Part shown: one piece after another, positions 1-64,000 of the stretch | Numbering within the stretch: position 1 is the stretch's first letter | How the letters are laid out: each line of letters opens with the position of its first letter | Source of the DNA: an uncultured Actinomycetes bacterium | Lineage (GTDB): Bacteria > Actinomycetota > UBA4738 > HRBIN12 | NCBI GenBank assembly: GCA_963704885.1 | Contig: CAVPIB010000001.1 | Coordinates: 384,001-448,000 of the forward strand | Direction of reading: 5' to 3' | Length of the DNA: 64,000 bases | The notes under the pieces: generated by a model | Database searches by the model: none | Told to the model about the DNA's origin: nothing | Seen by the model: only the letters and a program-made list of their open reading frames with translations | Program-made: the position numbers and the translations under genes

Positions 1-1830
1 GCGTTGGCGCGCGACGTTGTCCCCGATCGAGTACAGACGCCCACCGTTGACCATCTCCACGGTGAAGTAGCCGCGGGAGCCCATGAAGTCGTGGATCAGC
101 ATCCGCGAGCGCCGGTACTCCCCGCGCGGCGTGCTCGTCGAGAGCACGATCCAGCTGTCCTCCTCCTCGTTCGTCCAGTTCACCCGGTAGATGCAGGTCC
201 CACACGTGCCGACCCAGAACCCGATCGTGTAGGTCTGCGTGTCCCCGAGCACCCCCGTGTCGATCCAGGAGGAGCGGAGCACAGCGCCCTCGCCGTCGGA
301 GGCGTAGACGTAGGTCCCGTTGGCGTCTTCGCCAGCCGACAGGGCGTCGCCGCTTGAGTTCACCCACCCGGGCAAGACCTGCTCGAACGCCGAGACGTCG
401 TCCACGTCGGCGGTACCAGATCCGGTGACGATCTTGAGCTTCACGGTCTGGCCGGCGAAGGCCCCCACGCCGTAGCGGTAGGTCGCCCAGGAGGTGGTCG
501 TGGCGTTGGAGTCCGTGGAGGCGGACTGGGAGTAGCCCTCCCCGTAGAGGATCGTCACCGACACGGGGACGTTGGAGTACGCCGATCCAGGAGCCGTGCG
601 TGCGTCCAGCACCAGGTCATGCGCGCTCGCCGGGATCTCTAGCGGTGCGGTCGTGATGTCGCCATTCATGCGGGCGAAGTGGTTGCCCGCGTCGTCCACG
701 AGCGACACACCGGAGGAGATATCCCACCCGGGCACCTCGACGAGCTGGATCCCGACGTCGTCGGCGAGGATCGTCCCCGTCACCTTCTGCACGCGGACCT
801 TGATGTCGTCTCCCCGGTACGCCGTGAGGTCGAAGCGCACCTCCTGCCACGCGGACGTGGACGCGGTGCCGATCGCCACCTGGGTGTAGGTGGAATAGCT
901 CGGCCCCACGGCGACCTTGACGCTGTACTGGGGGCTCGATCCCACCCCCTTCACGAAGACGGACCCGCGCTGGGCCGACTCGTCGACCTCGGTGGCCTCG
1001 GTCGTGATCGAGGTCCCGAGCCGCACGTAGTCGTCGCCCGAGTCGGCCTCGCGGCGGAAGTTGCCAGCGAGCGTGTGACCGGGGAAGGTCTCCTCCACCA
1101 CGACGTCGTCGATCCCAACCTCGCCCACGTATCGGGAGAACTTGAGCTTGACGCTCTGCCCCACGTAGGCGCTGACGTCGGCCCAGGAGTGCGACCAGTA
1201 GCCGCACTCATCGCAATAGTCGCTGAGGAGGAGCGTTTGGGTGGAGTAGGTCTCGCCGGTCAGCACGTAGACCCTGACCCAACTGTAGTTGTTCGTGGTG
1301 ATGTAGTTGACGTCGTAGGAGATGGCCTGCGCGTCGGACGGGATCGTGATCGCCGAGCTCGTGATCGTGTCGCTGGAGCCGAGCTTGGCCCAGTCGTCTC
1401 CCGAGGTCGTCTGGATCGATGGATCGCTCGTCTCGGTCCAGCCGGTGAAATCACCGGTCTCGAAGTCGTTGTTGTCGGGCGTGACGAGGGTGGAAGCCGC
1501 GTCTTCGAGGTCGACGTTCTCCGGAGGAGTGCCGACCTCCTCGGAGGGGTCTTCGAAGTCGGGGTTCTCCGGCGGTGTTCCGACCTCCTCGACGTCGCCG
1601 TCGATCGTGTGATTCAAGGGATAAGCAGGCTCGGCAGCCGATAGGGTCGGCGGGTCCGCTTTGGCCTCCGGCGTAAGTCCGGGCAGGAAAGAGCCTCGTG
1701 GAACAGCCTGCAGCACAAGCGCAACCGCCGTGAGACATAGGATGATGGCGACGCGACGCTGTCTTGGGCTGTGGCTGTGTCGGTAGGCTCGTCTGTCCCG
1801 GTCGTGGCCGCCAGGACCGAGATCGGTCAT
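1..1830 (-). CDS. Large secreted multi-module beta-sandwich protein, 3'-partial (runs off window); possibly the N-terminus of an Rhs/adhesin
   Basis: Not in the ORF track because it has no stop in the window. Hand translation from ATG 1830 (GGAGG 9 nt upstream): MTDLGPGG...RRVAIILCLTAVALVLQAVP (signal-like), then NNDFETGDFTGW and three repeated modules ending VGQSVKLKF..GIDDV, YRGDDIKVRV..ILADDV and FAGQTVKLKI..DVDDV. Frame appears open to base 1. Confidence 0.8.
   Translation of the reverse strand, partial: MTDLGPGGHDRDRRAYRHSHSPRQRRVAIILCLTAVALVLQAVPRGSFLPGLTPEAKADPPTLSAAEPAYPLNHTIDGDVEEVGTPPENPDFEDPSEEVGTPPENVDLEDAASTLVTPDNNDFETGDFTGWTETSDPSIQTTSGDDWAKLGSSDTITSSAITIPSDAQAISYDVNYITTNNYSWVRVYVLTGETYSTQTLLLSDYCDECGYWSHSWADVSAYVGQSVKLKFSRYVGEVGIDDVVVEETFPGHTLAGNFRREADSGDDYVRLGTSITTEATEVDESAQRGSVFVKGVGSSPQYSVKVAVGPSYSTYTQVAIGTASTSAWQEVRFDLTAYRGDDIKVRVQKVTGTILADDVGIQLVEVPGWDISSGVSLVDDAGNHFARMNGDITTAPLEIPASAHDLVLDARTAPGSAYSNVPVSVTILYGEGYSQSASTDSNATTTSWATYRYGVGAFAGQTVKLKIVTGSGTADVDDVSAFEQVLPGWVNSSGDALSAGEDANGTYVYASDGEGAVLRSSWIDTGVLGDTQTYTIGFWVGTCGTCIYRVNWTNEEEDSWIVLSTSTPRGEYRRSRMLIHDFMGSRGYFTVEMVNGGRLYSIGDNVARQR
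1456..1590 (-). repeat. In-frame tandem repeat, 48-bp period (EEVGTPPENxDxED x2 plus one degenerate copy)
   Basis: GTCTTCGA...CTCCGG...CCGACCTCCTC at 1501-1542 and 1549-1590; a third degenerate copy encodes TPDNNDFET. Confidence 0.75.
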
Positions 1831-2086
1831 CGTTCGCATCCTCCAGCGGGGAAGCCCGACGATATGCAGTGAACCTAGTCGCAGTTACATGCGGAGGCAA
1901 ATCCACTTGCCACGCTGGGTTAGGATTCAATCGTTCGTACGCGCGAGCGAGCCGGCCGCACAGGCCGTATCCCGTCACCCTTCACGTCCGACGCTAGAGC
2001 ACTCGAGCCCAGAAATGCACTAGGCAGATGCCTAAGTCCTGCTCACCCCGAATGAGACGTGGCCTCGGCACGCCTAAACTGCGCCT

Positions 2087-2737
2087 GTGGATAACGAGGA
2101 TGGCGGGTGTTGCTTCGACGATTGGGTCGACGACTGGTCGAAGCGTGCCAAGAAGAAGCGCACGGTAGCCGGCGTCACCGCGCCGTTGCTGGCGGCGCTC
2201 GAGGAGGCCGGGATCCGCGATCGGAGCATCCTCGACATCGGTTGTGGGATCGGCGACCTGGCGACTGAGGCCGTTTCGCGCGGCGCCACCCTGGCCTTCG
2301 GCATCGAGCTATCTGCGAAGGCCGTCGAGGAGGCGCGGCGTCTCGCCGTGGATCGCGGTGTGGCTGATCGCATCTCGTTCCAGGTCGGTGACGGAGCCAA
2401 GGTCGCTCTGCCGGAAGCCGACATCGTCGTTCTGAACCGGGTGTTCTGCTGCTATCCGGACATCGACGCGCTGCTCACGAACTCACTCTCGGCGGCAGGC
2501 GTCGCCTACGCGTTCACGACGCCGCCGTCGACGGGGCTGGCGGGTTCGTTCGTCAAGGCGCAGATGCGGTTCGCAAACGCCTGGTACCGCCTTCGTGATA
2601 GCAAGTTCCAGGGGTTCCGAGTCTTCGTCCACGATGTGAAAGCGATCGATGCCCGTGTTCAGGAAGCGGGTTTCCGCCAGGTCCGCACCGGGTCACACCA
2701 CCTCGTTTGGCACATGGCGGTGTATGCCAGGCCGTAG
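2087..2737 (+). CDS. Class I SAM-dependent methyltransferase
   Basis: ILDIGCGIG motif I, GIELS, VGDG, DIVVLNRVFCCYPD; leaderless-type -10 TAAACT at 2075-2080. Confidence 0.85.
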   Translation: MDNEDGGCCFDDWVDDWSKRAKKKRTVAGVTAPLLAALEEAGIRDRSILDIGCGIGDLATEAVSRGATLAFGIELSAKAVEEARRLAVDRGVADRISFQVGDGAKVALPEADIVVLNRVFCCYPDIDALLTNSLSAAGVAYAFTTPPSTGLAGSFVKAQMRFANAWYRLRDSKFQGFRVFVHDVKAIDARVQEAGFRQVRTGSHHLVWHMAVYARP

Positions 2738-2760
2738 GCCTCGTCCGAGACCACGAGCCG

Positions 2761-3672
2761 TCACGGCAGGTCCAAGTCGAGCAGGGCCCCCAGCTCGCCA
2801 GCGTTCCTCACCGCGAAATCTCGGTAGCAGTTGTTCATGAGGACGTGGGTCTCGCGGGTCTGGGAGGCCAGCTGCTGCAACCGGGGGACCCACTCGGCGA
2901 GCTCCTGTTGTGAGTAGTCGTACTTGAAGCGATCCGCGGCGGTCTCGCTCTTGACGGTCCACGCCTCCACGTTGCGTCCGTGGAACCGCACCATGGACAG
3001 ATCGTCGGCTGTGGCCGCCGCGAACGGCGGCACACTGGAGTCGAACCCCTGCGGCATGTCCACACACACGAACGGCAACCGTCTTTCCTCCAGGAAAGAC
3101 AGGCTCTCCTCGCGATTGCGTTCGTTCATCCAGGACTCGTGGCGGAACTCGATCGCGATGCGGTAGTCGGGCAGCCGCGCCGCACACTCCTCTATGTACG
3201 CCTTGCTCTTGCGACCAATCACGAACCACTGCGGGAACTGGAACAGCACCGCGCCCAGCTTGCCCGCTGAGTGCAGCGGCATGAGCGCGTCGCGGAACCG
3301 CTGCCACACCTCGTCAACAGCCTCATCGGGCAGCTTGTCGCGGTAGACGTTCCGCTTCTCCAGCATGTCGGGTGACAGCGACTGTTTGATGTCGGCGTAG
3401 AGCGAGTCGGGTCGCGTGGGGTGGTTGGTCAAGAGCGAGTACGCCTTGATATTGAACGTGAAGTCTGCGGGCGTGCGCTCGATCCAGAGCACGGCGTTCT
3501 TCTCCGAGGGCGGGTAGTAGTAGGTGGAGTCCACCTCGACAAGTGGGAACCGCGACGCGTAGAACTTGAGCCGGGCCTCGGCGGAGCGAGCCTCGGGCGG
3601 ATAGAAGTTGCCGTCCTTCACGAGCGTCGGGTCGGTCCAGGACGAGGTCCCGATCAGTATCCGGCCGCTCAC
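2761..3672 (-). CDS. DUF72 (YecE-like) TIM-barrel protein
   Basis: IGTSSW, YASRFPLVEVDSTYY, LFQFP, IEFRHESW and VRFHGRN motifs; true start is the GTG at 3672 overlapping the upstream stop. Confidence 0.9.
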   Translation of the reverse strand: MSGRILIGTSSWTDPTLVKDGNFYPPEARSAEARLKFYASRFPLVEVDSTYYYPPSEKNAVLWIERTPADFTFNIKAYSLLTNHPTRPDSLYADIKQSLSPDMLEKRNVYRDKLPDEAVDEVWQRFRDALMPLHSAGKLGAVLFQFPQWFVIGRKSKAYIEECAARLPDYRIAIEFRHESWMNERNREESLSFLEERRLPFVCVDMPQGFDSSVPPFAAATADDLSMVRFHGRNVEAWTVKSETAADRFKYDYSQQELAEWVPRLQQLASQTRETHVLMNNCYRDFAVRNAGELGALLDLDLP

Positions 3673-4055
3673 TTCTTCTTGTTGTTCTTGCGCAGGACGA
3701 TGTCCTTGGCGTTGTTCGCCTTCTCCTTGGCGATCCTCAACAGGCGCTGGGCCCAGACGTACTCGGTCGCCAGGATCGACAACCCCACGATGATCACCAC
3801 GATGCCCGGACCGGGGAGCACCAGCATGGCGATGCCGGCCAGCAGCACCACCAAGCCTGCGATCGTCACGAGGATACGCTTGCCGTTGTGGAGGATGAAC
3901 AGCACGACCGCCTTGACCGGGACGACGGCCGGATGGTTGTGCCATCGGCGTGCCAGCTCGGGGTCGGTCGCCGAGATCTCGGCAACGGTCTCGCTGGCAT
4001 CGCGTTCCTCGGGGTCATCACCCCAGATGTCGTGACGGTGAGGGTTCTCGCTCAT
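3669..4055 (-). CDS. PGPGW-domain small membrane protein
   Basis: GIAMLVLPGPGIVVIIVGLSILATEYVWAQRLL signature. Confidence 0.85.
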   Translation of the reverse strand: MSENPHRHDIWGDDPEERDASETVAEISATDPELARRWHNHPAVVPVKAVVLFILHNGKRILVTIAGLVVLLAGIAMLVLPGPGIVVIIVGLSILATEYVWAQRLLRIAKEKANNAKDIVLRKNNKKK

Positions 4056-4100
4056 AGAGGCCCCTACTTTGACACGTCAGGGCGAGAACGTCGTCCTCGG

Positions 4101-4487
4101 TCAGTCGTCCTCGTGGCCGTCCCCGTCGTCGCCGGGCTCGCTCTCCTGGGCGCCGCCATGATCGTCGGGGCTGGACGATGACGAAGGGTCGGGCGACTCA
4201 CTCTCAGTCTCCGTTTCGCCCCCAGTTCCGTTCCCGGTCGGCGTCTCCGCTCCGGTCCCTCTGGAGGCGGAGGAGGTCTCAGGCGCAGGGGTCAGTCCCG
4301 GCGTATGTCCCGAGGAGGGTGACCTCTCAGACTTGGGTGATTCGGAAACCCCCGGACCCGGGATCTGTACCGCGGTGCCTGGCTCGCTGAGCGAACGGCC
4401 AGCCAGCGCGAACGCTCCCAGCGAAAGGGTCACGGCGAGCACCAGCCCACCAACGCCGAGCGCGACCACCTTCATCGCATCCTTCAT
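4101..4487 (-). CDS. Small membrane-anchored/secreted protein with low-complexity S/T/E/D/G tail
   Basis: N-terminal hydrophobic helix, acidic disordered tail; TACGCT -10 element 6 nt before ATG. Confidence 0.7.
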   Translation of the reverse strand: MKDAMKVVALGVGGLVLAVTLSLGAFALAGRSLSEPGTAVQIPGPGVSESPKSERSPSSGHTPGLTPAPETSSASRGTGAETPTGNGTGGETETESESPDPSSSSSPDDHGGAQESEPGDDGDGHEDD

Positions 4488-4493
4488 GCCTCG

Positions 4494-4527
4494 AGCGTAC
4501 GCACCGGTGTGCTAAGAGCGGGCAAAG
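4494..4527 (-). promoter_or_regulatory. Putative leaderless promoter with OmpR-type direct repeat
   Basis: Minus strand CTTTGC-N5-CTTAGC (11-bp period, 4527-4511) upstream of TACGCT (4499-4494). Confidence 0.35.
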
Positions 4528-4545
4528 CCGAGGCTTGCCATTGCT

Positions 4546-5163
4546 TCAGTCTGGCCTGTCGGGCGCTTCCTGTCCCGGCCTCATGCCGCGCGGCCATCGC
4601 TTCAGCTCGAAGAAGTCATCCCTGCCGGCCAGCCAGCGCGTGTGCTCCCACATGTGATCGGCGTCCTCGCCCTGTGGCGCCAACGCCATGATGGGTCCGT
4701 ACAGGACCTTCGCGTCCACGATCTGAAGGGTGGGGACGCCGAAGACGCTCCGGCCGCGCGCGTCCAGGAACTCCCGGGTCACCTCGTCGGTCAGCTCGGA
4801 CGTAGCGACGGCGCGTTCCACGATGCCGGGCATATCCGCGTCGAGCGCCGCCGCGCGCACGACCTCGGCCGACGGCTCATCGTTGTCCACGTGGAGGCGA
4901 CGGCCGATCGCGTCGTATAGCCGCTCGAACGCCGGGTTGCCTCCTTCGCGGCGGGCGAGCGCCAGGGCCACCAGCGCCTCGCCGTCTCGCTCACACGCCT
5001 CCCAGAACGGGGTCCCCTCAGGCTGCGCGTTCAGCTCCAGGCTGAAGAGCCTCCAGTCCAGCTCCACGCGGCCGGCCCTGGCCAGCCCTCGAAGCCATCC
5101 CGCGGTCTGCCATGCCCACGGACACCCTGGGTCGACCCAAAGCCCGACCGGCGTCGGCGTCAC
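4546..5163 (-). CDS. DsbA-like thioredoxin-fold protein (Rv2466c-like)
   Basis: VDPGCPWAW active site, FGVPTL cis-Pro loop, FFELKR C-terminus. Confidence 0.8.
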   Translation of the reverse strand: MTPTPVGLWVDPGCPWAWQTAGWLRGLARAGRVELDWRLFSLELNAQPEGTPFWEACERDGEALVALALARREGGNPAFERLYDAIGRRLHVDNDEPSAEVVRAAALDADMPGIVERAVATSELTDEVTREFLDARGRSVFGVPTLQIVDAKVLYGPIMALAPQGEDADHMWEHTRWLAGRDDFFELKRWPRGMRPGQEAPDRPD

Positions 5164-6587
5164 GAGCCGACTTCGCTAGGGGCTTCGGATGACGGGTCGC
5201 CAGCGGTCGCCGCCGAGGCCGACCTGAACCTGATCTCGACCCGCGTGCCACCGCCCTGGGCGTCCTGAAGCGAGAGCGCGCCACCCCAGCGCTCGGCCAG
5301 GTCGCGCGCGATAGCCAGGCCCAACCCCGACCCGCCGGGGGGGGCAGTCGAACCCCGGTAGAACCGCTCCGTCACCTTGGACCGTTCCCCCGGGGCGATG
5401 CCGGCTCCGTGGTCTCGCACGGCTAGGAACGCTCGTCTCTCGGCGATCCCGGTATCCAGCTCGATGGCGCCCGGTGCATAGGTCGCCGCATTCTCGAGAA
5501 GGATGTCCAGGATCTGGTCCACATCCGTCGGGTTGGCCTGCGCGACGCAATCCGTCCCAAGCAGCGAGAGCGATGAGCCGCGCGACGTCATGCGGTCGCT
5601 CCACCGCTCATCGGCCCGCTCGGCCGCGGCCCGCAACTCCACCTCGGTGGGTTCACCCTCTTCCAGTCGGCGGGCCATAACCAACAGCCGGTCCACTGTG
5701 GAGGCCAGCCGATCCACCTCCTGATCCGCGGCCCGCAGCTGCTCTTTCAGCTCCTCGGTCGGCGCCTGCTCCAACGCCGACTCCAGTCGCAGCTTCATGC
5801 CGGTCAGCGGAGTACGAAGCTGATGAGAGGCGTTAGCCACGAACTCCCGCTGGGCCTGCACGGTTCGCTCCAGCCGATCGGCCATCTCATCGAACGAACC
5901 GGCCAAGTCCTGGATCTCGTCGGCACCCTGCACGTCGCCGGCGCGCGCTCGCAGGTCGCCGGAGCCCAATCTGCGCGCCGCACCCGCCAACCGAGTGAGC
6001 GGGCGCGCGATCGCGCCGGACATGGCCAGGGCGATCACCATGCCGATCAGCAGGCCGACCCCGCCGATCACGGTGATCAATCCGATGGTGGTGCGACGGA
6101 CCGCGTCGTTCACGTCTTGGATGTTCTTCGTGATCCGCACCGCGCCTATGAGGCCCTCATCGATCACGGGAGCGGCGGCGACCATGATCTCCGAGTTCTC
6201 GGTGTCGCTGAACCGTCGCAGGACCTCAGCTCGAGGGCCGTCGGGCTCGAGGGCCGACTGGATCTCGGGCCGCTGGGCGGTGTTGTAGTTCTTGCCAACG
6301 CCGCGCCCATCCGAGTCCGCCAGCACCTTGCCCTTCCGGTTCATCACTATGACTCGGCCGTTCACTTCGATGGCGTAACGGCTGATCAGCTGGTCCAGAC
6401 CGGGGCCGGGAGCCATGCTCTCACCGTCCAGGCCGGCGGCGATCGTCTGGACGTTGGTCAAGACCTCACGCTCGATCTCCGCTCGGGCGCGGTCCCTGAG
6501 GCTGAAGAGCAGAGGGATGGTCAGGGCCACGAGCACCGCGACCACCAGGTAGCTGAAGGCCAGGACGAGTCGGCTGCGAACCTTCAC
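5160..6587 (-). CDS. HAMP-domain sensor histidine kinase (HisKA/HATPase_c)
   Basis: Two TM segments, HAMP, FVANASHQLRTPLT H-box, LLENA N-box, DHGAGI, GSGLGLAI. Confidence 0.95.
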   Translation of the reverse strand: MKVRSRLVLAFSYLVVAVLVALTIPLLFSLRDRARAEIEREVLTNVQTIAAGLDGESMAPGPGLDQLISRYAIEVNGRVIVMNRKGKVLADSDGRGVGKNYNTAQRPEIQSALEPDGPRAEVLRRFSDTENSEIMVAAAPVIDEGLIGAVRITKNIQDVNDAVRRTTIGLITVIGGVGLLIGMVIALAMSGAIARPLTRLAGAARRLGSGDLRARAGDVQGADEIQDLAGSFDEMADRLERTVQAQREFVANASHQLRTPLTGMKLRLESALEQAPTEELKEQLRAADQEVDRLASTVDRLLVMARRLEEGEPTEVELRAAAERADERWSDRMTSRGSSLSLLGTDCVAQANPTDVDQILDILLENAATYAPGAIELDTGIAERRAFLAVRDHGAGIAPGERSKVTERFYRGSTAPPGGSGLGLAIARDLAERWGGALSLQDAQGGGTRVEIRFRSASAATAGDPSSEAPSEVGS

Positions 6588-7267
6588 GAGGGCGCCGCGA
6601 ACCGGAAGCCCACGCCTCGCACCGTGGTGATCAGCTCCGGTTCCGAAGGCCGAGCCTCCAGCTTCTTGCGGAGCCAGGAGATGTGGACGTCAAGGGTCTT
6701 GGTGGGTCCGAACCAGTGCGGGTCCCAGACCTCGTCCATGATCTCCTCGCGGCGCACCACCTGACCGGCGTTGGCCATCAGCACATGGAGCAGGTCGAAC
6801 TCCTTGGCGGCCAGCTCGACGGGTTCGCCGGCCTTGGTGACGGTGCGCGAGGCGGGGTCCAGGTGGATCGGGCCGATGTCGATCGGGCCCTTGCGCGCGG
6901 TGGCCCGTCCGCGCCGCATGATCGCGCGCATGCGTGCGACCAGCTCGCCGGCGGAGAAGGGCTTGACCACGTAGTCATCGGCTCCGAGCTCGAGGCCTAC
7001 GATGCGGTCGATCTCCTCGCCGCGCGCGGTGAGCATGATGATCGGGACGTCGGAACCGACCCGGATCTTGCGGCAGAGGTCTCGCCCGTCGCCGTCGGGA
7101 AGCATGACGTCCAGCAGGATCAGGTCTGGCGGGGCGGCCTCGAACGCCGTGGTTGCGTCCTGGATGGTCGCTGCTATCTGGGCATCGAAGCCCTCTCTCG
7201 CTAGGTGTTCCGCGAGCGGTGCTGAGATGGCGGGTTCGTCTTCCACGACCAGCACCTTGGGCTTCAC
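6584..7267 (-). CDS. OmpR/PhoB-family response regulator
   Basis: VLVVEDE, LLDVMLP, GADDYVVKPF, TLDVHISWLRKKLE, TVRGVGFRF; start GTG 7267 preceded by TACCAT -10. Confidence 0.95.
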   Translation of the reverse strand: MKPKVLVVEDEPAISAPLAEHLAREGFDAQIAATIQDATTAFEAAPPDLILLDVMLPDGDGRDLCRKIRVGSDVPIIMLTARGEEIDRIVGLELGADDYVVKPFSAGELVARMRAIMRRGRATARKGPIDIGPIHLDPASRTVTKAGEPVELAAKEFDLLHVLMANAGQVVRREEIMDEVWDPHWFGPTKTLDVHISWLRKKLEARPSEPELITTVRGVGFRFAAPS

Positions 7268-7354
7268 CCAGGCATGGTATCGCCGCTGCTCAGCGAGCGA
7301 ACTTGGCACTCTTGTGATTTGTCGTACCCCTCGTGTAGAACTAGCCAGGCTTCG

Positions 7355-7394
7355 GGCGGCGTCCCTCCCCGCGTCGCCAGAAAAGGGGGAGGGA
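7355..7394 (+). promoter_or_regulatory. Putative H-type pseudoknot/anti-SD structure in the leader of sensor kinase 1
   Basis: Stem GGCGGCG (7355-7361)/CGTCGCC (7372-7378); loop TCCCTCCCC (7362-7370) is the exact reverse complement of the SD region GGGGAGGGA (7386-7394); A-rich linker AGAAAAG. Confidence 0.4.
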
Positions 7395-7397
7395 ACC

Positions 7398-8822
7398 ATG
7401 TCCGCTGCTGCCACCACTCAACAGGCTCTCAACGAAGGGCAGGCCAACGGCGAGACCCTGACCGTGAGGGTGTTGTTCTACGTTGTGACCGCGATCGTCG
7501 TGTCGACGCTCGGGATTGGGATTGCTCGGAGCCCGGGAGTGAGCACAGGCATCTTAGGGGCTCTTGTTCTGTGGGTCATCGTGGCGGCCACAGCCGACCT
7601 GCTCCCCGTCCAGCTCTGGGGAGATGTGTCCCTGAGCATGTCACTACCCGTGACACTAGCCGCGGGGATGGTCATGATGCCGTGGCAAGCGGGCCTCGTG
7701 GCATTCATAGCAGCCTTAGACCCACGTGAGTTTCGACGTGAGGTCAGTCTTGCCCGGGGCTTGTACAACCGAAGCCAAGTGGCCGCGTGCGTGATGGTTG
7801 CCTCCCTGGCTTTTCATGCACTCGGAGGTAGCGCTGAGGAGTGGCCCGCGGTGATAGGGCTCGGGCTCGTGGCACTCACAGTTGATTGGGCCGCGAACTC
7901 CCTGCTGGTGATGGTGCCGGTAGCCATGATGACGCGACTGCCCGCTGCTGAGGTGCTTCGGCGCGTTCACGGAAGTTCGCCTCTGGAGCACACCCTCGGA
8001 TACGTTTGCCTTGGACTGCTGGCGGTCCTCCTGGCCGCGATCTACGGAGTCGCTCAAGGGTGGGGGCTCGTGGCGTTCCTGATTCCACTCGTGCTGGCGC
8101 GTCAGGTCTTCATGCGTGGCCGTCGTCTCGAGGAGGCAGCTCTCAAGTTGGACGCCAAGGACAGGGCCTTGCTCTCAACATCTGAGCAGACTCTTGCTGA
8201 ACGTCGCGACGAGCGGATGGCCGTCGCCGGGGAACTCCACGATGAAGTGCTCCCCCCCCTCTTCAAGGTCCACCTGATGGGTCAGGTGCTTCGACAAGAC
8301 CTCAACTCCGGGCGACTGCTCGACCTCGATGAGGATCTCCCGGAGCTGCTCATAGCGACTGAAGCCGCACAATCGGCCATCAGGGACCTCGTCCGCGACT
8401 TAAGACGCTCGTCGCTGGGACCGGGAGGACTAAACACCACTCTGGAGCTGCTTGCCAACCAGCTGGAGGCGGCGGGTTCACCATCGATTGATCTATCACT
8501 CGACGATGTCGGTGGATCGAGCCTTGCTCAGCTGCTCATCTACCAAGTGGCCCGGGAAGCGCTAAACAACGCAGCGCGCCACTCTCGGGCTTCCAAGGTT
8601 TCCGTTCGTCTGTTCCGAAGCGAGGGACTGATCAGGCTTGTTGTCGAAGATAATGGAGTTGGTTTCGACGCCTCTCAAGTGGACCGGGACGCGCACTTCG
8701 GCCTGCAACTCATCGCGGAACGCGTCGAGGCGGGGCGTGGACGAGTCGTCATCGACAGTCAGCTGGGGGCTGGCACGCGGGTCATGGCTACCCTCCCACC
8801 AGAGCTGGACCAGTCGACCTAA
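7398..8822 (+). CDS. Multi-TM sensor histidine kinase, NarL/HisKA_3 type (kinase 1)
   Basis: ATG 7398 after GGGGAGGGA; several hydrophobic helices with DPREFRREVS..LYNRSQVA; H-box ERMAVAGELHDEV; QVAREALNNAARHS, EDNGVGFD, HFGLQLIAERVE. Confidence 0.92.
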   Translation: MSAAATTQQALNEGQANGETLTVRVLFYVVTAIVVSTLGIGIARSPGVSTGILGALVLWVIVAATADLLPVQLWGDVSLSMSLPVTLAAGMVMMPWQAGLVAFIAALDPREFRREVSLARGLYNRSQVAACVMVASLAFHALGGSAEEWPAVIGLGLVALTVDWAANSLLVMVPVAMMTRLPAAEVLRRVHGSSPLEHTLGYVCLGLLAVLLAAIYGVAQGWGLVAFLIPLVLARQVFMRGRRLEEAALKLDAKDRALLSTSEQTLAERRDERMAVAGELHDEVLPPLFKVHLMGQVLRQDLNSGRLLDLDEDLPELLIATEAAQSAIRDLVRDLRRSSLGPGGLNTTLELLANQLEAAGSPSIDLSLDDVGGSSLAQLLIYQVAREALNNAARHSRASKVSVRLFRSEGLIRLVVEDNGVGFDASQVDRDAHFGLQLIAERVEAGRGRVVIDSQLGAGTRVMATLPPELDQST

Positions 8823-8833
8823 GGAACGCCAAA

Positions 8834-8873
8834 GGGCCCCGGCCGGGGCCCCTAGGCAATCGCGCGATTGCTT
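8834..8873 (-). terminator. Tandem hairpins between convergent kinase 1 and peptide gene
   Basis: Perfect palindromes GGGCCCCGGCCGGGGCCC (8834-8851, followed by TTT on the minus strand) and GCAATCGCGCGATTGC (8856-8871). Confidence 0.7.
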
Positions 8874-8887
8874 GTGCGGGTAGCTGC

Positions 8888-8971
8888 TCAGACCTTCCAG
8901 TGGGCGCCACCCGCGAGAGCGACGGCGAGAAGAGCGCCGAGCGCGATGGCGATGCGCTTCAGGGTCTTCAT
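8888..8971 (-). CDS. 27-aa putative signalling-peptide (pheromone) precursor MKTLKRIAIALGALLAVALAGGAHWKV
   Basis: Below the ORF-track cutoff. AGGAGGT SD 6 nt upstream of ATG 8971; GC3-rich codons; basic N-terminus, hydrophobic core and short polar C-terminal tail; terminator immediately downstream. Confidence 0.8.
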   Translation of the reverse strand: MKTLKRIAIALGALLAVALAGGAHWKV

Positions 8972-9013
8972 TCGTCCACCTCCTCTCGATAGCACTTACA
9001 CGCCCCCCACGAA

Positions 9014-9057
9014 GGGGACTGCTGCAGCCACTATCGGGGGACCACCTATCGGGGGAC
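9014..9057. promoter_or_regulatory. Direct-repeat operator in the divergent peptide/kinase 2 promoter region
   Basis: Exact 12-bp repeat CTATCGGGGGAC at 9031-9042 and 9046-9057; a third GGGGAC half-site at 9014-9019. Confidence 0.6.
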
Positions 9058-9152
9058 AAGCCGGGCATAGGTACTACGGCAGATGCAGTACCCTCGCGGA
9101 CTACGGCCTATCTTGCTTCCAAACCGCCTGGTGAGCGTCCAAGATTGCGCGT

Positions 9153-10676
9153 ATGGCGTCTGGCGAAGATGTCCGGCATCCCGCGCTCCTAACCGCGTTC
9201 GAGCTCGCAATCATCGTGCCGACGATAGTCGGCGGGATAGCGCTGGCTTACAGACAGCCCTCGGAGTTCGACGCCGCACTCCTCATCTGGGCCGGGCTCG
9301 TTGCCATCGTGGAGCTGCTGCCGGTCCCCGCTTGGCGAGGACTCACGATCAGTCTCGGCTTCCCGTTGCTCATGATGGTGGGGATCCTCTATGCCCCGAT
9401 AGCCGCGGCAGCTACGGCGTTCGTTGGTACCGCGGACCCTCGTGAGTTCAGGCGAGAGATCAGTGGCTTGAAGGCTGTGTTCAATCGCTCTCAGGTGGCG
9501 GTATCGGTCTTTGCCGCAAGTGCCGTGTATCACGCCATCGCAGGGAGCTACCCTGAAGAGGGATTCGGAGGAACCGCCTACCTAGGCATCTTGGCTGCGA
9601 TGGCTGCTTCGGTGGCCGACTACTTGGTCAACAGCGGGACCGTAACCATCTATGTCTCTCTGAAGACAGGACTCCGCCCGTGGAGGGTGATTAGGGAACT
9701 TCGGATCGGGAGGCTGAGCGAGTTCCTCGTCAGCTACCTAGGACTCGGAGTCTTCGGGCTCGCCCTTGCCGTCCTCTTTACCCAGGTCAGGTTCTGGGTC
9801 CTGCCGACCGTATTCCCACCACTGATATTCGCGCGTCAGATGTTCTTCCGGAGTCAGGCGCTGGAGGAAGCTCACAAGGAACTTCAGGAACGTGAGCAGG
9901 TCTTGCGGTCGCTATCGAACGCCATGGCTGAGGAGCGAGCCGACGAGCGGCAGAGGATCGCCGCCTACCTGCACGACGACCTTGCTCAGGTGCTCTTCCG
10001 GCTTTCTATCCAGGTGGACGTGGCCCGCAAGCTGCTGGACAAGGGCGACGTCGACGAGACCGCCAATCAGCTAGAGAAGATCCGCGAGTCGAAGCAAGAC
10101 ACCTCAGATCGCATCCGCGCCTTGATCCGCGACCTGCACCGATCCCCGCTCGGAGCCAAGGGCTTGGCCGAGGCACTGGAGTCATTCACGGACGAGGTCG
10201 GGCGCGACTCGGGCGTGCGCTTCCACCGCGACGTGGAGGACGTTCCCATGCCCGCGCCGATCGCGCTCCTCATCTATCACATCGCTCGCGAGGGCCTGAT
10301 GAACGCGCTGAAGCACGCGCAGGCGACCGACATGTGGGTCGCGGTCAGTGGAAGCGACGAGTTCCTCGAACTCCAACTCCGCGATAACGGCAAGGGGTTC
10401 GACACGAGCGCACCCGGCCCCGAGGGGCACTTCGGCATGGCCATGATGAGCGAGCGCGCTCAGGTCGGTGGTGGAACGTTCGAGGTCTTCAGCGTCCCCG
10501 GACAGGGCACCACCATCACCGTGAAGTTCCCGACCTCCCTACTTCAGCAGGAGCCGGCTTCGGAGCCGACGGGCGGCGGCTCGGCCCCCGGTATTTCTGG
10601 GTCGAACGGGCCGGCTGGGTTACCCCCGCCCTCGGAGCCCGCAGCCGACGGCTCGCGCGGATCCGTCCACGTGTGA
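9153..10676 (+). CDS. Multi-TM sensor histidine kinase, NarL/HisKA_3 type (kinase 2), paralogue of 7398-8822
   Basis: DPREFRREIS..VFNRSQVA membrane motif; H-box ERQRIAAYLHDDLAQ; HIAREGLMNALKHA, RDNGKGFD, HFGMAMMSERA. Confidence 0.93.
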   Translation: MASGEDVRHPALLTAFELAIIVPTIVGGIALAYRQPSEFDAALLIWAGLVAIVELLPVPAWRGLTISLGFPLLMMVGILYAPIAAAATAFVGTADPREFRREISGLKAVFNRSQVAVSVFAASAVYHAIAGSYPEEGFGGTAYLGILAAMAASVADYLVNSGTVTIYVSLKTGLRPWRVIRELRIGRLSEFLVSYLGLGVFGLALAVLFTQVRFWVLPTVFPPLIFARQMFFRSQALEEAHKELQEREQVLRSLSNAMAEERADERQRIAAYLHDDLAQVLFRLSIQVDVARKLLDKGDVDETANQLEKIRESKQDTSDRIRALIRDLHRSPLGAKGLAEALESFTDEVGRDSGVRFHRDVEDVPMPAPIALLIYHIAREGLMNALKHAQATDMWVAVSGSDEFLELQLRDNGKGFDTSAPGPEGHFGMAMMSERAQVGGGTFEVFSVPGQGTTITVKFPTSLLQQEPASEPTGGGSAPGISGSNGPAGLPPPSEPAADGSRGSVHV

Positions 10677-11545
10677 CGGCCCCGGGCCGTGACCTCGGCT
10701 ACTTCGGACCCAGCAGCGTCAGCTGGCGAGTCCATCGTGAGGTCACCGTGTTGTTCGGCGGCGCCCGTGCCGTGCTCATGCAGGCAGCGCACCCGTTGGT
10801 CATCGCCGGGGCGCGCGAGACCGGCTTCTACGAGCGCAACCCGTGGAAGAGACTGCAGCGCACGCTGATCCTCACCTACACGATCACGTTCGGCACCAAG
10901 GCTCAGGCCCACGCCGCGGCCGACCGCATCAACGAGGTGCATGCGCGCATCAAGGGCGTGGACGAAGTGACCGGGAAGCCGTACGACGCGCTCGATCCTC
11001 ACCTCCTCTTGTGGGTGCATGCGTGTCTGGTCGATTCAGCCTTGCTCTTCGAGGAGTTGACGGTCGGCAAGCTGGATGCCGCGGGCCGTGAGCGGTTCCA
11101 CCAGGAGCAGATGCTGGCCGCGGAGCTGGTGAAGATCCCACGAGGGATCATCCCCGCGACGGTGCCCGATCTCAGAAGCTACATGCGCGATGTCATACAG
11201 CGAGGCGATCTGTCGGTGACGGACTCGGCCCGTATGGTCGCCGACCTCTTCTTCGATCCTCCGCCCGAGGCGGAGTGGCGTCCCGTTCTGAAAGGCGTGT
11301 CACGCCTGGCGTTCGCAACGCTGCCTCCTCAGCTCCGCGAAGACTTCGGGATCCGGTTGGGCGCGGGGAAGAAGGCGGCCATGCGTGCCACGTTCGCCGC
11401 CACTCGTTTGCTCCGGCCGCTGCTGCCGCCGAAGTACCGGTTCATCGCGCCCTATCAGGAATGGCGCCTGCGGCAGATGGGCAAGGAACCACCGAGCGAG
11501 ATGCAGGCGGCGCTCCGGCGCGTCGGTATCGGACCCGACGACTGA
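10673..11545 (+). CDS. Oxygenase MpaB/DUF2236 family protein
   Basis: YFGPSSVSWRVHRE, AVLMQAAHP, INEVHARIKG, YDALDPHLLLWVHA; GTGA overlap with kinase 2 stop. Confidence 0.88.
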   Translation: MTAPGRDLGYFGPSSVSWRVHREVTVLFGGARAVLMQAAHPLVIAGARETGFYERNPWKRLQRTLILTYTITFGTKAQAHAAADRINEVHARIKGVDEVTGKPYDALDPHLLLWVHACLVDSALLFEELTVGKLDAAGRERFHQEQMLAAELVKIPRGIIPATVPDLRSYMRDVIQRGDLSVTDSARMVADLFFDPPPEAEWRPVLKGVSRLAFATLPPQLREDFGIRLGAGKKAAMRATFAATRLLRPLLPPKYRFIAPYQEWRLRQMGKEPPSEMQAALRRVGIGPDD

Positions 11546-11602
11546 TCACGGCTGAGCCAGCTCCCCCCGACCATCCAAGATCGCTCGTGCCAGACTCCAT
11601 AG

Positions 11603-12382
11603 ATGGATGTGGACGGGTTGCTCTTGGACATCGACGGGGTGCTCGCCGTGTCGTGGGAGCCGATCCCCGGGGCGATCGACACGCTCTCGGAGATCCGCTC
11701 GCGTGGTCTGCCGTTCCGGCTCATCACGAACACCACCACTCACCCCCGGGTCGACCTAGCGGCCACGCTACGGGACGCCGGCTTCGCTGTGGAGCCGGCC
11801 GACATCGTGACCGCGGTCGTGGCGACCGCAGAGCATCTGCGAACGCACCATCCCGGCGCGCGCGTGTTCCTGCTCTCTGACGGCGATGCACGCTCGGACC
11901 TGGAAAGTGTGGCGCTGGTCGGTCCCGACGAGCCGGCAGACGTGGTCGTGATCGGTGGTGGCTGCGATGACTTCAGCTACGCGACCATGAACCACATCTT
12001 CCGGCAGGTGATGGACGGTGCAACGCTGATCGGGATGCACCGCAACATGTATTGGTCCACGAGCGAGGGCCTGCAGTTAGACGGCGGCGCATTCATCGCC
12101 GGCCTAGAGCAGGCGTGCGGCACGCGCGCGACCATCTGCGGGAAGCCGGCGCCCGAGTACTTCAACGCCGCGCTGGAGTTGATGGCCGTGGAGGCCGCCC
12201 GCGCCGCGATGGTCGGCGACGACGTGGTGAACGATGTGCTCGGCGCGCAGGCGGTCGGCATGACCGGCATTCTGGTCCGTACCGGGAAGTTCCGCCCGAC
12301 CGATCTGGAGCGACCTGAGGGCAGACCTGATCACGTGATCGACTCGTTCGCGGATCTTCCTTCGCTGCTGCAGGCGCCCTGA
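11603..12382 (+). CDS. HAD-superfamily IIA hydrolase (LHPP/HDHD2-like)
   Basis: LLDIDGVL, ITNTTT, GKPAPEYF, MVGDDVVNDVLGA, VRTGKFR. Confidence 0.9.
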   Translation: MDVDGLLLDIDGVLAVSWEPIPGAIDTLSEIRSRGLPFRLITNTTTHPRVDLAATLRDAGFAVEPADIVTAVVATAEHLRTHHPGARVFLLSDGDARSDLESVALVGPDEPADVVVIGGGCDDFSYATMNHIFRQVMDGATLIGMHRNMYWSTSEGLQLDGGAFIAGLEQACGTRATICGKPAPEYFNAALELMAVEAARAAMVGDDVVNDVLGAQAVGMTGILVRTGKFRPTDLERPEGRPDHVIDSFADLPSLLQAP

Positions 12383-12386
12383 GCTC

Positions 12387-13112
12387 ATGTCGGATCGCGC
12401 ACGACACGCTCGCAACCTGTTCGCCGGCATCGCGCGTGAGTACGAGTGGATGGGCGCCCTGCTCTCGTTCGGCCAGGACGCGCGCTGGCGACGAACCATG
12501 GTCTCCAAGGTGAACGCCCTCCCCGGCGCGCTGGTACTGGACGTGGCGTCCGGCACTGGGCTCGTCGCGCGCGAGTTGGCCGCGCGCAGGCGCCTGCGGG
12601 TGGTCCAGCTGGATCCGAGCGAGGAGATGGTCCGCGCCGGCATCGGGGTGACGCGGGAGGCGGGGCTGGATCCTCAGGTGCGCCAGGTCCTGGGTCGGGC
12701 CGAGCGCCTGCCGTTCCCCGATGAGTCGTTCGATGCGGTGACGTTCACCTACCTCCTGCGGTACGTGGACGATCCCGAAGAGACCCTTCGCGAGCTGTCG
12801 CGGGTGCTCCGCCCCGGCGGGACGCTCGCGTGTCTGGAGTTCCACCGGCCGGATGAGGGTCCGATGCATGCCGGGTGGTGGGTGTACACGCGCATGGTCA
12901 TGCCTTTGATCGGCGCCGCTGTGTCACCGGCCTGGCGACACACAGGGCGGTTCCTTGGCCGGAGCATCAGCGGGTTCTATCGCCGCAATCCGCTACCCGA
13001 GCAGATCCGCTGGTGGCAGGCGGCAGGACTACGGCACGTTCGGTCCCGTGTGATGTCGGTGGGCGCGGGGATCGTGATCTGGTCGGTGAAGAGCGGACCG
13101 CGTGTCCTCTGA
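12387..13112 (+). CDS. UbiE/MenG-like SAM-dependent methyltransferase
   Basis: LFAGIAREYE..LSFGQDARWRR, VLDVASGTG, AERLPFPDESFDAVT, RVLRPGG, LEF. Confidence 0.85.
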   Translation: MSDRARHARNLFAGIAREYEWMGALLSFGQDARWRRTMVSKVNALPGALVLDVASGTGLVARELAARRRLRVVQLDPSEEMVRAGIGVTREAGLDPQVRQVLGRAERLPFPDESFDAVTFTYLLRYVDDPEETLRELSRVLRPGGTLACLEFHRPDEGPMHAGWWVYTRMVMPLIGAAVSPAWRHTGRFLGRSISGFYRRNPLPEQIRWWQAAGLRHVRSRVMSVGAGIVIWSVKSGPRVL

Positions 13113-13839
13113 GTCGGATCGCGCCGCGTTCTACGCGCTCTCGCCCGGTGGGTGGCGCGACTACTGGAGCCTGCTGCACCCGCCGTACACGCTCTGGCAC
13201 CTGTCCTACGTGGTGCTTGGCGCGGCGCTTGCGCCCAAGGTGAACGTTCGGTGGCTGAGCGAGACGCTGCTGGCCTTCTTCCTGGCGATGGGGGTGGCCG
13301 CACATGCGCTGGACGAGCTCCACGGGCGGCCCCTCGGCACGAGGATCTCCGACCGCGTGCTGTGGATGCTCGTCGGGGTCGGTCTCGCGGGTGCGATCGG
13401 GCTGGGGATAGACGGGGCGAGGCAGGTGACGCCTTGGATATGGGTGTTCATCGTGGCCGGGGTGTTCTTGGTCGTGGCCTACAATCTGGAACTGTTGCGG
13501 GGGGCCATCCACTCCGACCTGTGGTTCGCGCTGGCGTGGGGCGCGTTCCCCGCACTGACGGCGTTCTTCGCGCAGACCGCGAGCGTGACGGTCGCGGCGG
13601 TCGTGTTAGCGGCGGCCTGTGCGGCGCTCTCGGCGGCACAACGAACACTCTCCACGCCGGTCCGGCGACTGCGCCGCCGGGTGGCCGGGGTGCACGGCGA
13701 GATCACGCTGCGGGACGGAACCACGGAACCGCTCGACGCGGAAGCGCTCCGCCACGGCCCCGAGTCCGCCCTGCGCTGGCTGTCGGTGGCCATGCCCCTG
13801 CTCGCGGCCGCCGCGCTGATCGCGCGCCTGGCGAGCTGA
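13102..13839 (+). CDS. Integral membrane protein, UbiA-prenyltransferase-like
   Basis: Multiple TM helices; LLHPPYTLWHLSY, AHALDELHGRPL, AYNLE; overlaps the methyltransferase stop. Confidence 0.6.
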   Translation: MSSESDRAAFYALSPGGWRDYWSLLHPPYTLWHLSYVVLGAALAPKVNVRWLSETLLAFFLAMGVAAHALDELHGRPLGTRISDRVLWMLVGVGLAGAIGLGIDGARQVTPWIWVFIVAGVFLVVAYNLELLRGAIHSDLWFALAWGAFPALTAFFAQTASVTVAAVVLAAACAALSAAQRTLSTPVRRLRRRVAGVHGEITLRDGTTEPLDAEALRHGPESALRWLSVAMPLLAAAALIARLAS

Positions 13840-14161
13840 CACCGCTCAGTCGAGCTGGGGGTGGTGCAATGGGGCCCCGACCAGACCGATGTCGGCGACC
13901 ATGAGGCTCCAACCACCCAGGCGGACACGGCGATCCCGTCGAGCGTCGGCCCAACGAACCCCACGTTCGCCGCCGGTCGGATCGGTAGCACCCTGCATGA
14001 TCAACGGCGCGATACCGAACACGACGCAGCAATGGCGGACCTTCAACACTCACCATATCGGGCACATGAACAGCACGTTCTGAACCGAGGTCAGATGGGC
14101 ACCAAGCCACGAACTCAGAGTCACAGGACAGCAGGTTACCGGCATAAGGAGGGTGGCTGAC

Positions 14162-14846
14162 ATGAAACGACTTGTCCTTCTGACCGTGGCGTTTGGTCTT
14201 GCGCTCAGCGCATGCACTTCGGCCGTGTCGCTCGCCGGTGCCTCCCGGACGTGACGCGCTCGCTGACTTCTCGGCCTACATGCGGCAGTTCGACTATGAC
14301 TATGAGCCGGCCAACACGCCCGCCGATCTGGCCAAGCAAGCGGACGCAGTCGTGACGGGTACCATCGTCGCTGTCACGCCGGGGCAATCCTACGCGCCTG
14401 CGCTCGGCAGCCGGGCCGTCATCGCAACATCGGTGCTTAGAGGTCAAGGTGGAACAGGTTCTGGCTGGTGACGCGAAACTGGCTGCCGACGGCTCGGTCT
14501 ACATCGAGGTCCCCCATCCCGCCTTCGTTGGCACTGGAACCGAAGGCGGCGAAGTGGTCCCGTTCGACCCCTCGCAGCCTTCGCGGCGACGGTTCCCCAG
14601 GCATACGGAGTGTTCTTCCTTAACGACCGAACGAACGAGTCATACTCGGACGTCATCCTCGACGAGGGAGCAGGCAGACCGTCGGGCCGGCGGATCACCG
14701 CGGCATTCGTCCAAGGATTCCTCATCGAGGACGCGAACGGCAAACTCATGAGCGTTACAGAGCCACTTGAGCTGATGCCCCTACCTTGGCAGGCCCTCGA
14801 GTCGGTGGACGACGACGTCGCGCAGATCGCGGCTGCGAGCGACTAG
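14162..14846 (+). pseudogene. Lipoprotein, broken into four frames
   Basis: AAGGAGG SD then MKRLVLLTVAFGLALSAC (lipobox); continues through ORFs 14193.., 14449.. and 14610..14846 (DYEPANTPADLAKQADAVVTGTIV...). Confidence 0.65.
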
Positions 14847-14855
14847 GCCTTCGCA

Positions 14856-16781
14856 TCAACCGGCTCCGATGACTGCCAGCACCTCGTCGGCGTAGCGTTC
14901 GAGCTTGGCTGGCCCGACGCCGGAGATGGCCGCTAGGTCGGCCCAGTCCTGCGGCTTGCGCGCGGCGATCTCCTCCAACGTGGCGTCGTGGAAGACAACA
15001 TACGCGGGTACGCCGTCGGCCTTCGCTCGCGAATGGCGCCACGCCTTCAGCCGATCGAACAACGGTCCGCCGCGTGCCGGCTGGCGCACCGGCGCCGATG
15101 CCCCTCGCCGCGGCGGGCTGGCGGCCGATCGCACCTCCAACTCCTCCAGGAAGGGGCTGGGCTTGGACTTGCCGTCGGTGGGCCATGTGAGGAACAGGAA
15201 CCGACGCGCGCGCGTGATCCCCACGTACAGCAGCCGTCGCTCCTCGTCCGGATCGGCTTTGGCACGTCCGGAGCGGAACGGCAACTCCCCATCCAGAAGG
15301 CGAGGCAGGAACACCGCATCGAACTCCAGTCCTTTCGCGCGGTGGTACGTCAACAGGTTGACACCGCGGCCGGTGTGCTCGGTGGAGAATCGCCGCCCGA
15401 GCTCCTCGATGAAGGCGGCCATGTCGCTCTCCGGATGCGCTGCCCCGAACTCTTCGGCGAGCGCCCGCAGCCGCTCAAGGTCGGCCTGCCGCGTGACCTC
15501 CTCGTCAGCATCGGGTGTGGCCTCTTGGTCGAACCCCAACGCGTCGGTGACTGCGATCATCACCTCGGCCACCCCGCCGGTGGGTGGGCGCCGCAACCGC
15601 TGCAGCACGGCTCGCGGTCCGGGACGCCGCAGGAACGCGCCGTCGCGAACCTGGTACGCGATGCCAGCCGCCGCGAAGGCCTCCTCGAACGGCTCGGATC
15701 GGGCGTTGATCCGGTACAGCACTGCGATCTCTTCCAGAGGCACGTCCTCGTCGCGGAGATCTCCCACGGCCTGCACCACCGCTTCGACCTCCGCCGCATC
15801 GTCGGACACGGATCGTGCGACGGGCTCGGGCCCCGGGGGAACCGTCGACTCCAGCATCTTGCGGAACCCGCCCAGGTGGCCGGCCAGCCGGTTCGCGAAG
15901 TCGAGCACCTCTGGGGTAGAGCGGTAGTTCCGCTCCAGTCTCACGACCGCGGCCGACGGGAAGCGGTCGGAGAAACCCAGCAGGTACCCGGGTGATGCGC
16001 CGGTGAAGCTGTAGATCGTCTGATAGTCGTCGCCCACGACGCAGAGTTCGTCGCGGCTGCCCAGCCAACGATCGAGCAGCGCGGCCTGTAGCGGGTTCAC
16101 GTCCTGGAACTCGTCAACGGTGAACGCGTGGAACCGCGCGCGGACGGCCGAGGCCGCCTCCGGATAGCTGTCGAGCATCTCCACCACCAACCCGAGCATG
16201 TCTTCGAAGTCCATCCGTCCGGTGGCGTCCTTCCGGCGCTCGTACCCCTCGTACACGCGAAGCATCAGCTCGGCGGGTATCGGCGGCTCGTGAGCCGATC
16301 TGGTCAGCTCGCTCAGGTAGCCGTCCGGGGGCACCATCCGGTTCTTGGCCCACTCGATCTCGCCGGCCAGCTCACGTCGCGGCAGGAACTTGTGCGGAGG
16401 AGGGAGCGCGTTGGCGAGCGAGGCGATCAGCGGCGCCTTGTGGTCAAGCACCTCGGGCATCGACCGGCCGGAGTGCGTCTTCCAGAGCCATCGCAGCTGC
16501 GACAGGGCAGCGGAGTGGAACGTTCGAGCGTCCACGCCGTCTGCATCCAAGGCGAGCAGGCGCGTCTTCAGCTCGCGGGCGGCCTTCTCGGTGAACGTGA
16601 CGGCCAGGATCCGCTCGGCGGGGAACGCTCCGGTGGCGACCTGATTGGCGATGCGATGCGTGATGGTGGTGGTCTTGCCCGTCCCGGCTCCGGCCAGGAT
16701 GGCCACGGGGCCGCGGGTGGCTTCCGCCGCCCGACGTTGCTCCTCGTTCAGCCCTTCGAGGATCCGGTCGGCGACCTGCAC
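14856..16781 (-). CDS. uvrD2: ATP-dependent DNA helicase UvrD2 with C-terminal HRDC domain
   Basis: AGAGTGKT, VDEFQD, VVGDDYQTIYSF, NYRST, TYHRAKGLEF, EERRLLYVGITRA, VPAYVVFHDATL. Confidence 0.93.
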   Translation of the reverse strand: MQVADRILEGLNEEQRRAAEATRGPVAILAGAGTGKTTTITHRIANQVATGAFPAERILAVTFTEKAARELKTRLLALDADGVDARTFHSAALSQLRWLWKTHSGRSMPEVLDHKAPLIASLANALPPPHKFLPRRELAGEIEWAKNRMVPPDGYLSELTRSAHEPPIPAELMLRVYEGYERRKDATGRMDFEDMLGLVVEMLDSYPEAASAVRARFHAFTVDEFQDVNPLQAALLDRWLGSRDELCVVGDDYQTIYSFTGASPGYLLGFSDRFPSAAVVRLERNYRSTPEVLDFANRLAGHLGGFRKMLESTVPPGPEPVARSVSDDAAEVEAVVQAVGDLRDEDVPLEEIAVLYRINARSEPFEEAFAAAGIAYQVRDGAFLRRPGPRAVLQRLRRPPTGGVAEVMIAVTDALGFDQEATPDADEEVTRQADLERLRALAEEFGAAHPESDMAAFIEELGRRFSTEHTGRGVNLLTYHRAKGLEFDAVFLPRLLDGELPFRSGRAKADPDEERRLLYVGITRARRFLFLTWPTDGKSKPSPFLEELEVRSAASPPRRGASAPVRQPARGGPLFDRLKAWRHSRAKADGVPAYVVFHDATLEEIAARKPQDWADLAAISGVGPAKLERYADEVLAVIGAG

Positions 16782-16859
16782 GTCTGCGACCCTAACACCC
16801 GCGGGCGACGGCTCCCTCTCGAAGGGACCTGGGCGCCTAATCGGATGGTGCCGCTCCTC

Positions 16860-17435
16860 TCACACGAGCGCGTCGAGCGCGGCGGACAGCTCCTCCACGA
16901 ACGCTGGGTCGGCCTCGGAACCGCCGACCAGCAGCGACAACGCGTAGCCGCCGCGCGTCCACGCAGCGAGGTACCAGGACATGTCCTTGTTCGGGCAGCA
17001 ACCGCTTGGCGTGTGGGCGACCGCGAACGCGCCCAGGATCTCGGGCGGCTCGGCTGCCTCGACCGAGCCGAGCCGGTCGGAGGCGTGCTCCTGCAGCCAC
17101 AACACGTACGCCTCGGCCCCCGTGGCGTTCTCGAACCGCAGCACGCGGGCGACCACCAGCCGTACCTCCCCCTTCGGGTTCGCGAACGTCCGCTGCCTAC
17201 CCGATGCGAAACCTTCTTCATCGAGGAGCGTTGCGAGCGATGCGGGATCCCGGGCCTCCTCCGCGAGCAGCTGGATGTCCACCGTCTCGACGTGCGTCCG
17301 GGAGCTGGGGACGGCCATCGCGGCAAGCACCGGTGGTGGGGCAGGCGGTCGGGCAGATGCGCACGAGGTAGCCAGCGCAGCGGCGGCGAGGAGCAGGGAG
17401 CGAGCCTGCCTTCCTCCGCAACCCTTTACGAACAC
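16860..17435 (-). CDS. Hypothetical lipoprotein
   Basis: LLLAAAALATSC lipobox-like start; coding-like composition; start uncertain. Confidence 0.55.
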   Translation of the reverse strand: MFVKGCGGRQARSLLLAAAALATSCASARPPAPPPVLAAMAVPSSRTHVETVDIQLLAEEARDPASLATLLDEEGFASGRQRTFANPKGEVRLVVARVLRFENATGAEAYVLWLQEHASDRLGSVEAAEPPEILGAFAVAHTPSGCCPNKDMSWYLAAWTRGGYALSLLVGGSEADPAFVEELSAALDALV

Positions 17436-17508
17436 TTCTTCCAGCCGATGGGTGGCGCTATGTCGAAGATGGGGGCATCATACGGCGGGTGAAACGAAGG
17501 GGGAGGGC

Positions 17509-18704
17509 ATGCGTGACGAGTACGACCGCCTGATCGCGAGCAGCCTCGGGCGACGCCAGTTCCTTAAGTACGCAGGGGTCGGAGCGCTCAGCGCGAGCGT
17601 GCTCGCGGCGTGCAAGAAAGCTGCGGACACCGGCGCGGCGGGAGCGACCGGCTCCGCCACCCCCGCTCCACGACCTCCACTGGAAGAGGAGGCCGGCGAC
17701 CTCAAGATCTATGAGTGGCTCGGTTACGGCGACGGCTCGTACGGAGACGACGTCCTGTGGGCCGAGTACAAGGCGAAGGGGTATCCCAAGCCGAAGTTCA
17801 CCAAGACCTTCGACGACGATACCGGCTACACGAAGGTCGCCGCCGGAGAACGCTACGATATCGTGCACCCGTGCGCCTATCGGTTCGCCGACTGGGTGGC
17901 GCTCAAGAACCCGGACGGCTCGCGGTGATCCAGCCTTGGGATACCTCCTTGATCCCGAACTTCCCAGATCTGAACCCGGCGCTGCAGAAGTACGGCAACT
18001 TCGACGGGCAGCAGTACTTCATCGTCGCCGACTGGGGTTTCGCGTCTCCCATGTACCGAGCGGACCTGATCCAACCCGAATCGACCTGGGGCGCGATCTT
18101 CGACGAGCAGTACGCAGGCAAGATCAGCTGGTGGGACAGCTTGAATATGTTCATCCCGGCCGGGCTCTACCTCGGGATCCCCGAGCCGTACAACATGACC
18201 GACCAGGAGCTCGAGCAGACGAGGGACTTCCTGATCTCCAAGGTCCCGCTCGTGCGGACGTTCTGGGTCGACGACCCGACGCCGGACGTGGTGAGTGGCG
18301 ACGTGCACATCGCCTATGCCTGGCAGAACCACTGGTGGGCCGCGCTGGACTACGGATCGGGCTCGAAGAAGGCCGTCGATGCGGTCTACATGCGTCCTAA
18401 GGAAGGCTTGATCTCCTGGTACTGCGGCTTCGCCCTTTTCAGCGACACCGAGAACTACTATCACGACCATGAGTACGCGGACGCGTGGGTGAGTGCGGCG
18501 TCGGCAGAGTGGCTGGTGAACAACTACGCGTACGGCCACACGAACACGGCGCTCGACATGTCGACGGTGAATCCTCAGCTGGTGGAGACGTTCAGCCTCG
18601 ACGACCCGACTATCCTCGAGGAGCCGCAGTCGTACCCTGAGCGTCCGTACGCCGATCGGGACAAGGTGAACGAGCTGTGGCTCGAGGTGAAAGCGGCGGC
18701 CTGA
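17509..18704 (+). CDS. Polyamine (PotD/PotF-like) ABC substrate-binding protein, Tat lipoprotein; one frameshift near 17920
   Basis: GRRQFLK..VLAAC twin-arginine plus lipobox; LKIYEW, IQPWDTSLIPNF, DWG, PKEG motifs split across two frames. Confidence 0.85.
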
Positions 18705-19630
18705 GGGCGACAAAGGACGCACCGACGAGGGCGGCAGGACTCCCTGCCGCCCTCGACTTGCAGCCGCGCCGCACTTGGCCGGGGACGCTCGGGCTCCTAT
18801 CGGGGCCGTTACTTTGGCTCTTGCTCTTCTTCCTGATCCCGCTGCTTGTCGTCGCGGCCTACAGCATCGGTGCGCTCTCGCTATACCCGACAGACGCAGG
18901 GGTGAGCCTCTACGACTGGCAACGGTTCCTCTCCGGCGGATCGGTGTACATGGGCCTGTTCTGGAAGTCGGTCCGGCTCTCGCTCACCGTGTCCGTGATC
19001 GTCGTCGTGCTCGCCTACCCCGTGGGTTACTTCCTCGCGCTCGTGGCCGGGAAGCGGAAATACGCGCTGCTGCTGCTGATCATCGCGCCCTTCCTCACGA
19101 GCTACCTCCTTCGGGTGCTGGCTTGGCGGGTGATCCTCGGTGGCGAGGGCGTGGTGAACTCCCTGTTGATCTCCATCGGGCTCCGCGCCGAGGGCGACCC
19201 GATCTCGTGGCTGATCTACAGCCAGTTCACGGTGATCCTGGTGCTCGTGTACGTGTGGGTGCCGTTCGTCGCCCTGCCGATCTTCGTCGTGCTCGAGAAC
19301 CTCGACGGCTCGCTCCTGGAGGCCGGGGCGGATCTCGGCGCGAACCGCTGGAGCGTGTTCTGGCGTGTGACTTTCCGGCTCAGCCTACCGGGGGTGGGGG
19401 CCGCGTTCGTGTTCGTGTTCATCCCAACGCTCGGGGAGTTCGTGACACCCTCGCTGGTTGGGGGCACGAGTGGGCTGATGTACGGCAACGCGATCTCGGA
19501 GCTGTTCCTCAAGGGTCAGTCGACGTGGCAGATCGGTTCGGTGCTTGCGCTGTTCCTGATCGTCGTCGTCGGGCTGCTGATGGCGTTGTCGGGGCGGTTC
19601 CTTCAGCTACGTCGCGTGGAGGCCGGGTAG
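18677..19630 (+). CDS. Polyamine ABC permease (PotB-like)
   Basis: LAYPVGY, PFLTSYLLRVLAW, SLLEAGADLGA EAA loop. Confidence 0.9.
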   Translation: MARGESGGLRATKDAPTRAAGLPAALDLQPRRTWPGTLGLLSGPLLWLLLFFLIPLLVVAAYSIGALSLYPTDAGVSLYDWQRFLSGGSVYMGLFWKSVRLSLTVSVIVVVLAYPVGYFLALVAGKRKYALLLLIIAPFLTSYLLRVLAWRVILGGEGVVNSLLISIGLRAEGDPISWLIYSQFTVILVLVYVWVPFVALPIFVVLENLDGSLLEAGADLGANRWSVFWRVTFRLSLPGVGAAFVFVFIPTLGEFVTPSLVGGTSGLMYGNAISELFLKGQSTWQIGSVLALFLIVVVGLLMALSGRFLQLRRVEAG

Positions 19631-19632
19631 CG

Positions 19633-20484
19633 ATGGACGCCGCTGCGTCGAAGGGAGGTCGTCGGGGTCTCGTCGGATTGTTCGTGCTGCTCGTCGTCTT
19701 CCTCTACCTGCCGATCGTCGTGCTGATGGTGTTCTCGTTCAACGACAGCCTGCTGACCACCTTCCCGCTCTCGGGATTCACGACGCGCTGGTATCGACTG
19801 CTGATGCAGAACGAACAGCTGTTGTCTGCCCTGGGGAATTCGGCGGTTGTGGCGGTGGCGTCGAGCGTGGTGGCGGTGGCGCTCGGTGCGTTGGCCTCGT
19901 ACGCGCTCGTGCGCAGGCGATTCCGGGCGAAAGGTGCAGCATCGGGCCTGCTGCTGTCGCCGCTAGTGATCCCGTACATCGTGTTCGGGATCGCGCTGCT
20001 GATCCTGTTCAAGACGCTCGACAACTTCCTGATCCAGCACATGGGGATCTACTTCGGACTGGGGGCGCACTCGCTCGTGATCGGGCACGTGGTGGTCATA
20101 CTGCCGTACACGATCCTCACGCTTACGCCGCGCCTCGAACGCCTTGGCACGGACATAGAGGAGGCGGCGCGGGATCTCGGCGCAAGCCCATCCTCGACGT
20201 TCCGTCGCGTCACGATCCCGCTGCTCACTCCGGCGATCGTTTCGGCGTTCCTGATCGCGTTCACGCTCTCGTTCGACGAGTACGCGATCGCCTCGTTCAT
20301 CGCCGGCGATTACACGACGTACCCGCTGTTCCTGTATGGACAGGTGAGGATCCGGATCGGGCTGCCGCAGATGATCGCGATCTCGGTGATCGTGATGCTG
20401 CTGTCGATGCTAGTGGTGGTCGGCGCGGAGGTGTTCAGGCGTCGGTCCGATCGACGTCTCGGTATCTCAACTCCCGTGGCGTAG
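19633..20484 (+). CDS. Polyamine ABC permease (PotC-like)
   Basis: FLYLPIVVLMVFSFN, IEEAARDLGA, AFTLSFDE; ATG at 19633. Confidence 0.9.
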   Translation: MDAAASKGGRRGLVGLFVLLVVFLYLPIVVLMVFSFNDSLLTTFPLSGFTTRWYRLLMQNEQLLSALGNSAVVAVASSVVAVALGALASYALVRRRFRAKGAASGLLLSPLVIPYIVFGIALLILFKTLDNFLIQHMGIYFGLGAHSLVIGHVVVILPYTILTLTPRLERLGTDIEEAARDLGASPSSTFRRVTIPLLTPAIVSAFLIAFTLSFDEYAIASFIAGDYTTYPLFLYGQVRIRIGLPQMIAISVIVMLLSMLVVVGAEVFRRRSDRRLGISTPVA

Positions 20485-20531
20485 ACCTGTCCCCGCGGTC
20501 ACATCCGGTGGTCGAGGCTACGCTGTTGCCG

Positions 20532-21944
20532 ATGTCGTCCCCCGCCACGATCGGCGCCCTCCGCGCCGCCGGCTACACCGATCGCACGGTGAAGGACGAG
20601 CTGCGCGCCAACCTATTGGCGAAGCTCTCCCGGGGCGAGCAACTCTTCCCCGGCATCGTGGGCTTCGACGACGAGGTGCTGCCCGCGCTGGAACGGGGCA
20701 TCCTGGCGGGCCACGACCTGATCCTTCTGGGCGAACGCGGGCAGGCGAAGACCAGGCTGGTCCGCGCGATCGTGGGCCTGCTGGACGACGAGCTGCCGGC
20801 GATCGAGGGATGCGAGATCCACGACCATCCGTTCCACCCGATCTGCGCTGCCTGTCGGGCGCTCGTGGCCGCCCAAGGCGAAGACGCCCCTATCCGCTGG
20901 ATCGCCCGGGATGACCGCTACGCCGAGAAACTGGCCACGCCCGACACGTCCGTCGCCGACCTGATCGGGGACGTCGACCCGATCCGCGTCGCCGAGGGCC
21001 GCTACCTTTCCGACGAGCTCACGATCCACTACGGCCTGATACCAAGGACCAACCGCGGCGTGGTCGCTATCAACGAGTTACCGGACCTGCCGGAGCGGAT
21101 CCAGGTCTCCCTCTTCAACATCTTGGAGGAGCGCGACATCCAGATCCGCGGCTACCGGGTCCGTCTGCCGCTCGACCTGCTGCTGGTGGTGACCGCGAAC
21201 CCAGACGACTACACGCACCGCGGCCGTATCGTGTCGCCGCTCAAGGACCGTTTCGGAACCCAGGTCCGCACCCACTACCCTCAGGATCTGGCGGACGAGG
21301 TCCGGATCATGGACCAGGAATCACGCGCCGCCGCCGGTGAGATCCCCGTTCGTGTACCAGCGTTCATGAAGGAGATCGTGGCCGCGCTCACCGCGGAGCT
21401 CCGGCGTTCTCCACATATCAACCATCGGAGCGGCGTCAGCGTGCGCTACTCGATCGGCAATCTCGAGACCCTGTCGGCCGCGGCCGTGCGACGAGCCGCT
21501 CGCTCCGGTGAACCCGAGGCAGTGCCGCGGGTCTGCGACCTTCCCGCCGTGCTTGCCTCCTCGGAGGGCCGGGTTGAGTTCGACACGATCGAGGAGGGGC
21601 GCGAGGCCGACATCTTGTCCCGTGCCGTCCGCGCGGCCGAGCTCGAGGTGTTTCGCCTTCGGCTGTCCGGTTTCGACTTCCAGCCGCTGCTGCACAGGTT
21701 CGATGAAGGGCTCACCGCCGAGACCTCCGATCTGACGACCGCGAGCGACCTGTTGGCGCAGTTCGGCAACCTGCCCGGTCTGTCGAAGCTCCTCGAACGC
21801 CTGGGCGTGCAGGAGGAGAGCCCGGGGGTGGCCGCCTCGGCGCTCGAGTTCGCGTTGGAGGGCCTCCACCTGTCTCGGCGACTCAACAAGGATCCGGGCC
21901 AGGCTCCGGGGTCCGTTCGCTACGAGGGCAACGCCTCCGCGTAG
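20532..21944 (+). CDS. AAA+ ATPase, magnesium-chelatase-like (Rv0958-type)
   Basis: LLGERGQAKTR Walker A, INELPDL, ANPDDYTHRGRIVSPLKDRFG; TACGCT -10 7 nt before ATG 20532. Confidence 0.88.
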   Translation: MSSPATIGALRAAGYTDRTVKDELRANLLAKLSRGEQLFPGIVGFDDEVLPALERGILAGHDLILLGERGQAKTRLVRAIVGLLDDELPAIEGCEIHDHPFHPICAACRALVAAQGEDAPIRWIARDDRYAEKLATPDTSVADLIGDVDPIRVAEGRYLSDELTIHYGLIPRTNRGVVAINELPDLPERIQVSLFNILEERDIQIRGYRVRLPLDLLLVVTANPDDYTHRGRIVSPLKDRFGTQVRTHYPQDLADEVRIMDQESRAAAGEIPVRVPAFMKEIVAALTAELRRSPHINHRSGVSVRYSIGNLETLSAAAVRRAARSGEPEAVPRVCDLPAVLASSEGRVEFDTIEEGREADILSRAVRAAELEVFRLRLSGFDFQPLLHRFDEGLTAETSDLTTASDLLAQFGNLPGLSKLLERLGVQEESPGVAASALEFALEGLHLSRRLNKDPGQAPGSVRYEGNASA

Positions 21945-21955
21945 GATTCCCGCTC

Positions 21956-22324
21956 GTGATCCAGTTCCACAAGCTCGCCGGCTTCGTAGTGGTCGCGGTG
22001 TTCGCCGTGGGGTGGATCTGGGGGCTGGCGGCGTGGGTGGCCAAGCGCGGCCCCGGGGAGCGCTTCTGGACGTGGGTCACCGTGGTCCAGCTACTCGCGG
22101 GCCTGCAGGCGATCGTGGGGATCGTGGTCTACGTGTCGGGCTACAGGGCACTCACGTGGCTGCATTACGCCTACGGCCTCTTCCCGATCGCGGCGCTCTT
22201 GGTCGCGCACCTGGTGGCCCGGCGTCCGGACTTCCGGGACCGGCCGTGGATCCCCTTCGCCTGGGTCGCGTTCATATGCTTCGGGCTGACGCTGCGCGCG
22301 CTCATGACCGGCCTGTCGGGCTGA
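21956..22324 (+). CDS. Small multi-TM membrane protein
   Basis: Four hydrophobic segments, WLHYAYG motif; TAGGAT upstream. Confidence 0.7.
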   Translation: MIQFHKLAGFVVVAVFAVGWIWGLAAWVAKRGPGERFWTWVTVVQLLAGLQAIVGIVVYVSGYRALTWLHYAYGLFPIAALLVAHLVARRPDFRDRPWIPFAWVAFICFGLTLRALMTGLSG

Positions 22325-22379
22325 TCTTCGCCCGGTTCCTCCCTCAAGCAACCCCGCCTCAGGGCCGACCTATCTCGAC

Positions 22380-22868
22380 ATGACGGGTACATCAGGGACC
22401 GGTGTCGCCGAGATCGCGGCCGAGCTCGGACGCCTGGATGCGTTCAGCTACTGGGTCGTGCCTTCGGGTTCGCTATCCAAGGCGGGCGACCTGGTCGTGG
22501 CCGGGACGACCGGGGTCTTCTTGATAGCGGCCTGGGCCGCACCCGGTGCGTTCTCGCTCTCCAGGGGCCGCCCGGTGGTAGGGGAGAGCCCGATCCCGGG
22601 TATCCGCGCCCTTCGCTCGGATGCCAAACGCCTGAGCGCAAGGCTCGCGGCCTCGTCGGACTTCGGCTCGGTTGAACCGGTCGTCTGCCTGACCGAAGCC
22701 ACGGTGGGGATGCCCCGAACCGTGAAGGGAGTCCGCTTCGTGTCGATCGGAAGCCTGGTCAAAGACGTTACGGCCCGCCCGCGCGTTATGGAGCAGATCC
22801 GGGTCCAGAGGGCCGCCAGGGTCCTGGGCGTCCAGATACCGGGCGATCGTAAGCGCCACTTCGCGTAG
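22380..22868 (+). CDS. Hypothetical protein, degenerate NERD-like fold
   Basis: GDLVVAGTTGVFLI and VEPVVCL resemble NERD, but the catalytic E-x-K is absent. Confidence 0.55.
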   Translation: MTGTSGTGVAEIAAELGRLDAFSYWVVPSGSLSKAGDLVVAGTTGVFLIAAWAAPGAFSLSRGRPVVGESPIPGIRALRSDAKRLSARLAASSDFGSVEPVVCLTEATVGMPRTVKGVRFVSIGSLVKDVTARPRVMEQIRVQRAARVLGVQIPGDRKRHFA

Positions 22869-22978
22869 TCCGAATCTCTGGTCTTAGGGCGAAAGTTCCG
22901 GCCCCAACCTGCCGATGCCTTCCACGTTGGTCTGGTGAGGCGTTCCGAGGGGAACGCTCGAACGAAAGGGAGTTGATC

Positions 22979-25145
22979 GTGCGAGCCATCCATCGTCATC
23001 AGCGGCTCCCGCCGGGTCCCATGGACCCGGGTAACAGCGTCCGCCCTGCTCGGAACCCTGCTGGTCGGACTGCTTTCCTCGCCCGCGCTCGCGGCGGCCA
23101 CCGATCTCTCGATCGACGTGACGCAGGCCGCGAACCCGCTCGCTGTCGGGGGGAGCGCCACCTACACCGTGACGGTGACCAACACGGGCGCAAACACCGC
23201 CGACCCCGTCCAGGTCGTGAACACGCTCCCGGCCGGCGCCACTTACGTGAGCGACACCGGGGGCTGTGGCGTGGCGTCGCTGACCCTGACGTGCGACCTG
23301 GGCGTGATGCTTGACACCGATGTCGTGGCGTTCGACGTGGTCGCCAGCTACGCGGCCGAAGGCGCCTATGTGAACACGGCGACGGTTTCTCCCGGCGCGG
23401 GCGACTCGGACTCGGTCTCCACGAACGACACCGACTCCGTCACGACGCAGGTCGGCAGCGCCGACGTCTCGATCACGAAGACGGACGGAGCCACTTCCTA
23501 CATCCCCGGCGCGAACCTCACCTACACGCTCACCCTCGCCAACGCCGGACCCGACGACGCCACCGGCGTCGTAGTCACCGACACGCTGGTTGGAGCTGCC
23601 TTCGTCAGCTGCACGCCCACGGTGGGTTCGTGTGGCGCATCGGGCGCCACGGTCACGTGGAACGTCGGCACCGTAGCGAACGGCGTGACGCCGTCGGCGA
23701 CGCTCGTCGTAAGGCCAGACCCCGCGAAGCGTGACGCGCTCGCGAACACCGCGACCGTCACCTCTTCGAACGACGACCCGACCCCTGCCAACGACACCTC
23801 CACCGACACCGACGCCACCGCGACCCCGCAGGTGGACCTCGCGCTCGCCAAGACGACCCTGGCTACCGCTATCCATGCGGGCGACACGTTCACGTACACG
23901 CTGACCGTCACGAACGCCGGACCCTCCACGGCGACGAGCGTGGTCATCACGGACACGCTTCCCGCCGGATTGACCTTCGTGAGCGCCACGGGCGGCGGCG
24001 TGGCCGCTGGATCTTCGGTGACGTGGAACCTCGCGGCACCGCTCGCCCCGCTCGGTACGGCGAGCGTGGACCTGACGGTCAGGGTGGCGGACGATCAGGT
24101 TGACCCGTTCACCAACACAGCGACCGTCACGTCGGCCGTTGGCGAGACCGACACCAACGCCGCCAACAACACCGCGTCGCTGCTGTCCACGCTCAACGAC
24201 GACGCCGACGTCGCGGTGACCATGACCGGCGATCCCACGACGGCGGCCGGAGGCGACACCGTCACCTTCACCGTGACCGTGACGAACCTTGGCCCCGCGC
24301 CGGCCGAGAACGTGGTTGCCACGGACATCGTCCCGGCCGGCTTCACGCTCGTCGAGCCGGTCCTGGCGCCCGCGACGAGCTCGTCCGGGACCTGGACCTG
24401 GGCCGTGGGCCGAGTCCTCAAGGATGAGACCGCGACGCTGACGTTCGACGTCACGGTCGATCCGAGCGCTCTGGGACCGACGCTCGGCAATACCGTCAAC
24501 GTCACGAGCGACGCGAACGACATGTTCCTGGAGAACAACACCGCCACGGCTATCACCACGATCCTGGCCGGCGATGCCGACCTGGAGATCTTGAGCTCCG
24601 CCGACAACGAGAAGCCCAACAAGGGCGACGAGATCGCCATCACCATCCGAGTGGTCAACTACGGTCCCTCCGATGCGACCAACGTCGTGCTGAAGGACGT
24701 CCTGCCCAACGGGCTGGAGTACCAGTCGTGCGCCGGATGCCTGGCCAACGGTGGGAGCAAGAAGGCTCAGTGGACCGGGTTGTTCACCGCAGCGCTGATC
24801 CCCGTGGACAACGCCGCGACCGTGATCTTGAACGTCAAGGTCACGGCCAGCGAGGGGATCCTCAAGAACGTGGCGTCGATCCAGGCGGCCGACCAGAACG
24901 ACCCCGACGGCTCGAACGACAGGTCCACGCTCAAGATCGACGTGGGTGGAACCTCTAGCAACTCGGGGTCGGGTGGCAGCGGAACGACCGAGGGCGCGGG
25001 CGGCACGGCGTTCACCGGCTTCACGGCGCAGCGCCTGCTGCCGTGGTTCATCCTCATGTTCACGATCGGTCTGGTGGCCGTGGAGCTCTCGCGACGGACC
25101 TGGCGTCCGATCGGCGTGACCTACGGCTTCGACGAACCCTTCTAG
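22979..25145 (+). CDS. DUF11-repeat cell-surface protein with sortase-like C-terminus
   Basis: About five repeats of DLxxxK...TYTLTVTNxGP..ATxVVxTDxLP; signal-like LLGTLLVGLLSSPALAA upstream of the called ORF (start probably GTG 22979 with a frameshift); ends TAFTG + TM + RRTWR. Confidence 0.85.
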
Positions 25146-25154
25146 ATCTGCCCG

Positions 25155-25189
25155 CGCGGGGTCGCGCCCTCGATAGGCGCGGCCCCGCG
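25155..25189 (+). terminator. GC-rich stem-loop after DUF11 gene
   Basis: CGCGGGGTCGCGCC (25155-25168) / GGCGCGGCCCCGCG (25176-25189). Confidence 0.55.
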
Positions 25190-25201
25190 TAGGCTGAACG
25201 G

Positions 25202-27138
25202 GTGCGCTACCGCTACTCGCGCTGGGACGGCACCCAGGAACCGTTCGACCCCTCGATCGACGCATCCGACCTGCTCGAGGAGCTGTCCGACGACGTCTTG
25301 ATGGGCACCGGCGCCGAGCGTGCTCTCCGCCGTCTGATGCGACGGGGCATGCAGGGGAAGTTCTCGGGGATGGATGCCCTCCGTCGGCGCCTTCGACAGA
25401 TGCGCGAGCAGGAGGAAGACGCGCTCGACCTGAGCGGTCCCCTGGAGGAGATCCGACAGAAGCTCGAAGAGATCCTGGACCGTGAACGGAGCACGTTGTC
25501 GTTCAAAGCCGAGGACGACGCACGGATGCGCGAGTCGTTCTTGAACGACCTGCCTCCCGACGCGCCCGGCCAGCTCCGTGAGCTGGCGGACTACCGGTTC
25601 ATGGATCGCCAGGCGCAACAGCTGTTCGACGAGCTGCTGGAGCACGTTCGCGAACAGGTGTTGGGCGCGTACTTCCGCGGCATGGCGCAGGGCATGCGCG
25701 ACATGTCGGCGGAGCAGTTGGCGCACTTCCGCGACATGCTCGCCGAGCTGAACCAGATGATCGAGCGGCGCGGGCGCGGCGAGGCGTATGACTTCGACGG
25801 GTTCATGCAACGATACGGCGACCTGTTCCCCGATCACCCCAGAACGCTGGATCAGCTCCTGGAGAACATGGCCCGGCGGATGGCCGCCATGAGTCGGCTG
25901 ATGGCCTCGCTGTCGAGCGAGCAGCGCGCCGAGCTCCATGCGCTGGCCGAACAGATGATGCAGGACATGGACCTGGCGTTCGAGGTGGATCGCCTAAGCG
26001 CCAACCTGGCCCGCGCCTTCCCGGACATGCCTTGGGGTCAGCCGGCCATGGACGCCGGCCAGGGCGACGAGCCGATGCCGCTGTCGGCGACGGTCGACGC
26101 CATGGAGCGGCTGCACGACTACGAGGAGCTGGACCGCGAGATGCGTGGCGACTATCCGGGCGCATCGATGGACGACGTGGACGAGGAGGCGCTTCGGCGG
26201 ATCCTGGGCGAGCCGGCGGTGCACGATCTCCGCCGCCTGAAGGAGATCGAGCGGAGCTCGAAGAGGCCGGCCTGATGACGCGCCGCAACGGGCGGTTGGA
26301 GGTCACGCCACGCGGCGCTCGCAAGATGGGGGAGCGCGCGCTGGTCCAGGTGTTCGAGGAGCTGAAGCGCGATCGCGAGGGCACGCACGAGGCGCGGGAC
26401 GCGGGCGGTATGGCCGAGCCCACCGGGGCCACGCGACCGTGGCGTTTCGGCGACACCGGGCAGATCGCGGTGCAGAAGACGGTGTTCAACGCGGTGCTGC
26501 GCTCGGGGTCGGGAGAGGCGCTGACCCTATCCCCTGAGGACTTCGAGCTGGTCGAGGCCGAGCAGCGCACCGAGGCGGCGACCGCGCTGCTGCTGGACCT
26601 GTCGTTCAGCATGCCGCTGCGCGGACACTTCATCCACGCGAAGAAGATGGCGCTGGCGCTGCACGCGTTGATCGAGGGGCGCTACCCGCACGACACGCTC
26701 TACCTGATCGGGTTCAGCGACTACGCGCGGCAGCTGCAGCCCGAGGATCTGACCGCGCCCGGGTTCGAGCGCGTCTACGGCACGAACATGCAGCACGCGT
26801 TCCTGCTGGCCGGGCGGTTGCTCGCTCAGCATCCGCGCGCGGCGCGGCAGGTGATCATGGTGACCGACGGCGAGCCCACGGCCCACCTGGAGGGCGATCA
26901 AGCGTTCTTCTCGTGGCCGCCGGTGCGCGAGACGATCCAGCTGACGCTGGCTGAGGCGGTGCGTCTGTCGAAGGCCGGCGTGACGTTGAACGTGTTCATG
27001 CTCGAGGAGTCCGAGGGGCTGATCAGCTTCATGGAACGGCTCGCGCGCATCACGTCCGGGCGGGTGTTCCTGATGGATGATGAACGCTTGGGTGACTTCG
27101 TCGTGCGCGACTACGTGAGACGTCGCGGCCGCCGCTGA
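25202..27138 (+). CDS. VWA-domain protein (Rv0959-type), partner of the AAA+ ATPase; frameshift near 26260
   Basis: MRYRYSRWDGTQ start, LLLDLSFSM MIDAS, YGTNMQHA, MVTDGEPTAH. Confidence 0.88.
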
Positions 27139-27745
27139 TGCACAGGGTGCTCAAGGTGGCCGCCTGGGCGGCGCTGTTCCTGGCGTGCGCCGGCGTCGGG
27201 GCGTACATCGCCGCGCACTCCGATCCGTTCCCGCCAGGCGTGGATCGTCCGGGAGCCTCGCCATCCTGCGGCATCGGCCTCGCCCAGCGGAGCGCCGGCT
27301 CCTGAGCGCTGGGTCGGGGAGCTTCCGGAGCTACACCTACCACCAGCTGTACGTGGGAGGACGGTGCACGACGCGCTGGCGAGGCGATCTGCGCTTCAAG
27401 GTCGACGCGGAGACGGGCGCGGTCGAGGGGAACGGTGTCGCCCGCCTGTTCGGCGACCTCGAGTGCGACTTCCCGATCGCGCAGGTGCAGGCCGAGCGGG
27501 TGGAGCTGTCGATCACCGGACGCCTGCGCGAGGGGAGCGTCACGCTCCACCTGTCGCAGACGGGGATCGAACCGTCGAACGCAAGGGACTACGGAGCGTT
27601 CACGCCGATGCTTCCGATCCGGATCACGCTGCCGGTGCACGATGGCGTCGTCGACTGTCGAGTGGTTCGTCGCAGCGTCGACGGTGAGGGCCGAGGCACG
27701 TACTTCTGGTCGACGGGGTTCCATCTCGCCCAGGTCGAGGCCTAA
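27138..27745 (+). CDS. Hypothetical exported protein; frameshift near 27290
   Basis: ATG overlapping the VWA stop (TGATG): MHRVLKVAAWAALFLACAGVGAYIAAHSDPFPPG; continues in ORF 27185..27745. Confidence 0.55.
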
Positions 27746-27770
27746 TGTTGTCCCCTCGATGACGCGACGC

Positions 27771-28268
27771 CTACTTGCTAGGCGGCTGCTTCGTCTCCCC
27801 TGTGAGTCCGGGAAAGAGTTTGGGGGTGAATCGACCGGTCTTGCCGCCAGCGACGCGTCTCTTCGCAACGACGTACAGGATCGGGATGGCACCCAAACAG
27901 ATCGCCCCCGCTGCGAGAAGGAACGCGAAGTATGCGACGACGGTTTCTCCTGCGGAGAGCCTGCGTGCCCCCTCATAGATGGCATAGGCCGACCCCGCGA
28001 ATGGGACGATCGCGGCGAGCATCAACTGCGCCGTGTTGTCGGATGAGTCAGAAGCGGAAGACGGCCAGTTCCCTCTACTCAGCCAACGAGAGACAGCAAC
28101 CAGGATGCCCACAGCACCCAAGAATAGGAACAACAGGGAATTCGTGATTCCCTGCGTCACTGCGATTAGCGTGCCCGCAGCAAGTCCAGCGACGCCTAGC
28201 CACAAGACACCCCAGGGTGGCACCCGGTTGGACTCTTGCAGTGGTGCCGTCGGACGATTCGCAGTCAT
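27771..28268 (-). CDS. Four-TM membrane protein, putative Rhs immunity protein
   Basis: GGGAGG SD; lower GC; lies immediately downstream of the Rhs C-terminal domain. Confidence 0.6.
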   Translation of the reverse strand: MTANRPTAPLQESNRVPPWGVLWLGVAGLAAGTLIAVTQGITNSLLFLFLGAVGILVAVSRWLSRGNWPSSASDSSDNTAQLMLAAIVPFAGSAYAIYEGARRLSAGETVVAYFAFLLAAGAICLGAIPILYVVAKRRVAGGKTGRFTPKLFPGLTGETKQPPSK

Positions 28269-28345
28269 GATGCAGTACCTCCCTTGTCTGGCACCTTAGC
28301 TATCGACGGAACCTCCTTCCAGCTTGACTCTCGATGAGAGGCTGC

Positions 28346-31300
28346 TTAGGGAGTTTGGTATTCCACTGGCGTCAGGAGCGAAACGCCGCAGCCCAGGAGG
28401 AAAGAACCCGCTTCCACCAAAGGTGCGCCCGGACCGGTCAATACTCCCACCGGGGCGGTAGCGATTGCCCACTGAGCACCCCCGTATTCGCATTGCGTCA
28501 GCTTGAGCAGAAACCCTGCCCAATCCACTTGACTGACACCATCGTGAAGTGACCCAGCGGGATCCAAGAGAATCTCGTTGGCAACACTCCAGCAACTTAC
28601 GCCTCCGCAGATCCCCAACCCTCCCTGCTGGGCAGCTCGGCCTTCTGGATCAACCAGCGTCGTGGGTCGCGCCCAGGCGTAGACGTATTGTCCCGCGGTC
28701 GGCGCCAAGGGCGGAGGCTGCTCGGGGTCTAACTGTAGGAAACGGCCCGTTCCCGGGTCGTACATCCGCGCGCGAAGGTCGTAAAGGTTGTCGACCGTGT
28801 CGATGAGCTGACCGTTGAACCTCATGAGGTTGATTGGGGCACCGGACGCATTAGACGAAGACCGTACAGCTCCGTAAGGCTCATAGGTATAGGTCCGCTG
28901 GGTGACCCCTGTTGAGTTGACGAGGTTGGCAGTCGAGCCGAGCGGGTCACCGAGGTAGTAGAAGGCGTTGGACGCGGTCGTCGACTCTGCAACCAGATCC
29001 ACTCCGTACGCGTATCGGCGGAGTAGGGCGTTGTTGCCGTTGCGCTCGATCGCCAGTATGGGCAACCCGGCATTCACATCCCAGAGGTAGTTCACGTTGG
29101 TAGCCGCCGTCGTGCCCCAGGAATCCTTCAGCCTGTTGCCGTCACCGTCGTAGGAGTACGTATGGGTAGTCGAGCCTGAGGCCGTGGTGAGCAGACGATT
29201 CTCGAGGTCGTAGGTGAACGTTCGGGTTCCAGCCGAGGCTTCATTCCCATTTACGCCGTAGGAGCAGGTTCGAAGCGCTGTCGTAGCTCCAGGTGAAGGT
29301 GTTCGTTCCCCGGACTGCTTGGGTCAACCGATTCAAGGCGTCGTACGTGTACGCGACCGACCCTTGTCCATCCGTCATCGACGTGCGATTCGAGTTCGCG
29401 TCATAGCCGAATGTGGCGTTCGGGGTCGTGGGGGCGTTCGAGTACGTGATCCCAGTGAGCCGGTTGATCTGGTCGTGCGCGAACGTGATGGACCCTGAGG
29501 GGAGGGTCTTCGTCACCACGTTCCCGGAGAAGTCGTATCCGAACGACCAGACCTTCGTCAGCGGCGAGGTCACCGACGAGAGCCGGTTCGAGTCGTCGTA
29601 CGCATACAGCCACGTACGGCTGTTCGGATCGAGTCGCGACGTCAGATTGTTGTTCCAGTCATACGCATAGCTCGTGACGATCGAACTCGGCGCCGTCACC
29701 GTGGTCAGGTTCCGGTTGTTGTCGTAGAGCCAGGACGATGGTCTGGCTCTTGGCGTCGGTGCGCGACGTGAGGTTCCCCGCTGGGTCGAAGACGTAGCTT
29801 GTTGCGTTGGCGAGCGGGTCGGTCTGCGGTGAGCAGGTGATCGGCGTTGTCGTAGGTGAACGTCCACGTGTAATCGGCAGGAGTTCTGGCCGGCAACGTT
29901 GCCACGTGGATCTACCCTGGAGGTCATGCGACCCGAGCCGTCGTAACCCATCGTGGTGAGGTTGCCAAGCGGATCCGTCATGGACGTCAAGTTGCCAGAC
30001 GTGTATCCGAAGAGCGTGGTCTTGTTCCGTGGATCGGTGAGCGACGTGAGGAGACCGCTTCCTGCCGGATCGCGGCCGAACTGCGTGACGATGCTTCCGG
30101 GCTGCGTGATCGAAGTCAGGTTCCCGGCGGCGTCGTAGCTGTAGGTCGTCGAGTTGCCCCGAGCATCCTGCACACTCGCGACGTCATTGCGGGCGTTGTA
30201 GGTGTAGACGGTCTGATAGGAAAGTGGGGCTGGATCGGTCTTCGTGAGCATGTTGCCGGCGGGGTCGTAGGTGAACGACGTCGTGAAGCCGCGCGGATCC
30301 GTAACGCTCGTGACGTTCAGTGCGGTGTCGTAGGTGTAGGAGGTCGTGTTACCGAGTGGGTCGATCCGTTGCATCAGGTGGCCTTTGGCATAGACGTCGC
30401 GCCAGATCTTGCCTCGGGCGTCGGTGAACGTCGAGGTCTCGGTCAGCGGATCCCAAGCAAAAGTGCTGGCGTAGCCGCGCCCGTCGGTCTGCTGACTGAT
30501 CCGCTCATCGGGGCCGTAGACATTGGACACGATCACGTGGTTGTTCTGATCCGTGATCGTCGCGAGCAAGTCGCCCGAGTCGTAGGTGTACGTCGTCGTT
30601 CCGCCCCGAGCGTCGGTGACGCTCGTGAGGAGTCCGTTCGTGTAGGCATAGTCCACATGTCGACCGTCGGGGAGTGTGACCTGGGTGAGCTTGTCGGCGG
30701 TGATCGTGAGCGTGATCTGGCGTCCGACCGAGTCCGTGATCTGCGTGAGATAGCCGGCCGTGTACGAGAACGTCAGTCCTTGGTCGTTGCGGTCCTTGAG
30801 GGACGTGAGTCGGCCTGCCGCGTCGAACCTGTACACCACTTGATCTCGACGCGTCAGCTTGTATGTGCCATCGCCAAGCAACACGAGCCCGTCCGTGACA
30901 CCTGCCGCGGCCCGGAAGGTCGCATCCGGTTGCTGCGTGAAGCCCAACTGTTGACCGTCCTCAGCCCTTAGAAGCGAGAACGTGGGCGTGATATCCAGCG
31001 AGACCGCGTAGCTGTTGGTCCAGCCCCGGCCCATGACGCCGGTCGAAGGATCGGCCGAGTTGTAGCTGCGACTGAATTCGAAGGGGATACCGATCCCCGG
31101 CAGTCGAAGATCCGTACTGGATGTGAAGTAGGAGCCCGTGGCGGTATTGACTGGCTCGGCGACCAGCGCCCCGGGGCATCGCCCGTGGCTTCCCCCGAGG
31201 CAGTCACCGTAGAGTTGACCAGCCGGAACGGTGTTTCCCTCCCCGCCTCCCGGCCACCAGTGCTCCGGGTACGGCGGATAACCCACCTCGGAATGTGCTG

Positions 31301-31770
31301 ACTCGACCTTGCATGGCACGGGAGATCCCGGGGATGTCACCAGCATCGTGCAGCTGTTCACGACGATCGTGCTGAACAGCGTCTGGGTTCCGGAGTTGAA
31401 GTTCGACATCCGGAAGAGGCCGCCCTCGTTCTCATCGCACGTGAACGTGATCCCAGGGATCGTGCACAAACTCCAGTCGAAGCTCCAAACATGGGGGATG
31501 CCGTTCGCTGACCCAAAGAGATTGACCACGGCGATCGGAGCGGTCGTTGGGCCGTACTGGCAGGACGCCCAGTAGTTCTCCCCGCCCGTCGTTACATTTG
31601 TCGCGTTGAAGTTGCAGTAGGCCGTGAACCCATCGGGGTCGGGTGGCCCACCGTGTCCTCCCATGAGCGAGCGCGGACGGCGTTGTCGGCATGCCGATCG
31701 CCGTGACCATCAGTGCGATGAGGATGAGGACCAAACGCCGCGCTGGCGGACGCACTACGGATCTTGACAT
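28346..31770 (-). CDS. Rhs/YD-repeat polymorphic toxin with signal peptide (several frameshifts, probable internal deletion)
   Basis: MSRSVVRPPARRLVLILIALMVTAIGM signal; EPVNTATG..FEFSRSYNS; many YTYDxxGNL repeats; core FNGQLID..LYDLRARMYDPGTGRFLQLDP..YAWARPTTLVDPEG. Confidence 0.88.
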
Positions 31771-31872
31771 TCAACTCCCCGACGGTCGAGCGGGCAACTC
31801 GTGGGGGAAGTCGAGCGCAAGTAAACAAGACGGGCGTACTCCTGTCAAAGCGGCTGCCGAAAGCGCATCGAT

Positions 31873-32705
31873 CTAGATCGCGGGATCCCACCAGAGCGTC
31901 ACGACCGTTCGCTCGCTCAGCGGGGCCGACGTCCCATAGGTCGTCGATCTGACGGAGCCTGCTGCCTAGCTGCTCGGCGATCTCGGGGTCGCGCTCCGCG
32001 GGTAGGCACAGTCGCTTGCGCACAGTGTGGATCGCGTCCTCGCGTCGCTCGTAGCCCCCGACCCCATGTTGCTCCGACACCAGGCGCTCCTCACGTTCGA
32101 CCTGGAGTCCCATCTCGTGAAGCACCGCCTCGGCGTCGTCGGCAGTCGGACCCACCGGGCGCTCGAGGGCGTGGAATCGCTGCCACAGATCGCGCATCCA
32201 AGCCAACGGATGCTCCCTCGTGAGCTCCACGACCACCCGGTGGCGCGCGTGTTCGTCCAACGCGCGCGCGAACGGCTCGAGCTCGGACGTGTTGTAGACG
32301 ACGTGACCCGAGACAACTACGTCCAGCCTGCTCGACGTCCGCGGCGTCATCCGGCCACGACCCGGCCACGGCGCGCGCTTGCACTCCCGCGCGTACCGCG
32401 TTGGCCAGGAACCCCTGGAGCATGTCCGCTTGCGCGTCGAAGCCCACGATCAGCCCCGCGCGTGCCGCGAGCGGAAGCGACGTGGCCCCACCACCCACGC
32501 CGACGTCGAGCACCGTTCCGCCCTCGGGCAGAACCTCGAGCGCGCGCCTGGTGGTCGGCGTTGGCTCGTGATCCGCGGCGGCCTCGCCGCGTCTCCGGAA
32601 GCACTCAGCGGCGAGCCCCCACGGTGACTCGGGCGCCGCGGCCACGATCTCATCGGGGATGGCCAGGTCCGCCATCCCCGAACGCCAGCGGTCGGCCGCG
32701 GTCAC
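31873..32705 (-). CDS. Class I SAM-dependent methyltransferase (frameshifted)
   Basis: VLDVGVGGGA, VAGSWPD, DVVVSGHVVYN, ends VVTLWWD; spread across three frames. Confidence 0.75.
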
Positions 32706-33871
32706 GGGCGGTCCTCCCACGTGGCGCCGTCGTGCTCGCCCAACCGCGGTGGAGGCATCCGCGTGGACGGCGCCACGCCGTCGAACCTGATCGGGTTGGC
32801 GACCAGACGCAACATTCCGCGCACGGGGTCGGGCACGTCTTGCACCGATGCCGCGCCGTCGGCTGAGGCGAACACCTCGTCCATGCGCATGATCGGCGAG
32901 CACGGAACCGCTGCGTTCTCGAGCGCGCGCAGCCATGATGCGGCGTCACGCTCCGCGAATGCTTCGGACAACAAGGGGATCAGCTCCTCTCGATGCTCCA
33001 CCCGTGCCTCGTTCGTGGTGAATCGCGGATCGGCTTCCCACTCCGGATGCCCCACCACCTCGCACGTCCGCGCGAACAACCGGTCGTTGCCGGCCGCCAG
33101 GATGAATGGGCGGTCGCTCGCTTGGAACAGTTGGTACGGCACGATGTTCGGGTGCTCGGTGCCCATAGGACCCGGCACCACGCCGCCGATCAGGTGGTTC
33201 GCGGCCTGGTTCACCATGGCGGCCACGCTGGCGTCGTAGAGCGCCACGCTCACGTGCCTGCCGCTACCCGTCAGATCGCGCTCGCGGAGCCCGGCGAGCA
33301 CCCCGATCGTGGCGTCCAGGCCGGCGATGACGTCCAACAGGGCCACACCGGCCTTGACCGGCTGACCGTGACGCTCGCCGGTCACGCTCATCAGTCCGGA
33401 CAGTGCCTGCACGATGATGTCGTAGCCGGGGCGGCTTGCGGCCTGGGGCGCGTCGTCGCCGAACGCTGTCAGCGAGCACGTGACCAGCCGCGGATTCGTG
33501 GCGCGGAGTGCGTCCAACCCCAAACCGAATCGCTCCATCAACCCCGGGCGGAAGTTCTCGATCAACACATCGGCGCCCGCGGACAAACCGCGAACCATCT
33601 CCGCGCCGGTCGGCGACCCAAGATCCGCCGTCACCGACCGCTTGTTGCGGTTGAGCGACAGGAAGTAGGCGGCGTCGTCCCCGGCGAACGGAGGTCCCCA
33701 GTGCCGAGTGTCATCGCCCTCGCCGGGGCGCTCGACCTTGATCACATCGGCGCCCAGATCGGCCAACATCATGGTGCAGAGCGGGCCGGCCAGGATGCGG
33801 GACAGATCCAGCACACGAACGCCGGCCAGCGGAGCGGGGGGAGGAGCGGGAGGCGGGGTCGGGTTCGCCAT
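32702..33871 (-). CDS. CoA-transferase family III (CaiB/BaiF)
   Basis: PLAGVRVLDLSRILAGP, LADLGADVIKVE, NRNKRS, ENFRPG, GYD. Confidence 0.95.
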   Translation of the reverse strand: MANPTPPPAPPPAPLAGVRVLDLSRILAGPLCTMMLADLGADVIKVERPGEGDDTRHWGPPFAGDDAAYFLSLNRNKRSVTADLGSPTGAEMVRGLSAGADVLIENFRPGLMERFGLGLDALRATNPRLVTCSLTAFGDDAPQAASRPGYDIIVQALSGLMSVTGERHGQPVKAGVALLDVIAGLDATIGVLAGLRERDLTGSGRHVSVALYDASVAAMVNQAANHLIGGVVPGPMGTEHPNIVPYQLFQASDRPFILAAGNDRLFARTCEVVGHPEWEADPRFTTNEARVEHREELIPLLSEAFAERDAASWLRALENAAVPCSPIMRMDEVFASADGAASVQDVPDPVRGMLRLVANPIRFDGVAPSTRMPPPRLGEHDGATWEDRP

Positions 33872-34064
33872 GGGTGACTCGGCAGAGGCTACACGAGGGA
33901 CCCCAGAAAGAGCGGAAGCGCCGAAACCCGAGGGCTCCAGCGCTTCCAAGTGGATTTGTACAATGACCCCTCCTCGGAGGTCAACCTGGAAAGTGGGTTC
34001 TGTCACTCTTTCTGTCGGATGGCCCACTAGCGATGCAGTGCTTGATTGGGCATGATTGTCCCCT

Positions 34065-34730
34065 ATGAACCCCCAGAGCCTGGATCGGGCGAACGCGTTC
34101 CTGGCCGCGGTGGCCCGCCGAACCGAGGTGAACGGCGTCTTGCCCGGGACCCCGGCAGACATCGGCCACGAGCTCACCTTCCCCGATCCTTTGGCGACGG
34201 CGCGGGCCGTCCGCGCGCTGATCGCGCGACGCCGGCTGGAGCCGGCGGAGGGGTCGTACCGGCTACTCGATGACCGTCCGATCGCGGCCGGCGAGAAAGA
34301 GGTGATCGGGCGGCGGCCGAGGAAGCCGCGCAAGACCAAAGCGACGGGTCGTTCGGTGTCGTCCGAGGGTGGTGGTCCTCGCTACTCGGACATGGGCAGA
34401 GCGGCGGTCGACCGGCTGGTGGAGCTCGGCCGGGAGGTGGGAACCCTCCGCGCTGCGTTGAAGACGGCGCGGGAGGAAGCGCGGGAGTCGCGTGAGGCTC
34501 GGATAGAGGCGGAGCGCCGAGCGCAGTCCCTGGGCGCCAGGCTGCATGAGCTGGAGGCTCGTGCCGATATGGCCGAGTCCAACCTGCGGACGCTCCTAGC
34601 TTCGGTCAAGGGTCGCGAGGGCGGCCAGCGTGACGCAGCCGTGGGCGATAACGAGATGGAGGCCATCCTCGGTGTGCTGAAGGGGGCCGAGGAGCCGGAG
34701 GGGGAGCCCGTCCCTGCCCCCGAGTTCTAG
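34065..34730 (+). CDS. Hypothetical protein: possible winged-helix N-terminus plus coiled coil
   Basis: Basic linker RRPRKPRKTK followed by a long heptad E/R/A-rich helix. Confidence 0.65.
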   Translation: MNPQSLDRANAFLAAVARRTEVNGVLPGTPADIGHELTFPDPLATARAVRALIARRRLEPAEGSYRLLDDRPIAAGEKEVIGRRPRKPRKTKATGRSVSSEGGGPRYSDMGRAAVDRLVELGREVGTLRAALKTAREEARESREARIEAERRAQSLGARLHELEARADMAESNLRTLLASVKGREGGQRDAAVGDNEMEAILGVLKGAEEPEGEPVPAPEF

Positions 34731-35749
34731 GAACGCTTGAGGTTCGCGGCGTGGCACGCCGCGAAGTGATCGTTCCCAAGCTCCAGCGGACCTAGGTCCT
34801 CGCCGGTGCACTTGGCTTCGATCCCGAGCGTGACGGCCTCGCCCGAGGCGACGATCGGACACCGCGGATGGAACCGGCATCCTTGGGGGATCCGGGTGGG
34901 GTCCGGCGGCTCTCCCGCCAGGATGGGACGATCGATGCCGCCGGCCTCGGGCACCACATCCAGCAGCGCCTTCGTGTAGGGGTGCTTCGGCCGAAGCAGG
35001 ACCTCTTCGGTGGGTCCGATCTCAACGATGCGGCCGAGATACATCACGGCGACGCGGTCGGCCACGGTCCACGCGAGTCCCAGGTCGTGGGTGACGATGA
35101 TGATCGACAGGCCCAGGTCCGCCCGGAGCTGCATCAGCAGCTGCAGGATCTCGCCCCGCACCGACGCGTCCAGGTTGGAAACGGGCTCGTCGGCCACGAT
35201 GATCTCGGGGTCCAGCGCCAGGGCGCCGGCGATAACCACCCGCTGCCGTTGCCCGCCCGACAGCTCGTGGGGGTACGAGAGGTAGAAGCGCTCCGGCGGC
35301 CGAAGGCCCGAGCGAGAGAGGGCGCGAGCCACCAGCTGCTCCTCGGTCTCGCCGTTGGGCCCCCGCGTGATGCTGTGGATCCGAAGGCCCTCCGCGATGA
35401 TCTCGTAGATGGTCTGGCGAGGGTTCAGGCTGCCGGTGGGGTCCTGGAAAACCATCTGCACCCGGCGCCGGTAGGCCTGAAGCTTCCTGCCGATCGGCTT
35501 GCCCTCGAACACGATCTGTCCCGCGTTGGGCAGCTGCAGGCCCATGATGGCCCGAGCGGTGGTGGTCTTGCCGCACCCGGATTCGCCGGCGAGGGCCAGC
35601 ACCTCGCCTCGCCGGAGCTCGAACGTGATGCCGTCCACCGCCCTAGCCTCGAAGCCCTTCTGACCCCGCAGCCCGGCGATCAGCCCGACATGGCCCGCGA
35701 AAGTCACGTGCAGATCCTGCACCTCGATCGCGTTCTCGACCGTGCTCAC
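34727..35749 (-). CDS. Oligopeptide ABC ATP-binding protein (OppF-like)
   Basis: GESGCGKT, LSGGQRQR, ADEP, HPYT, GCRFHPRC. Confidence 0.93.
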   Translation of the reverse strand: MSTVENAIEVQDLHVTFAGHVGLIAGLRGQKGFEARAVDGITFELRRGEVLALAGESGCGKTTTARAIMGLQLPNAGQIVFEGKPIGRKLQAYRRRVQMVFQDPTGSLNPRQTIYEIIAEGLRIHSITRGPNGETEEQLVARALSRSGLRPPERFYLSYPHELSGGQRQRVVIAGALALDPEIIVADEPVSNLDASVRGEILQLLMQLRADLGLSIIIVTHDLGLAWTVADRVAVMYLGRIVEIGPTEEVLLRPKHPYTKALLDVVPEAGGIDRPILAGEPPDPTRIPQGCRFHPRCPIVASGEAVTLGIEAKCTGEDLGPLELGNDHFAACHAANLKRS

Positions 35750-36735
35750 GGCTCCTCCGTTGCCGCGGCGACCTTGGCCGGCTCCATCAGCAGGCAGGCG
35801 GCGGTTCGGTTCGGCCCCGCCGGGAAGAGCTCGGGTTCGCGGGTGGGGCATTCGTCGAAGGCCACGGGGCATCTCGGGTGGAACGAACAGCCGGAAGGGA
35901 CCTGCTGCGGATCTGGAGGATCGCCGCCCAGACCGGTGGGGTTCCTGCGGAACCGCTGGTCGCCGATCTCCGGGAACGCCGCCGCGAGCGCCTCGGTGTA
36001 GGGATGCTTGGCGTCATGGAAGACCTCGTTGGCCGGGCCCTGCTCCACGATCTTTCCCGCGTACATGATCGCCAGGATGTCGGAGATCTCGACCAGCACC
36101 GACAGGTCGTGCGTGATGAAGATCATGGAGAGACCCAGGTCGCGCTGGAGTTCCTTCATCAACCGGAGCACCTGTGCCTGCACCATGACGTCGAGCGCGG
36201 TGGTCGGCTCGTCCGCGATCACGAGCGACGGGCTGCATGCCAGCGCCATGGCGATCATCACGCGCTGCTTCTGGCCGCCCGACAACTCGTGCGGATAGTC
36301 GTTGATGCGTCGCGGCGGCAGACCAACCTGCTCGAAGAGCGCCCCTACACGCACCCTGGCCTGCTTCTCGCCGGCCTGGCCATGCACTACGATCGCCTCG
36401 GCTATCTGGTCTGAGACCCGCTGGACGGGATTCAACGCGTGCTGCGCTCCCTGGAACACGATCGACGCTCCGGCCCAACGTAGCGCGCGCAGCCGCCCGG
36501 GCGTCATGGCCAAGATATCGTCGCCGTCGAGGGCCACGCGCCCTTCGACCTTGGTCGTGGACGGCAGCAGCCGGAGGATGGCTCCGGCGATCGTTGACTT
36601 GCCGCAGCCAGATTCGCCGGCCAGGCCCAGCACCTGGCCCTTCTCGATGGTCAGATCGACGCCGCGGACAGCCGGCACCGGACCGCCCTTCGTCTGATAG
36701 GTGACCCGGAGATCCTCGATCTCGAGCAGGCTCAT
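35746..36735 (-). CDS. Oligopeptide ABC ATP-binding protein (OppD-like)
   Basis: GESGCGKS, LSGGQKQR, ADEPTTALD, GCSFHPRC. Confidence 0.93.
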   Translation of the reverse strand: MSLLEIEDLRVTYQTKGGPVPAVRGVDLTIEKGQVLGLAGESGCGKSTIAGAILRLLPSTTKVEGRVALDGDDILAMTPGRLRALRWAGASIVFQGAQHALNPVQRVSDQIAEAIVVHGQAGEKQARVRVGALFEQVGLPPRRINDYPHELSGGQKQRVMIAMALACSPSLVIADEPTTALDVMVQAQVLRLMKELQRDLGLSMIFITHDLSVLVEISDILAIMYAGKIVEQGPANEVFHDAKHPYTEALAAAFPEIGDQRFRRNPTGLGGDPPDPQQVPSGCSFHPRCPVAFDECPTREPELFPAGPNRTAACLLMEPAKVAAATEEP

Positions 36736-37679
36736 CGCGACCTCAGTTTCGGGTTGAGTATGTCGTCCAGTGCGTAGCCGATCATGGTGAAGGAAAGGAC
36801 CAGCAGCACGATCGCCACGCCTGGCGGGATGATCCACCACCAGTAGCCGGAGAACGCCGCTCCCTGCCCGAACGCCTGCTCCAAGATCGTGCCCCAAGAG
36901 ATGCTCGTGATGGGGTCCGGGCCGAGCCCCAGGAACGAGAGCGTGGTCTCGGTCAAGATCGCTATCGCCACGATCAGGATCGTGTTGGCGAAGATCAGCG
37001 GCCCCACGTTAGGGAGGATGTGGCGCGCAACCAGATGAAAGTCACCGGAGCCCAGGGCGCGGGAGCGCTCCACGTAACCCCTGGTCTTGAGCGAGAGCAC
37101 CTGAGCGCGGATCACGCGCGCCGTGCTGGGCCACGAGGTGATCCCGATGACGAAGATCACCGTGTAGAGCGAGGGCTTCAGGATCACCGACAGCACGATC
37201 GCGAGCGGGAGGAACGGGATGACCAGGAACCAGTCGGTCAGGCGCATGAGGCCGGTTTCGCGCCAGCCGCCGTAGTAGCCGGCGATGAGTCCGATGCTTG
37301 CTCCGATGAAGACCGTGATCAAGGTGGCGGCCAGGCCCACGATGAGCGAGATCCTGGCTCCCCAGATGACCAGCGAGAGCACCGATCGCGCCTGGGCGTC
37401 GGTGCCGAACCAGAACTCCGCGCTTGGGGGAGACAGGGCCGGATTGTCCGGATGGCAGATGGGGGAAAGGTCGCATCTGCTGACCAGGACCGGCGCGAAG
37501 ATCGCTATCGCTATGAAGAACAGCAGGATGGCAAGGCCCGCCATGCCCATGGTGTTCTGCCGGTACTGCCTCCACACGCGCCTGAGGGAGTCCTTCCGGC
37601 GTTGCCGAGCGATCGCCCTGGGGCTGGTGGGACCCTCGGGAGACGCTTGCTCGACAGGATCGACCTGAGTGGTCGCCAT
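36732..37679 (-). CDS. Oligopeptide ABC permease (OppC-like)
   Basis: FWFGTD, GARISL, HILPN, LSFLGLG. Confidence 0.93.
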   Translation of the reverse strand: MATTQVDPVEQASPEGPTSPRAIARQRRKDSLRRVWRQYRQNTMGMAGLAILLFFIAIAIFAPVLVSRCDLSPICHPDNPALSPPSAEFWFGTDAQARSVLSLVIWGARISLIVGLAATLITVFIGASIGLIAGYYGGWRETGLMRLTDWFLVIPFLPLAIVLSVILKPSLYTVIFVIGITSWPSTARVIRAQVLSLKTRGYVERSRALGSGDFHLVARHILPNVGPLIFANTILIVAIAILTETTLSFLGLGPDPITSISWGTILEQAFGQGAAFSGYWWWIIPPGVAIVLLVLSFTMIGYALDDILNPKLRSR

Positions 37680-37680
37680 C

Positions 37681-38649
37681 TCAGGCCGCCCTCACACGCG
37701 GGTCGAGGTAGGAGTAGAGCAGGTCGGCAACCAGGTTCGCCACGATGACCGCCGCGCTGAACAGCAGGAAGAGTCCCTGCAGCAGCGCGTAGTCCTGGTT
37801 GCCGATCGCCTCATAGGTGAGGCGGCCCAGGCCGGGCCAGGAGAAGATCGTCTCGATCACGATGGCGCCGCCTACCACGTAGCCGAGCGACAGGATGGTG
37901 ACCGTCATCGTGGGCAGCAGGGCGTTGGGCACCGCGTGACGTTTGCGGACCATGCGTTCGCGCACACCCTTCGCTCGAGCCACCAAGATGAAGTCCTCGC
38001 CCAGAACCTCCATCAGCGACGACCGCATGATCAATGAGTACTCCGCCAAGTACGACACCGTGAGGACGATGAACGGCAGCGCCAAGTGGTTCAAGACGTC
38101 GGCCACGTGCGCGAGTCCCGTCAGGCCCGAGGCGGGAGTCTGCATGCCACCCGACGGGAAGATGGGCCAAGTCACCGAGAAGAGCATGATCATCAGCAAG
38201 CCGAACCAGAACTCGGGCATGGAATACAGCACCAGCGTGGTGCCCAGCATGGACCTGTCGAACCTAGACCCCCATCTCCACCCTTGCTTTATGCCGATCC
38301 AGATCCCGAGGAGGATCGAGGCGATCGTGGACGTGCCGATCAACAGGACGGTCGGCCACACCGCGCCCGCGATCTCCGAAGACACCGGTTGGTTGTCGAA
38401 CGTCAACCCTAGGTTTCCGTTGATGCTCTGCTGGAGGTAGTTCACGAACTGCTCGGGGAGCGGCAGGTCAAGTCCCAGCTGGGACTTCAGGTCGGCGAGC
38501 GCAGAAGTGGTGAGGGAGCCGCGCTGTTTCGCCAGGAGCTGTGTCGGATCCCCCAACCCTCGGAAGAGGAAGAAGTTGAACGCCAGGACGAACAGCAGGG
38601 TGAGCACCGCCTGCAGGATCTTGGAAAGCAGATATCGACGGGAACCCAC
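37681..38649 (-). CDS. Oligopeptide ABC permease (OppB-like)
   Basis: GLDLPLPEQF, ARAKG, HAVPNALLP, IETIFSWPGLG, LDPRVR. Confidence 0.93.
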   Translation of the reverse strand: MGSRRYLLSKILQAVLTLLFVLAFNFFLFRGLGDPTQLLAKQRGSLTTSALADLKSQLGLDLPLPEQFVNYLQQSINGNLGLTFDNQPVSSEIAGAVWPTVLLIGTSTIASILLGIWIGIKQGWRWGSRFDRSMLGTTLVLYSMPEFWFGLLMIMLFSVTWPIFPSGGMQTPASGLTGLAHVADVLNHLALPFIVLTVSYLAEYSLIMRSSLMEVLGEDFILVARAKGVRERMVRKRHAVPNALLPTMTVTILSLGYVVGGAIVIETIFSWPGLGRLTYEAIGNQDYALLQGLFLLFSAAVIVANLVADLLYSYLDPRVRAA

Positions 38650-38676
38650 CCTGCTCGTCCTCTCTCCGCGATCCGA

Positions 38677-40575
38677 CTAGGCGTCGTCCTCGCCGGACTC
38701 GCGTCGCCTGCGAGCGAGCACGAACGCGCCCACGATCACGACCGCGGCCGCCAGGATCCCGATCCACAGTCCGGCCGAGATACCGCTAGAGCTGCTACTA
38801 CCGCCCTCACCAGCGGCGGTGCCGCTGACGGGCCGGATGTTCATGAACGACAGTGGTCCGTAGGTGGCCAGCAGATCGCCGTCGGGATCCGGCTGAGGCA
38901 AGAACCCCTCCCAGTCCGAGCTGTGAGCCTGGAGCGACGCGCCGTTCCACAGCATGATGTAGGGCTGATCGCGATAGAGGATCGCCTGCATCTGATGGAT
39001 GATGTCCACCCGCGCCGCCGGGTCGGTGACTGCGCCCTGTTGACTGTTGAGCTCGTCGTAGTCGGGGTTGCAGTAGTAGCTATCGGAGTTGCGATAGGTG
39101 TCGGCGTCCGGAGGACGCGCCGCGCACGTGAAGATGTCCACGATGTAGTTCGGGTCGGGGTTCGGGTACCAACCCCACACGAACATGTCGTAGTCGCCAG
39201 CCAAGATCAAGTTGCCCAGCTTGCTGCTGTTGATCGTCTGGGGCTCGAGCTTGATCCCGATCTGTTCCAGCCAGCCGGACACGTAAGGGACGATGTCGAT
39301 CGAGTTCTGGTCCGAGTTCCTGCTTAGGAAGCGGAACACGAGCGGCCTTCCGGACTTGGGGTCCACCCTCACCCCGTCCGATCCCATCTCGTAACCGGCG
39401 TCGTCAAGCATCTGGTTGGCCGCCTCGATGTTGAACGAGAGGTCGGGGTCGTCGGGCCCGGGCTCCCACGGCCCGGTGGTCGCTCCCGGCTGGACGGGCG
39501 AGATCCCGGCCGTGCCGTATCCCAGCAGCACCTTGTCCACGAGCGTCTGGCTGTCCACGGCTCGCCTGATGGCCTGTCGTAACACCACGTCGGTCAACGC
39601 CGGGTGCCCGTCGCCGTGAGGCTTGAAGCCCCCGGCCGGATCCGTCTGATAGGGAGAGCCTGTGTTGATCCCGATCTCGTCGAAGCTGGGGATGGCCGCT
39701 CCACGTGTCTCCATCCCACGGGACTCGAGCGTGTTCAGGATGTTCGCCGACGTGAAGTAGCCGAAGTCGATCTCACCGGACTGCAGCGCGGCTGCCTCGG
39801 CGTCCTGGTTGCCGTAGATCCTGTAGATGATCTGATCGACGTTGGGAGTCAGGCCCGCGTCGAGCCCCCAGAAGTTCGGGTTGCGGTCCATCTGAACGTA
39901 CTGGTTCTTCACGTAGTCGGTGATGATGAACGGACCGGTTCCCACCGACGGGAATCCCGTCTGCTGCTTGGCAGCCTTGTAGTCATCTTCGTACTTACCC
40001 CAGATGTGCTCGGCCAGGATGAAGTCGTAGAGGAAGACTGAGGCCCCTGAGTAGAACGAAGTCGGCTTCTTGCTGGTAAGCACCATAGTGGTGTCGTCCG
40101 GCGCCGAGGCTGACTCCATGAGGGCCAGGTCGGAGCTGTAGTTGGGGACGTTGTTGTCCTTGTAGAAGTTGTAGGTCCACGCGGCGTCCGAGGCGCTGAA
40201 CGGCTCGCCGTCGGACCATTTGACGCCGTCGCGGAAGTGGTACGTGAACGTCATGCCGTCGGAGCTGGTGTCGACGCTTGTCACGATCGAATGCTCGAAG
40301 TCGGGGCTGAAGTCCGTGGTGGCGAAGTTGATCGGGATGTCGTAAGCCAGGGACCACATCACGTAGTCGGTTACCAGATAACCGACCAATGGGTTCAGTG
40401 AACTGGGTTCGGCAACGTCGGCGTACGTGAAGACGACCTTCTCGGGCTCACCGGATGCCGACGATGACGCGTCCTGCGCGAACGCGTAGTTCGCCGCAGC
40501 CGTAGTGGCTACCAAGGTCGCCGCGATGATGACTGAGAGATCGATCGTGCGTCTTGCCCTGATACCCCTAGACAT
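38677..40575 (-). CDS. Oligopeptide ABC substrate-binding protein (family 5) with C-terminal membrane anchor
   Basis: FRDGVKWSDGEPF, VGTGPF, LRQAIRRAVD; C-terminal TM + RRRR. Confidence 0.92.
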   Translation of the reverse strand: MSRGIRARRTIDLSVIIAATLVATTAAANYAFAQDASSSASGEPEKVVFTYADVAEPSSLNPLVGYLVTDYVMWSLAYDIPINFATTDFSPDFEHSIVTSVDTSSDGMTFTYHFRDGVKWSDGEPFSASDAAWTYNFYKDNNVPNYSSDLALMESASAPDDTTMVLTSKKPTSFYSGASVFLYDFILAEHIWGKYEDDYKAAKQQTGFPSVGTGPFIITDYVKNQYVQMDRNPNFWGLDAGLTPNVDQIIYRIYGNQDAEAAALQSGEIDFGYFTSANILNTLESRGMETRGAAIPSFDEIGINTGSPYQTDPAGGFKPHGDGHPALTDVVLRQAIRRAVDSQTLVDKVLLGYGTAGISPVQPGATTGPWEPGPDDPDLSFNIEAANQMLDDAGYEMGSDGVRVDPKSGRPLVFRFLSRNSDQNSIDIVPYVSGWLEQIGIKLEPQTINSSKLGNLILAGDYDMFVWGWYPNPDPNYIVDIFTCAARPPDADTYRNSDSYYCNPDYDELNSQQGAVTDPAARVDIIHQMQAILYRDQPYIMLWNGASLQAHSSDWEGFLPQPDPDGDLLATYGPLSFMNIRPVSGTAAGEGGSSSSSGISAGLWIGILAAAVVIVGAFVLARRRRESGEDDA

Positions 40576-40704
40576 GCCGTTCCCCTTTCAAGCTCTTGCC
40601 CTCTCTTACGCGCCAGGCTCCACGCCCGGTTGACCGGTCGTCGGAGGCGGGGCGCAAGGCGCCTTGTATAGCATCGCCGCACCCGATGGCGCTAGGGCTC
40701 CAGA

Positions 40705-41816
40705 CTATCGGCGGAGCTCCGCCAGGTCGATCTCGGCGTACTCGGACTCGCAGGGATTCCCTGCTGTCACCCACATCCGTCTTGGCTGCCGCGTCGGTCA
40801 CCATGGAGAACATCACCGTCGACGCCTCTTCACCCTCTTCGGGGTCGGGGTGCAGGCAGATCGACTGCGGAGATGACTCGTGGTCACGCATGATCTCCAT
40901 CAGATCCTCCGGCGTGGTGGGATCCCGCTCTATCGAGCAGCTCCCGGAGCCGTTCCAGACGGCCGCGGCTGCCGTCCGACGGCGGCGGTGCCAGCGCCGC
41001 CAGGCCGGGGTCCAGGTAATGGTTGGTGTGTGGTCCCGCCTGATCCAGTACGACGTGTTCGCGCCCGGTCGTCTCCACGGTGAACGCGTCGTCGGCGAAC
41101 CCGTAGACGTGTCCGTAACCACCTGCGCGCCCCGGCATGGCCGCCCGCGCGATCGCGTCGGCTCGGTTCCGCGCCTCCAGCGAGCTCCGCGACACCAGGA
41201 CGCGGGGCACTCCCACGCCGTCGTCTAGGGCGGTGAGCGACCCGATGCCCTGGGCGCAGCCGTGTGCGTTCGTTCCGACCGCCGGCAGACAACACACGAC
41301 CGTTGGTGAGGCCACGGGCACGCGACCCCCCTCGGGGACATCGATGATGACAGCGACGTTGCCCACGTCGCCAGTCAGCCAGTGCTCGTTATGTGCCAGC
41401 AGCGTGGTGTCAGGAAGCCGAACCGAGACGCTGGAGCATCGCTCGACGATCGGGGGCTTGACGTAGCCCTCCTTCTTCTGCAGGAAGAGGAGTTCGCCAT
41501 CGGGCGACTCGAGCAGCGGCTCGAGCTCCTCGAAGGCGTTGATCGCGAACAGCTCAAGGATCGGAACCATGGCGCCGATCGACATGCCCTTCAGCACCGC
41601 CAGCGATTCCGGATAGGCGGTTTCGCCCGCCAACAGGTACGGGGTGAGGACATCCTGCAGGGTCTCTGAAGAGGCCCCACGCCGGGAGAGGTACCGATGG
41701 TAGAACTCGATCGAGGGCTGGATCAGGTCGGCGAGCTCCTTGCCGATGTGGGTACCACGCTCGAACGCGTTCCCCTGTGCGCGGACCACCCGGATCTCAG
41801 CCACCGGCGGCATCAT
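40705..41816 (-). CDS. Peptidase C45 family (acyl-CoA:6-APA acyltransferase-like Ntn hydrolase), frameshifted
   Basis: ER|CSS autoproteolytic Cys, LLAHNE, HTNHYL, SICLH, GNPC; two frameshifts near 40930 and 40780. Confidence 0.82.
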
Positions 41817-41851
41817 CCCAGCGGGGAGGCTGTGGCGCTAGTCAGTTCGAG

Positions 41852-43145
41852 CTAGGCGTCGGCAAGAGCCTGCTCCTCGATCTCCACCACGAACCGCGCC
41901 TTCCCATCGATGTATGCCTGTACGTCGCGCGGGTGTTCGGCAGCCAAACGTCGCTTCAGAGCTGCGTAAGCGGCGGCGGCGGCGTCGTGTGTGCGGAGGT
42001 AGTCGCGGAAGGCCAGGTGGCGCCATTCCCACTCGCTCCTCGCTTGGCAGAGGTGGACGTGAACCTTCCGCGGTTCGTTGGGTTCGTATCCTGAGCTCAG
42101 GAACTCGTGCTCGGGTTCGATCGGGTCGATGGCATGCTTGAAGCCCATCCGCGCGAGACGGTCGACGATCGGCGCACGTGGAGTGATCGACGCCACCGAT
42201 ACCTGGATGTCGATGACGGGTTTGGCGGCGAGACCCGGCACAGAGGTCGAGCCGACATGCTCGATGCTCAGGGCGAGGTCACCCAAGACGTTCCGGATGG
42301 CCGCCGCCTCGATCTCGAACATCTCCGGCCAGGTGGGGTCGTAGTCCACGATCGAGTATTCGCGACCACGACCTTCGGCCTCACCGGGCTTGGCCCGCGT
42401 TCCGCGCCAATGGGCAGCAGACCGACCGTCGAACAGAGCCTGTTGCGCCCGGTCGGTGGGAGCCGTGTCCTCGGGGTGCCATTGGACTCCAACCATCCAG
42501 GAGTCTCGTCGTAGGAGTCGCCGACCGCAGCTCGATGGCCTCGACCAGTCCGTCGTGGCTCCAGCCGGTAGCGGCGAGGTCGCTCGCCGATGCGATCGAC
42601 TCCCTGATGGTGGTGGGATGAACAGGTCAACTCGTCGACTCCGGAGGTTGCCAGTAGCCGGCTCCTGGCGTGATCTTCACGTCGTGCGTCGTGACGGAGT
42701 CGGCCGTTGGGACACCATGCTCCCGCAGGCCGGGGATGTCGGGTAGATGCTGGTGGAGCGTTCCGCCGAACGTCACGTTCATGATCTGCATCCCCCGGCA
42801 GATCGCGAGGGTGGGGACGTTCAGCTCGTCAGCCGCCAGTAGTAGGCCGATCTCCAGCTCGTCTCGGTCCTCCTCGACGCCGTAGTTGTGCTCGGTGTCG
42901 GGCGCGGCGCCGTAGCGCGCCGGGTCCACATCGCCGCCGCCTACGAGCACCAGCCCGTCGAACGGCTCGAGGATCTCTTCGGGGTCACCGGTCTCGCCCG
43001 GGCTCACGATCAGCGTGCGTGCTCCGGCCCGGCGGAGCGCATCGATGTAAGGACCGGGGACGCCGTAACCGCCGTCGGGCCAGCGGGTCACCCTGCCGGG
43101 CTCGAGGTGGTAGCCGGCTATCGCGATGAGCGGCCGGTGGTCCAT
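41852..43145 (-). CDS. Peptidase C26 (gamma-glutamyl-GABA hydrolase-like) fused to GrpB-like domain, frameshifted
   Basis: GLVLVGGGDVDP, LAICRGMQ, SSHHHQGV, GVQWHPE; same frame continues into YDPTWP..IEHVGSTSVPGLAAKPVIDI..FRDYLR (GrpB). Confidence 0.8.
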
Positions 43146-43190
43146 CGAGCGAGTGTACGGGGGCACGGCAGGGAGAGCGGGCCTGCGAGT

Positions 43191-43219
43191 TTGACGCCTT
43201 TTGTCAGACAATCTAGCCT
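43191..43219 (+). promoter_or_regulatory. Sigma70 promoter with GntR-type palindromic operator
   Basis: TTGACG (43191-43196)-17 bp-TAGCCT (43214-43219), 6 nt before ATG; palindrome TTGTCAGACAA (43201-43211) in the spacer. Confidence 0.7.
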
Positions 43220-43225
43220 GCTGCG

Positions 43226-43957
43226 ATGAAGCGACGACTGTCGATCTCGGTGCGCGATACGCTCGCATCTCGGATCACGACGGGCGACATCCCGGCGGGC
43301 AGCCGTCTTCCGCCCGAACCGGAGCTCGCCGTCGAGCTCGGGGTGTCGCGTGCCACTCTCCGCGAGGCACTCCGGTCGCTCGAAGAGGATGGTTTCGTGA
43401 CCCGAACGCGTGGTGCCGGCACCTACGCCTCGCACCGGCCCAGGCTGCGGAACAACCTGGACGTCAATTTCGGTGTGACCGAGGCGATCCGGGCCGCGGG
43501 TATGAGGGCCGGGACGGTGCAGAGCGAGATCCTTAGCGTTCGGGCGGACGTGGAGGAGGCGCGGTCGCTGGATCTGGCGCCCGGCGATCCCATCTTGGTC
43601 CTGGAGCGTGTCAGGTCGGCGGACGATCGGCCAGTGGTGTTCTCCCGCGACGTGGTGGCGGCCACGTTGCTCCCTGCGGACGCGCTCGAAAGACTCCGCG
43701 ACGGATCGGTCTACGACCTCATCGAACAGAAGGCCGGCGCGACGGTCCAACACGGCGTGGTGACCCTGGAGCCGATGAAGGCCGATCGAACGTTGGCCCA
43801 GCGGCTCGACGTGGAGCCAGGCGAGCTACTCCTCTACCTCCGGCAGGTCGACTACGACCGGACCGGAGGTCCCATCTTGCTGTCACACGAGTACCACCTG
43901 GCGAGCGCGTTCGAATTCAGCGTGGTTCGCCGCGGACCCGGAAGGAGACCCGGATGA
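43226..43957 (+). CDS. GntR-family regulator (HutC/UTRA subfamily)
   Basis: LPPEPELAVELGVSRATLREAL..GAGTY; UTRA-like C-terminus. Confidence 0.93.
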   Translation: MKRRLSISVRDTLASRITTGDIPAGSRLPPEPELAVELGVSRATLREALRSLEEDGFVTRTRGAGTYASHRPRLRNNLDVNFGVTEAIRAAGMRAGTVQSEILSVRADVEEARSLDLAPGDPILVLERVRSADDRPVVFSRDVVAATLLPADALERLRDGSVYDLIEQKAGATVQHGVVTLEPMKADRTLAQRLDVEPGELLLYLRQVDYDRTGGPILLSHEYHLASAFEFSVVRRGPGRRPG

Positions 43958-44778
43958 ACATAGGGAAGTCCATGCGCTTGAAGAGAGTGATAGATCCGGC
44001 CGGCGTGTCGATCATCTGCGCGCTCGACCATGGCATGACGTCGCCGAGGTTCCTGGAACCGCTCGCCGACATCACGTCGCGAGCCGCGGAGACCGTGGCC
44101 GGCGGTGCCAACGTGATCATGATGAGCAAGGGGATGATCCGGATCGCGCATCCGGCGTTCTCGAGGGAGACGTCGCTCGCCATGTTGCTCTCGGCGTCAG
44201 CCAACCCCGACGGCGATCGGCCCCAGATCGTCCAGATCGGAGAGGTGGAGGAGGCTCTCCGTCTGGGCGCCGACGCGGTCGTGTTGTTCACGGCGCTCGG
44301 CGGCGACACCGAGGCGGGGATGATCGACATCCTGGCCGACGTCGGCCGCGAGTGCGAGATCCTGGGTATGCCTTTCATCGCCGAGGCCGAGTTCCCCACG
44401 ACCTACGCCTCCGTCGAAGAGCTCAAGCAGCAGTACGGGTTCGAATACCTGCTTAGGAGCGTGCGTCTGTGTGCCGAGCTCGGCGCCGACATAGTGAAGA
44501 CGAACTGGCCGGGCGATGCGGAGTCGTTCGCGAAGCTGGTGGAGGCCACGTCGGGGATACCGATGGTGCTCGCCGGCGGATCGCGACTGGAGGACAAGGA
44601 GCTCTTGACCCGCATGGAGCAGGCGATGGCGGCGGGCGCCATCGGCTGCTCGGTGGGGCGGAACATCTTCATGCACAGCTCTCCGGAGGCCATCTCGAGA
44701 GCGTTGTCACGCGTGATCCGCGAACGGTGGACCGCCGAGAAGGCGCACGATGCCCTCAAGGAGGAGATGGCGTCATGA
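43954..44778 (+). CDS. Class I aldolase (DhnA/FbaB/LsrF family)
   Basis: ALDHG, EEALRLGADAV, AELGADIVKT Schiff-base Lys, AGG, VGRNIF. Confidence 0.88.
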   Translation: MNIGKSMRLKRVIDPAGVSIICALDHGMTSPRFLEPLADITSRAAETVAGGANVIMMSKGMIRIAHPAFSRETSLAMLLSASANPDGDRPQIVQIGEVEEALRLGADAVVLFTALGGDTEAGMIDILADVGRECEILGMPFIAEAEFPTTYASVEELKQQYGFEYLLRSVRLCAELGADIVKTNWPGDAESFAKLVEATSGIPMVLAGGSRLEDKELLTRMEQAMAAGAIGCSVGRNIFMHSSPEAISRALSRVIRERWTAEKAHDALKEEMAS

Positions 44779-45827
44779 GGGCCGCGTTCATGACCGACGT
44801 GAACGCTGTTGCGGTGGGCGAGGCTGAGGAGCCGAAGCTGGATCCCCGCGGCGCGATCTTGAAGGTCGAGGCGTGCGGGATCTGCGGCACCGACGCACGG
44901 ACCTTCTTCAACGGCGACCCGAAGGCGCCTGCTCCGTGGGTCCTCGGTCATGAGCCGGTCGGGACGCTCGCGGAGGTCGGCCCCGAGGCCGAGCTGCCCC
45001 CCGGCGTGTCTGCGGGCGACCGGGTCTTCCTGGGGTCGATCCTCACGTGCGGGGAGTGCCGCTGGTGCACGGAGGGGTTCCAGAACCTCTGCGAACACCA
45101 CCTGCTGTACGGCTACGACCCCTACCCCGGCGCGTACGCCGAGTACGCCGCCGTGCCGCCGATCGCCATGAAGAACCTGATCCCGCTGCCCGAGGATCTG
45201 CCATCGGACCTGGCCACGGTGGCCGATCCGTTCGCGTGCGCGCTGAACGGGATGGAGGTCTTGGACGTGCAGCTCGGCGACACCGTCATGATCTTGGGCA
45301 CGGGGCCGATCGGGTGCTGGCAGGCGGTCATGGCTCGCGACCGTGGTGCGAGCCGCGTGTGGATGACGGATGTCAGCCGGGACCGGTTGGACCTGGCGCT
45401 CAGCGTCGTGGGGCGGTTCATCGACGACGCTTGGGTGGCCGGTGAGGACAACGGCGTCGAAGAGGTGCTATCGCGTACCGATGGCGTGGGGGTCGAACGG
45501 GTGAGCGTTGCTGCGCCGGCGAAGCCGGCGCAGCAAGCCGCGCTCGAGATGGCCGCCAAGCGCGCGCGGGTCGTGTACTTCGCCGGGCTGCCGAAGCACG
45601 ACCCGGTCAGCCCGCTCGACATGAACCAGCTCCACTACAAGGAGCTATCCATCCTGGGGGCCTACGGGGCGACCCACCGCCAATACCGGATCACGATGGA
45701 CTACCTGAACCGCCGTCGCGAGGACCTGGAAGGCGTGGTGACGCACCGGTTCCCGCTCGAGAAGATCGCCGACGCGTTCGAGACCATCCGGTCCGGCTCG
45801 GGGCTGAAGATGGTGATCGTGCCGTGA
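44775..45827 (+). CDS. Zinc-dependent (polyol) dehydrogenase
   Basis: CGICGTD, LGHE, CGECRWC..C, GTGPIG. Confidence 0.92.
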   Translation: MRAAFMTDVNAVAVGEAEEPKLDPRGAILKVEACGICGTDARTFFNGDPKAPAPWVLGHEPVGTLAEVGPEAELPPGVSAGDRVFLGSILTCGECRWCTEGFQNLCEHHLLYGYDPYPGAYAEYAAVPPIAMKNLIPLPEDLPSDLATVADPFACALNGMEVLDVQLGDTVMILGTGPIGCWQAVMARDRGASRVWMTDVSRDRLDLALSVVGRFIDDAWVAGEDNGVEEVLSRTDGVGVERVSVAAPAKPAQQAALEMAAKRARVVYFAGLPKHDPVSPLDMNQLHYKELSILGAYGATHRQYRITMDYLNRRREDLEGVVTHRFPLEKIADAFETIRSGSGLKMVIVP

Positions 45828-47351
45828 CGGGGGGTCCGTACGTCATCGGCTGCGACGTCGGGAGCCAAGGGACGAACGCCGCGCTCTACGCCGCCGACGG
45901 CACGCTGGTCGCATCGGCATACGAGGCTTATGACCTTGTCCTTCCCGCAGCCGTCCTGGGCCGAGCAGGATCCGGATCTGTGGGTTCGGGCCACCGAACG
46001 GACAGTGGCGACGTTGGTCGTGGGTCTGGACGAGGACCCGAGCGCGATCAAGGGGTTGTCGTTCGGCTCGCAGCTGGACGGGATGGTCGTCTGCGACGCG
46101 AAGGGCCGGCCGCTCCGTCCGGCCATGATCTGGATGGACCGCCGGGCCGAGGATCAGTCGGCAGAACTGGCGAAGGTGATGACACCTCGAGAGTTCTACC
46201 GCCACGTTGGCGCCAACCTGGACTCGTCGCATGCGGTCTTCAAGGCGTTGTGGGTCCGCGACGAGGAACCCGAGCTATGGAAGGACGCGGCGATCTTGAT
46301 GTCGCCGGGGACGTACGCGCTCCGCGCGGCGACCGGCGTCACCGCGGTCGACTACTCGAATGCGTCGTCGTTCGCGCTGCTAGATCCGCGAACGCGCGAC
46401 TGGTCGCCGGAGGTCTTGGCGGCCGTTGGTATCGACGCGTCGATGCTCCCGGAGCTCGCGGCCGGGACCCAGTCCGTCGGCACCGTGACGGCGGCGTTCG
46501 TCGGTGCGACCGGACTGTCGCCCGACACCGTGGTCGCGGTCGGCTGCGGCGACGAGATGGCTGCCACCCTCGGCGCCGGCGTGTTCGCGCCCGGCGAAGT
46601 ATGCGACGTGGTGGGCACAGCCGAGCCGGTCTGCGCCGCGTCGGCCGAGCCGCGCGAGGACCCCACCATGCTCGTGGAGTGCCATCCGCACGCCGACCCC
46701 GACGTGTGGCTGTTGGAGAACCCGGGGTTCGTGTCGGGCGGGAACCTGCGCTGGTGGCGTGACCAGTTCGCGCCGATCGAGCGCTCCGCCGAGGCCGAAG
46801 GTTTGGGCGACGCGTACGACTTCTTGTCTCAGGAGGCCTCGACCGTGCCGGCCGGAGCGGAAGGGCTGGTGTTCCTGCCGTGCATGCAGGGGGCCATGGC
46901 GCCCGAGTGGAACGGGGCGGCGCGCGGCACGTTCTACGGTCTGACGCTCGCGCACAGCCGCGCGCACATGACGCGTGCCGTGCTCGAAGGGAGCGCGTTC
47001 GGCCTGCGCGACATCCTCGAGGCGATGGTGAACGCCGGCCTGGACGTCAGACGCCTGACGATCGTCGGCGGCGGGGCCAAGGGCCCCCTCTGGCGCCAGA
47101 TCAAGGCCGATGTGACCGGTCTGCCGGTTCGCGTGCCAGCGAGCGTCGAGACCACGGCCACGGGCGCCGCGATCCTGGCCGCGGTCGGCTCTGGCGTGCA
47201 TCCCACCGTAGCCGAGGCGGTGGACGCGTTCGTCGCGTTCCAGCCGGACGAGCATCAACCAGACCCTGAGCGTCGCGAGGCATATGACGAGGCGTACCGG
47301 CGTTACCGGGACGTCTATTTCGCGTTGAAGCCGGTGTTCGAGGCCGGATAG
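45824..47351 (+). CDS. FGGY carbohydrate kinase (xylulokinase-like); frameshift near 45935
   Basis: IGCDVGSQGT, WAEQDP, IWMDRRA, GCGDE, RAVLEG, GGGAK. Confidence 0.9.
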
Positions 47352-47357
47352 TCGGCG

Positions 47358-48638
47358 CTACACCCCACGCTCGTAGCGTTCGCGCTCCCAGTCGGTGACC
47401 GTCTCGCGCCAGGCCTTCAGCTCCCAAGCGCGGGATGTCGCGTAGTAGTCGCTGAAGCGTTCCCCGAGGGCCTGCCTGAGCACCGGATCGTCCTCGAACG
47501 CCCTGAGGGCGGACTCGAGGGACCCGGGCAACTCCGCCAGGTCGACGAGCGCGTAGGCATCCCCCTCGACGGGCGCCGGCGGAACGAGCTTTCGCCGGAT
47601 GCCGTCGGCCATAGAGGCGGCGATCACCCCGAGCGCCAGATACGGGTTGGCGTCGGCCCCGGGCCTGCGGCATTCGAACCGCCACAGATCCGCCTGGGTT
47701 GAACGGATCGCGCGTACGGCGCAGGAGCGGTTCTCGTAACCCCAGGTTGCGTTGATCGGCGCGAACCAGCCCGGGACGAGACGCTTGTAGGAGTTCACCG
47801 TCGGGTTCAGCAGCAACGAGGCGGCCGGCAGGTGTTGGACCACACCGGCGATGGCAGCGGCGAACACGGGTGGTAAGTCGTCCGCCGGGTCTGGCGCGGC
47901 GAACATGTTCGTCTCGTTGTTCCAGCACGACATGTGGACGTGCCCGCTCGAGCCTTCTTCGCCGGGCACGGTCTTCGCCAGGAAGCTCGCCCGCATGTCC
48001 ATCGACGCGGCCAACTGCTTGACCCCGAACTTCACGAGGGCGGCGTCGTCGGCGGCTGCGAGCCCACGGCGCGGTCCGATGTTGAGCTCGAGCAATCCGG
48101 GTCCGGCCTCCGTGTGCACGGCTGACAGCTCCACCCCGAGTCCCTCGAGCGCCGGCACGAGTTCGTCGAGGAACCGCTCGTATCGCCCGATCTCGACCAG
48201 GCTGTAGCTGATCCCGCTCGACATGGGATCCCCCTGCGGATCCCAGAGCCGGATCTCGTACTCGAGCGCGGACATGACCTCGTAGCCCAGGTCTGAGACA
48301 TCCCCCAGCACGGTTCGCAGGACCTCTCGCGAGGCGAACTCGCAGGGAGAGCCGTCGGGCCAGCTGGGGGTCGCCAGACAGATGCGCCAACCCGGCCGCC
48401 AGCTCAGGTCGCGGAGCGTGTCCGGATCCGGGCGCAGGATCAGGTCTGCGGCTCCCGAGCGGATGCCGAACCGCTCGTAGTCGGCGATCGGCGCGTCGAC
48501 GGGGTCAAGACCCAATATGAGGTCGGTCATCACGGTTCCATCCCGCAGCGCCGCCTCGAACGCTTTCGGCCGTAACGCCTTGCCGCGGAGCGAACCATTG
48601 ACGTCGGGAAGACCTAGGAGGACGAACTCCTCGCTCAT
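47358..48638 (-). CDS. Glutamine synthetase family gamma-glutamylase
   Basis: DVNGSLRGK, EYE, HTEAGPGLLE, SSGHVH, NSYKRL, WGYENRS, ECRRPGADANPY. Confidence 0.9.
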   Translation of the reverse strand: MSEEFVLLGLPDVNGSLRGKALRPKAFEAALRDGTVMTDLILGLDPVDAPIADYERFGIRSGAADLILRPDPDTLRDLSWRPGWRICLATPSWPDGSPCEFASREVLRTVLGDVSDLGYEVMSALEYEIRLWDPQGDPMSSGISYSLVEIGRYERFLDELVPALEGLGVELSAVHTEAGPGLLELNIGPRRGLAAADDAALVKFGVKQLAASMDMRASFLAKTVPGEEGSSGHVHMSCWNNETNMFAAPDPADDLPPVFAAAIAGVVQHLPAASLLLNPTVNSYKRLVPGWFAPINATWGYENRSCAVRAIRSTQADLWRFECRRPGADANPYLALGVIAASMADGIRRKLVPPAPVEGDAYALVDLAELPGSLESALRAFEDDPVLRQALGERFSDYYATSRAWELKAWRETVTDWERERYERGV

Positions 48639-50714
48639 CGAGTCACCCGTGCGTTCGCGGAACCCGACAGAGCGTCCTTGATCGTGAGCTCCACGTCCTG
48701 GATCGTGCTCGTGAAGCGATCGATCATCTCAGCCAGCTCCTCGTCCGTGCTGACGTACGCCGGCGCCAAGAGCGTCTGGTCACCGGCGTATCCGTCGGCC
48801 TGTGGATGAGAGGACGTAACGAGCAGTCCGTGCTCGAGGGCCGTGTCGTCTACGAGCGATGCGACGTCGAGCTCGACGGGAAGGAACGACTCCCCATCGC
48901 TAGGATCGACGAGCTCCACGCCGAGGAGGAAACCCCTGCCGCGAACCTCTCGCACGATCTCAGAACCCTCGAGCGCGGCTTCCAGTTCGTTTCGCAGGCC
49001 CGGTCCCCGGTCTCGGACCCGATCCACCCAACCCCCGCTCGACCAGCAGGTCGAGGACCGCGAGGCCGACGGCCGCGGAGAGCGGAGCACCGTCCCACGT
49101 GTGGCCCAGGTCGAACTCGCGCGAGCCCTGGTCGATGGCGTCGTACACGTGCTGCCGGCAGAGCACGGCCCCGAGCGGCGCGTAACCCGCGCCGAGCCCC
49201 TTCCCCACGGCCACGATGTCCGGCTCGATCGGTAGCTGATGGGCCGCGAGCCAGCTCCCGACGCGACCCATCCCGGAGACCACCTCGTCGAAGCAGATCA
49301 GGAAGCCGTGCTCCTTCCGGCGCTCATCCAGTCCCTTCCAGAAGCGCTCCGGCGGGGAGTACCCGGGCAGGGCGGCCGCGCTCACCGGCTCGCAGAAGAA
49401 TGCCGCGACCGTCTCCGCCCCGGCCTCCTCGAGCAGGCGATCCAGTTCCTGAAGCGCTGCCTCGCCACTGGGGTCGAACCTCCACGTCGACGGTTCGATG
49501 TGGAGGTGGGACGCCAGGTACGGCGAGTACGGCTCCTGGAGCGTTCTTCGGCCGGAGAGGGCGAGCGTCGCCATCGTGGAGCCGTGGTAGGCCTGGGCCG
49601 GGGAGATCACCCGCCAGCGCTCGGGCCGGCCCTGCTCCACGTGGTACAGGCGAGCCAGCTGGAGGGCCGTCTCGTTGGCCTCCGATCCTCCCGACACGAA
49701 CCGGACCCGCGCCATCTCAGGTGTCGCCACTTCCAGCAGGCGGTCCGCCAGGCGCTCCTGAGGTTCGCTCGTGAAGTGGTGGTTGTAGAAGTAGGAGATG
49801 CGCGCGGCCTGGTCTGCGGCCGCGGCGACGATCTCGGGAACGCCGTGCCCCAGACACGAGGCCATCGCCCCGCCCGAGCAGGCGTCGAGGATGCGCCGGC
49901 CGTCGCTCGTGAAGAGCCAGACGCCCTCGCCGCGCTCGATGCTCGTGTACTCGAGGTCGAGGAACCGGGGGAAGACACCCGACTCGCTCCGCGAGCCCCG
50001 CTGTCCGCCCGGCGAGCTCAGCCGAGCGATGTCGCTCAGGTACCGTTCCAACAGCTGCCACGACATCCCCCGGCTATCCGATGCGCGCCGCTTCGTCTCC
50101 TCCAACAACCCGTCTGGATCGACACCGTCGGCGTCGAGCTCGTGGCGGTACACGCGCACCCAATCGTCCATGATCTCGGGCGTCACCTCGGGGTGGAACT
50201 GGAGCCCGAGGCTGCGTCCGGCGACGAACGCCTGCGGGCCGAGGTCGGACTCGGCGATCAGGGTCGCTCCCGGCGGGAGGGTGAACGCGTCGAAGTGCCA
50301 CTGGAACCAAGGTCCCTCGGGCACCAGATCCGGCTCGGTACTTCGTACGGGCAGCCATCCGATCTCCGATTCGGTGCTTCGGTACACGTCGCCGCCGAGG
50401 ACCCGTGCCAGCATCTGGCCGCCGAAGCACAGACCGAGCACGGGGACGTCGGCGTCTACGGCTCGGCGCATGAGACGCGCCTCACGCGGCACGAACGGTT
50501 GCGAGTCGTCGAACGCCGCACCCTCGGCGCCGAGCGAAACGATGAGGTCGTATCCGGAGGGATCGATCTCGCGGTCGTCGATATCGATCCGGAACGTCTC
50601 GACGCTCGCTCCGTGCTCATCGAGCCACTCGGTGACGAGCCCCGGGGGGGTGGGCTCCTCATGCTGGATGATCAACGCTCGCAAGGGTGCCGCGTTCTCG
50701 CCCGCGGGCCTCAT
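48635..50714 (-). CDS. Type 1 glutamine amidotransferase fused to class III aminotransferase (frameshift near 49030)
   Basis: VLGLCFGGQ, QWHFD, LQFHPE continues without a stop into RGEGVWL, SGGSEANE, AYHG, FDEVVSG, VGKGLGAGY. Confidence 0.78.
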
Positions 50715-52087
50715 CGCGGGCCCCCGACGCTCGCTCGCGCGGAAAGCTCCGGCTCCACAACCTCCGCCACGTGACGGACGGCGTCTGCGAACCGGGAGAC
50801 CATCTCCGCGAGCTCGTCGTCGGTCGCGGTGAAAGCGGGCGCGAACAGCGACTGGTCGCCCGCGTAGCCGTCGCGGGTCGGCTGCGTGGACAGCGTGATG
50901 AGATCTCTTTCGAACGCGGCTTCGTCGATCCTGCCGGCCACTCGCATCTCCGGCGGTAGGAACGATGTCCCGTCGCGCGGATCCACGTACTCCACCCCGA
51001 GTAGGTACCCGTGGCCCCGGACCTCGCGCACCAGCGGGACGTCGGAGAGGGCGCTCGCGAGCTCGTCCCGCAGGCGCGGCCCCCGGTCCCTGACCCGCTC
51101 GATCAGCCGCTCCGACCGCATAGCCTCCAAGACGGCGAGCCCCACCGCGCAGGCGAGGGGAGCCCCGTCCCAGGTGTGTCCCAGGGGGAAACGCCGCGAT
51201 CCGCTCGCCACCGCCTGGTACACGTGATCGCGGCAGAGCATCGCGCCGATGGCCACGTAGCCGGCGCCGAGCCCCTTCGCGGTCGCGATGATGTCCGGCG
51301 CGCATGCCGTCTCGGCGCCTGCGAACCAGCTCCCGGTGCGACCCACACCGGTCACGACCTCGTCGAAGCACACCAGGAAACCGTGGCGCTCTCGCCGTTC
51401 GGCCAGGCCCTCCCAGAACCGCCGGGGCGGGGTGTAGGCGGGCAGGGCGGCCGCGCTGATCGCCTCGCAGAAGTACGCCGACACGGTTCCTGGGCCCGCC
51501 TCCTCGAGCGCGCGGTCCAGAGCCTCGAGAGCGGCCTCGCCCGTCGGATCGAAGCGCCAGGTGCTGGGCGGGATATGAAGGTGGTCGGGCATATAGGGCC
51601 CGAATGGGCCATGCAGCCCGGGCCTGCCGGTCAGCGCGAGCGTCTCCATGGTCGGACCGTGATAGGCCTGAGCGGGAGAGATCACCTGCCACCGCTCTGT
51701 CTCGCCACGTTCGACGTGGTAGCTGCGCGCCAGCTGGATCGCCATCTCGTTCGCGTCGGACCCGCTGATCGTGAACCGAACCCGGCTGAAGCCCTCGGGC
51801 GCCACCTCGATCAGCTCGTGCGCCAGTTGCTCTTGGGGCGGGTTCGTGAGCCGTTCGTTATGCACGTAGGCGAGGGTTTCCGCCTGGGCCTTTGCGGCGG
51901 CGGCGATGTCCTTGCGGCCGTGTCCGAGCGTCGCGGCCATCGATCCTCCGCTCATGGCGTCCAGGTACCGATGACCCGCCGCGTCCTCTACCCAGACGCC
52001 TTCGCCACGAACGATGACCGGCATGGCTCTGCCCAGCTCGAGGGGGAGCACGTGGGTCCTCTGGCTCTCGACGAACGCCTCGGCCAT
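50711..52087 (-). CDS. Class III aminotransferase
   Basis: RGEGVWV, SGSDANE, AYHG, FDEVVTGVGRTG, TAKGLGAGY, GHTW. Confidence 0.93.
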   Translation of the reverse strand: MAEAFVESQRTHVLPLELGRAMPVIVRGEGVWVEDAAGHRYLDAMSGGSMAATLGHGRKDIAAAAKAQAETLAYVHNERLTNPPQEQLAHELIEVAPEGFSRVRFTISGSDANEMAIQLARSYHVERGETERWQVISPAQAYHGPTMETLALTGRPGLHGPFGPYMPDHLHIPPSTWRFDPTGEAALEALDRALEEAGPGTVSAYFCEAISAAALPAYTPPRRFWEGLAERRERHGFLVCFDEVVTGVGRTGSWFAGAETACAPDIIATAKGLGAGYVAIGAMLCRDHVYQAVASGSRRFPLGHTWDGAPLACAVGLAVLEAMRSERLIERVRDRGPRLRDELASALSDVPLVREVRGHGYLLGVEYVDPRDGTSFLPPEMRVAGRIDEAAFERDLITLSTQPTRDGYAGDQSLFAPAFTATDDELAEMVSRFADAVRHVAEVVEPELSARASVGGPR

Positions 52088-52180
52088 CCGGCCTCCTCAC
52101 ACGGCTGAGCAGTTGACCCCGGAGTCTAGGGTCTGGGTTCCTACCTCATCCACCGACCCACGAGCGAGCTCAGGGCGGGT

Positions 52181-52900
52181 CTAGCCAACTCCTCCGACAA
52201 CGTCGGCGAACCGGCGGAAGATCTCGCGACCGCGGTCTTGCTGAGCCGCCATGTGGAGCTGCGACTCGGCTCGGATCTGCGTGGCGGACTTCCCCCAAGC
52301 GGCCTTCAGGTCGACCTGGGCGTCGGCCACTTCGAGCCACCAGTCGAGCTCCCACATGTCGACCTCCAGGTGGAACTGGATCCCCCAGGTCCGGTCTCCG
52401 ATCCGGTACCCCTGCATGGGGATCCGATCGCCCGTCATGAGGAGCGTCGCTCCTGCCGGCAGGTCGTGGGTGTCCTCGTGCCACTGGAAGGCCATCTCGC
52501 GATCGCCGAGGAACGACAGGAGGGGATCATCGCTCGCCTCCGGCGTCGGGTGCACCGGCTCGAAGCCGACCTCCCGGACGGGGCCTGGAACCACATCCAT
52601 CCCGGATGCCCGCGCGAGGATCTGCGATCCGAGGCAGATCCCGAGGTAGGGGATGCCTCGTTCCATCGCCTCGCTGGTGTACGCGAGGACCCGCCCGAGA
52701 TAGGGGTACTCATGGACCTGGTCCACGTTCACCGTGCCGCCGAAGACCACGACGCCCGCGACCTGCTCGAGCGGCGGCAGCTCCGTGCCGTCCGACGTGG
52801 CGTCGACCGTGACGATGTCGATCCCCGCGCGGGCGAACGCCCCCGGTGCGACACCGAAGGCCTCGTATGGATCGTTGCGCACCAAGAGCACCGGCTTCAT
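52181..52900 (-). CDS. Type 1 glutamine amidotransferase (gamma-glutamyl amidohydrolase-like)
   Basis: YLGICLGSQ, FQWHED, IQFHLE; TAGCAT -10 7 nt before ATG 52900. Confidence 0.9.
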   Translation of the reverse strand: MKPVLLVRNDPYEAFGVAPGAFARAGIDIVTVDATSDGTELPPLEQVAGVVVFGGTVNVDQVHEYPYLGRVLAYTSEAMERGIPYLGICLGSQILARASGMDVVPGPVREVGFEPVHPTPEASDDPLLSFLGDREMAFQWHEDTHDLPAGATLLMTGDRIPMQGYRIGDRTWGIQFHLEVDMWELDWWLEVADAQVDLKAAWGKSATQIRAESQLHMAAQQDRGREIFRRFADVVGGVG

Positions 52901-52944
52901 CCGGCCGATGCTATCGAGCCCGCGGCTTTCCTGCCGCACTCGCC

Positions 52945-54324
52945 TCAGCCGCGCTCGAAGTATCTCGCCATCTCCCAGTCGGTGACCGTCGTGTTGTCGA
53001 AGATCACCTGCTCCTGCACGGCCGTGTTCAGCAGGTGCTCGAAGACGAAGTCGCCGAACGCCTCACGCGCGACCTTGCTCTTGCGGAACGTCTCGACGGC
53101 CTCGTGCAGCGAGTAAGGGACGCGCGGGACCTTCTTGGCCTCGTAGGCGTTGCCCTTGAACATCTCCGGCGGCTCGACCTTGTTCCTTATCCCGTGAAGG
53201 CCGCCCGCGATGGTTGCGGCCAGGCCGAGGTATGGGTTCATGTCGCCGCCCGGGATGCGACTCTCGACCCGCGCGCCGGTGTGCTCGCCCACCGTCCGGA
53301 ACCCGCACGTACGGTTGTCGCGACTCCAGACGATCGCGGTCGGGGCCCACGAGCCGAGCTGATACCGCTTGTAGGAGTTCACGAACGGCGCGAACATGAA
53401 CGACATCTCTCGCGCGGTCGCCATCAACCCACCCATGTAGTGGCGGTAGGTCTCCGAGAGATGGTGCGGCGCCTTTGCGTCGTACATCAGTGACTTCTTC
53501 CCCGTCTTGTCCCATGCGCTCGAGTGCACGTGGCACGAGGATCCGGCCTCGTCCATGGTCCACTTCGCCATGAACGTGGCGGCGACACCGTTCGCCGCGC
53601 AGATCTCCTTCACGCCGTGCTTGTAGAACGCGTGATAGTCGGCCGTGGTGAGGGCATCCGCGTACGTGATGTTGATCTCGTGCTGGCCCTTCCCGAACTC
53701 GCCCTTGCTGAACTCCACCGGGATCCCCGCGCCCAACATCCCGTTGCGGATCTGCCGGATGATCCACTCGTCCTTGGTGGTCTGGAGCATGTGGTAATCC
53801 ATGATGTACGTCGAGGTCGGACGCAGGTTCCGATACCCGCCTTCGGCGATGTCGTCGTAGGAGTCGCGGAAGAGGTAGAACTCGAGCTCCGTCCCGGTCT
53901 TGATCGTGAGGTCCATCTTCTTCGCGCGTTCGATCTGACGCTTGAGGATCTGCCTTGGAGCGACCTCGACAGGCTCGCCCGTCTCTTCGTCGGCGATGTC
54001 GCAGATCACCATCGCGGTCTTCTCGAGCCACGGGCACCACCGCATCGTGGACATGTCCGGGACCATCCGGAAGTCGCCGTAGCCCGTCTCCCAGCTCGCG
54101 TACTTGTAGCCCGGGAGCGGCTCCATCTCCATGTCGATCGCCAGCAGGTAGAGGCAGGCGTGCAGGCCCTCCTCTCCCAAGATCTCCTCGAAGAAGAAGT
54201 GCGGGACCACGCGCTTGCCCATGAACCGGCCCTGCAGGTCGGTGAACATGCAGAGCACGGTGTCGACCTCGCCCGCGTCCGCCGCTGCCTGCAACTGCTT
54301 AACGTCGAGCATCCCTTGGTTCAT
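52945..54324 (-). CDS. Glutamine synthetase family gamma-glutamylase (GlnA4-like)
   Basis: DLQGRFMGKR, YLLAIDMEMEPLPGY..SWETGYGDF, KGE..GQHEI, GSSCHVH, DNRTCGFR. Confidence 0.9.
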   Translation of the reverse strand: MNQGMLDVKQLQAAADAGEVDTVLCMFTDLQGRFMGKRVVPHFFFEEILGEEGLHACLYLLAIDMEMEPLPGYKYASWETGYGDFRMVPDMSTMRWCPWLEKTAMVICDIADEETGEPVEVAPRQILKRQIERAKKMDLTIKTGTELEFYLFRDSYDDIAEGGYRNLRPTSTYIMDYHMLQTTKDEWIIRQIRNGMLGAGIPVEFSKGEFGKGQHEINITYADALTTADYHAFYKHGVKEICAANGVAATFMAKWTMDEAGSSCHVHSSAWDKTGKKSLMYDAKAPHHLSETYRHYMGGLMATAREMSFMFAPFVNSYKRYQLGSWAPTAIVWSRDNRTCGFRTVGEHTGARVESRIPGGDMNPYLGLAATIAGGLHGIRNKVEPPEMFKGNAYEAKKVPRVPYSLHEAVETFRKSKVAREAFGDFVFEHLLNTAVQEQVIFDNTTVTDWEMARYFERG

Positions 54325-54347
54325 GTCGCCTCCCCCTCACGAACGAA

Positions 54348-54378
54348 CGAGCGCGGCGGCCTCCGGCCGCCGCGCTCG
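54348..54378 (-). terminator. 14-bp intergenic stem-loop between permease and GlnA4-like gene
   Basis: CGAGCGCGGCGGCC-TCC-GGCCGCCGCGCTCG, followed by TTCGTTCG on the minus strand. Confidence 0.55.
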
Positions 54379-54401
54379 AGCGTCAACTCTGAGCCTTATC
54401 G

Positions 54402-56018
54402 CTAGCCCGTCGGCGCAGCCGGCGGCGTTGGGCCCCCGCCTCCGCCCAGGATCGATTCCTGTTCCTCCTTCGAGCTCGAGTAGCCCTCTTGCTCGGGGAT
54501 GCCGCGCTCACCACTCGTTAGGGCGAACTCCTCTTCGGGTGAGAGCACCAGGCGATGCCTCCCAGCGATCGCGAAGTAGATCACGCCGAGGACGTAGTAG
54601 ACAGCCACCCCGTAGACCCCGGGCCGGTAGGCCTCATTCAAGAAGATCGACGCCAGCGAGACCACGGCGATGATGCCGGCGATCATGGCGCCGGCGTTAC
54701 CCCATGGGCTCAAGTAGGGGCGATCGATGTTCGGGAGCCTCTGTCGAAGCAGAACGAACGAGATGCACTGCAGCGTGTAAGAGATCACAGCCGCGAATAC
54801 GGCCATGTTCAACACCGCCGCAACGATCTGACCCGCGGCGTCGCCGCCCTTGCGTCCCAGGTACCAGACGAGCCAGACGACGATATAGCCGACGATCGCG
54901 CCGGCGATCAGGGCCACGTGCGGCGTCTTCCGCTTCCCGCCCGTCTTCGACAGGAACGCCGGGAAATACCCAGCACGGGAGAGCGAGTATGTATTACGGC
55001 CGTAGGCGTAGATGATCGTGAAGAAGCTCGCGATCAGCCCAAGGAGACCGATCAGGCCCAGCAGCTCCGCCGCCGTCCCATCTCCGAACACGCCCTTGAA
55101 ACCATCGAACAACGGTGTGCCCGAAGCTCCGATGGCCGAGGCGCCCCCCCCGATGCCACTGTTGATGAACAGCGTGAGGACGCTAGCGATCAGCAGGGTG
55201 TGCATCCCCCAGATCGTTCCCTTCGGAACGTCCCGCCTCGGGTCCATCGACTCTTCGGCGGCCAGAGGCACTTCCTCGATCGCCAGATAGAACCAGATGG
55301 CGAACGGCAACGACTTGAAGATCCCACTGATGCCGAACGGGAGCCAGGGGCCTCCCCCGTTCGGGAGCGGATCGCCGCCACCGTCCGGGATGTTGAACAA
55401 CAGGCTCGGCTTGAACTTCCCGCCCACCAACGCGGAGACCCAGAACAGCGCGAGGATCCCGAGTGCCACGATGGTGATCCCCACGGTGAACCGCATCGTC
55501 GCCTCGATGCCGATGATGTTGATCCCCACGAAGATCACGTAGAAGACGGCCCACCAGAACGGCTCGCTGTTCCAGAAGGGATCGCCGGTGATATCCAATA
55601 GCCCCGCCATGATGTCGTGCATCAAGACACCCATGGCGGCTACGACCACCGCCGGTGTGATGACGTATTCCGCGTTCTCGGCTAACCCGGTGAGGAATCC
55701 ACCCCACGGCCCCATCGCCGAGCGGGCGAACGAGTACGCGCCACCGGTGTGCGGCAGCGCCGGTGACATCTCTGCGATGGAATAGCAGAGGCCGTAGTAC
55801 ATGACGGCGATGACGGCCGTCGCGATCAGCAGTCCACCGAAGCCCCCGGTGGCCAGCCCGGCGTTCCAGCCGTAGAAGTCGCCCGATATGACGGCTCCGA
55901 CGCCGAGCGCCCAGAGCGACCACACACCTGCGTGACGTCTGAGTCCCCGCTCCTTGAAGTACTCCTCGTCCACCTCCTTGTAGGTGACGGAGCCAACCTT
56001 TCGCTCTCTTTCAGACAC
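54402..56018 (-). CDS. eat: APC-family amino acid/ethanolamine permease
   Basis: LWALGVGAVISGDFYGWN, AIWFYLAIEEVPLAAEE, LSPEEEFAL. Confidence 0.85.
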   Translation of the reverse strand: MSERERKVGSVTYKEVDEEYFKERGLRRHAGVWSLWALGVGAVISGDFYGWNAGLATGGFGGLLIATAVIAVMYYGLCYSIAEMSPALPHTGGAYSFARSAMGPWGGFLTGLAENAEYVITPAVVVAAMGVLMHDIMAGLLDITGDPFWNSEPFWWAVFYVIFVGINIIGIEATMRFTVGITIVALGILALFWVSALVGGKFKPSLLFNIPDGGGDPLPNGGGPWLPFGISGIFKSLPFAIWFYLAIEEVPLAAEESMDPRRDVPKGTIWGMHTLLIASVLTLFINSGIGGGASAIGASGTPLFDGFKGVFGDGTAAELLGLIGLLGLIASFFTIIYAYGRNTYSLSRAGYFPAFLSKTGGKRKTPHVALIAGAIVGYIVVWLVWYLGRKGGDAAGQIVAAVLNMAVFAAVISYTLQCISFVLLRQRLPNIDRPYLSPWGNAGAMIAGIIAVVSLASIFLNEAYRPGVYGVAVYYVLGVIYFAIAGRHRLVLSPEEEFALTSGERGIPEQEGYSSSKEEQESILGGGGGPTPPAAPTG

Positions 56019-56123
56019 GCGGGATTCCCCCTCCCGATCGACGACGCGGCTTTTCCCTGCGTATCTAGCACCAGAAGCCGCTTGTCTGTCAAACGCGCTC
56101 GCGTCGGCGTTCCTCGGGGCGAT

Positions 56124-56399
56124 TCAGCGCGGGTATGGGGTGATTCGCGTCAATCGAGCCAAGAGGGCGACTCCCATCCCGAGTCCCAGACCGGTCGAGA
56201 TGCCCCAGGCGTCAACGACCGATGCGAAGATCGTTCCCAGGAGCAGGCAAGCAAGGACCAGGGGCCACCGAAGTTGCACGTCAACCACGTATCGCAGCAG
56301 CAGTAGGCAGCCGATGAAACCGACCATCGGCCAGTAGTCCCATCCGGAGGAGGGCCCCCCCAGCGGCAAGGGAACGCCTATCGCGATCGAACGCAGCAT
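56124..56399 (-). CDS. Small membrane protein
   Basis: Three hydrophobic segments; TAACAT 7 nt before ATG 56399. Confidence 0.5.
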   Translation of the reverse strand: MLRSIAIGVPLPLGGPSSGWDYWPMVGFIGCLLLLRYVVDVQLRWPLVLACLLLGTIFASVVDAWGISTGLGLGMGVALLARLTRITPYPR

Positions 56400-56435
56400 C
56401 CCCACGATGTTACGGCGGTTGCCCGATAGCGGTAC

Positions 56436-57212
56436 TCAGTCCTCCGGCGTGACGTAGGCCGCCGTGATGCCTCCGTCCACGATCAGCGAGGTCCCGGTCA
56501 TGTAGCTGGAGTCGTCGCTCGCCAGGAAGAGCGCCGCCTTCGCGAGCTCCTCGGCCTGGCCCAGGCGACCCATGGGGATGTGGACCAAACGCCGCTGTCG
56601 GCGGGCGGGATCGGACAGCAGCTCCGCCAAGAGCGGAGTGTCTATCGGTCCCGGACAGAGCGCGTTGCAGCGGATGCCCTTGCGTGCATACTCCACGGCG
56701 ATCTCGCGTGTCATGGCCAGCACGGCACCTTTCGACGCCGTGTACGCGGTCTGCGAGGTGGCTGCCCCCAGCCAGGCTACGAACGAGGCCACGTTGATGA
56801 TCGAGCCTCCACCCGAGGCGATCATGGCCGGCACGCCGAACTTGCAGCCGAAAGCCACGCCCTTCACGTTGATGGCGAGCGTTGTATCCCAGACCGACTC
56901 GTCGGTGGAGTGGACCGATCCGTCCGCGCCCATCATCACGCCCGCGTTGTTGTAGAGCACGTCCAGCCGTTCGAACCGCTCGACCGCGGCGCCCACCATC
57001 GCCTCGGCGTCTGCTTCCTTCGAGACATCGGCGTGAACGAACATCGCCTCGCCGCCCTCGGCCACGATCTCGGCCACCACGGCCTCGCCAGCATGGTCGG
57101 CCACGTCGGTCACCACGACCTTCGCGCCCTCGTTCGCGAACAAGCGGGACGCAACCATGCCCATGCCGCTGCCTCCACCCGTTATCAGCGCGACCTTGCC
57201 ATCCAGACGCAT
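56436..57212 (-). CDS. Short-chain dehydrogenase/reductase
   Basis: [38 protein letters not shown]. Confidence 0.93.
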
Positions 57213-57351
57213 CTTGTCCAACCTCCGTGTCGTGTGCGCGGGTGAAGGGTACGCCGGTGGCGCTACCATCGCCGGGTGGGGGACCCCTCGGTCGCGTCGG
57301 CCGGGATGGTCACCGTGCGGCTGCTCGTTGACGCGAGGAAGGGGTTCGCAG

Positions 57352-58782
57352 ATGGCGGAGATGTTGCTCGTCGGCGGTGAGCGTGTGGCCGCGGCGGAGG
57401 GCAAGACGTTCGAGGTCGTGGAGCCGGCCACCGCTGCGCCGATGGCCGAGGTGTCCGAGGCCGGTCCCGAGGACGCCCGCCGAGCGGTCGACGTGGCCGT
57501 GCGGGCGTTCGAAGAGGGCCCCTGGCCTCGAACCAGCGCGCGCGAACGCGGTCGCGTCCTCACCAAGGCGTCGTTCCTGATCCGCGAGCGCCTGGAGGAG
57601 CTGGCCCAGCTCGAGGCCCGCAACGGTGGAAAACCCATCAGCGCCGCTCGCGGCGAGATCGACATCGTGGCAAACACGTTCGAGTACTGGGGAGGCGCCG
57701 CTAACAAGATCTTCGGCGAATCCATCCCGATCATGCCGCCGGGTATCGACGTCACCATCCGCGAGCCGATGGGGGTCTGCGTCCTGATAACGCCGTGGAA
57801 CTTCCCGGCTGCCATCACGTCCTGGAAGGTGGCGCCGGCGCTCGCCTGCGGGAACACCGCGATCGTGAAGCCCGCTTCCCAGACACCGCTGACCGCCCTG
57901 GTCATGGCCGAGATCTTGGCCGAGGCAGGTCTGCCTGACGGCGCGCTCAACGTGCTGCCGGGTCCCGGCTCGACCATGGCCGGCGCGCTGATCGCGGATC
58001 CGCGGGTCTCGAAGATCAGCTTCACTGGGTCGACCGAGGTCGGAACGAGGGTCATGCAGGAGGCCGCCAATAACATCACGCGCGTCTCGCTGGAGCTGGG
58101 CGGAAAGTCGGCCAACGTGATCTTCGCCGACGCCGACCTGGAGCTATGCGTCGAGAAGTCGATCTGGTCGGTGTTCGACAATGCGGGCCAGGACTGCTGT
58201 GCTCGGTCCCGAGCCTTCGTGGAACGCCCGATCTACGAGGAGTTCATCGAGCGCTTCGCCAAGCGCACCGACTCGATCGCGGTTGGGGAGCCGCTCGACG
58301 AGGCCACGGAGATGGGCCCGCTAATCTCGAAGGGGCAGAGGCAGACCGCGCTCGACTACATCCAGATCGGCGTGGACGAAGGCGCCCGCCGTGTCACGGG
58401 CGGTGAGGTCCCCGATCGCCCGGGGTTCTTCATGCGTCCCACCGTCCTGGCAGACGTCCACAACGACATGCGGGTCGCCCGGGAAGAGATCTTCGGCCCG
58501 GTTGCCTCGATCCTGCCGTTCGACACCGAGGAGGAAGCGATCCGCCAGGCGAACGACTCGCCGTACGGGCTTTCGGGCTCGGTGTGGACCCGAGACATCG
58601 GGCGTGCGATCCGCGTCGCCAAGGGCATCCGCACCGGTGTGATCAGCGTGAACTCCTCGTCGAGCGTGTTCACAGAGGCCCCGTTCGGCGGATACAAGCA
58701 GAGCGGGATGGGGCGTGAGATGGGGATGCACGCCGCTGAGCTCTACACCGAGCTCAAGAACATCTACCTCAGCGAGGTCTAG
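57352..58782 (+). CDS. Aldehyde dehydrogenase
   Basis: [45 protein letters not shown]. Confidence 0.95.
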
Positions 58783-58817
58783 ACGGCCCCTCCGGGACCG
58801 CGGATACACTCGGAGCC

Positions 58818-59357
58818 ATGGTGGAACTCCCCGAAGAGCTGCAAGATCGGCCGCCTCGCCAACCTGGGCATGAGCCTACGGCCAGGCTTACGCTGGATGC
58901 CTACCTCCGTCTGAAGGCTGAGCTCGAGGAGTTCATGACATCGGGTCGGACGCACATCTCTGCGCGGATCAAGGTCGCCCGCGAACACGGCGACATCCGA
59001 GAGAACTCGGAGTACGACGCCGCCAAGAACGAGCAGGGTCTCATGGAGTCGAAGATCCGCAAGCTGCAACACATGCTGCGGGACCCAGAGATCGTCGAGG
59101 CTCCCTTGGACAGCGATGCGGTCGGCCCCGGCATGCTCGTCACCGTGCGCCCGCTCGACGACGACGATCCCGAGGACGAGACCTACCTGCTGGCTGAGCA
59201 CGCGGAGGAGAGGGCGAAGGGTGCCCGCACCGTTACCACGACATCGCCGTTCGGGTCGGCGCTCATGGGTGCCGCCGACGGGCAGGAGATCGTGTACGAG
59301 GCGCCGGGCGGCAACTTCCGCTACGTGGTCGTCGGGTTCGAACCTCATACCGGATAG
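58818..59357 (+). CDS. greA: Transcription elongation factor GreA
   Basis: AREHGDIRENSEYDAAKNEQ, SPFGSALMG. Confidence 0.9.
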   Translation: MVELPEELQDRPPRQPGHEPTARLTLDAYLRLKAELEEFMTSGRTHISARIKVAREHGDIRENSEYDAAKNEQGLMESKIRKLQHMLRDPEIVEAPLDSDAVGPGMLVTVRPLDDDDPEDETYLLAEHAEERAKGARTVTTTSPFGSALMGAADGQEIVYEAPGGNFRYVVVGFEPHTG

Positions 59358-59375
59358 CTAGTCTGTGATGGACTA

Positions 59376-60032
59376 GTGACCTCCAAGCAGCCGAACCCCG
59401 GCCACGAAGCCCCCCGGGTCCGGGATATGCCCGCGCCGCGCAAGAGCGAGGGCGCGGCCGGCGGCGCGATGCAGCGCATCTTCGCCTGGCCGTATCGGGG
59501 GATCCTCGCGTTCCTGCTCTGGACAGGCATCTATCCGTGGCAGCTGTCGCTGTTGTCGCTTTCCCTGAACGTGGTGGTTGGCGCGCTCATCATCACCGGC
59601 GACTGGCTCGTGGCGGGCGTGCTTCTGGTCGTTGCCGGCCTGAGCGATGTGTTCGACGGCTCGGTCGCCAGACAGCGCGGAGTGGAGTCGCGATCAGGGG
59701 CGTTCCTCGATTCGGTGCTGGATCGTGTCTCCGACATGATCCTGTTCTCGTGCCTGTTCTGGGCATTGGCCGCTGAGGGCGAGACAACCCAAGCAGCTCT
59801 GGCCCTGGTGACCCTAGTGGTGAGTCTGTCGGTGAGCCACGTCCGGGCCGAGGCCGAAGCTGTAGGGGTGTCGCTTACAGAAGGGTTCTTCCAGCGGCTC
59901 GAGAGGTTCCTCGCGCTGATAGTCGGACTGGTGGTTCCCGGCGCGATGCCCGTGGTTCTGATCCTCCTCACCGTCCTCGGAGGCGTGACGCTGTTGCAGC
60001 GCGGATGGTCGGCGGTTCGCGAGGCGCGGTGA
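59376..60032 (+). CDS. CDP-alcohol phosphatidyltransferase
   Basis: DVFDGSVAR..GAFLDSVLDRVSD signature. Confidence 0.9.
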   Translation: MTSKQPNPGHEAPRVRDMPAPRKSEGAAGGAMQRIFAWPYRGILAFLLWTGIYPWQLSLLSLSLNVVVGALIITGDWLVAGVLLVVAGLSDVFDGSVARQRGVESRSGAFLDSVLDRVSDMILFSCLFWALAAEGETTQAALALVTLVVSLSVSHVRAEAEAVGVSLTEGFFQRLERFLALIVGLVVPGAMPVVLILLTVLGGVTLLQRGWSAVREAR

Positions 60033-60083
60033 TCGTGCCAGGCCGGTAGTGTTCCACCGACCGATCGATGGGAGGTTGGCCTG

Positions 60084-60419
60084 GTGGAATACATCCGGGT
60101 GGCCGGGATCGCCGAGATACCGGAGGGCGAGATGCGCGCTTACGACATCTCCGCCGGACGCGTCGCGATCACGCATGTCGAGCACCGTCTGTTCGCGTTC
60201 GGCGATGAATGCACGCATGCAGGATGCTCGCTCGCCGATGGGGAGTTCGACGATCGCGGGGCCACCGTGGAGTGTCCCTGCCACGGCAGCGTCTTCGACG
60301 TGGAGACCGGCGAACCGATCGAGGGGCCGGCCCAGGACCCGGTGCCTATCTTCCCGGCGCGACTGACCGATGACGGTTGGGTCGAGATCGCGACACAGCC
60401 CGCAGGTGACACCGACTGA
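60084..60419 (+). CDS. Rieske-type ferredoxin
   Basis: CTH..CPCHGSVFD. Confidence 0.92.
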   Translation: MEYIRVAGIAEIPEGEMRAYDISAGRVAITHVEHRLFAFGDECTHAGCSLADGEFDDRGATVECPCHGSVFDVETGEPIEGPAQDPVPIFPARLTDDGWVEIATQPAGDTD

Positions 60420-60469
60420 AGCGGGGGGTAGTGGAGGCCCTCATCACGGCCCGAACGTGGCGCGTGACT

Positions 60470-62035
60470 TCAGAAGGGGGATGACTCGGCGGGCGGGATC
60501 GGCCCGCCTCCGCCGCCACCACCACCGCCCCCGAACGGGCCCTCCGTGTCGATCCCGTGCCATGGGGGAACCTCAACCGAGCGGTGCCCCCGGACCCCGC
60601 CCAGGATCACCTGTCGCAGCTCGATGTTGTTCGCCGTGGTCACCTCTGTCAGCAGGCCATCGGGGTTCGCCTGGACGGCGATGTAGTACGCGCCGTTCGG
60701 CAGGTGGGTGATGTCGAAGGACTGGCCGGGCAGGCCTTGGAAGTACGTGTCGCCCCAACCGGCCGGCAAGACCTCTCGGGTCCACAGGCTGGCGCGACCG
60801 CCGCAGGCCGTCCCCAGGCCGATCGAGTAAGGGTTCCATTCGGCGCCGGGGGCGGTCATGTCGATGGCATCCGTGGGCGCTAGGCAGAAGCCGGTCTTCT
60901 CGCTGCGCACGATCTGTGTTTGATCTTCGGCAAGCAGCGAGTACCTGGCGAACTGCTCGAAGTGCCAGTGCTGGTGACCGGGGCGAGTGTCGTACATGAG
61001 GTCTCCCGCCTGGATCCGTCCGACCGCGACACCGTTGGAGTAGAAGAACTCCCACGCGTCCATGATCGGCTCGCCTTGGCGCCGGAACCCCTCCACGACC
61101 ATAGGAGAAGGTCCCCTGTCCCACACGGTTGCGCCGAAGTTCAGATAGTCGCGATGCAGGCGTCTCTGGTGATCGATCGTGATGCCCCAGGCTGGGAGCG
61201 CTACCAGGTCGGGCATCACGCTCGGATCGGGGTCCGTCATGATCGGCACCGCGGCCATGCGCGCCCGGGCGTCGGCCGCCGAGCCCCGGTCGTGCCCGCC
61301 ACCGTCGCCCTCGCCGGGACAGTAAGGGACGCAGAAGCCGTGCTTGCGGGTCTTGAGTCGGATCGAGATCGCCACCGACGCGTCAGAGGCCGACACGCCG
61401 AAGAGGTTCTGATACTCGGGGGTGATGGAGACGGTGGCTGTGTAGTGACCGTCCGGGCCCTTGAACGTTCCACCGCCGTAGTAGCCGAACGCGTTCGATG
61501 CCCAACCTTCGTCTATGCCCCAGACCGCGCCGAGGGTGAAGGGGTTGCTGCCGCAGAACTGTGGGTAGGTGGGGATGGCCGGACCGTCGACGCTGAGTCG
61601 TGCGAGCTCACCCGAGCCTGGGCAGAACCTCCGGTAGCGATCCACCACCACCGCGCCTGAGTCGTCGGTGATCGTCACGCGGAAGAACCGAGCCAGTCCG
61701 AGCCAGTCCTGCCCGGCGCTGGGCGTGAACGGGTACTTCTTGATGGCGCCGTTCTCGCGTACCACCTGCCAAACCTGAACCGGATGGTCGTAGTCGGGTC
61801 GGGCGGCCCAGATCTCGAATGCGCCGCCCACGGCGGCCACGTATGTGCTCAGGTCCAGGTACGCGCGCCGACCCTCGTCTCGCTTCAGGGTGACCTTCTC
61901 GGAGCCCGCAACCAGCCGGAGCGAGGGAACCGCCGGTGAAGCGCTCGCGGAGAGTGGAAGCGGACCTGTCGCGATCATGGCGACGCAGAGCGCGACCCCG
62001 ATGGCGCCCAGACGGAAACGGCGTGGAGTTGACAT
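60470..62035 (-). CDS. Secreted lysyl oxidase-like protein
   Basis: Signal peptide from ATG 62035; PDLVAL, GHQHWHFEQFARY Cu-binding motif, KTGFCL, GWGDTY, GQSFDIT. Confidence 0.85.
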   Translation of the reverse strand: MSTPRRFRLGAIGVALCVAMIATGPLPLSASASPAVPSLRLVAGSEKVTLKRDEGRRAYLDLSTYVAAVGGAFEIWAARPDYDHPVQVWQVVRENGAIKKYPFTPSAGQDWLGLARFFRVTITDDSGAVVVDRYRRFCPGSGELARLSVDGPAIPTYPQFCGSNPFTLGAVWGIDEGWASNAFGYYGGGTFKGPDGHYTATVSITPEYQNLFGVSASDASVAISIRLKTRKHGFCVPYCPGEGDGGGHDRGSAADARARMAAVPIMTDPDPSVMPDLVALPAWGITIDHQRRLHRDYLNFGATVWDRGPSPMVVEGFRRQGEPIMDAWEFFYSNGVAVGRIQAGDLMYDTRPGHQHWHFEQFARYSLLAEDQTQIVRSEKTGFCLAPTDAIDMTAPGAEWNPYSIGLGTACGGRASLWTREVLPAGWGDTYFQGLPGQSFDITHLPNGAYYIAVQANPDGLLTEVTTANNIELRQVILGGVRGHRSVEVPPWHGIDTEGPFGGGGGGGGGGPIPPAESSPF

Positions 62036-62221
62036 CCTTCCTCCCGACTGACTTGACGTTGGGGCGTATGCCCCGCCCTGCGACGCGCGGAACGGCCGTG
62101 AGGTTTCACCGCCGCGGACATATTCCCATGGCGTCACGCGGCGGATGCTGAAGCGGCCTAGCCACCATCGAGACGACACGCTAGGCTCGCGCCTCTGGCG
62201 CAGGCACGAGGAGGCTTCCCC

Positions 62222-63604
62222 ATGAGCGACGAGCGCACCCGTTTCGACCTTCGGCCCGAAGACATACCGACCGCGTGGTTCAACATCATGCCCGACCTGG
62301 CTCAGAAGATCGCCCCGCTCCCGCCGCTCAACCCGCAGACGAAGGAGCCGATCGGCCCGGCGGATCTGCTCCCGCTCTTCCCGGAAGCGCTGATCATGCA
62401 GGAGGTGTCCACCGACCAGTGGGTCGACATCCCCGGACCCGTGATCGACATCTACAGGCTGTGGAGGCCGAGCCCGCTGTTCCGCGCGACGCGCTTGGAG
62501 CAGGAGTTGCAGACACCGGCCCGCATCTACTTCAAGTACGAGGGCGTCTCGCCGGCCGGGTCGCACAAGCCGAACACGGCTGTCCCACAGGCCTACTACA
62601 ACAAGGAAGCGGGGATCCGCCGCATCGCGACCGAGACGGGCGCCGGTCAGTGGGGCTCGGCCATGGCCATGGCCTGCAGCATCTTCGGGCTCGAGTGCAC
62701 CGTGTACATGGTGCGGGCCTCGTACGACCAGAAACCGTACCGCCGCATCTTCATGGAGACGTTCGGGGCCGACGTGCTGGCGTCGCCCTCGAAGGAGACC
62801 AACTCCGGCCGCGCCATACTCGAGGGGCATCCGGACTCCACCGGATCGCTAGGGATCGCGATCAGCGAGGCCGTCGAGGACGCCGCGACCCACGACGACA
62901 CGAACTACGCTCTCGGCAGCGTGCTCGGCCACGTGCTTCTCCACCAGACGGTGATCGGCCTGGAGGCGCAGAAGCAGATGGAGATGGCGGGGGAGCAGCC
63001 TGACGTCATCGTCGGGTGCGTGGGTGGCGGCTCCAACTACGCGGGCATCTCGTATCCGTTCATGGCGGGCAAGCTGCGGGGCGAGACGCCGGACCTCAGG
63101 TTCGTGGCGACGGAGCCTGCCGCGTGTCCCACCCTCACCAAGGGGAGGTTCGCGTACGACTACGGCGACACGGCGCAGATCGCGCCGATCGTCCCGATGT
63201 ACACGCTGGGTCACGACTTCGTGCCGGCGCCTGTGCACGCGGGCGGACTTCGGTATCACGGGGACTCGCCGTCGCTGTCGCTCCTGGTCCGTGAGGGATA
63301 CATGGAGGCCAAGGCCTACACGCAGAACGAGATCTTCGGCGCGGCGGTGCGGTTCGCCAAGGCTCAGGGGATCATCCCGGCACCGGAGCCTGCGCACGCG
63401 ATCATGGGCGCGATCGACGAGGCCATCGCCGCGCGCGAGGCCGGCGAGGAGCGCGTGATCCTGTTCAACCTCTGCGGTCACGGGCACTTCGACATGCAGG
63501 CCTACGACGACTACCTCAACGGCCGGCTGCCCGAGGTGGAGTTCGATCCGGCCGACGAAGAGGCCGCGCTCGCGAACCTGCCCGAGGTGCCGATCCAGGT
63601 GTGA
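62222..63604 (+). CDS. trpB2: TrpB-like PLP enzyme (tryptophan synthase beta type 2)
   Basis: [52 protein letters not shown]. Confidence 0.93.
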
Positions 63605-63677
63605 GCTCCGGCGGGTATCGATGTCCGGTTGTGCCGTGATGATCTACCTGGTCAAAGAGCTGGACTGAGCCACGTGC

Positions 63678-64000
63678 TCAGTCGGCGATGACCTTCGGCG
63701 CGAGCGCGAACTCCGTCAGCGCCAGGCCCACCGCGGCGCGGGCGAGCAGGTCGTAGCCCGCGTTGTTGAAGTGGAGGCCGTCGGTCTCTCGGATCAGCTG
63801 CACGCCGCCCTCGCTTCGGTAGTACGCGGTGTAGCCTCCATCGGGCGCCGAGAAGAGATCCCACGTGTCCAGGAACGCGACGTTCTGCACGCCTAGTGCC
63901 GCTCGTTCGAAGATGTCGTTCTGACGCTCGACGATGCCCCACCGGCCCTCGTCACGGACGACCGGCAACCCTACCCAGACCAGTCGAGAGCCCTTCGCTG
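63678..64000 (-). CDS. SGNH hydrolase/DUF459-like protein, 5'-partial
   Basis: VWVGLPVVR, FLDTWDLF, RETDGLHFNNAG (DxxH motif). Confidence 0.75.
   Translation of the reverse strand, partial: AKGSRLVWVGLPVVRDEGRWGIVERQNDIFERAALGVQNVAFLDTWDLFSAPDGGYTAYYRSEGGVQLIRETDGLHFNNAGYDLLARAAVGLALTEFALAPKVIAD

What the first reader, a model, noticed from the sequence alone, without database searches (positions are those of the whole stretch)
7398..10676. Candidate undescribed peptide-signalling cassette: 27-aa peptide gene between two paralogous membrane sensor kinases
Seen: an unannotated ORF (8971->8888) encodes MKTLKRIAIALGALLAVALAGGAHWKV, with a perfect AGGAGGT SD, its own terminator and a repeat-containing promoter. 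It converges on kinase 1 and diverges from kinase 2. Both kinases have an all-membrane sensor sharing DPREFRRExS...FN/YNRSQVA and a NarL-type HisKA_3 transmitter. Established: peptide quorum sensing in Firmicutes (ComQXPA, Agr, ComCDE) pairs a tiny precursor gene with a polytopic membrane kinase, and ComP is HisKA_3-type. Inference: the peptide is exported or membrane-inserted. Cleavage after ALA or AGG would release GGAHWKV or AHWKV, sensed by one or both kinases. I know of no characterised actinobacterial system with this architecture.
Basis: partly seen in the sequence, partly recalled or inferred. Interest (0 to 1): 0.88.

Follow-up and report, generated by a model that had tools for sequence, protein, structure and literature searches.

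The report
Mini membrane peptide partnering MASE9 sensors
A conserved, unannotated 27-residue membrane peptide gene sits between two paralogous membrane-embedded sensor kinases, and look-alike peptide genes accompany the same sensor domain across actinobacteria, which suggests a previously unrecognised peptide partner or signal for this sensor family.

Summary
The ORF 8971->8888 (minus) encodes a 27-residue peptide with an AGGAGG ribosome-binding site. It lies between two paralogous MASE9 + HisKA_3 + HATPase_c kinases.

The ORF is a real gene.
- It is present in 26 of 30 and 72 of 80 kinase-2 loci of this uncultured actinobacterial order. Of the loci without it, all but one stop at a contig end with too little upstream DNA. 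L152, with about 290 nt upstream, is borderline.
- Variation is concentrated at third codon positions: pS 0.58 against pN 0.26 in frame.

The main new result is wider. Weak peptide-HMM hits outside the order lie directly upstream of a MASE9-type gene, mostly MASE9-HD-GYP, in 12 of 12 regions fetched. Among 30 loci chosen only by MASE9 score, 25 carry such a small ORF. Elsewhere in those loci (98 kb, both strands) the same filter found nothing apart from one antisense overlap. One Bacillota plasmid has one too.

Best reading (0.55): a single-pass mini-protein that works inside the membrane as a partner or regulator of the MASE9 sensor. No Pfam or NCBIfam family matches, and I found no paper describing it.

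The parts
7398..8822 (+). Kinase 1: paralogue of kinase 2 with a polytopic MASE9-like membrane domain, HisKA_3 and HATPase_c. It converges on the peptide gene.
   Evidence: translation. Pfam: HisKA_3 26.5 bits, HATPase_c 46.4 bits, MASE9 21.4 bits (below the 24.3 cut-off). About 33% identical to kinase 2. A kinase-1-type match lies upstream of kinase 2 in 23 of 30 relatives' loci.
8834..8853 (.). G+C-rich hairpin between the two converging genes, followed by UUUGG on the peptide strand. Possibly a two-way terminator.
   Evidence: fold. Not found by the simple terminator scan and not better than shuffles (z -0.76).
8888..8971 (-). 27-codon gene for the mini-protein. It has a basic N-end (K2, K5, R6), a 17-residue hydrophobic core (I7-A23), the AGGA motif and the tail HWKV.
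8978..8984 (-). Shine-Dalgarno AGGAGGT, 7 nt before the ATG.
   Evidence: A GGAGG-like site is present in 23 of 25 orthologues listed.
9003..9019 (.). Conserved C5-N4-G5 palindrome (consensus CCCCCAnnTGGGGGAC). It lies in what would be the peptide mRNA leader, so it may be an RNA hairpin or an operator.
   Evidence: sequences. consensus of 71 loci: the C and G runs are at least 90% conserved. fold of 8969-9040 (minus) pairs these runs.
9030..9059 (-). Inferred promoter of the peptide gene: TTGTCC (9059->9054), an 18-nt spacer, then GATAGT (9035->9030). It overlaps the direct repeat CTATCGGGGGAC (9031-9042, 9046-9057).
   Evidence: Read. The bases TTG of the first hexamer and A, A, T of the second are at least 90% conserved in 71 loci. 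It matches 8 of 12 consensus bases, one below the scan's threshold, so one search lists nothing. This is inference; no transcript data exist.
9070..9093 (.). Conserved inverted repeat (GGTACT-N12-AGTACC here; consensus CTAC-N10-GTAG) between the two divergent genes. Candidate regulator site.
9153..10676 (+). Kinase 2: MASE9 + HisKA_3 + HATPase_c. It diverges from the peptide gene and is the constant neighbour of the peptide in this order.
   Evidence: An in-frame ATT at 9144 stands where relatives have ATG, so the start may be 9144 or 9153.

Best explanation
The ORF is a translated gene for a 27-residue single-pass membrane mini-protein. By the positive-inside rule its N-end faces the cytoplasm and its C-terminal H-W-K-V tail sits at the outer membrane surface. 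It belongs to an undescribed family of 23-34-residue peptides that are dedicated partners of the MASE9 membrane sensor domain. The proposed mechanism is that the peptide helix docks against the MASE9 helices inside the membrane, and its amount or state sets the output of the attached domain. In this order that output is the kinase/phosphatase balance of two orphan HisKA_3 kinases; in other actinobacteria it is an HD-GYP phosphodiesterase. In most lineages the peptide is the first gene of the sensor's operon. In this order it has its own promoter, leader hairpin and hairpin terminator and is transcribed divergently from kinase 2, so its dose can be set separately, as for MgrB and PhoQ.

Shown: the gene is real, it is under purifying selection, and it is linked to MASE9 genes.
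Inferred: topology, binding, regulatory effect and promoter.
For: Gene reality
- The ORF sits in the same place in 26 of 30 kinase-2 loci of relatives; the other 4 loci have 0-150 nt of upstream DNA.
- It is also in 72 of 80 named MAG loci. Of the 8 without it, 7 have under 70 nt upstream and one about 290 nt.
- A GGAGG-like site is present in 23 of 25 orthologues listed.
- Third-position-biased variation, pS 0.58 against pN 0.26.
- The peptide HMM hits 198 of 294 genomes of the class, and 86 of 109 high-quality ones.

Linkage to the domain rather than to the kinase
- 13 genomes outside the order had weak peptide-HMM hits. I fetched 12 of them, and in 12 of 12 the small ORF lies immediately upstream, on the same strand, of a MASE9-type gene (for 11; for L177).
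- Pfam on 8 of those proteins: MASE9 + HD_5 in 7 (6 of the 7 above the MASE9 cut-off) and MASE9 + GAF + HisKA + HATPase_c in 1.
- hhalign of the kinase-2 profile against the HD-GYP protein of L165: probability 96.6%, E 6e-10.

Sample chosen without reference to the peptide
- Of 30 loci picked by MASE9 score, 25 have such an ORF beside the gene, 1 is untestable and 4 have none.
- A generic filter over all 98,234 nt of those loci, both strands, found 26 ORFs. 25 of them lie next to the MASE9 gene and 1 is the antisense overlap of a true one.

Other support
- The third MASE9 kinase of this genome has two such ORFs divergently upstream.
- A Natranaerobius (Bacillota) plasmid has an unannotated one, with a Shine-Dalgarno site, 44 nt before a MASE9-like HD-GYP gene.

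For an in-membrane role
- Core residues R6, A8, L14, A20, G22, A23 are invariant in 21 sequences.
- The describers of MASE9 proposed that its ligand is bound within the membrane (passages seen).
- The stretches of kinase 2 that I read as outer loops are short and variable (consensus; the topology is my reading).
Against: - There is no evidence at RNA, protein or binding level. The lineage is uncultured.
- The peptide also fits a signal-peptide reading: basic N-end, 13-17 hydrophobic residues, then a small-G-small site. In some families the hydrophobic run is only about 15 residues, which is short for a stable transmembrane helix.
- Tandem identical copies occur (3 in L191, 2 in L188 and L199; 3 in L133). 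They suggest that dose matters more than for a 1:1 subunit.
- Peptide/kinase covariation was no stronger for the membrane domain than for the cytoplasmic domain (mean 0.103 against 0.097, maximum 0.415 against 0.48).
- 4 of 29 testable MASE9 loci, and one Bacillota locus (Subdoligranulum), show no such ORF, so the partner is not universal.
- The relatives are kin, so counts within the order are not independent.
Confidence: 0.55

Rival explanations
1. Exported autoinducer. The peptide is a signal-peptide-like precursor that inserts in the membrane and is cut after the conserved small-G-small site by signal peptidase I or an intramembrane protease. That would release a 3-7-residue C-terminal peptide (here HWKV, AHWKV or GGAHWKV), or leave a signal-peptide remnant, which the MASE9 sensor detects. 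The arrangement would be a peptide-plus-receptor module like the pheromone/kinase cassettes of Firmicutes.
For: - An n/h/c layout with small residues at -3 and -1 before a short tail is seen throughout the family.
- A peptide gene directly upstream of, and probably co-transcribed with, a polytopic sensor gene is the classic pheromone-cassette layout (recalled knowledge).
- Tandem multi-copy genes occur.
- The hydrophobic run is short in some families.
Against: - The hydrophobic core is conserved in sequence, not only in hydrophobicity.
- Gly at -2 is nearly invariant, which signal peptidase specificity does not require (recalled).
- The tail changes only conservatively across an order in which kinase 2 falls to 44-50% identity, so there is no pherotype-like divergence.
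- No conserved outward-facing loop in kinase 2 (consensus; my topology reading).
- None of the 10 neighbouring genes scanned has an exporter, C39 peptidase, AgrB or ComQ domain.
Confidence: 0.2
2. Unrelated small membrane peptide, for example a type I toxin or a general membrane-stress peptide, that merely lies near the sensor genes.
For: Small hydrophobic peptides of 20-35 residues include type I toxins (recalled). Multi-copy arrangement occurs.
Against: Adjacency to MASE9 genes holds across the phylum in three domain architectures and two gene orientations, with no qualifying ORF elsewhere in the sampled loci. No Rfam match suggestive of an antisense RNA was found in 6000-12000.
Confidence: 0.07
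3. Cis-acting leader peptide (upstream ORF) whose translation controls expression of the downstream sensor gene.
For: Outside this order the ORF lies 10-70 nt upstream on the same strand as the sensor gene.
Against: - In the window and its whole order the gene is on the opposite strand from kinase 2, with its own ribosome-binding site and hairpin, so it cannot act in cis there.
- The amino-acid sequence, not just the ORF, is conserved.
Confidence: 0.03
4. Chance ORF, or a conserved non-coding DNA or RNA element that happens to be open.
For: G+C-rich DNA gives many short ORFs (one search lists 118 of at least 20 codons in 9 kb). One reverse frame also shows pS above pN (0.50/0.29).
Against: The frame, length, stop position, Shine-Dalgarno site and third-position variation are all conserved. 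The invariant AGGA codons vary synonymously (sequences). Relatives are recognised at protein level in other classes and in another phylum.
Confidence: 0.02

Closest known systems
MgrB-PhoQ and SafA-PhoQ: small membrane proteins that regulate a sensor kinase in enterobacteria
   Same: A peptide under 50 residues with a single-pass helix is proposed to act on the kinase through membrane contacts. It has its own promoter, so its dose can tune the sensor (abstracts of PMC8404706 and 10.1101/2022.12.22.521624 seen in the listing).
   Different: - No sequence relation (no Pfam hit).
- MgrB has a periplasmic Cys-containing part, whereas this peptide has only 3-6 residues beyond the helix.
- MgrB is not encoded next to phoQ (recalled), whereas this family is almost always adjacent to its sensor.
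- This family follows a sensor domain (MASE9) across kinase and HD-GYP outputs.
- Binding is not shown here.
Peptide-pheromone cassettes of Firmicutes (AgrD/AgrC, ComC/ComD, ComX/ComP, PlnA/PlnB)
   Same: A tiny precursor gene lies beside a polytopic membrane kinase. ComP is HisKA_3-type (recalled).
   Different: - No maturation or export gene beside it.
- No Cys for a thiolactone.
- The Trp is not conserved (W/F/Y).
- The region before the GG is hydrophobic, not an amphipathic double-glycine leader, and GG is replaced by SG or AG in relatives.
- The tail is conserved across an order rather than strain-specific.
Small hydrophobic subunits encoded in membrane-complex operons (KdpF in kdpFABC, CydX in cydABX)
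   Same: About 25-40 residues, one helix, encoded in the same operon as the polytopic partner, and missed by annotation (recalled).
   Different: Those partners are transporters or oxidases, not signalling sensors. This family occurs in tandem copies, and in this order it is transcribed separately from its partner.
Short hydrophobic peptides of streptococci and enterococci (SHP/Rgg, PrgQ/PrgX) and Phr peptides of Bacillus
   Same: A 20-45-residue precursor with a basic N-end and a hydrophobic body. The active part is the C-terminal 5-8 residues (recalled).
   Different: Their receptors are cytoplasmic RRNPP regulators reached after Opp import. Here the adjacent gene is an integral membrane sensor, and no RRNPP gene was among the 10 neighbours scanned.
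MASE9 sensor domain (Pfam PF20972; Galperin and Chou, bioRxiv 10.1101/2021.11.05.467447)
   Same: The kinases carry this domain. It was described as having 8 membrane segments with an intramembrane hairpin, an unknown ligand, and binding proposed to occur within the membrane (passages seen).
   Different: The passages I saw list MASE9 with HD-GYP, HD-GYP-GAF-GGDEF and GGDEF-EAL outputs and mention no companion small ORF. The HisKA_3 kinase architecture and the peptide partner are additions. The paper's supplementary Figure S5 could not be seen.

Membership tests
MASE9 domain (PF20972): the kinases | Match to the Pfam model at or above the gathering score of 24.3 bits | tested here: met
   Kinase 2 scores 28.5 bits and 30.3 bits in the genome scan. 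Kinase 1 scores 21.4 and 23.3 bits, below the cut-off, but it is a 33%-identical paralogue of kinase 2 over the membrane domain.
MASE9 domain (PF20972): the kinases | Eight membrane segments, two of them short and forming an intramembrane hairpin | not tested
   No topology predictor was run. By eye, kinase 2 has 7-8 hydrophobic segments in residues 12-232.
NarL-type (HisKA_3) two-component system | HisKA_3 dimerisation/phosphoacceptor domain plus HATPase_c | tested here: met
   kinase 1 scores 26.5/46.4 bits and kinase 2 scores 43.6/43.5 bits.
NarL-type (HisKA_3) two-component system | Adjacent response regulator with a GerE/LuxR output domain | tested here: not met
   26 GerE matches in the genome, none inside the window (C1:384001-448000). 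The nearest is at C1:533356. The regulator next to kinase 1 is OmpR-type and pairs with a HisKA/HAMP kinase.
Agr-type autoinducing peptide system | AgrD-like precursor with a Cys for the thiolactone, plus an adjacent AgrB peptidase | tested here: not met
   The peptide has no Cys. No AgrB domain among the 10 neighbouring proteins scanned.
ComQXPA | Conserved Trp that is prenylated, plus an adjacent ComQ prenyl transferase | tested here: not met
   Position 25 is W, F, Y, L or I among orthologues. No prenyl transferase among the 10 neighbours.
ComCDE / double-glycine leader peptides | Amphipathic leader ending in GG, cut by an ABC transporter with a C39 peptidase domain | tested here: not met
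   GG is present in this order, but the preceding 17 residues are hydrophobic. Relatives have SG or AG instead. No C39 or ABC gene among the 10 neighbours.
Sec-type signal peptide with a signal peptidase I site (Phr-like export) | Basic n-region, hydrophobic h-region, and small residues at -3 and -1 | tested here: met
   By reading: MKTLKR / IAIALGALLAVAL / A-G-G-A. The same layout is seen in relatives. No signal-peptide predictor was available.
Sec-type signal peptide with a signal peptidase I site (Phr-like export) | Actual cleavage and release of the C-terminal part | not testable with these tools
   Needs peptidomics or tagged constructs.
Small membrane-protein regulators of sensor kinases (MgrB-like kind, not a homology family) | Under 50 residues, with one predicted membrane helix | tested here: met
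   27 residues with a 17-residue hydrophobic core flanked by K/R and H-W-K. No homology to the MgrB Pfam family.
Small membrane-protein regulators of sensor kinases (MgrB-like kind, not a homology family) | Physical binding to the sensor and a change in its output | not testable with these tools
   Needs two-hybrid, co-purification or activity assays.
SHP/Rgg and PrgQ/PrgX short hydrophobic peptides | Encoded next to a cytoplasmic RRNPP receptor | tested here: not met
   The adjacent genes are membrane sensors.

The most novel reading that the evidence does not exclude
The mini-protein is the missing input of the MASE9 sensor family, and it is a processed signal. After membrane insertion it is cut at the conserved small-G-small site. 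The short cationic-aromatic tail (here HWKV or GGAHWKV), or the remnant helix, then acts as a self-made signal read inside the membrane by MASE9. That would be a ribosomal-peptide autoinducer circuit native to Actinomycetota, reaching Bacillota, that feeds both two-component phosphorelays and HD-GYP (c-di-GMP) enzymes. No such peptide signalling system is characterised in this phylum (my recall; see the searches).
Probability: 0.18. Interest if true: 0.9.

Novelty: new variant of a known kind. Interest (0 to 1): 0.72.

Why it matters
MASE9 is one of many 'membrane-associated sensor' domains whose stimulus is unknown. Its describers could only suggest that the ligand is bound within the membrane. 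A dedicated peptide of about 25 residues that travels with the domain, whatever the output (HisKA_3 kinase, GAF-HisKA kinase, HD-GYP phosphodiesterase), gives a concrete and testable candidate for that intramembrane partner or signal.

It also shows that a whole family of conserved genes is invisible to annotation. None of 8 exact sequences tried is among about 15 billion predicted proteins, no Pfam or NCBIfam model matches, and the Natranaerobius copy is unannotated in its RefSeq record.

If the module is present upstream of hdgA-hdgB in Streptomyces, it could be tested in a genetic model. I did not check that. A possibly diverged small ORF precedes the homologous gene pair in Nonomuraea gerenzanensis.

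Either outcome, an in-membrane regulator or a processed autoinducer, would extend small-protein control of signalling to Actinomycetota and to c-di-GMP enzymes.

Tried and rejected
Co-folding. Kinase 2 residues 1-250 (alignment A2) were folded with the peptide (alignment A1) using complex prediction. Scores were 0.23 and 0.22 against a mark of 0.32, and the tool's verdict was 'no answer'. The tool notes that its calibration held no protein under 30 residues. I take nothing from it either way.

RNA evidence. The look-up of sequencing runs on 7398-10676 listed no RNA holder. All DNA holders had small shares (0.11 or less), so I did not lay reads.

Peptide/kinase covariation. I computed normalised mutual information on 61 distinct peptide/kinase-2 pairs. 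The distribution for the membrane domain (mean 0.103, 99th percentile 0.27, maximum 0.415) does not differ from that for the cytoplasmic domain (0.097, 0.28, 0.48). The result is inconclusive because shared ancestry dominates.

Rfam scan of 6000-12000. Only three sub-threshold matches, none near 8800-9150. The conserved palindromes are not a known RNA family.

Promoter and terminator scan of 8700-9250. Nothing at the tool's thresholds. The promoter I propose is one match short of that threshold and remains an inference.

Family scans. Pfam and NCBIfam scans of the peptide and of 10 out-of-order relatives gave no family.

Exact look-up. None of 8 peptide sequences is in the protein collection.

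Search for a cognate regulator. GerE regulators exist in the genome (26 matches), but none is in the window. I did not identify the partner.

Plasmid collection. The membrane half of the L165 HD-GYP protein found nothing. Thermus thermophilus pTT27 has an HD-GYP gene that follows a peroxiredoxin-like gene with no room for a small ORF, and I did not test whether it is MASE9. The Subdoligranulum locus shows no such ORF.

Rejected readings. Agr, ComQXPA and ComCDE membership (see the membership tests); cis-acting leader peptide; chance ORF.

I did not use the look-up of encoding contigs, which its description marks as closed. Supplementary files of the MASE9 paper (Figure S5) could not be seen and may show gene neighbourhoods.

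Literature. 'MASE9' is in 2 papers, of which one is relevant. 'DUF5317' is in 0 papers. The searches returned no title or abstract describing a MASE- or HD-GYP-associated small membrane protein. A 2025 review of bacterial small membrane proteins (PMC12648545) has no occurrence of MASE, HD-GYP, Actinobacteria, Streptomyces or c-di-GMP. The passages I saw of the Streptomyces c-di-GMP paper (PMC6205966, 12 of 26 places) describe hdgA-hdgB as an operon without a small ORF.

Unpublished genomes. The tallies include genomes flagged unpublished:
- G008, G029, G037;
- the same three plus G042, G046, G060, G065, G069, G111, G125, G191, G210, G237, G284, G292;
- G029, G037;
- G037, G310, G455, G515, G542.
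Rows L005, L020 and L030 of alignment A1, and L020 and L030 of A2, come from G008, G029 and G037. L164 (G210) was fetched but not used.

Full report
WHAT IS THERE

Kinase 1 (7398-8822, +) and kinase 2 (9153-10676, +) are paralogues, about 33% identical. Each has a polytopic membrane domain of about 235 residues followed by HisKA_3 and HATPase_c. The membrane domain is MASE9: kinase 2 scores 28.5 bits against a cut-off of 24.3, and kinase 1 scores 21.4 bits, just under it (genome scan). Both share DPREFRRE...[YF]NRSQVA.

Between the two kinases, on the minus strand, lies the ORF 8971->8888, which encodes MKTLKRIAIALGALLAVALAGGAHWKV. AGGAGG lies 7 nt upstream of its ATG. A G+C hairpin followed by UUUGG lies downstream of it. 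That hairpin is not a canonical terminator by the simple scan and does not fold better than shuffled sequence.

The regulator upstream of kinase 1 (6584-7417, minus) is OmpR-type and pairs with a HisKA/HAMP kinase (5160-6587). It is therefore a separate two-component system. No GerE-type regulator lies in the window, so both MASE9 kinases are orphans by position.

IS THE SMALL ORF A GENE?

Kinase 2 has a match in 41 of 41 related genomes. Of the 30 loci returned, 23 have a kinase-1-type gene 334-580 nt upstream. A peptide-type ORF lies on the opposite strand between the kinases, or upstream of kinase 2, in 26 of the 30. The 4 loci without it (L013, L024, L025, L028) begin 1-150 nt before kinase 2 and so hold no upstream DNA. 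One of the 26 (L022) has the ORF but no start codon.

In a second set of 80 loci from named, uncultured Actinomycetota MAGs, an HMM of the peptide finds it upstream of kinase 2 on the opposite strand in 72. Two of those lack an obvious start codon. Of the 8 loci without it, 7 have under 70 nt of upstream DNA and one (L152) about 290 nt. The two sets overlap in genomes, and the genomes are kin, so these counts show constancy rather than independent events.

A GGAGG-like site precedes the chosen start in 23 of 25 orthologues listed. The other two are loci where my script's choice of start is doubtful.

Among 17 distinct 27-codon orthologues:
- summed entropy by codon position is 18.7, 10.7 and 33.6;
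- pS is 0.58 and pN 0.26 in frame;
- in four of the other five frames pS is below pN, the exception being one reverse frame at 0.50/0.29;
- the invariant A-G-G-A codons differ synonymously between genomes (sequences).

In an alignment of 21 peptides, R6, A8, L14, A20, G22 and A23 are invariant, and the consensus is MxLxKRIAIALGSLLALxLAGGAHxKx. The peptide HMM hits 198 of 294 genomes of the class. These all fall in one order of eight families, and 86 of 109 high-quality genomes are hit. I conclude that the ORF is a translated gene under purifying selection.

THE LINK IS TO THE SENSOR DOMAIN, NOT TO THE KINASE

A phylum-wide scan with the same HMM hit 41 of 401 genomes: 28 inside the order and 13 outside, the latter weakly (E 4e-7 to 1e-3). 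I fetched 12 of the 13. The one left out, G354, matched inside a 786-codon ORF.

In 12 of 12 the small ORF lies immediately upstream, on the same strand, of a gene with a MASE9-type membrane domain. A profile built from the kinase-2 membrane domain finds 11 of these. The twelfth (L177) is 44% identical over 406 residues to the L165 protein.

Pfam on 8 of those proteins gives MASE9 + HD_5 (the HD-GYP type) in 7, with 6 of the 7 above the MASE9 cut-off, and MASE9 + GAF + HisKA + HATPase_c in 1. The kinase-2 profile aligns with the membrane half of the L165 HD-GYP protein at 96.6% probability, E 6e-10.

To remove the bias of starting from the peptide, I scanned 401 genomes of the phylum with the Pfam MASE9 model (113 hit) and took the 30 loci it returned. 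A small ORF of the same build lies beside the MASE9 gene in 25 of them. In most it is directly upstream on the same strand. In L192 and in three of the four loci from this order (L186, L193, L205) it is divergent. One locus (L200) has only 124 nt upstream. Four show none by my filters: L201 and L202, which are A+T-rich and have a possible diverged candidate, and L203 and L206, which encode 773-residue proteins.

I then applied a generic filter to all 98,234 nt of those 30 loci on both strands. The filter required a start-to-stop length of 18-45 codons, a K/R before a window with 14 of 15 hydrophobic residues, and a short tail with adjacent basic and aromatic residues. It found 26 ORFs. 25 lie next to the MASE9 gene and 1 is the antisense overlap of a true one. 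The background in these sequences is therefore effectively zero.

Two further cases agree:
- The third MASE9 protein of this genome is a MASE9 + HisKA kinase at G000:C1:314232-315773. It is preceded by a DUF5317 gene and has two such small ORFs divergently upstream.
- On a plasmid of Natranaerobius thermophilus (Bacillota), an unannotated 28-codon ORF with a Shine-Dalgarno site and an LAGGA motif ends 44 nt before a MASE9-like HD-GYP gene.

A second Bacillota locus (Subdoligranulum) shows none. The cultured actinomycete Nonomuraea gerenzanensis has a more diverged hydrophobic small ORF 19 nt before its homologous HD-GYP gene pair.

THE FAMILY'S BUILD

Members have 23-34 residues. They start with Met followed by one to three K/R, then 13-18 hydrophobic residues rich in A, L, I, G, S and T, then a small-G-small motif (AGGA here; SGA, AGA or GGA elsewhere). 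The tail is 3-6 residues and usually holds a basic and an aromatic residue side by side (H-W/F/Y-K/R in this order; K/R-W/Y elsewhere). Some loci carry tandem copies: three identical in L191, two in L188 and L199, three in L133 and two in L136. G021 keeps one copy after its kinase-1-like gene and one before kinase 2, with a large BTAD/AAA/TPR gene inserted between them.

HOW IT MOST LIKELY WORKS

By the positive-inside rule the N-end is cytoplasmic and the tail lies at the outer surface. This is an inference; I ran no topology predictor.

The genetic evidence says that the peptide belongs to the input module of MASE9 sensors whatever their output. The describers of MASE9 noted poorly conserved periplasmic segments and charged residues within the membrane, and proposed ligand binding within the membrane. 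No ligand is known, and the only member studied is HdgA of Streptomyces venezuelae (passages seen). In the kinase-2 alignment the stretches that I read as outer loops are short and variable, while the conserved polar residues lie in the membrane segments or at the cytoplasmic face.

My best reading (0.55) is that the peptide stays in the membrane and packs against MASE9 as an accessory helix or regulator. Its sequence-specific core conservation fits this better than it fits a signal peptide. In this order the gene has become a separate transcription unit:
- an inferred promoter, TTGTCC-18 nt-GATAGT, whose key bases are at least 90% conserved in 71 loci;
- a conserved C5/G5 palindrome in the leader;
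- a CTAC-N10-GTAG inverted repeat between the divergent genes.

This layout would let the cell set the peptide dose independently of the kinases, as in the MgrB-PhoQ feedback logic. None of these regulatory elements has been tested.

THE MAIN RIVAL

The layout is also that of a Sec-type signal peptide with a small-x-small cleavage site followed by only a few residues. Some family members have hydrophobic runs of only about 15 residues, and tandem copies point to dose. Cleavage would release a very short cationic-aromatic peptide.

Against it:
- the conserved core;
- the nearly invariant Gly at -2;
- the merely conservative variation of the tail across an order;
- the absence of any exporter or maturation-enzyme domain among the 10 neighbouring genes scanned.

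The data cannot decide between the two. The co-fold gave no verdict, covariation was uninformative, and no RNA data exist (see Tried and rejected).

COMPARISON WITH WHAT IS KNOWN, AND NOVELTY

The system works like one of two known kinds: small membrane-protein regulators of sensor kinases (MgrB, SafA), or peptide-plus-polytopic-kinase pheromone cassettes. It is a sequence member of neither. Agr, ComQXPA, double-glycine and RRNPP memberships fail on defining features (see the membership tests).

The peptide matches no Pfam or NCBIfam model. None of 8 exact sequences tried is among about 15 billion predicted proteins. My literature searches found no description of a small ORF partnered with MASE9 or with HD-GYP sensors.

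I rate it a new variant of a known kind: a domain-linked mini-protein family that spans kinase and c-di-GMP-type outputs in Actinomycetota, with at least one example in Bacillota.

LIMITS

- All evidence is comparative.
- The window's lineage is known only from metagenome-assembled genomes.
- Counts within the order are not independent.
- The out-of-order samples are 12 and 30 loci, not a census.
- Tallies include some genomes flagged unpublished (listed in Tried and rejected).

Noticed in passing
G000:C1:312000-318000 (locus L166), outside the window: The third MASE9 protein of this genome (L166 2233-3774, minus; MASE9 + HisKA + HATPase_c) is preceded in the same operon by a DUF5317 membrane protein (3774-4319, minus). 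Two small hydrophobic ORFs of 29 and 34 codons lie divergently upstream (4477-4566 and 4797-4901, plus), both ending in a small-G-small, W-R-N type tail. DUF5317 also lies just downstream of the MASE9-like HD-GYP gene on the Natranaerobius plasmid. No paper holds the term DUF5317.
   Followed up: partly
L208 1179-1265 (Natranaerobius thermophilus plasmid NZ_CP144220.1): An unannotated 28-codon ORF with AGAAGGAG 9 nt upstream and an LAGGA motif ends 44 nt before a MASE9-like HD-GYP gene. That gene is annotated in two pieces (65-residue 'hypothetical' plus 365-residue HD-GYP protein).
   Followed up: partly
window 10673-13112: An MpaB/Lcp-type oxygenase gene starts 4 nt before the kinase-2 stop (GTGA overlap) and is followed by HAD hydrolase and UbiE-type methyltransferase genes. 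The oxygenase is found downstream of kinase 2 in 66 of 80 relatives' loci, the HAD gene in 58 of 80 and the methyltransferase in 37 of 80. This could be shared synteny or a functional link; I did not pursue it.
   Followed up: partly
window 9139-9155: The conserved motif CCAAGAT stands 7 nt before the ATG of kinase 2 at 9153. In relatives an ATG stands where the window has an in-frame ATT (9144). There is no clear Shine-Dalgarno site, so kinase 2 may be leaderless or start at ATT.
   Followed up: no
L163 (G021:C1:709500-718500): In one genus a 1280-residue BTAD + AAA_16 + TPR regulator gene is inserted between the two kinases. Each kinase keeps its own copy of the peptide gene, and the kinase-1-like protein there is 757 residues long with an N-terminal extension.
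   Followed up: partly
L133 4578-4867 and 2201-2500; L136 1887-2383; L191 2218-2521: Tandem or extra copies of the peptide gene. Three diverged copies occur in L133, two of them downstream of kinase 2 and converging on it. Two copies occur in L136. Three identical copies stand in a row in L191.
   Followed up: no
window 4546-7417: An OmpR-type regulator (6584-7417, minus; the true start is probably about 50 codons inside the listed ORF), a HAMP/HisKA kinase with a weak Cache-like match (5160-6587, minus) and an Rv2466c-like mycothiol-dependent reductase (4546-5163, minus) form a separate unit that diverges from kinase 1. The regulator is upstream of kinase 1 in 26 of 80 relatives' loci within the 2.5 kb held.
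   Followed up: no
L209 1727-4530 (Nonomuraea gerenzanensis NZ_LT559118.1, filed as a plasmid but 11.85 Mb long): A hydrophobic small ORF (45 codons from GTG, 34 from an internal ATG) ends 19 nt before a 451-residue membrane HD-GYP gene. A second HD-GYP-like gene follows, which resembles the hdgA-hdgB pair described in Streptomyces. The record carries almost no annotation.
   Followed up: partly
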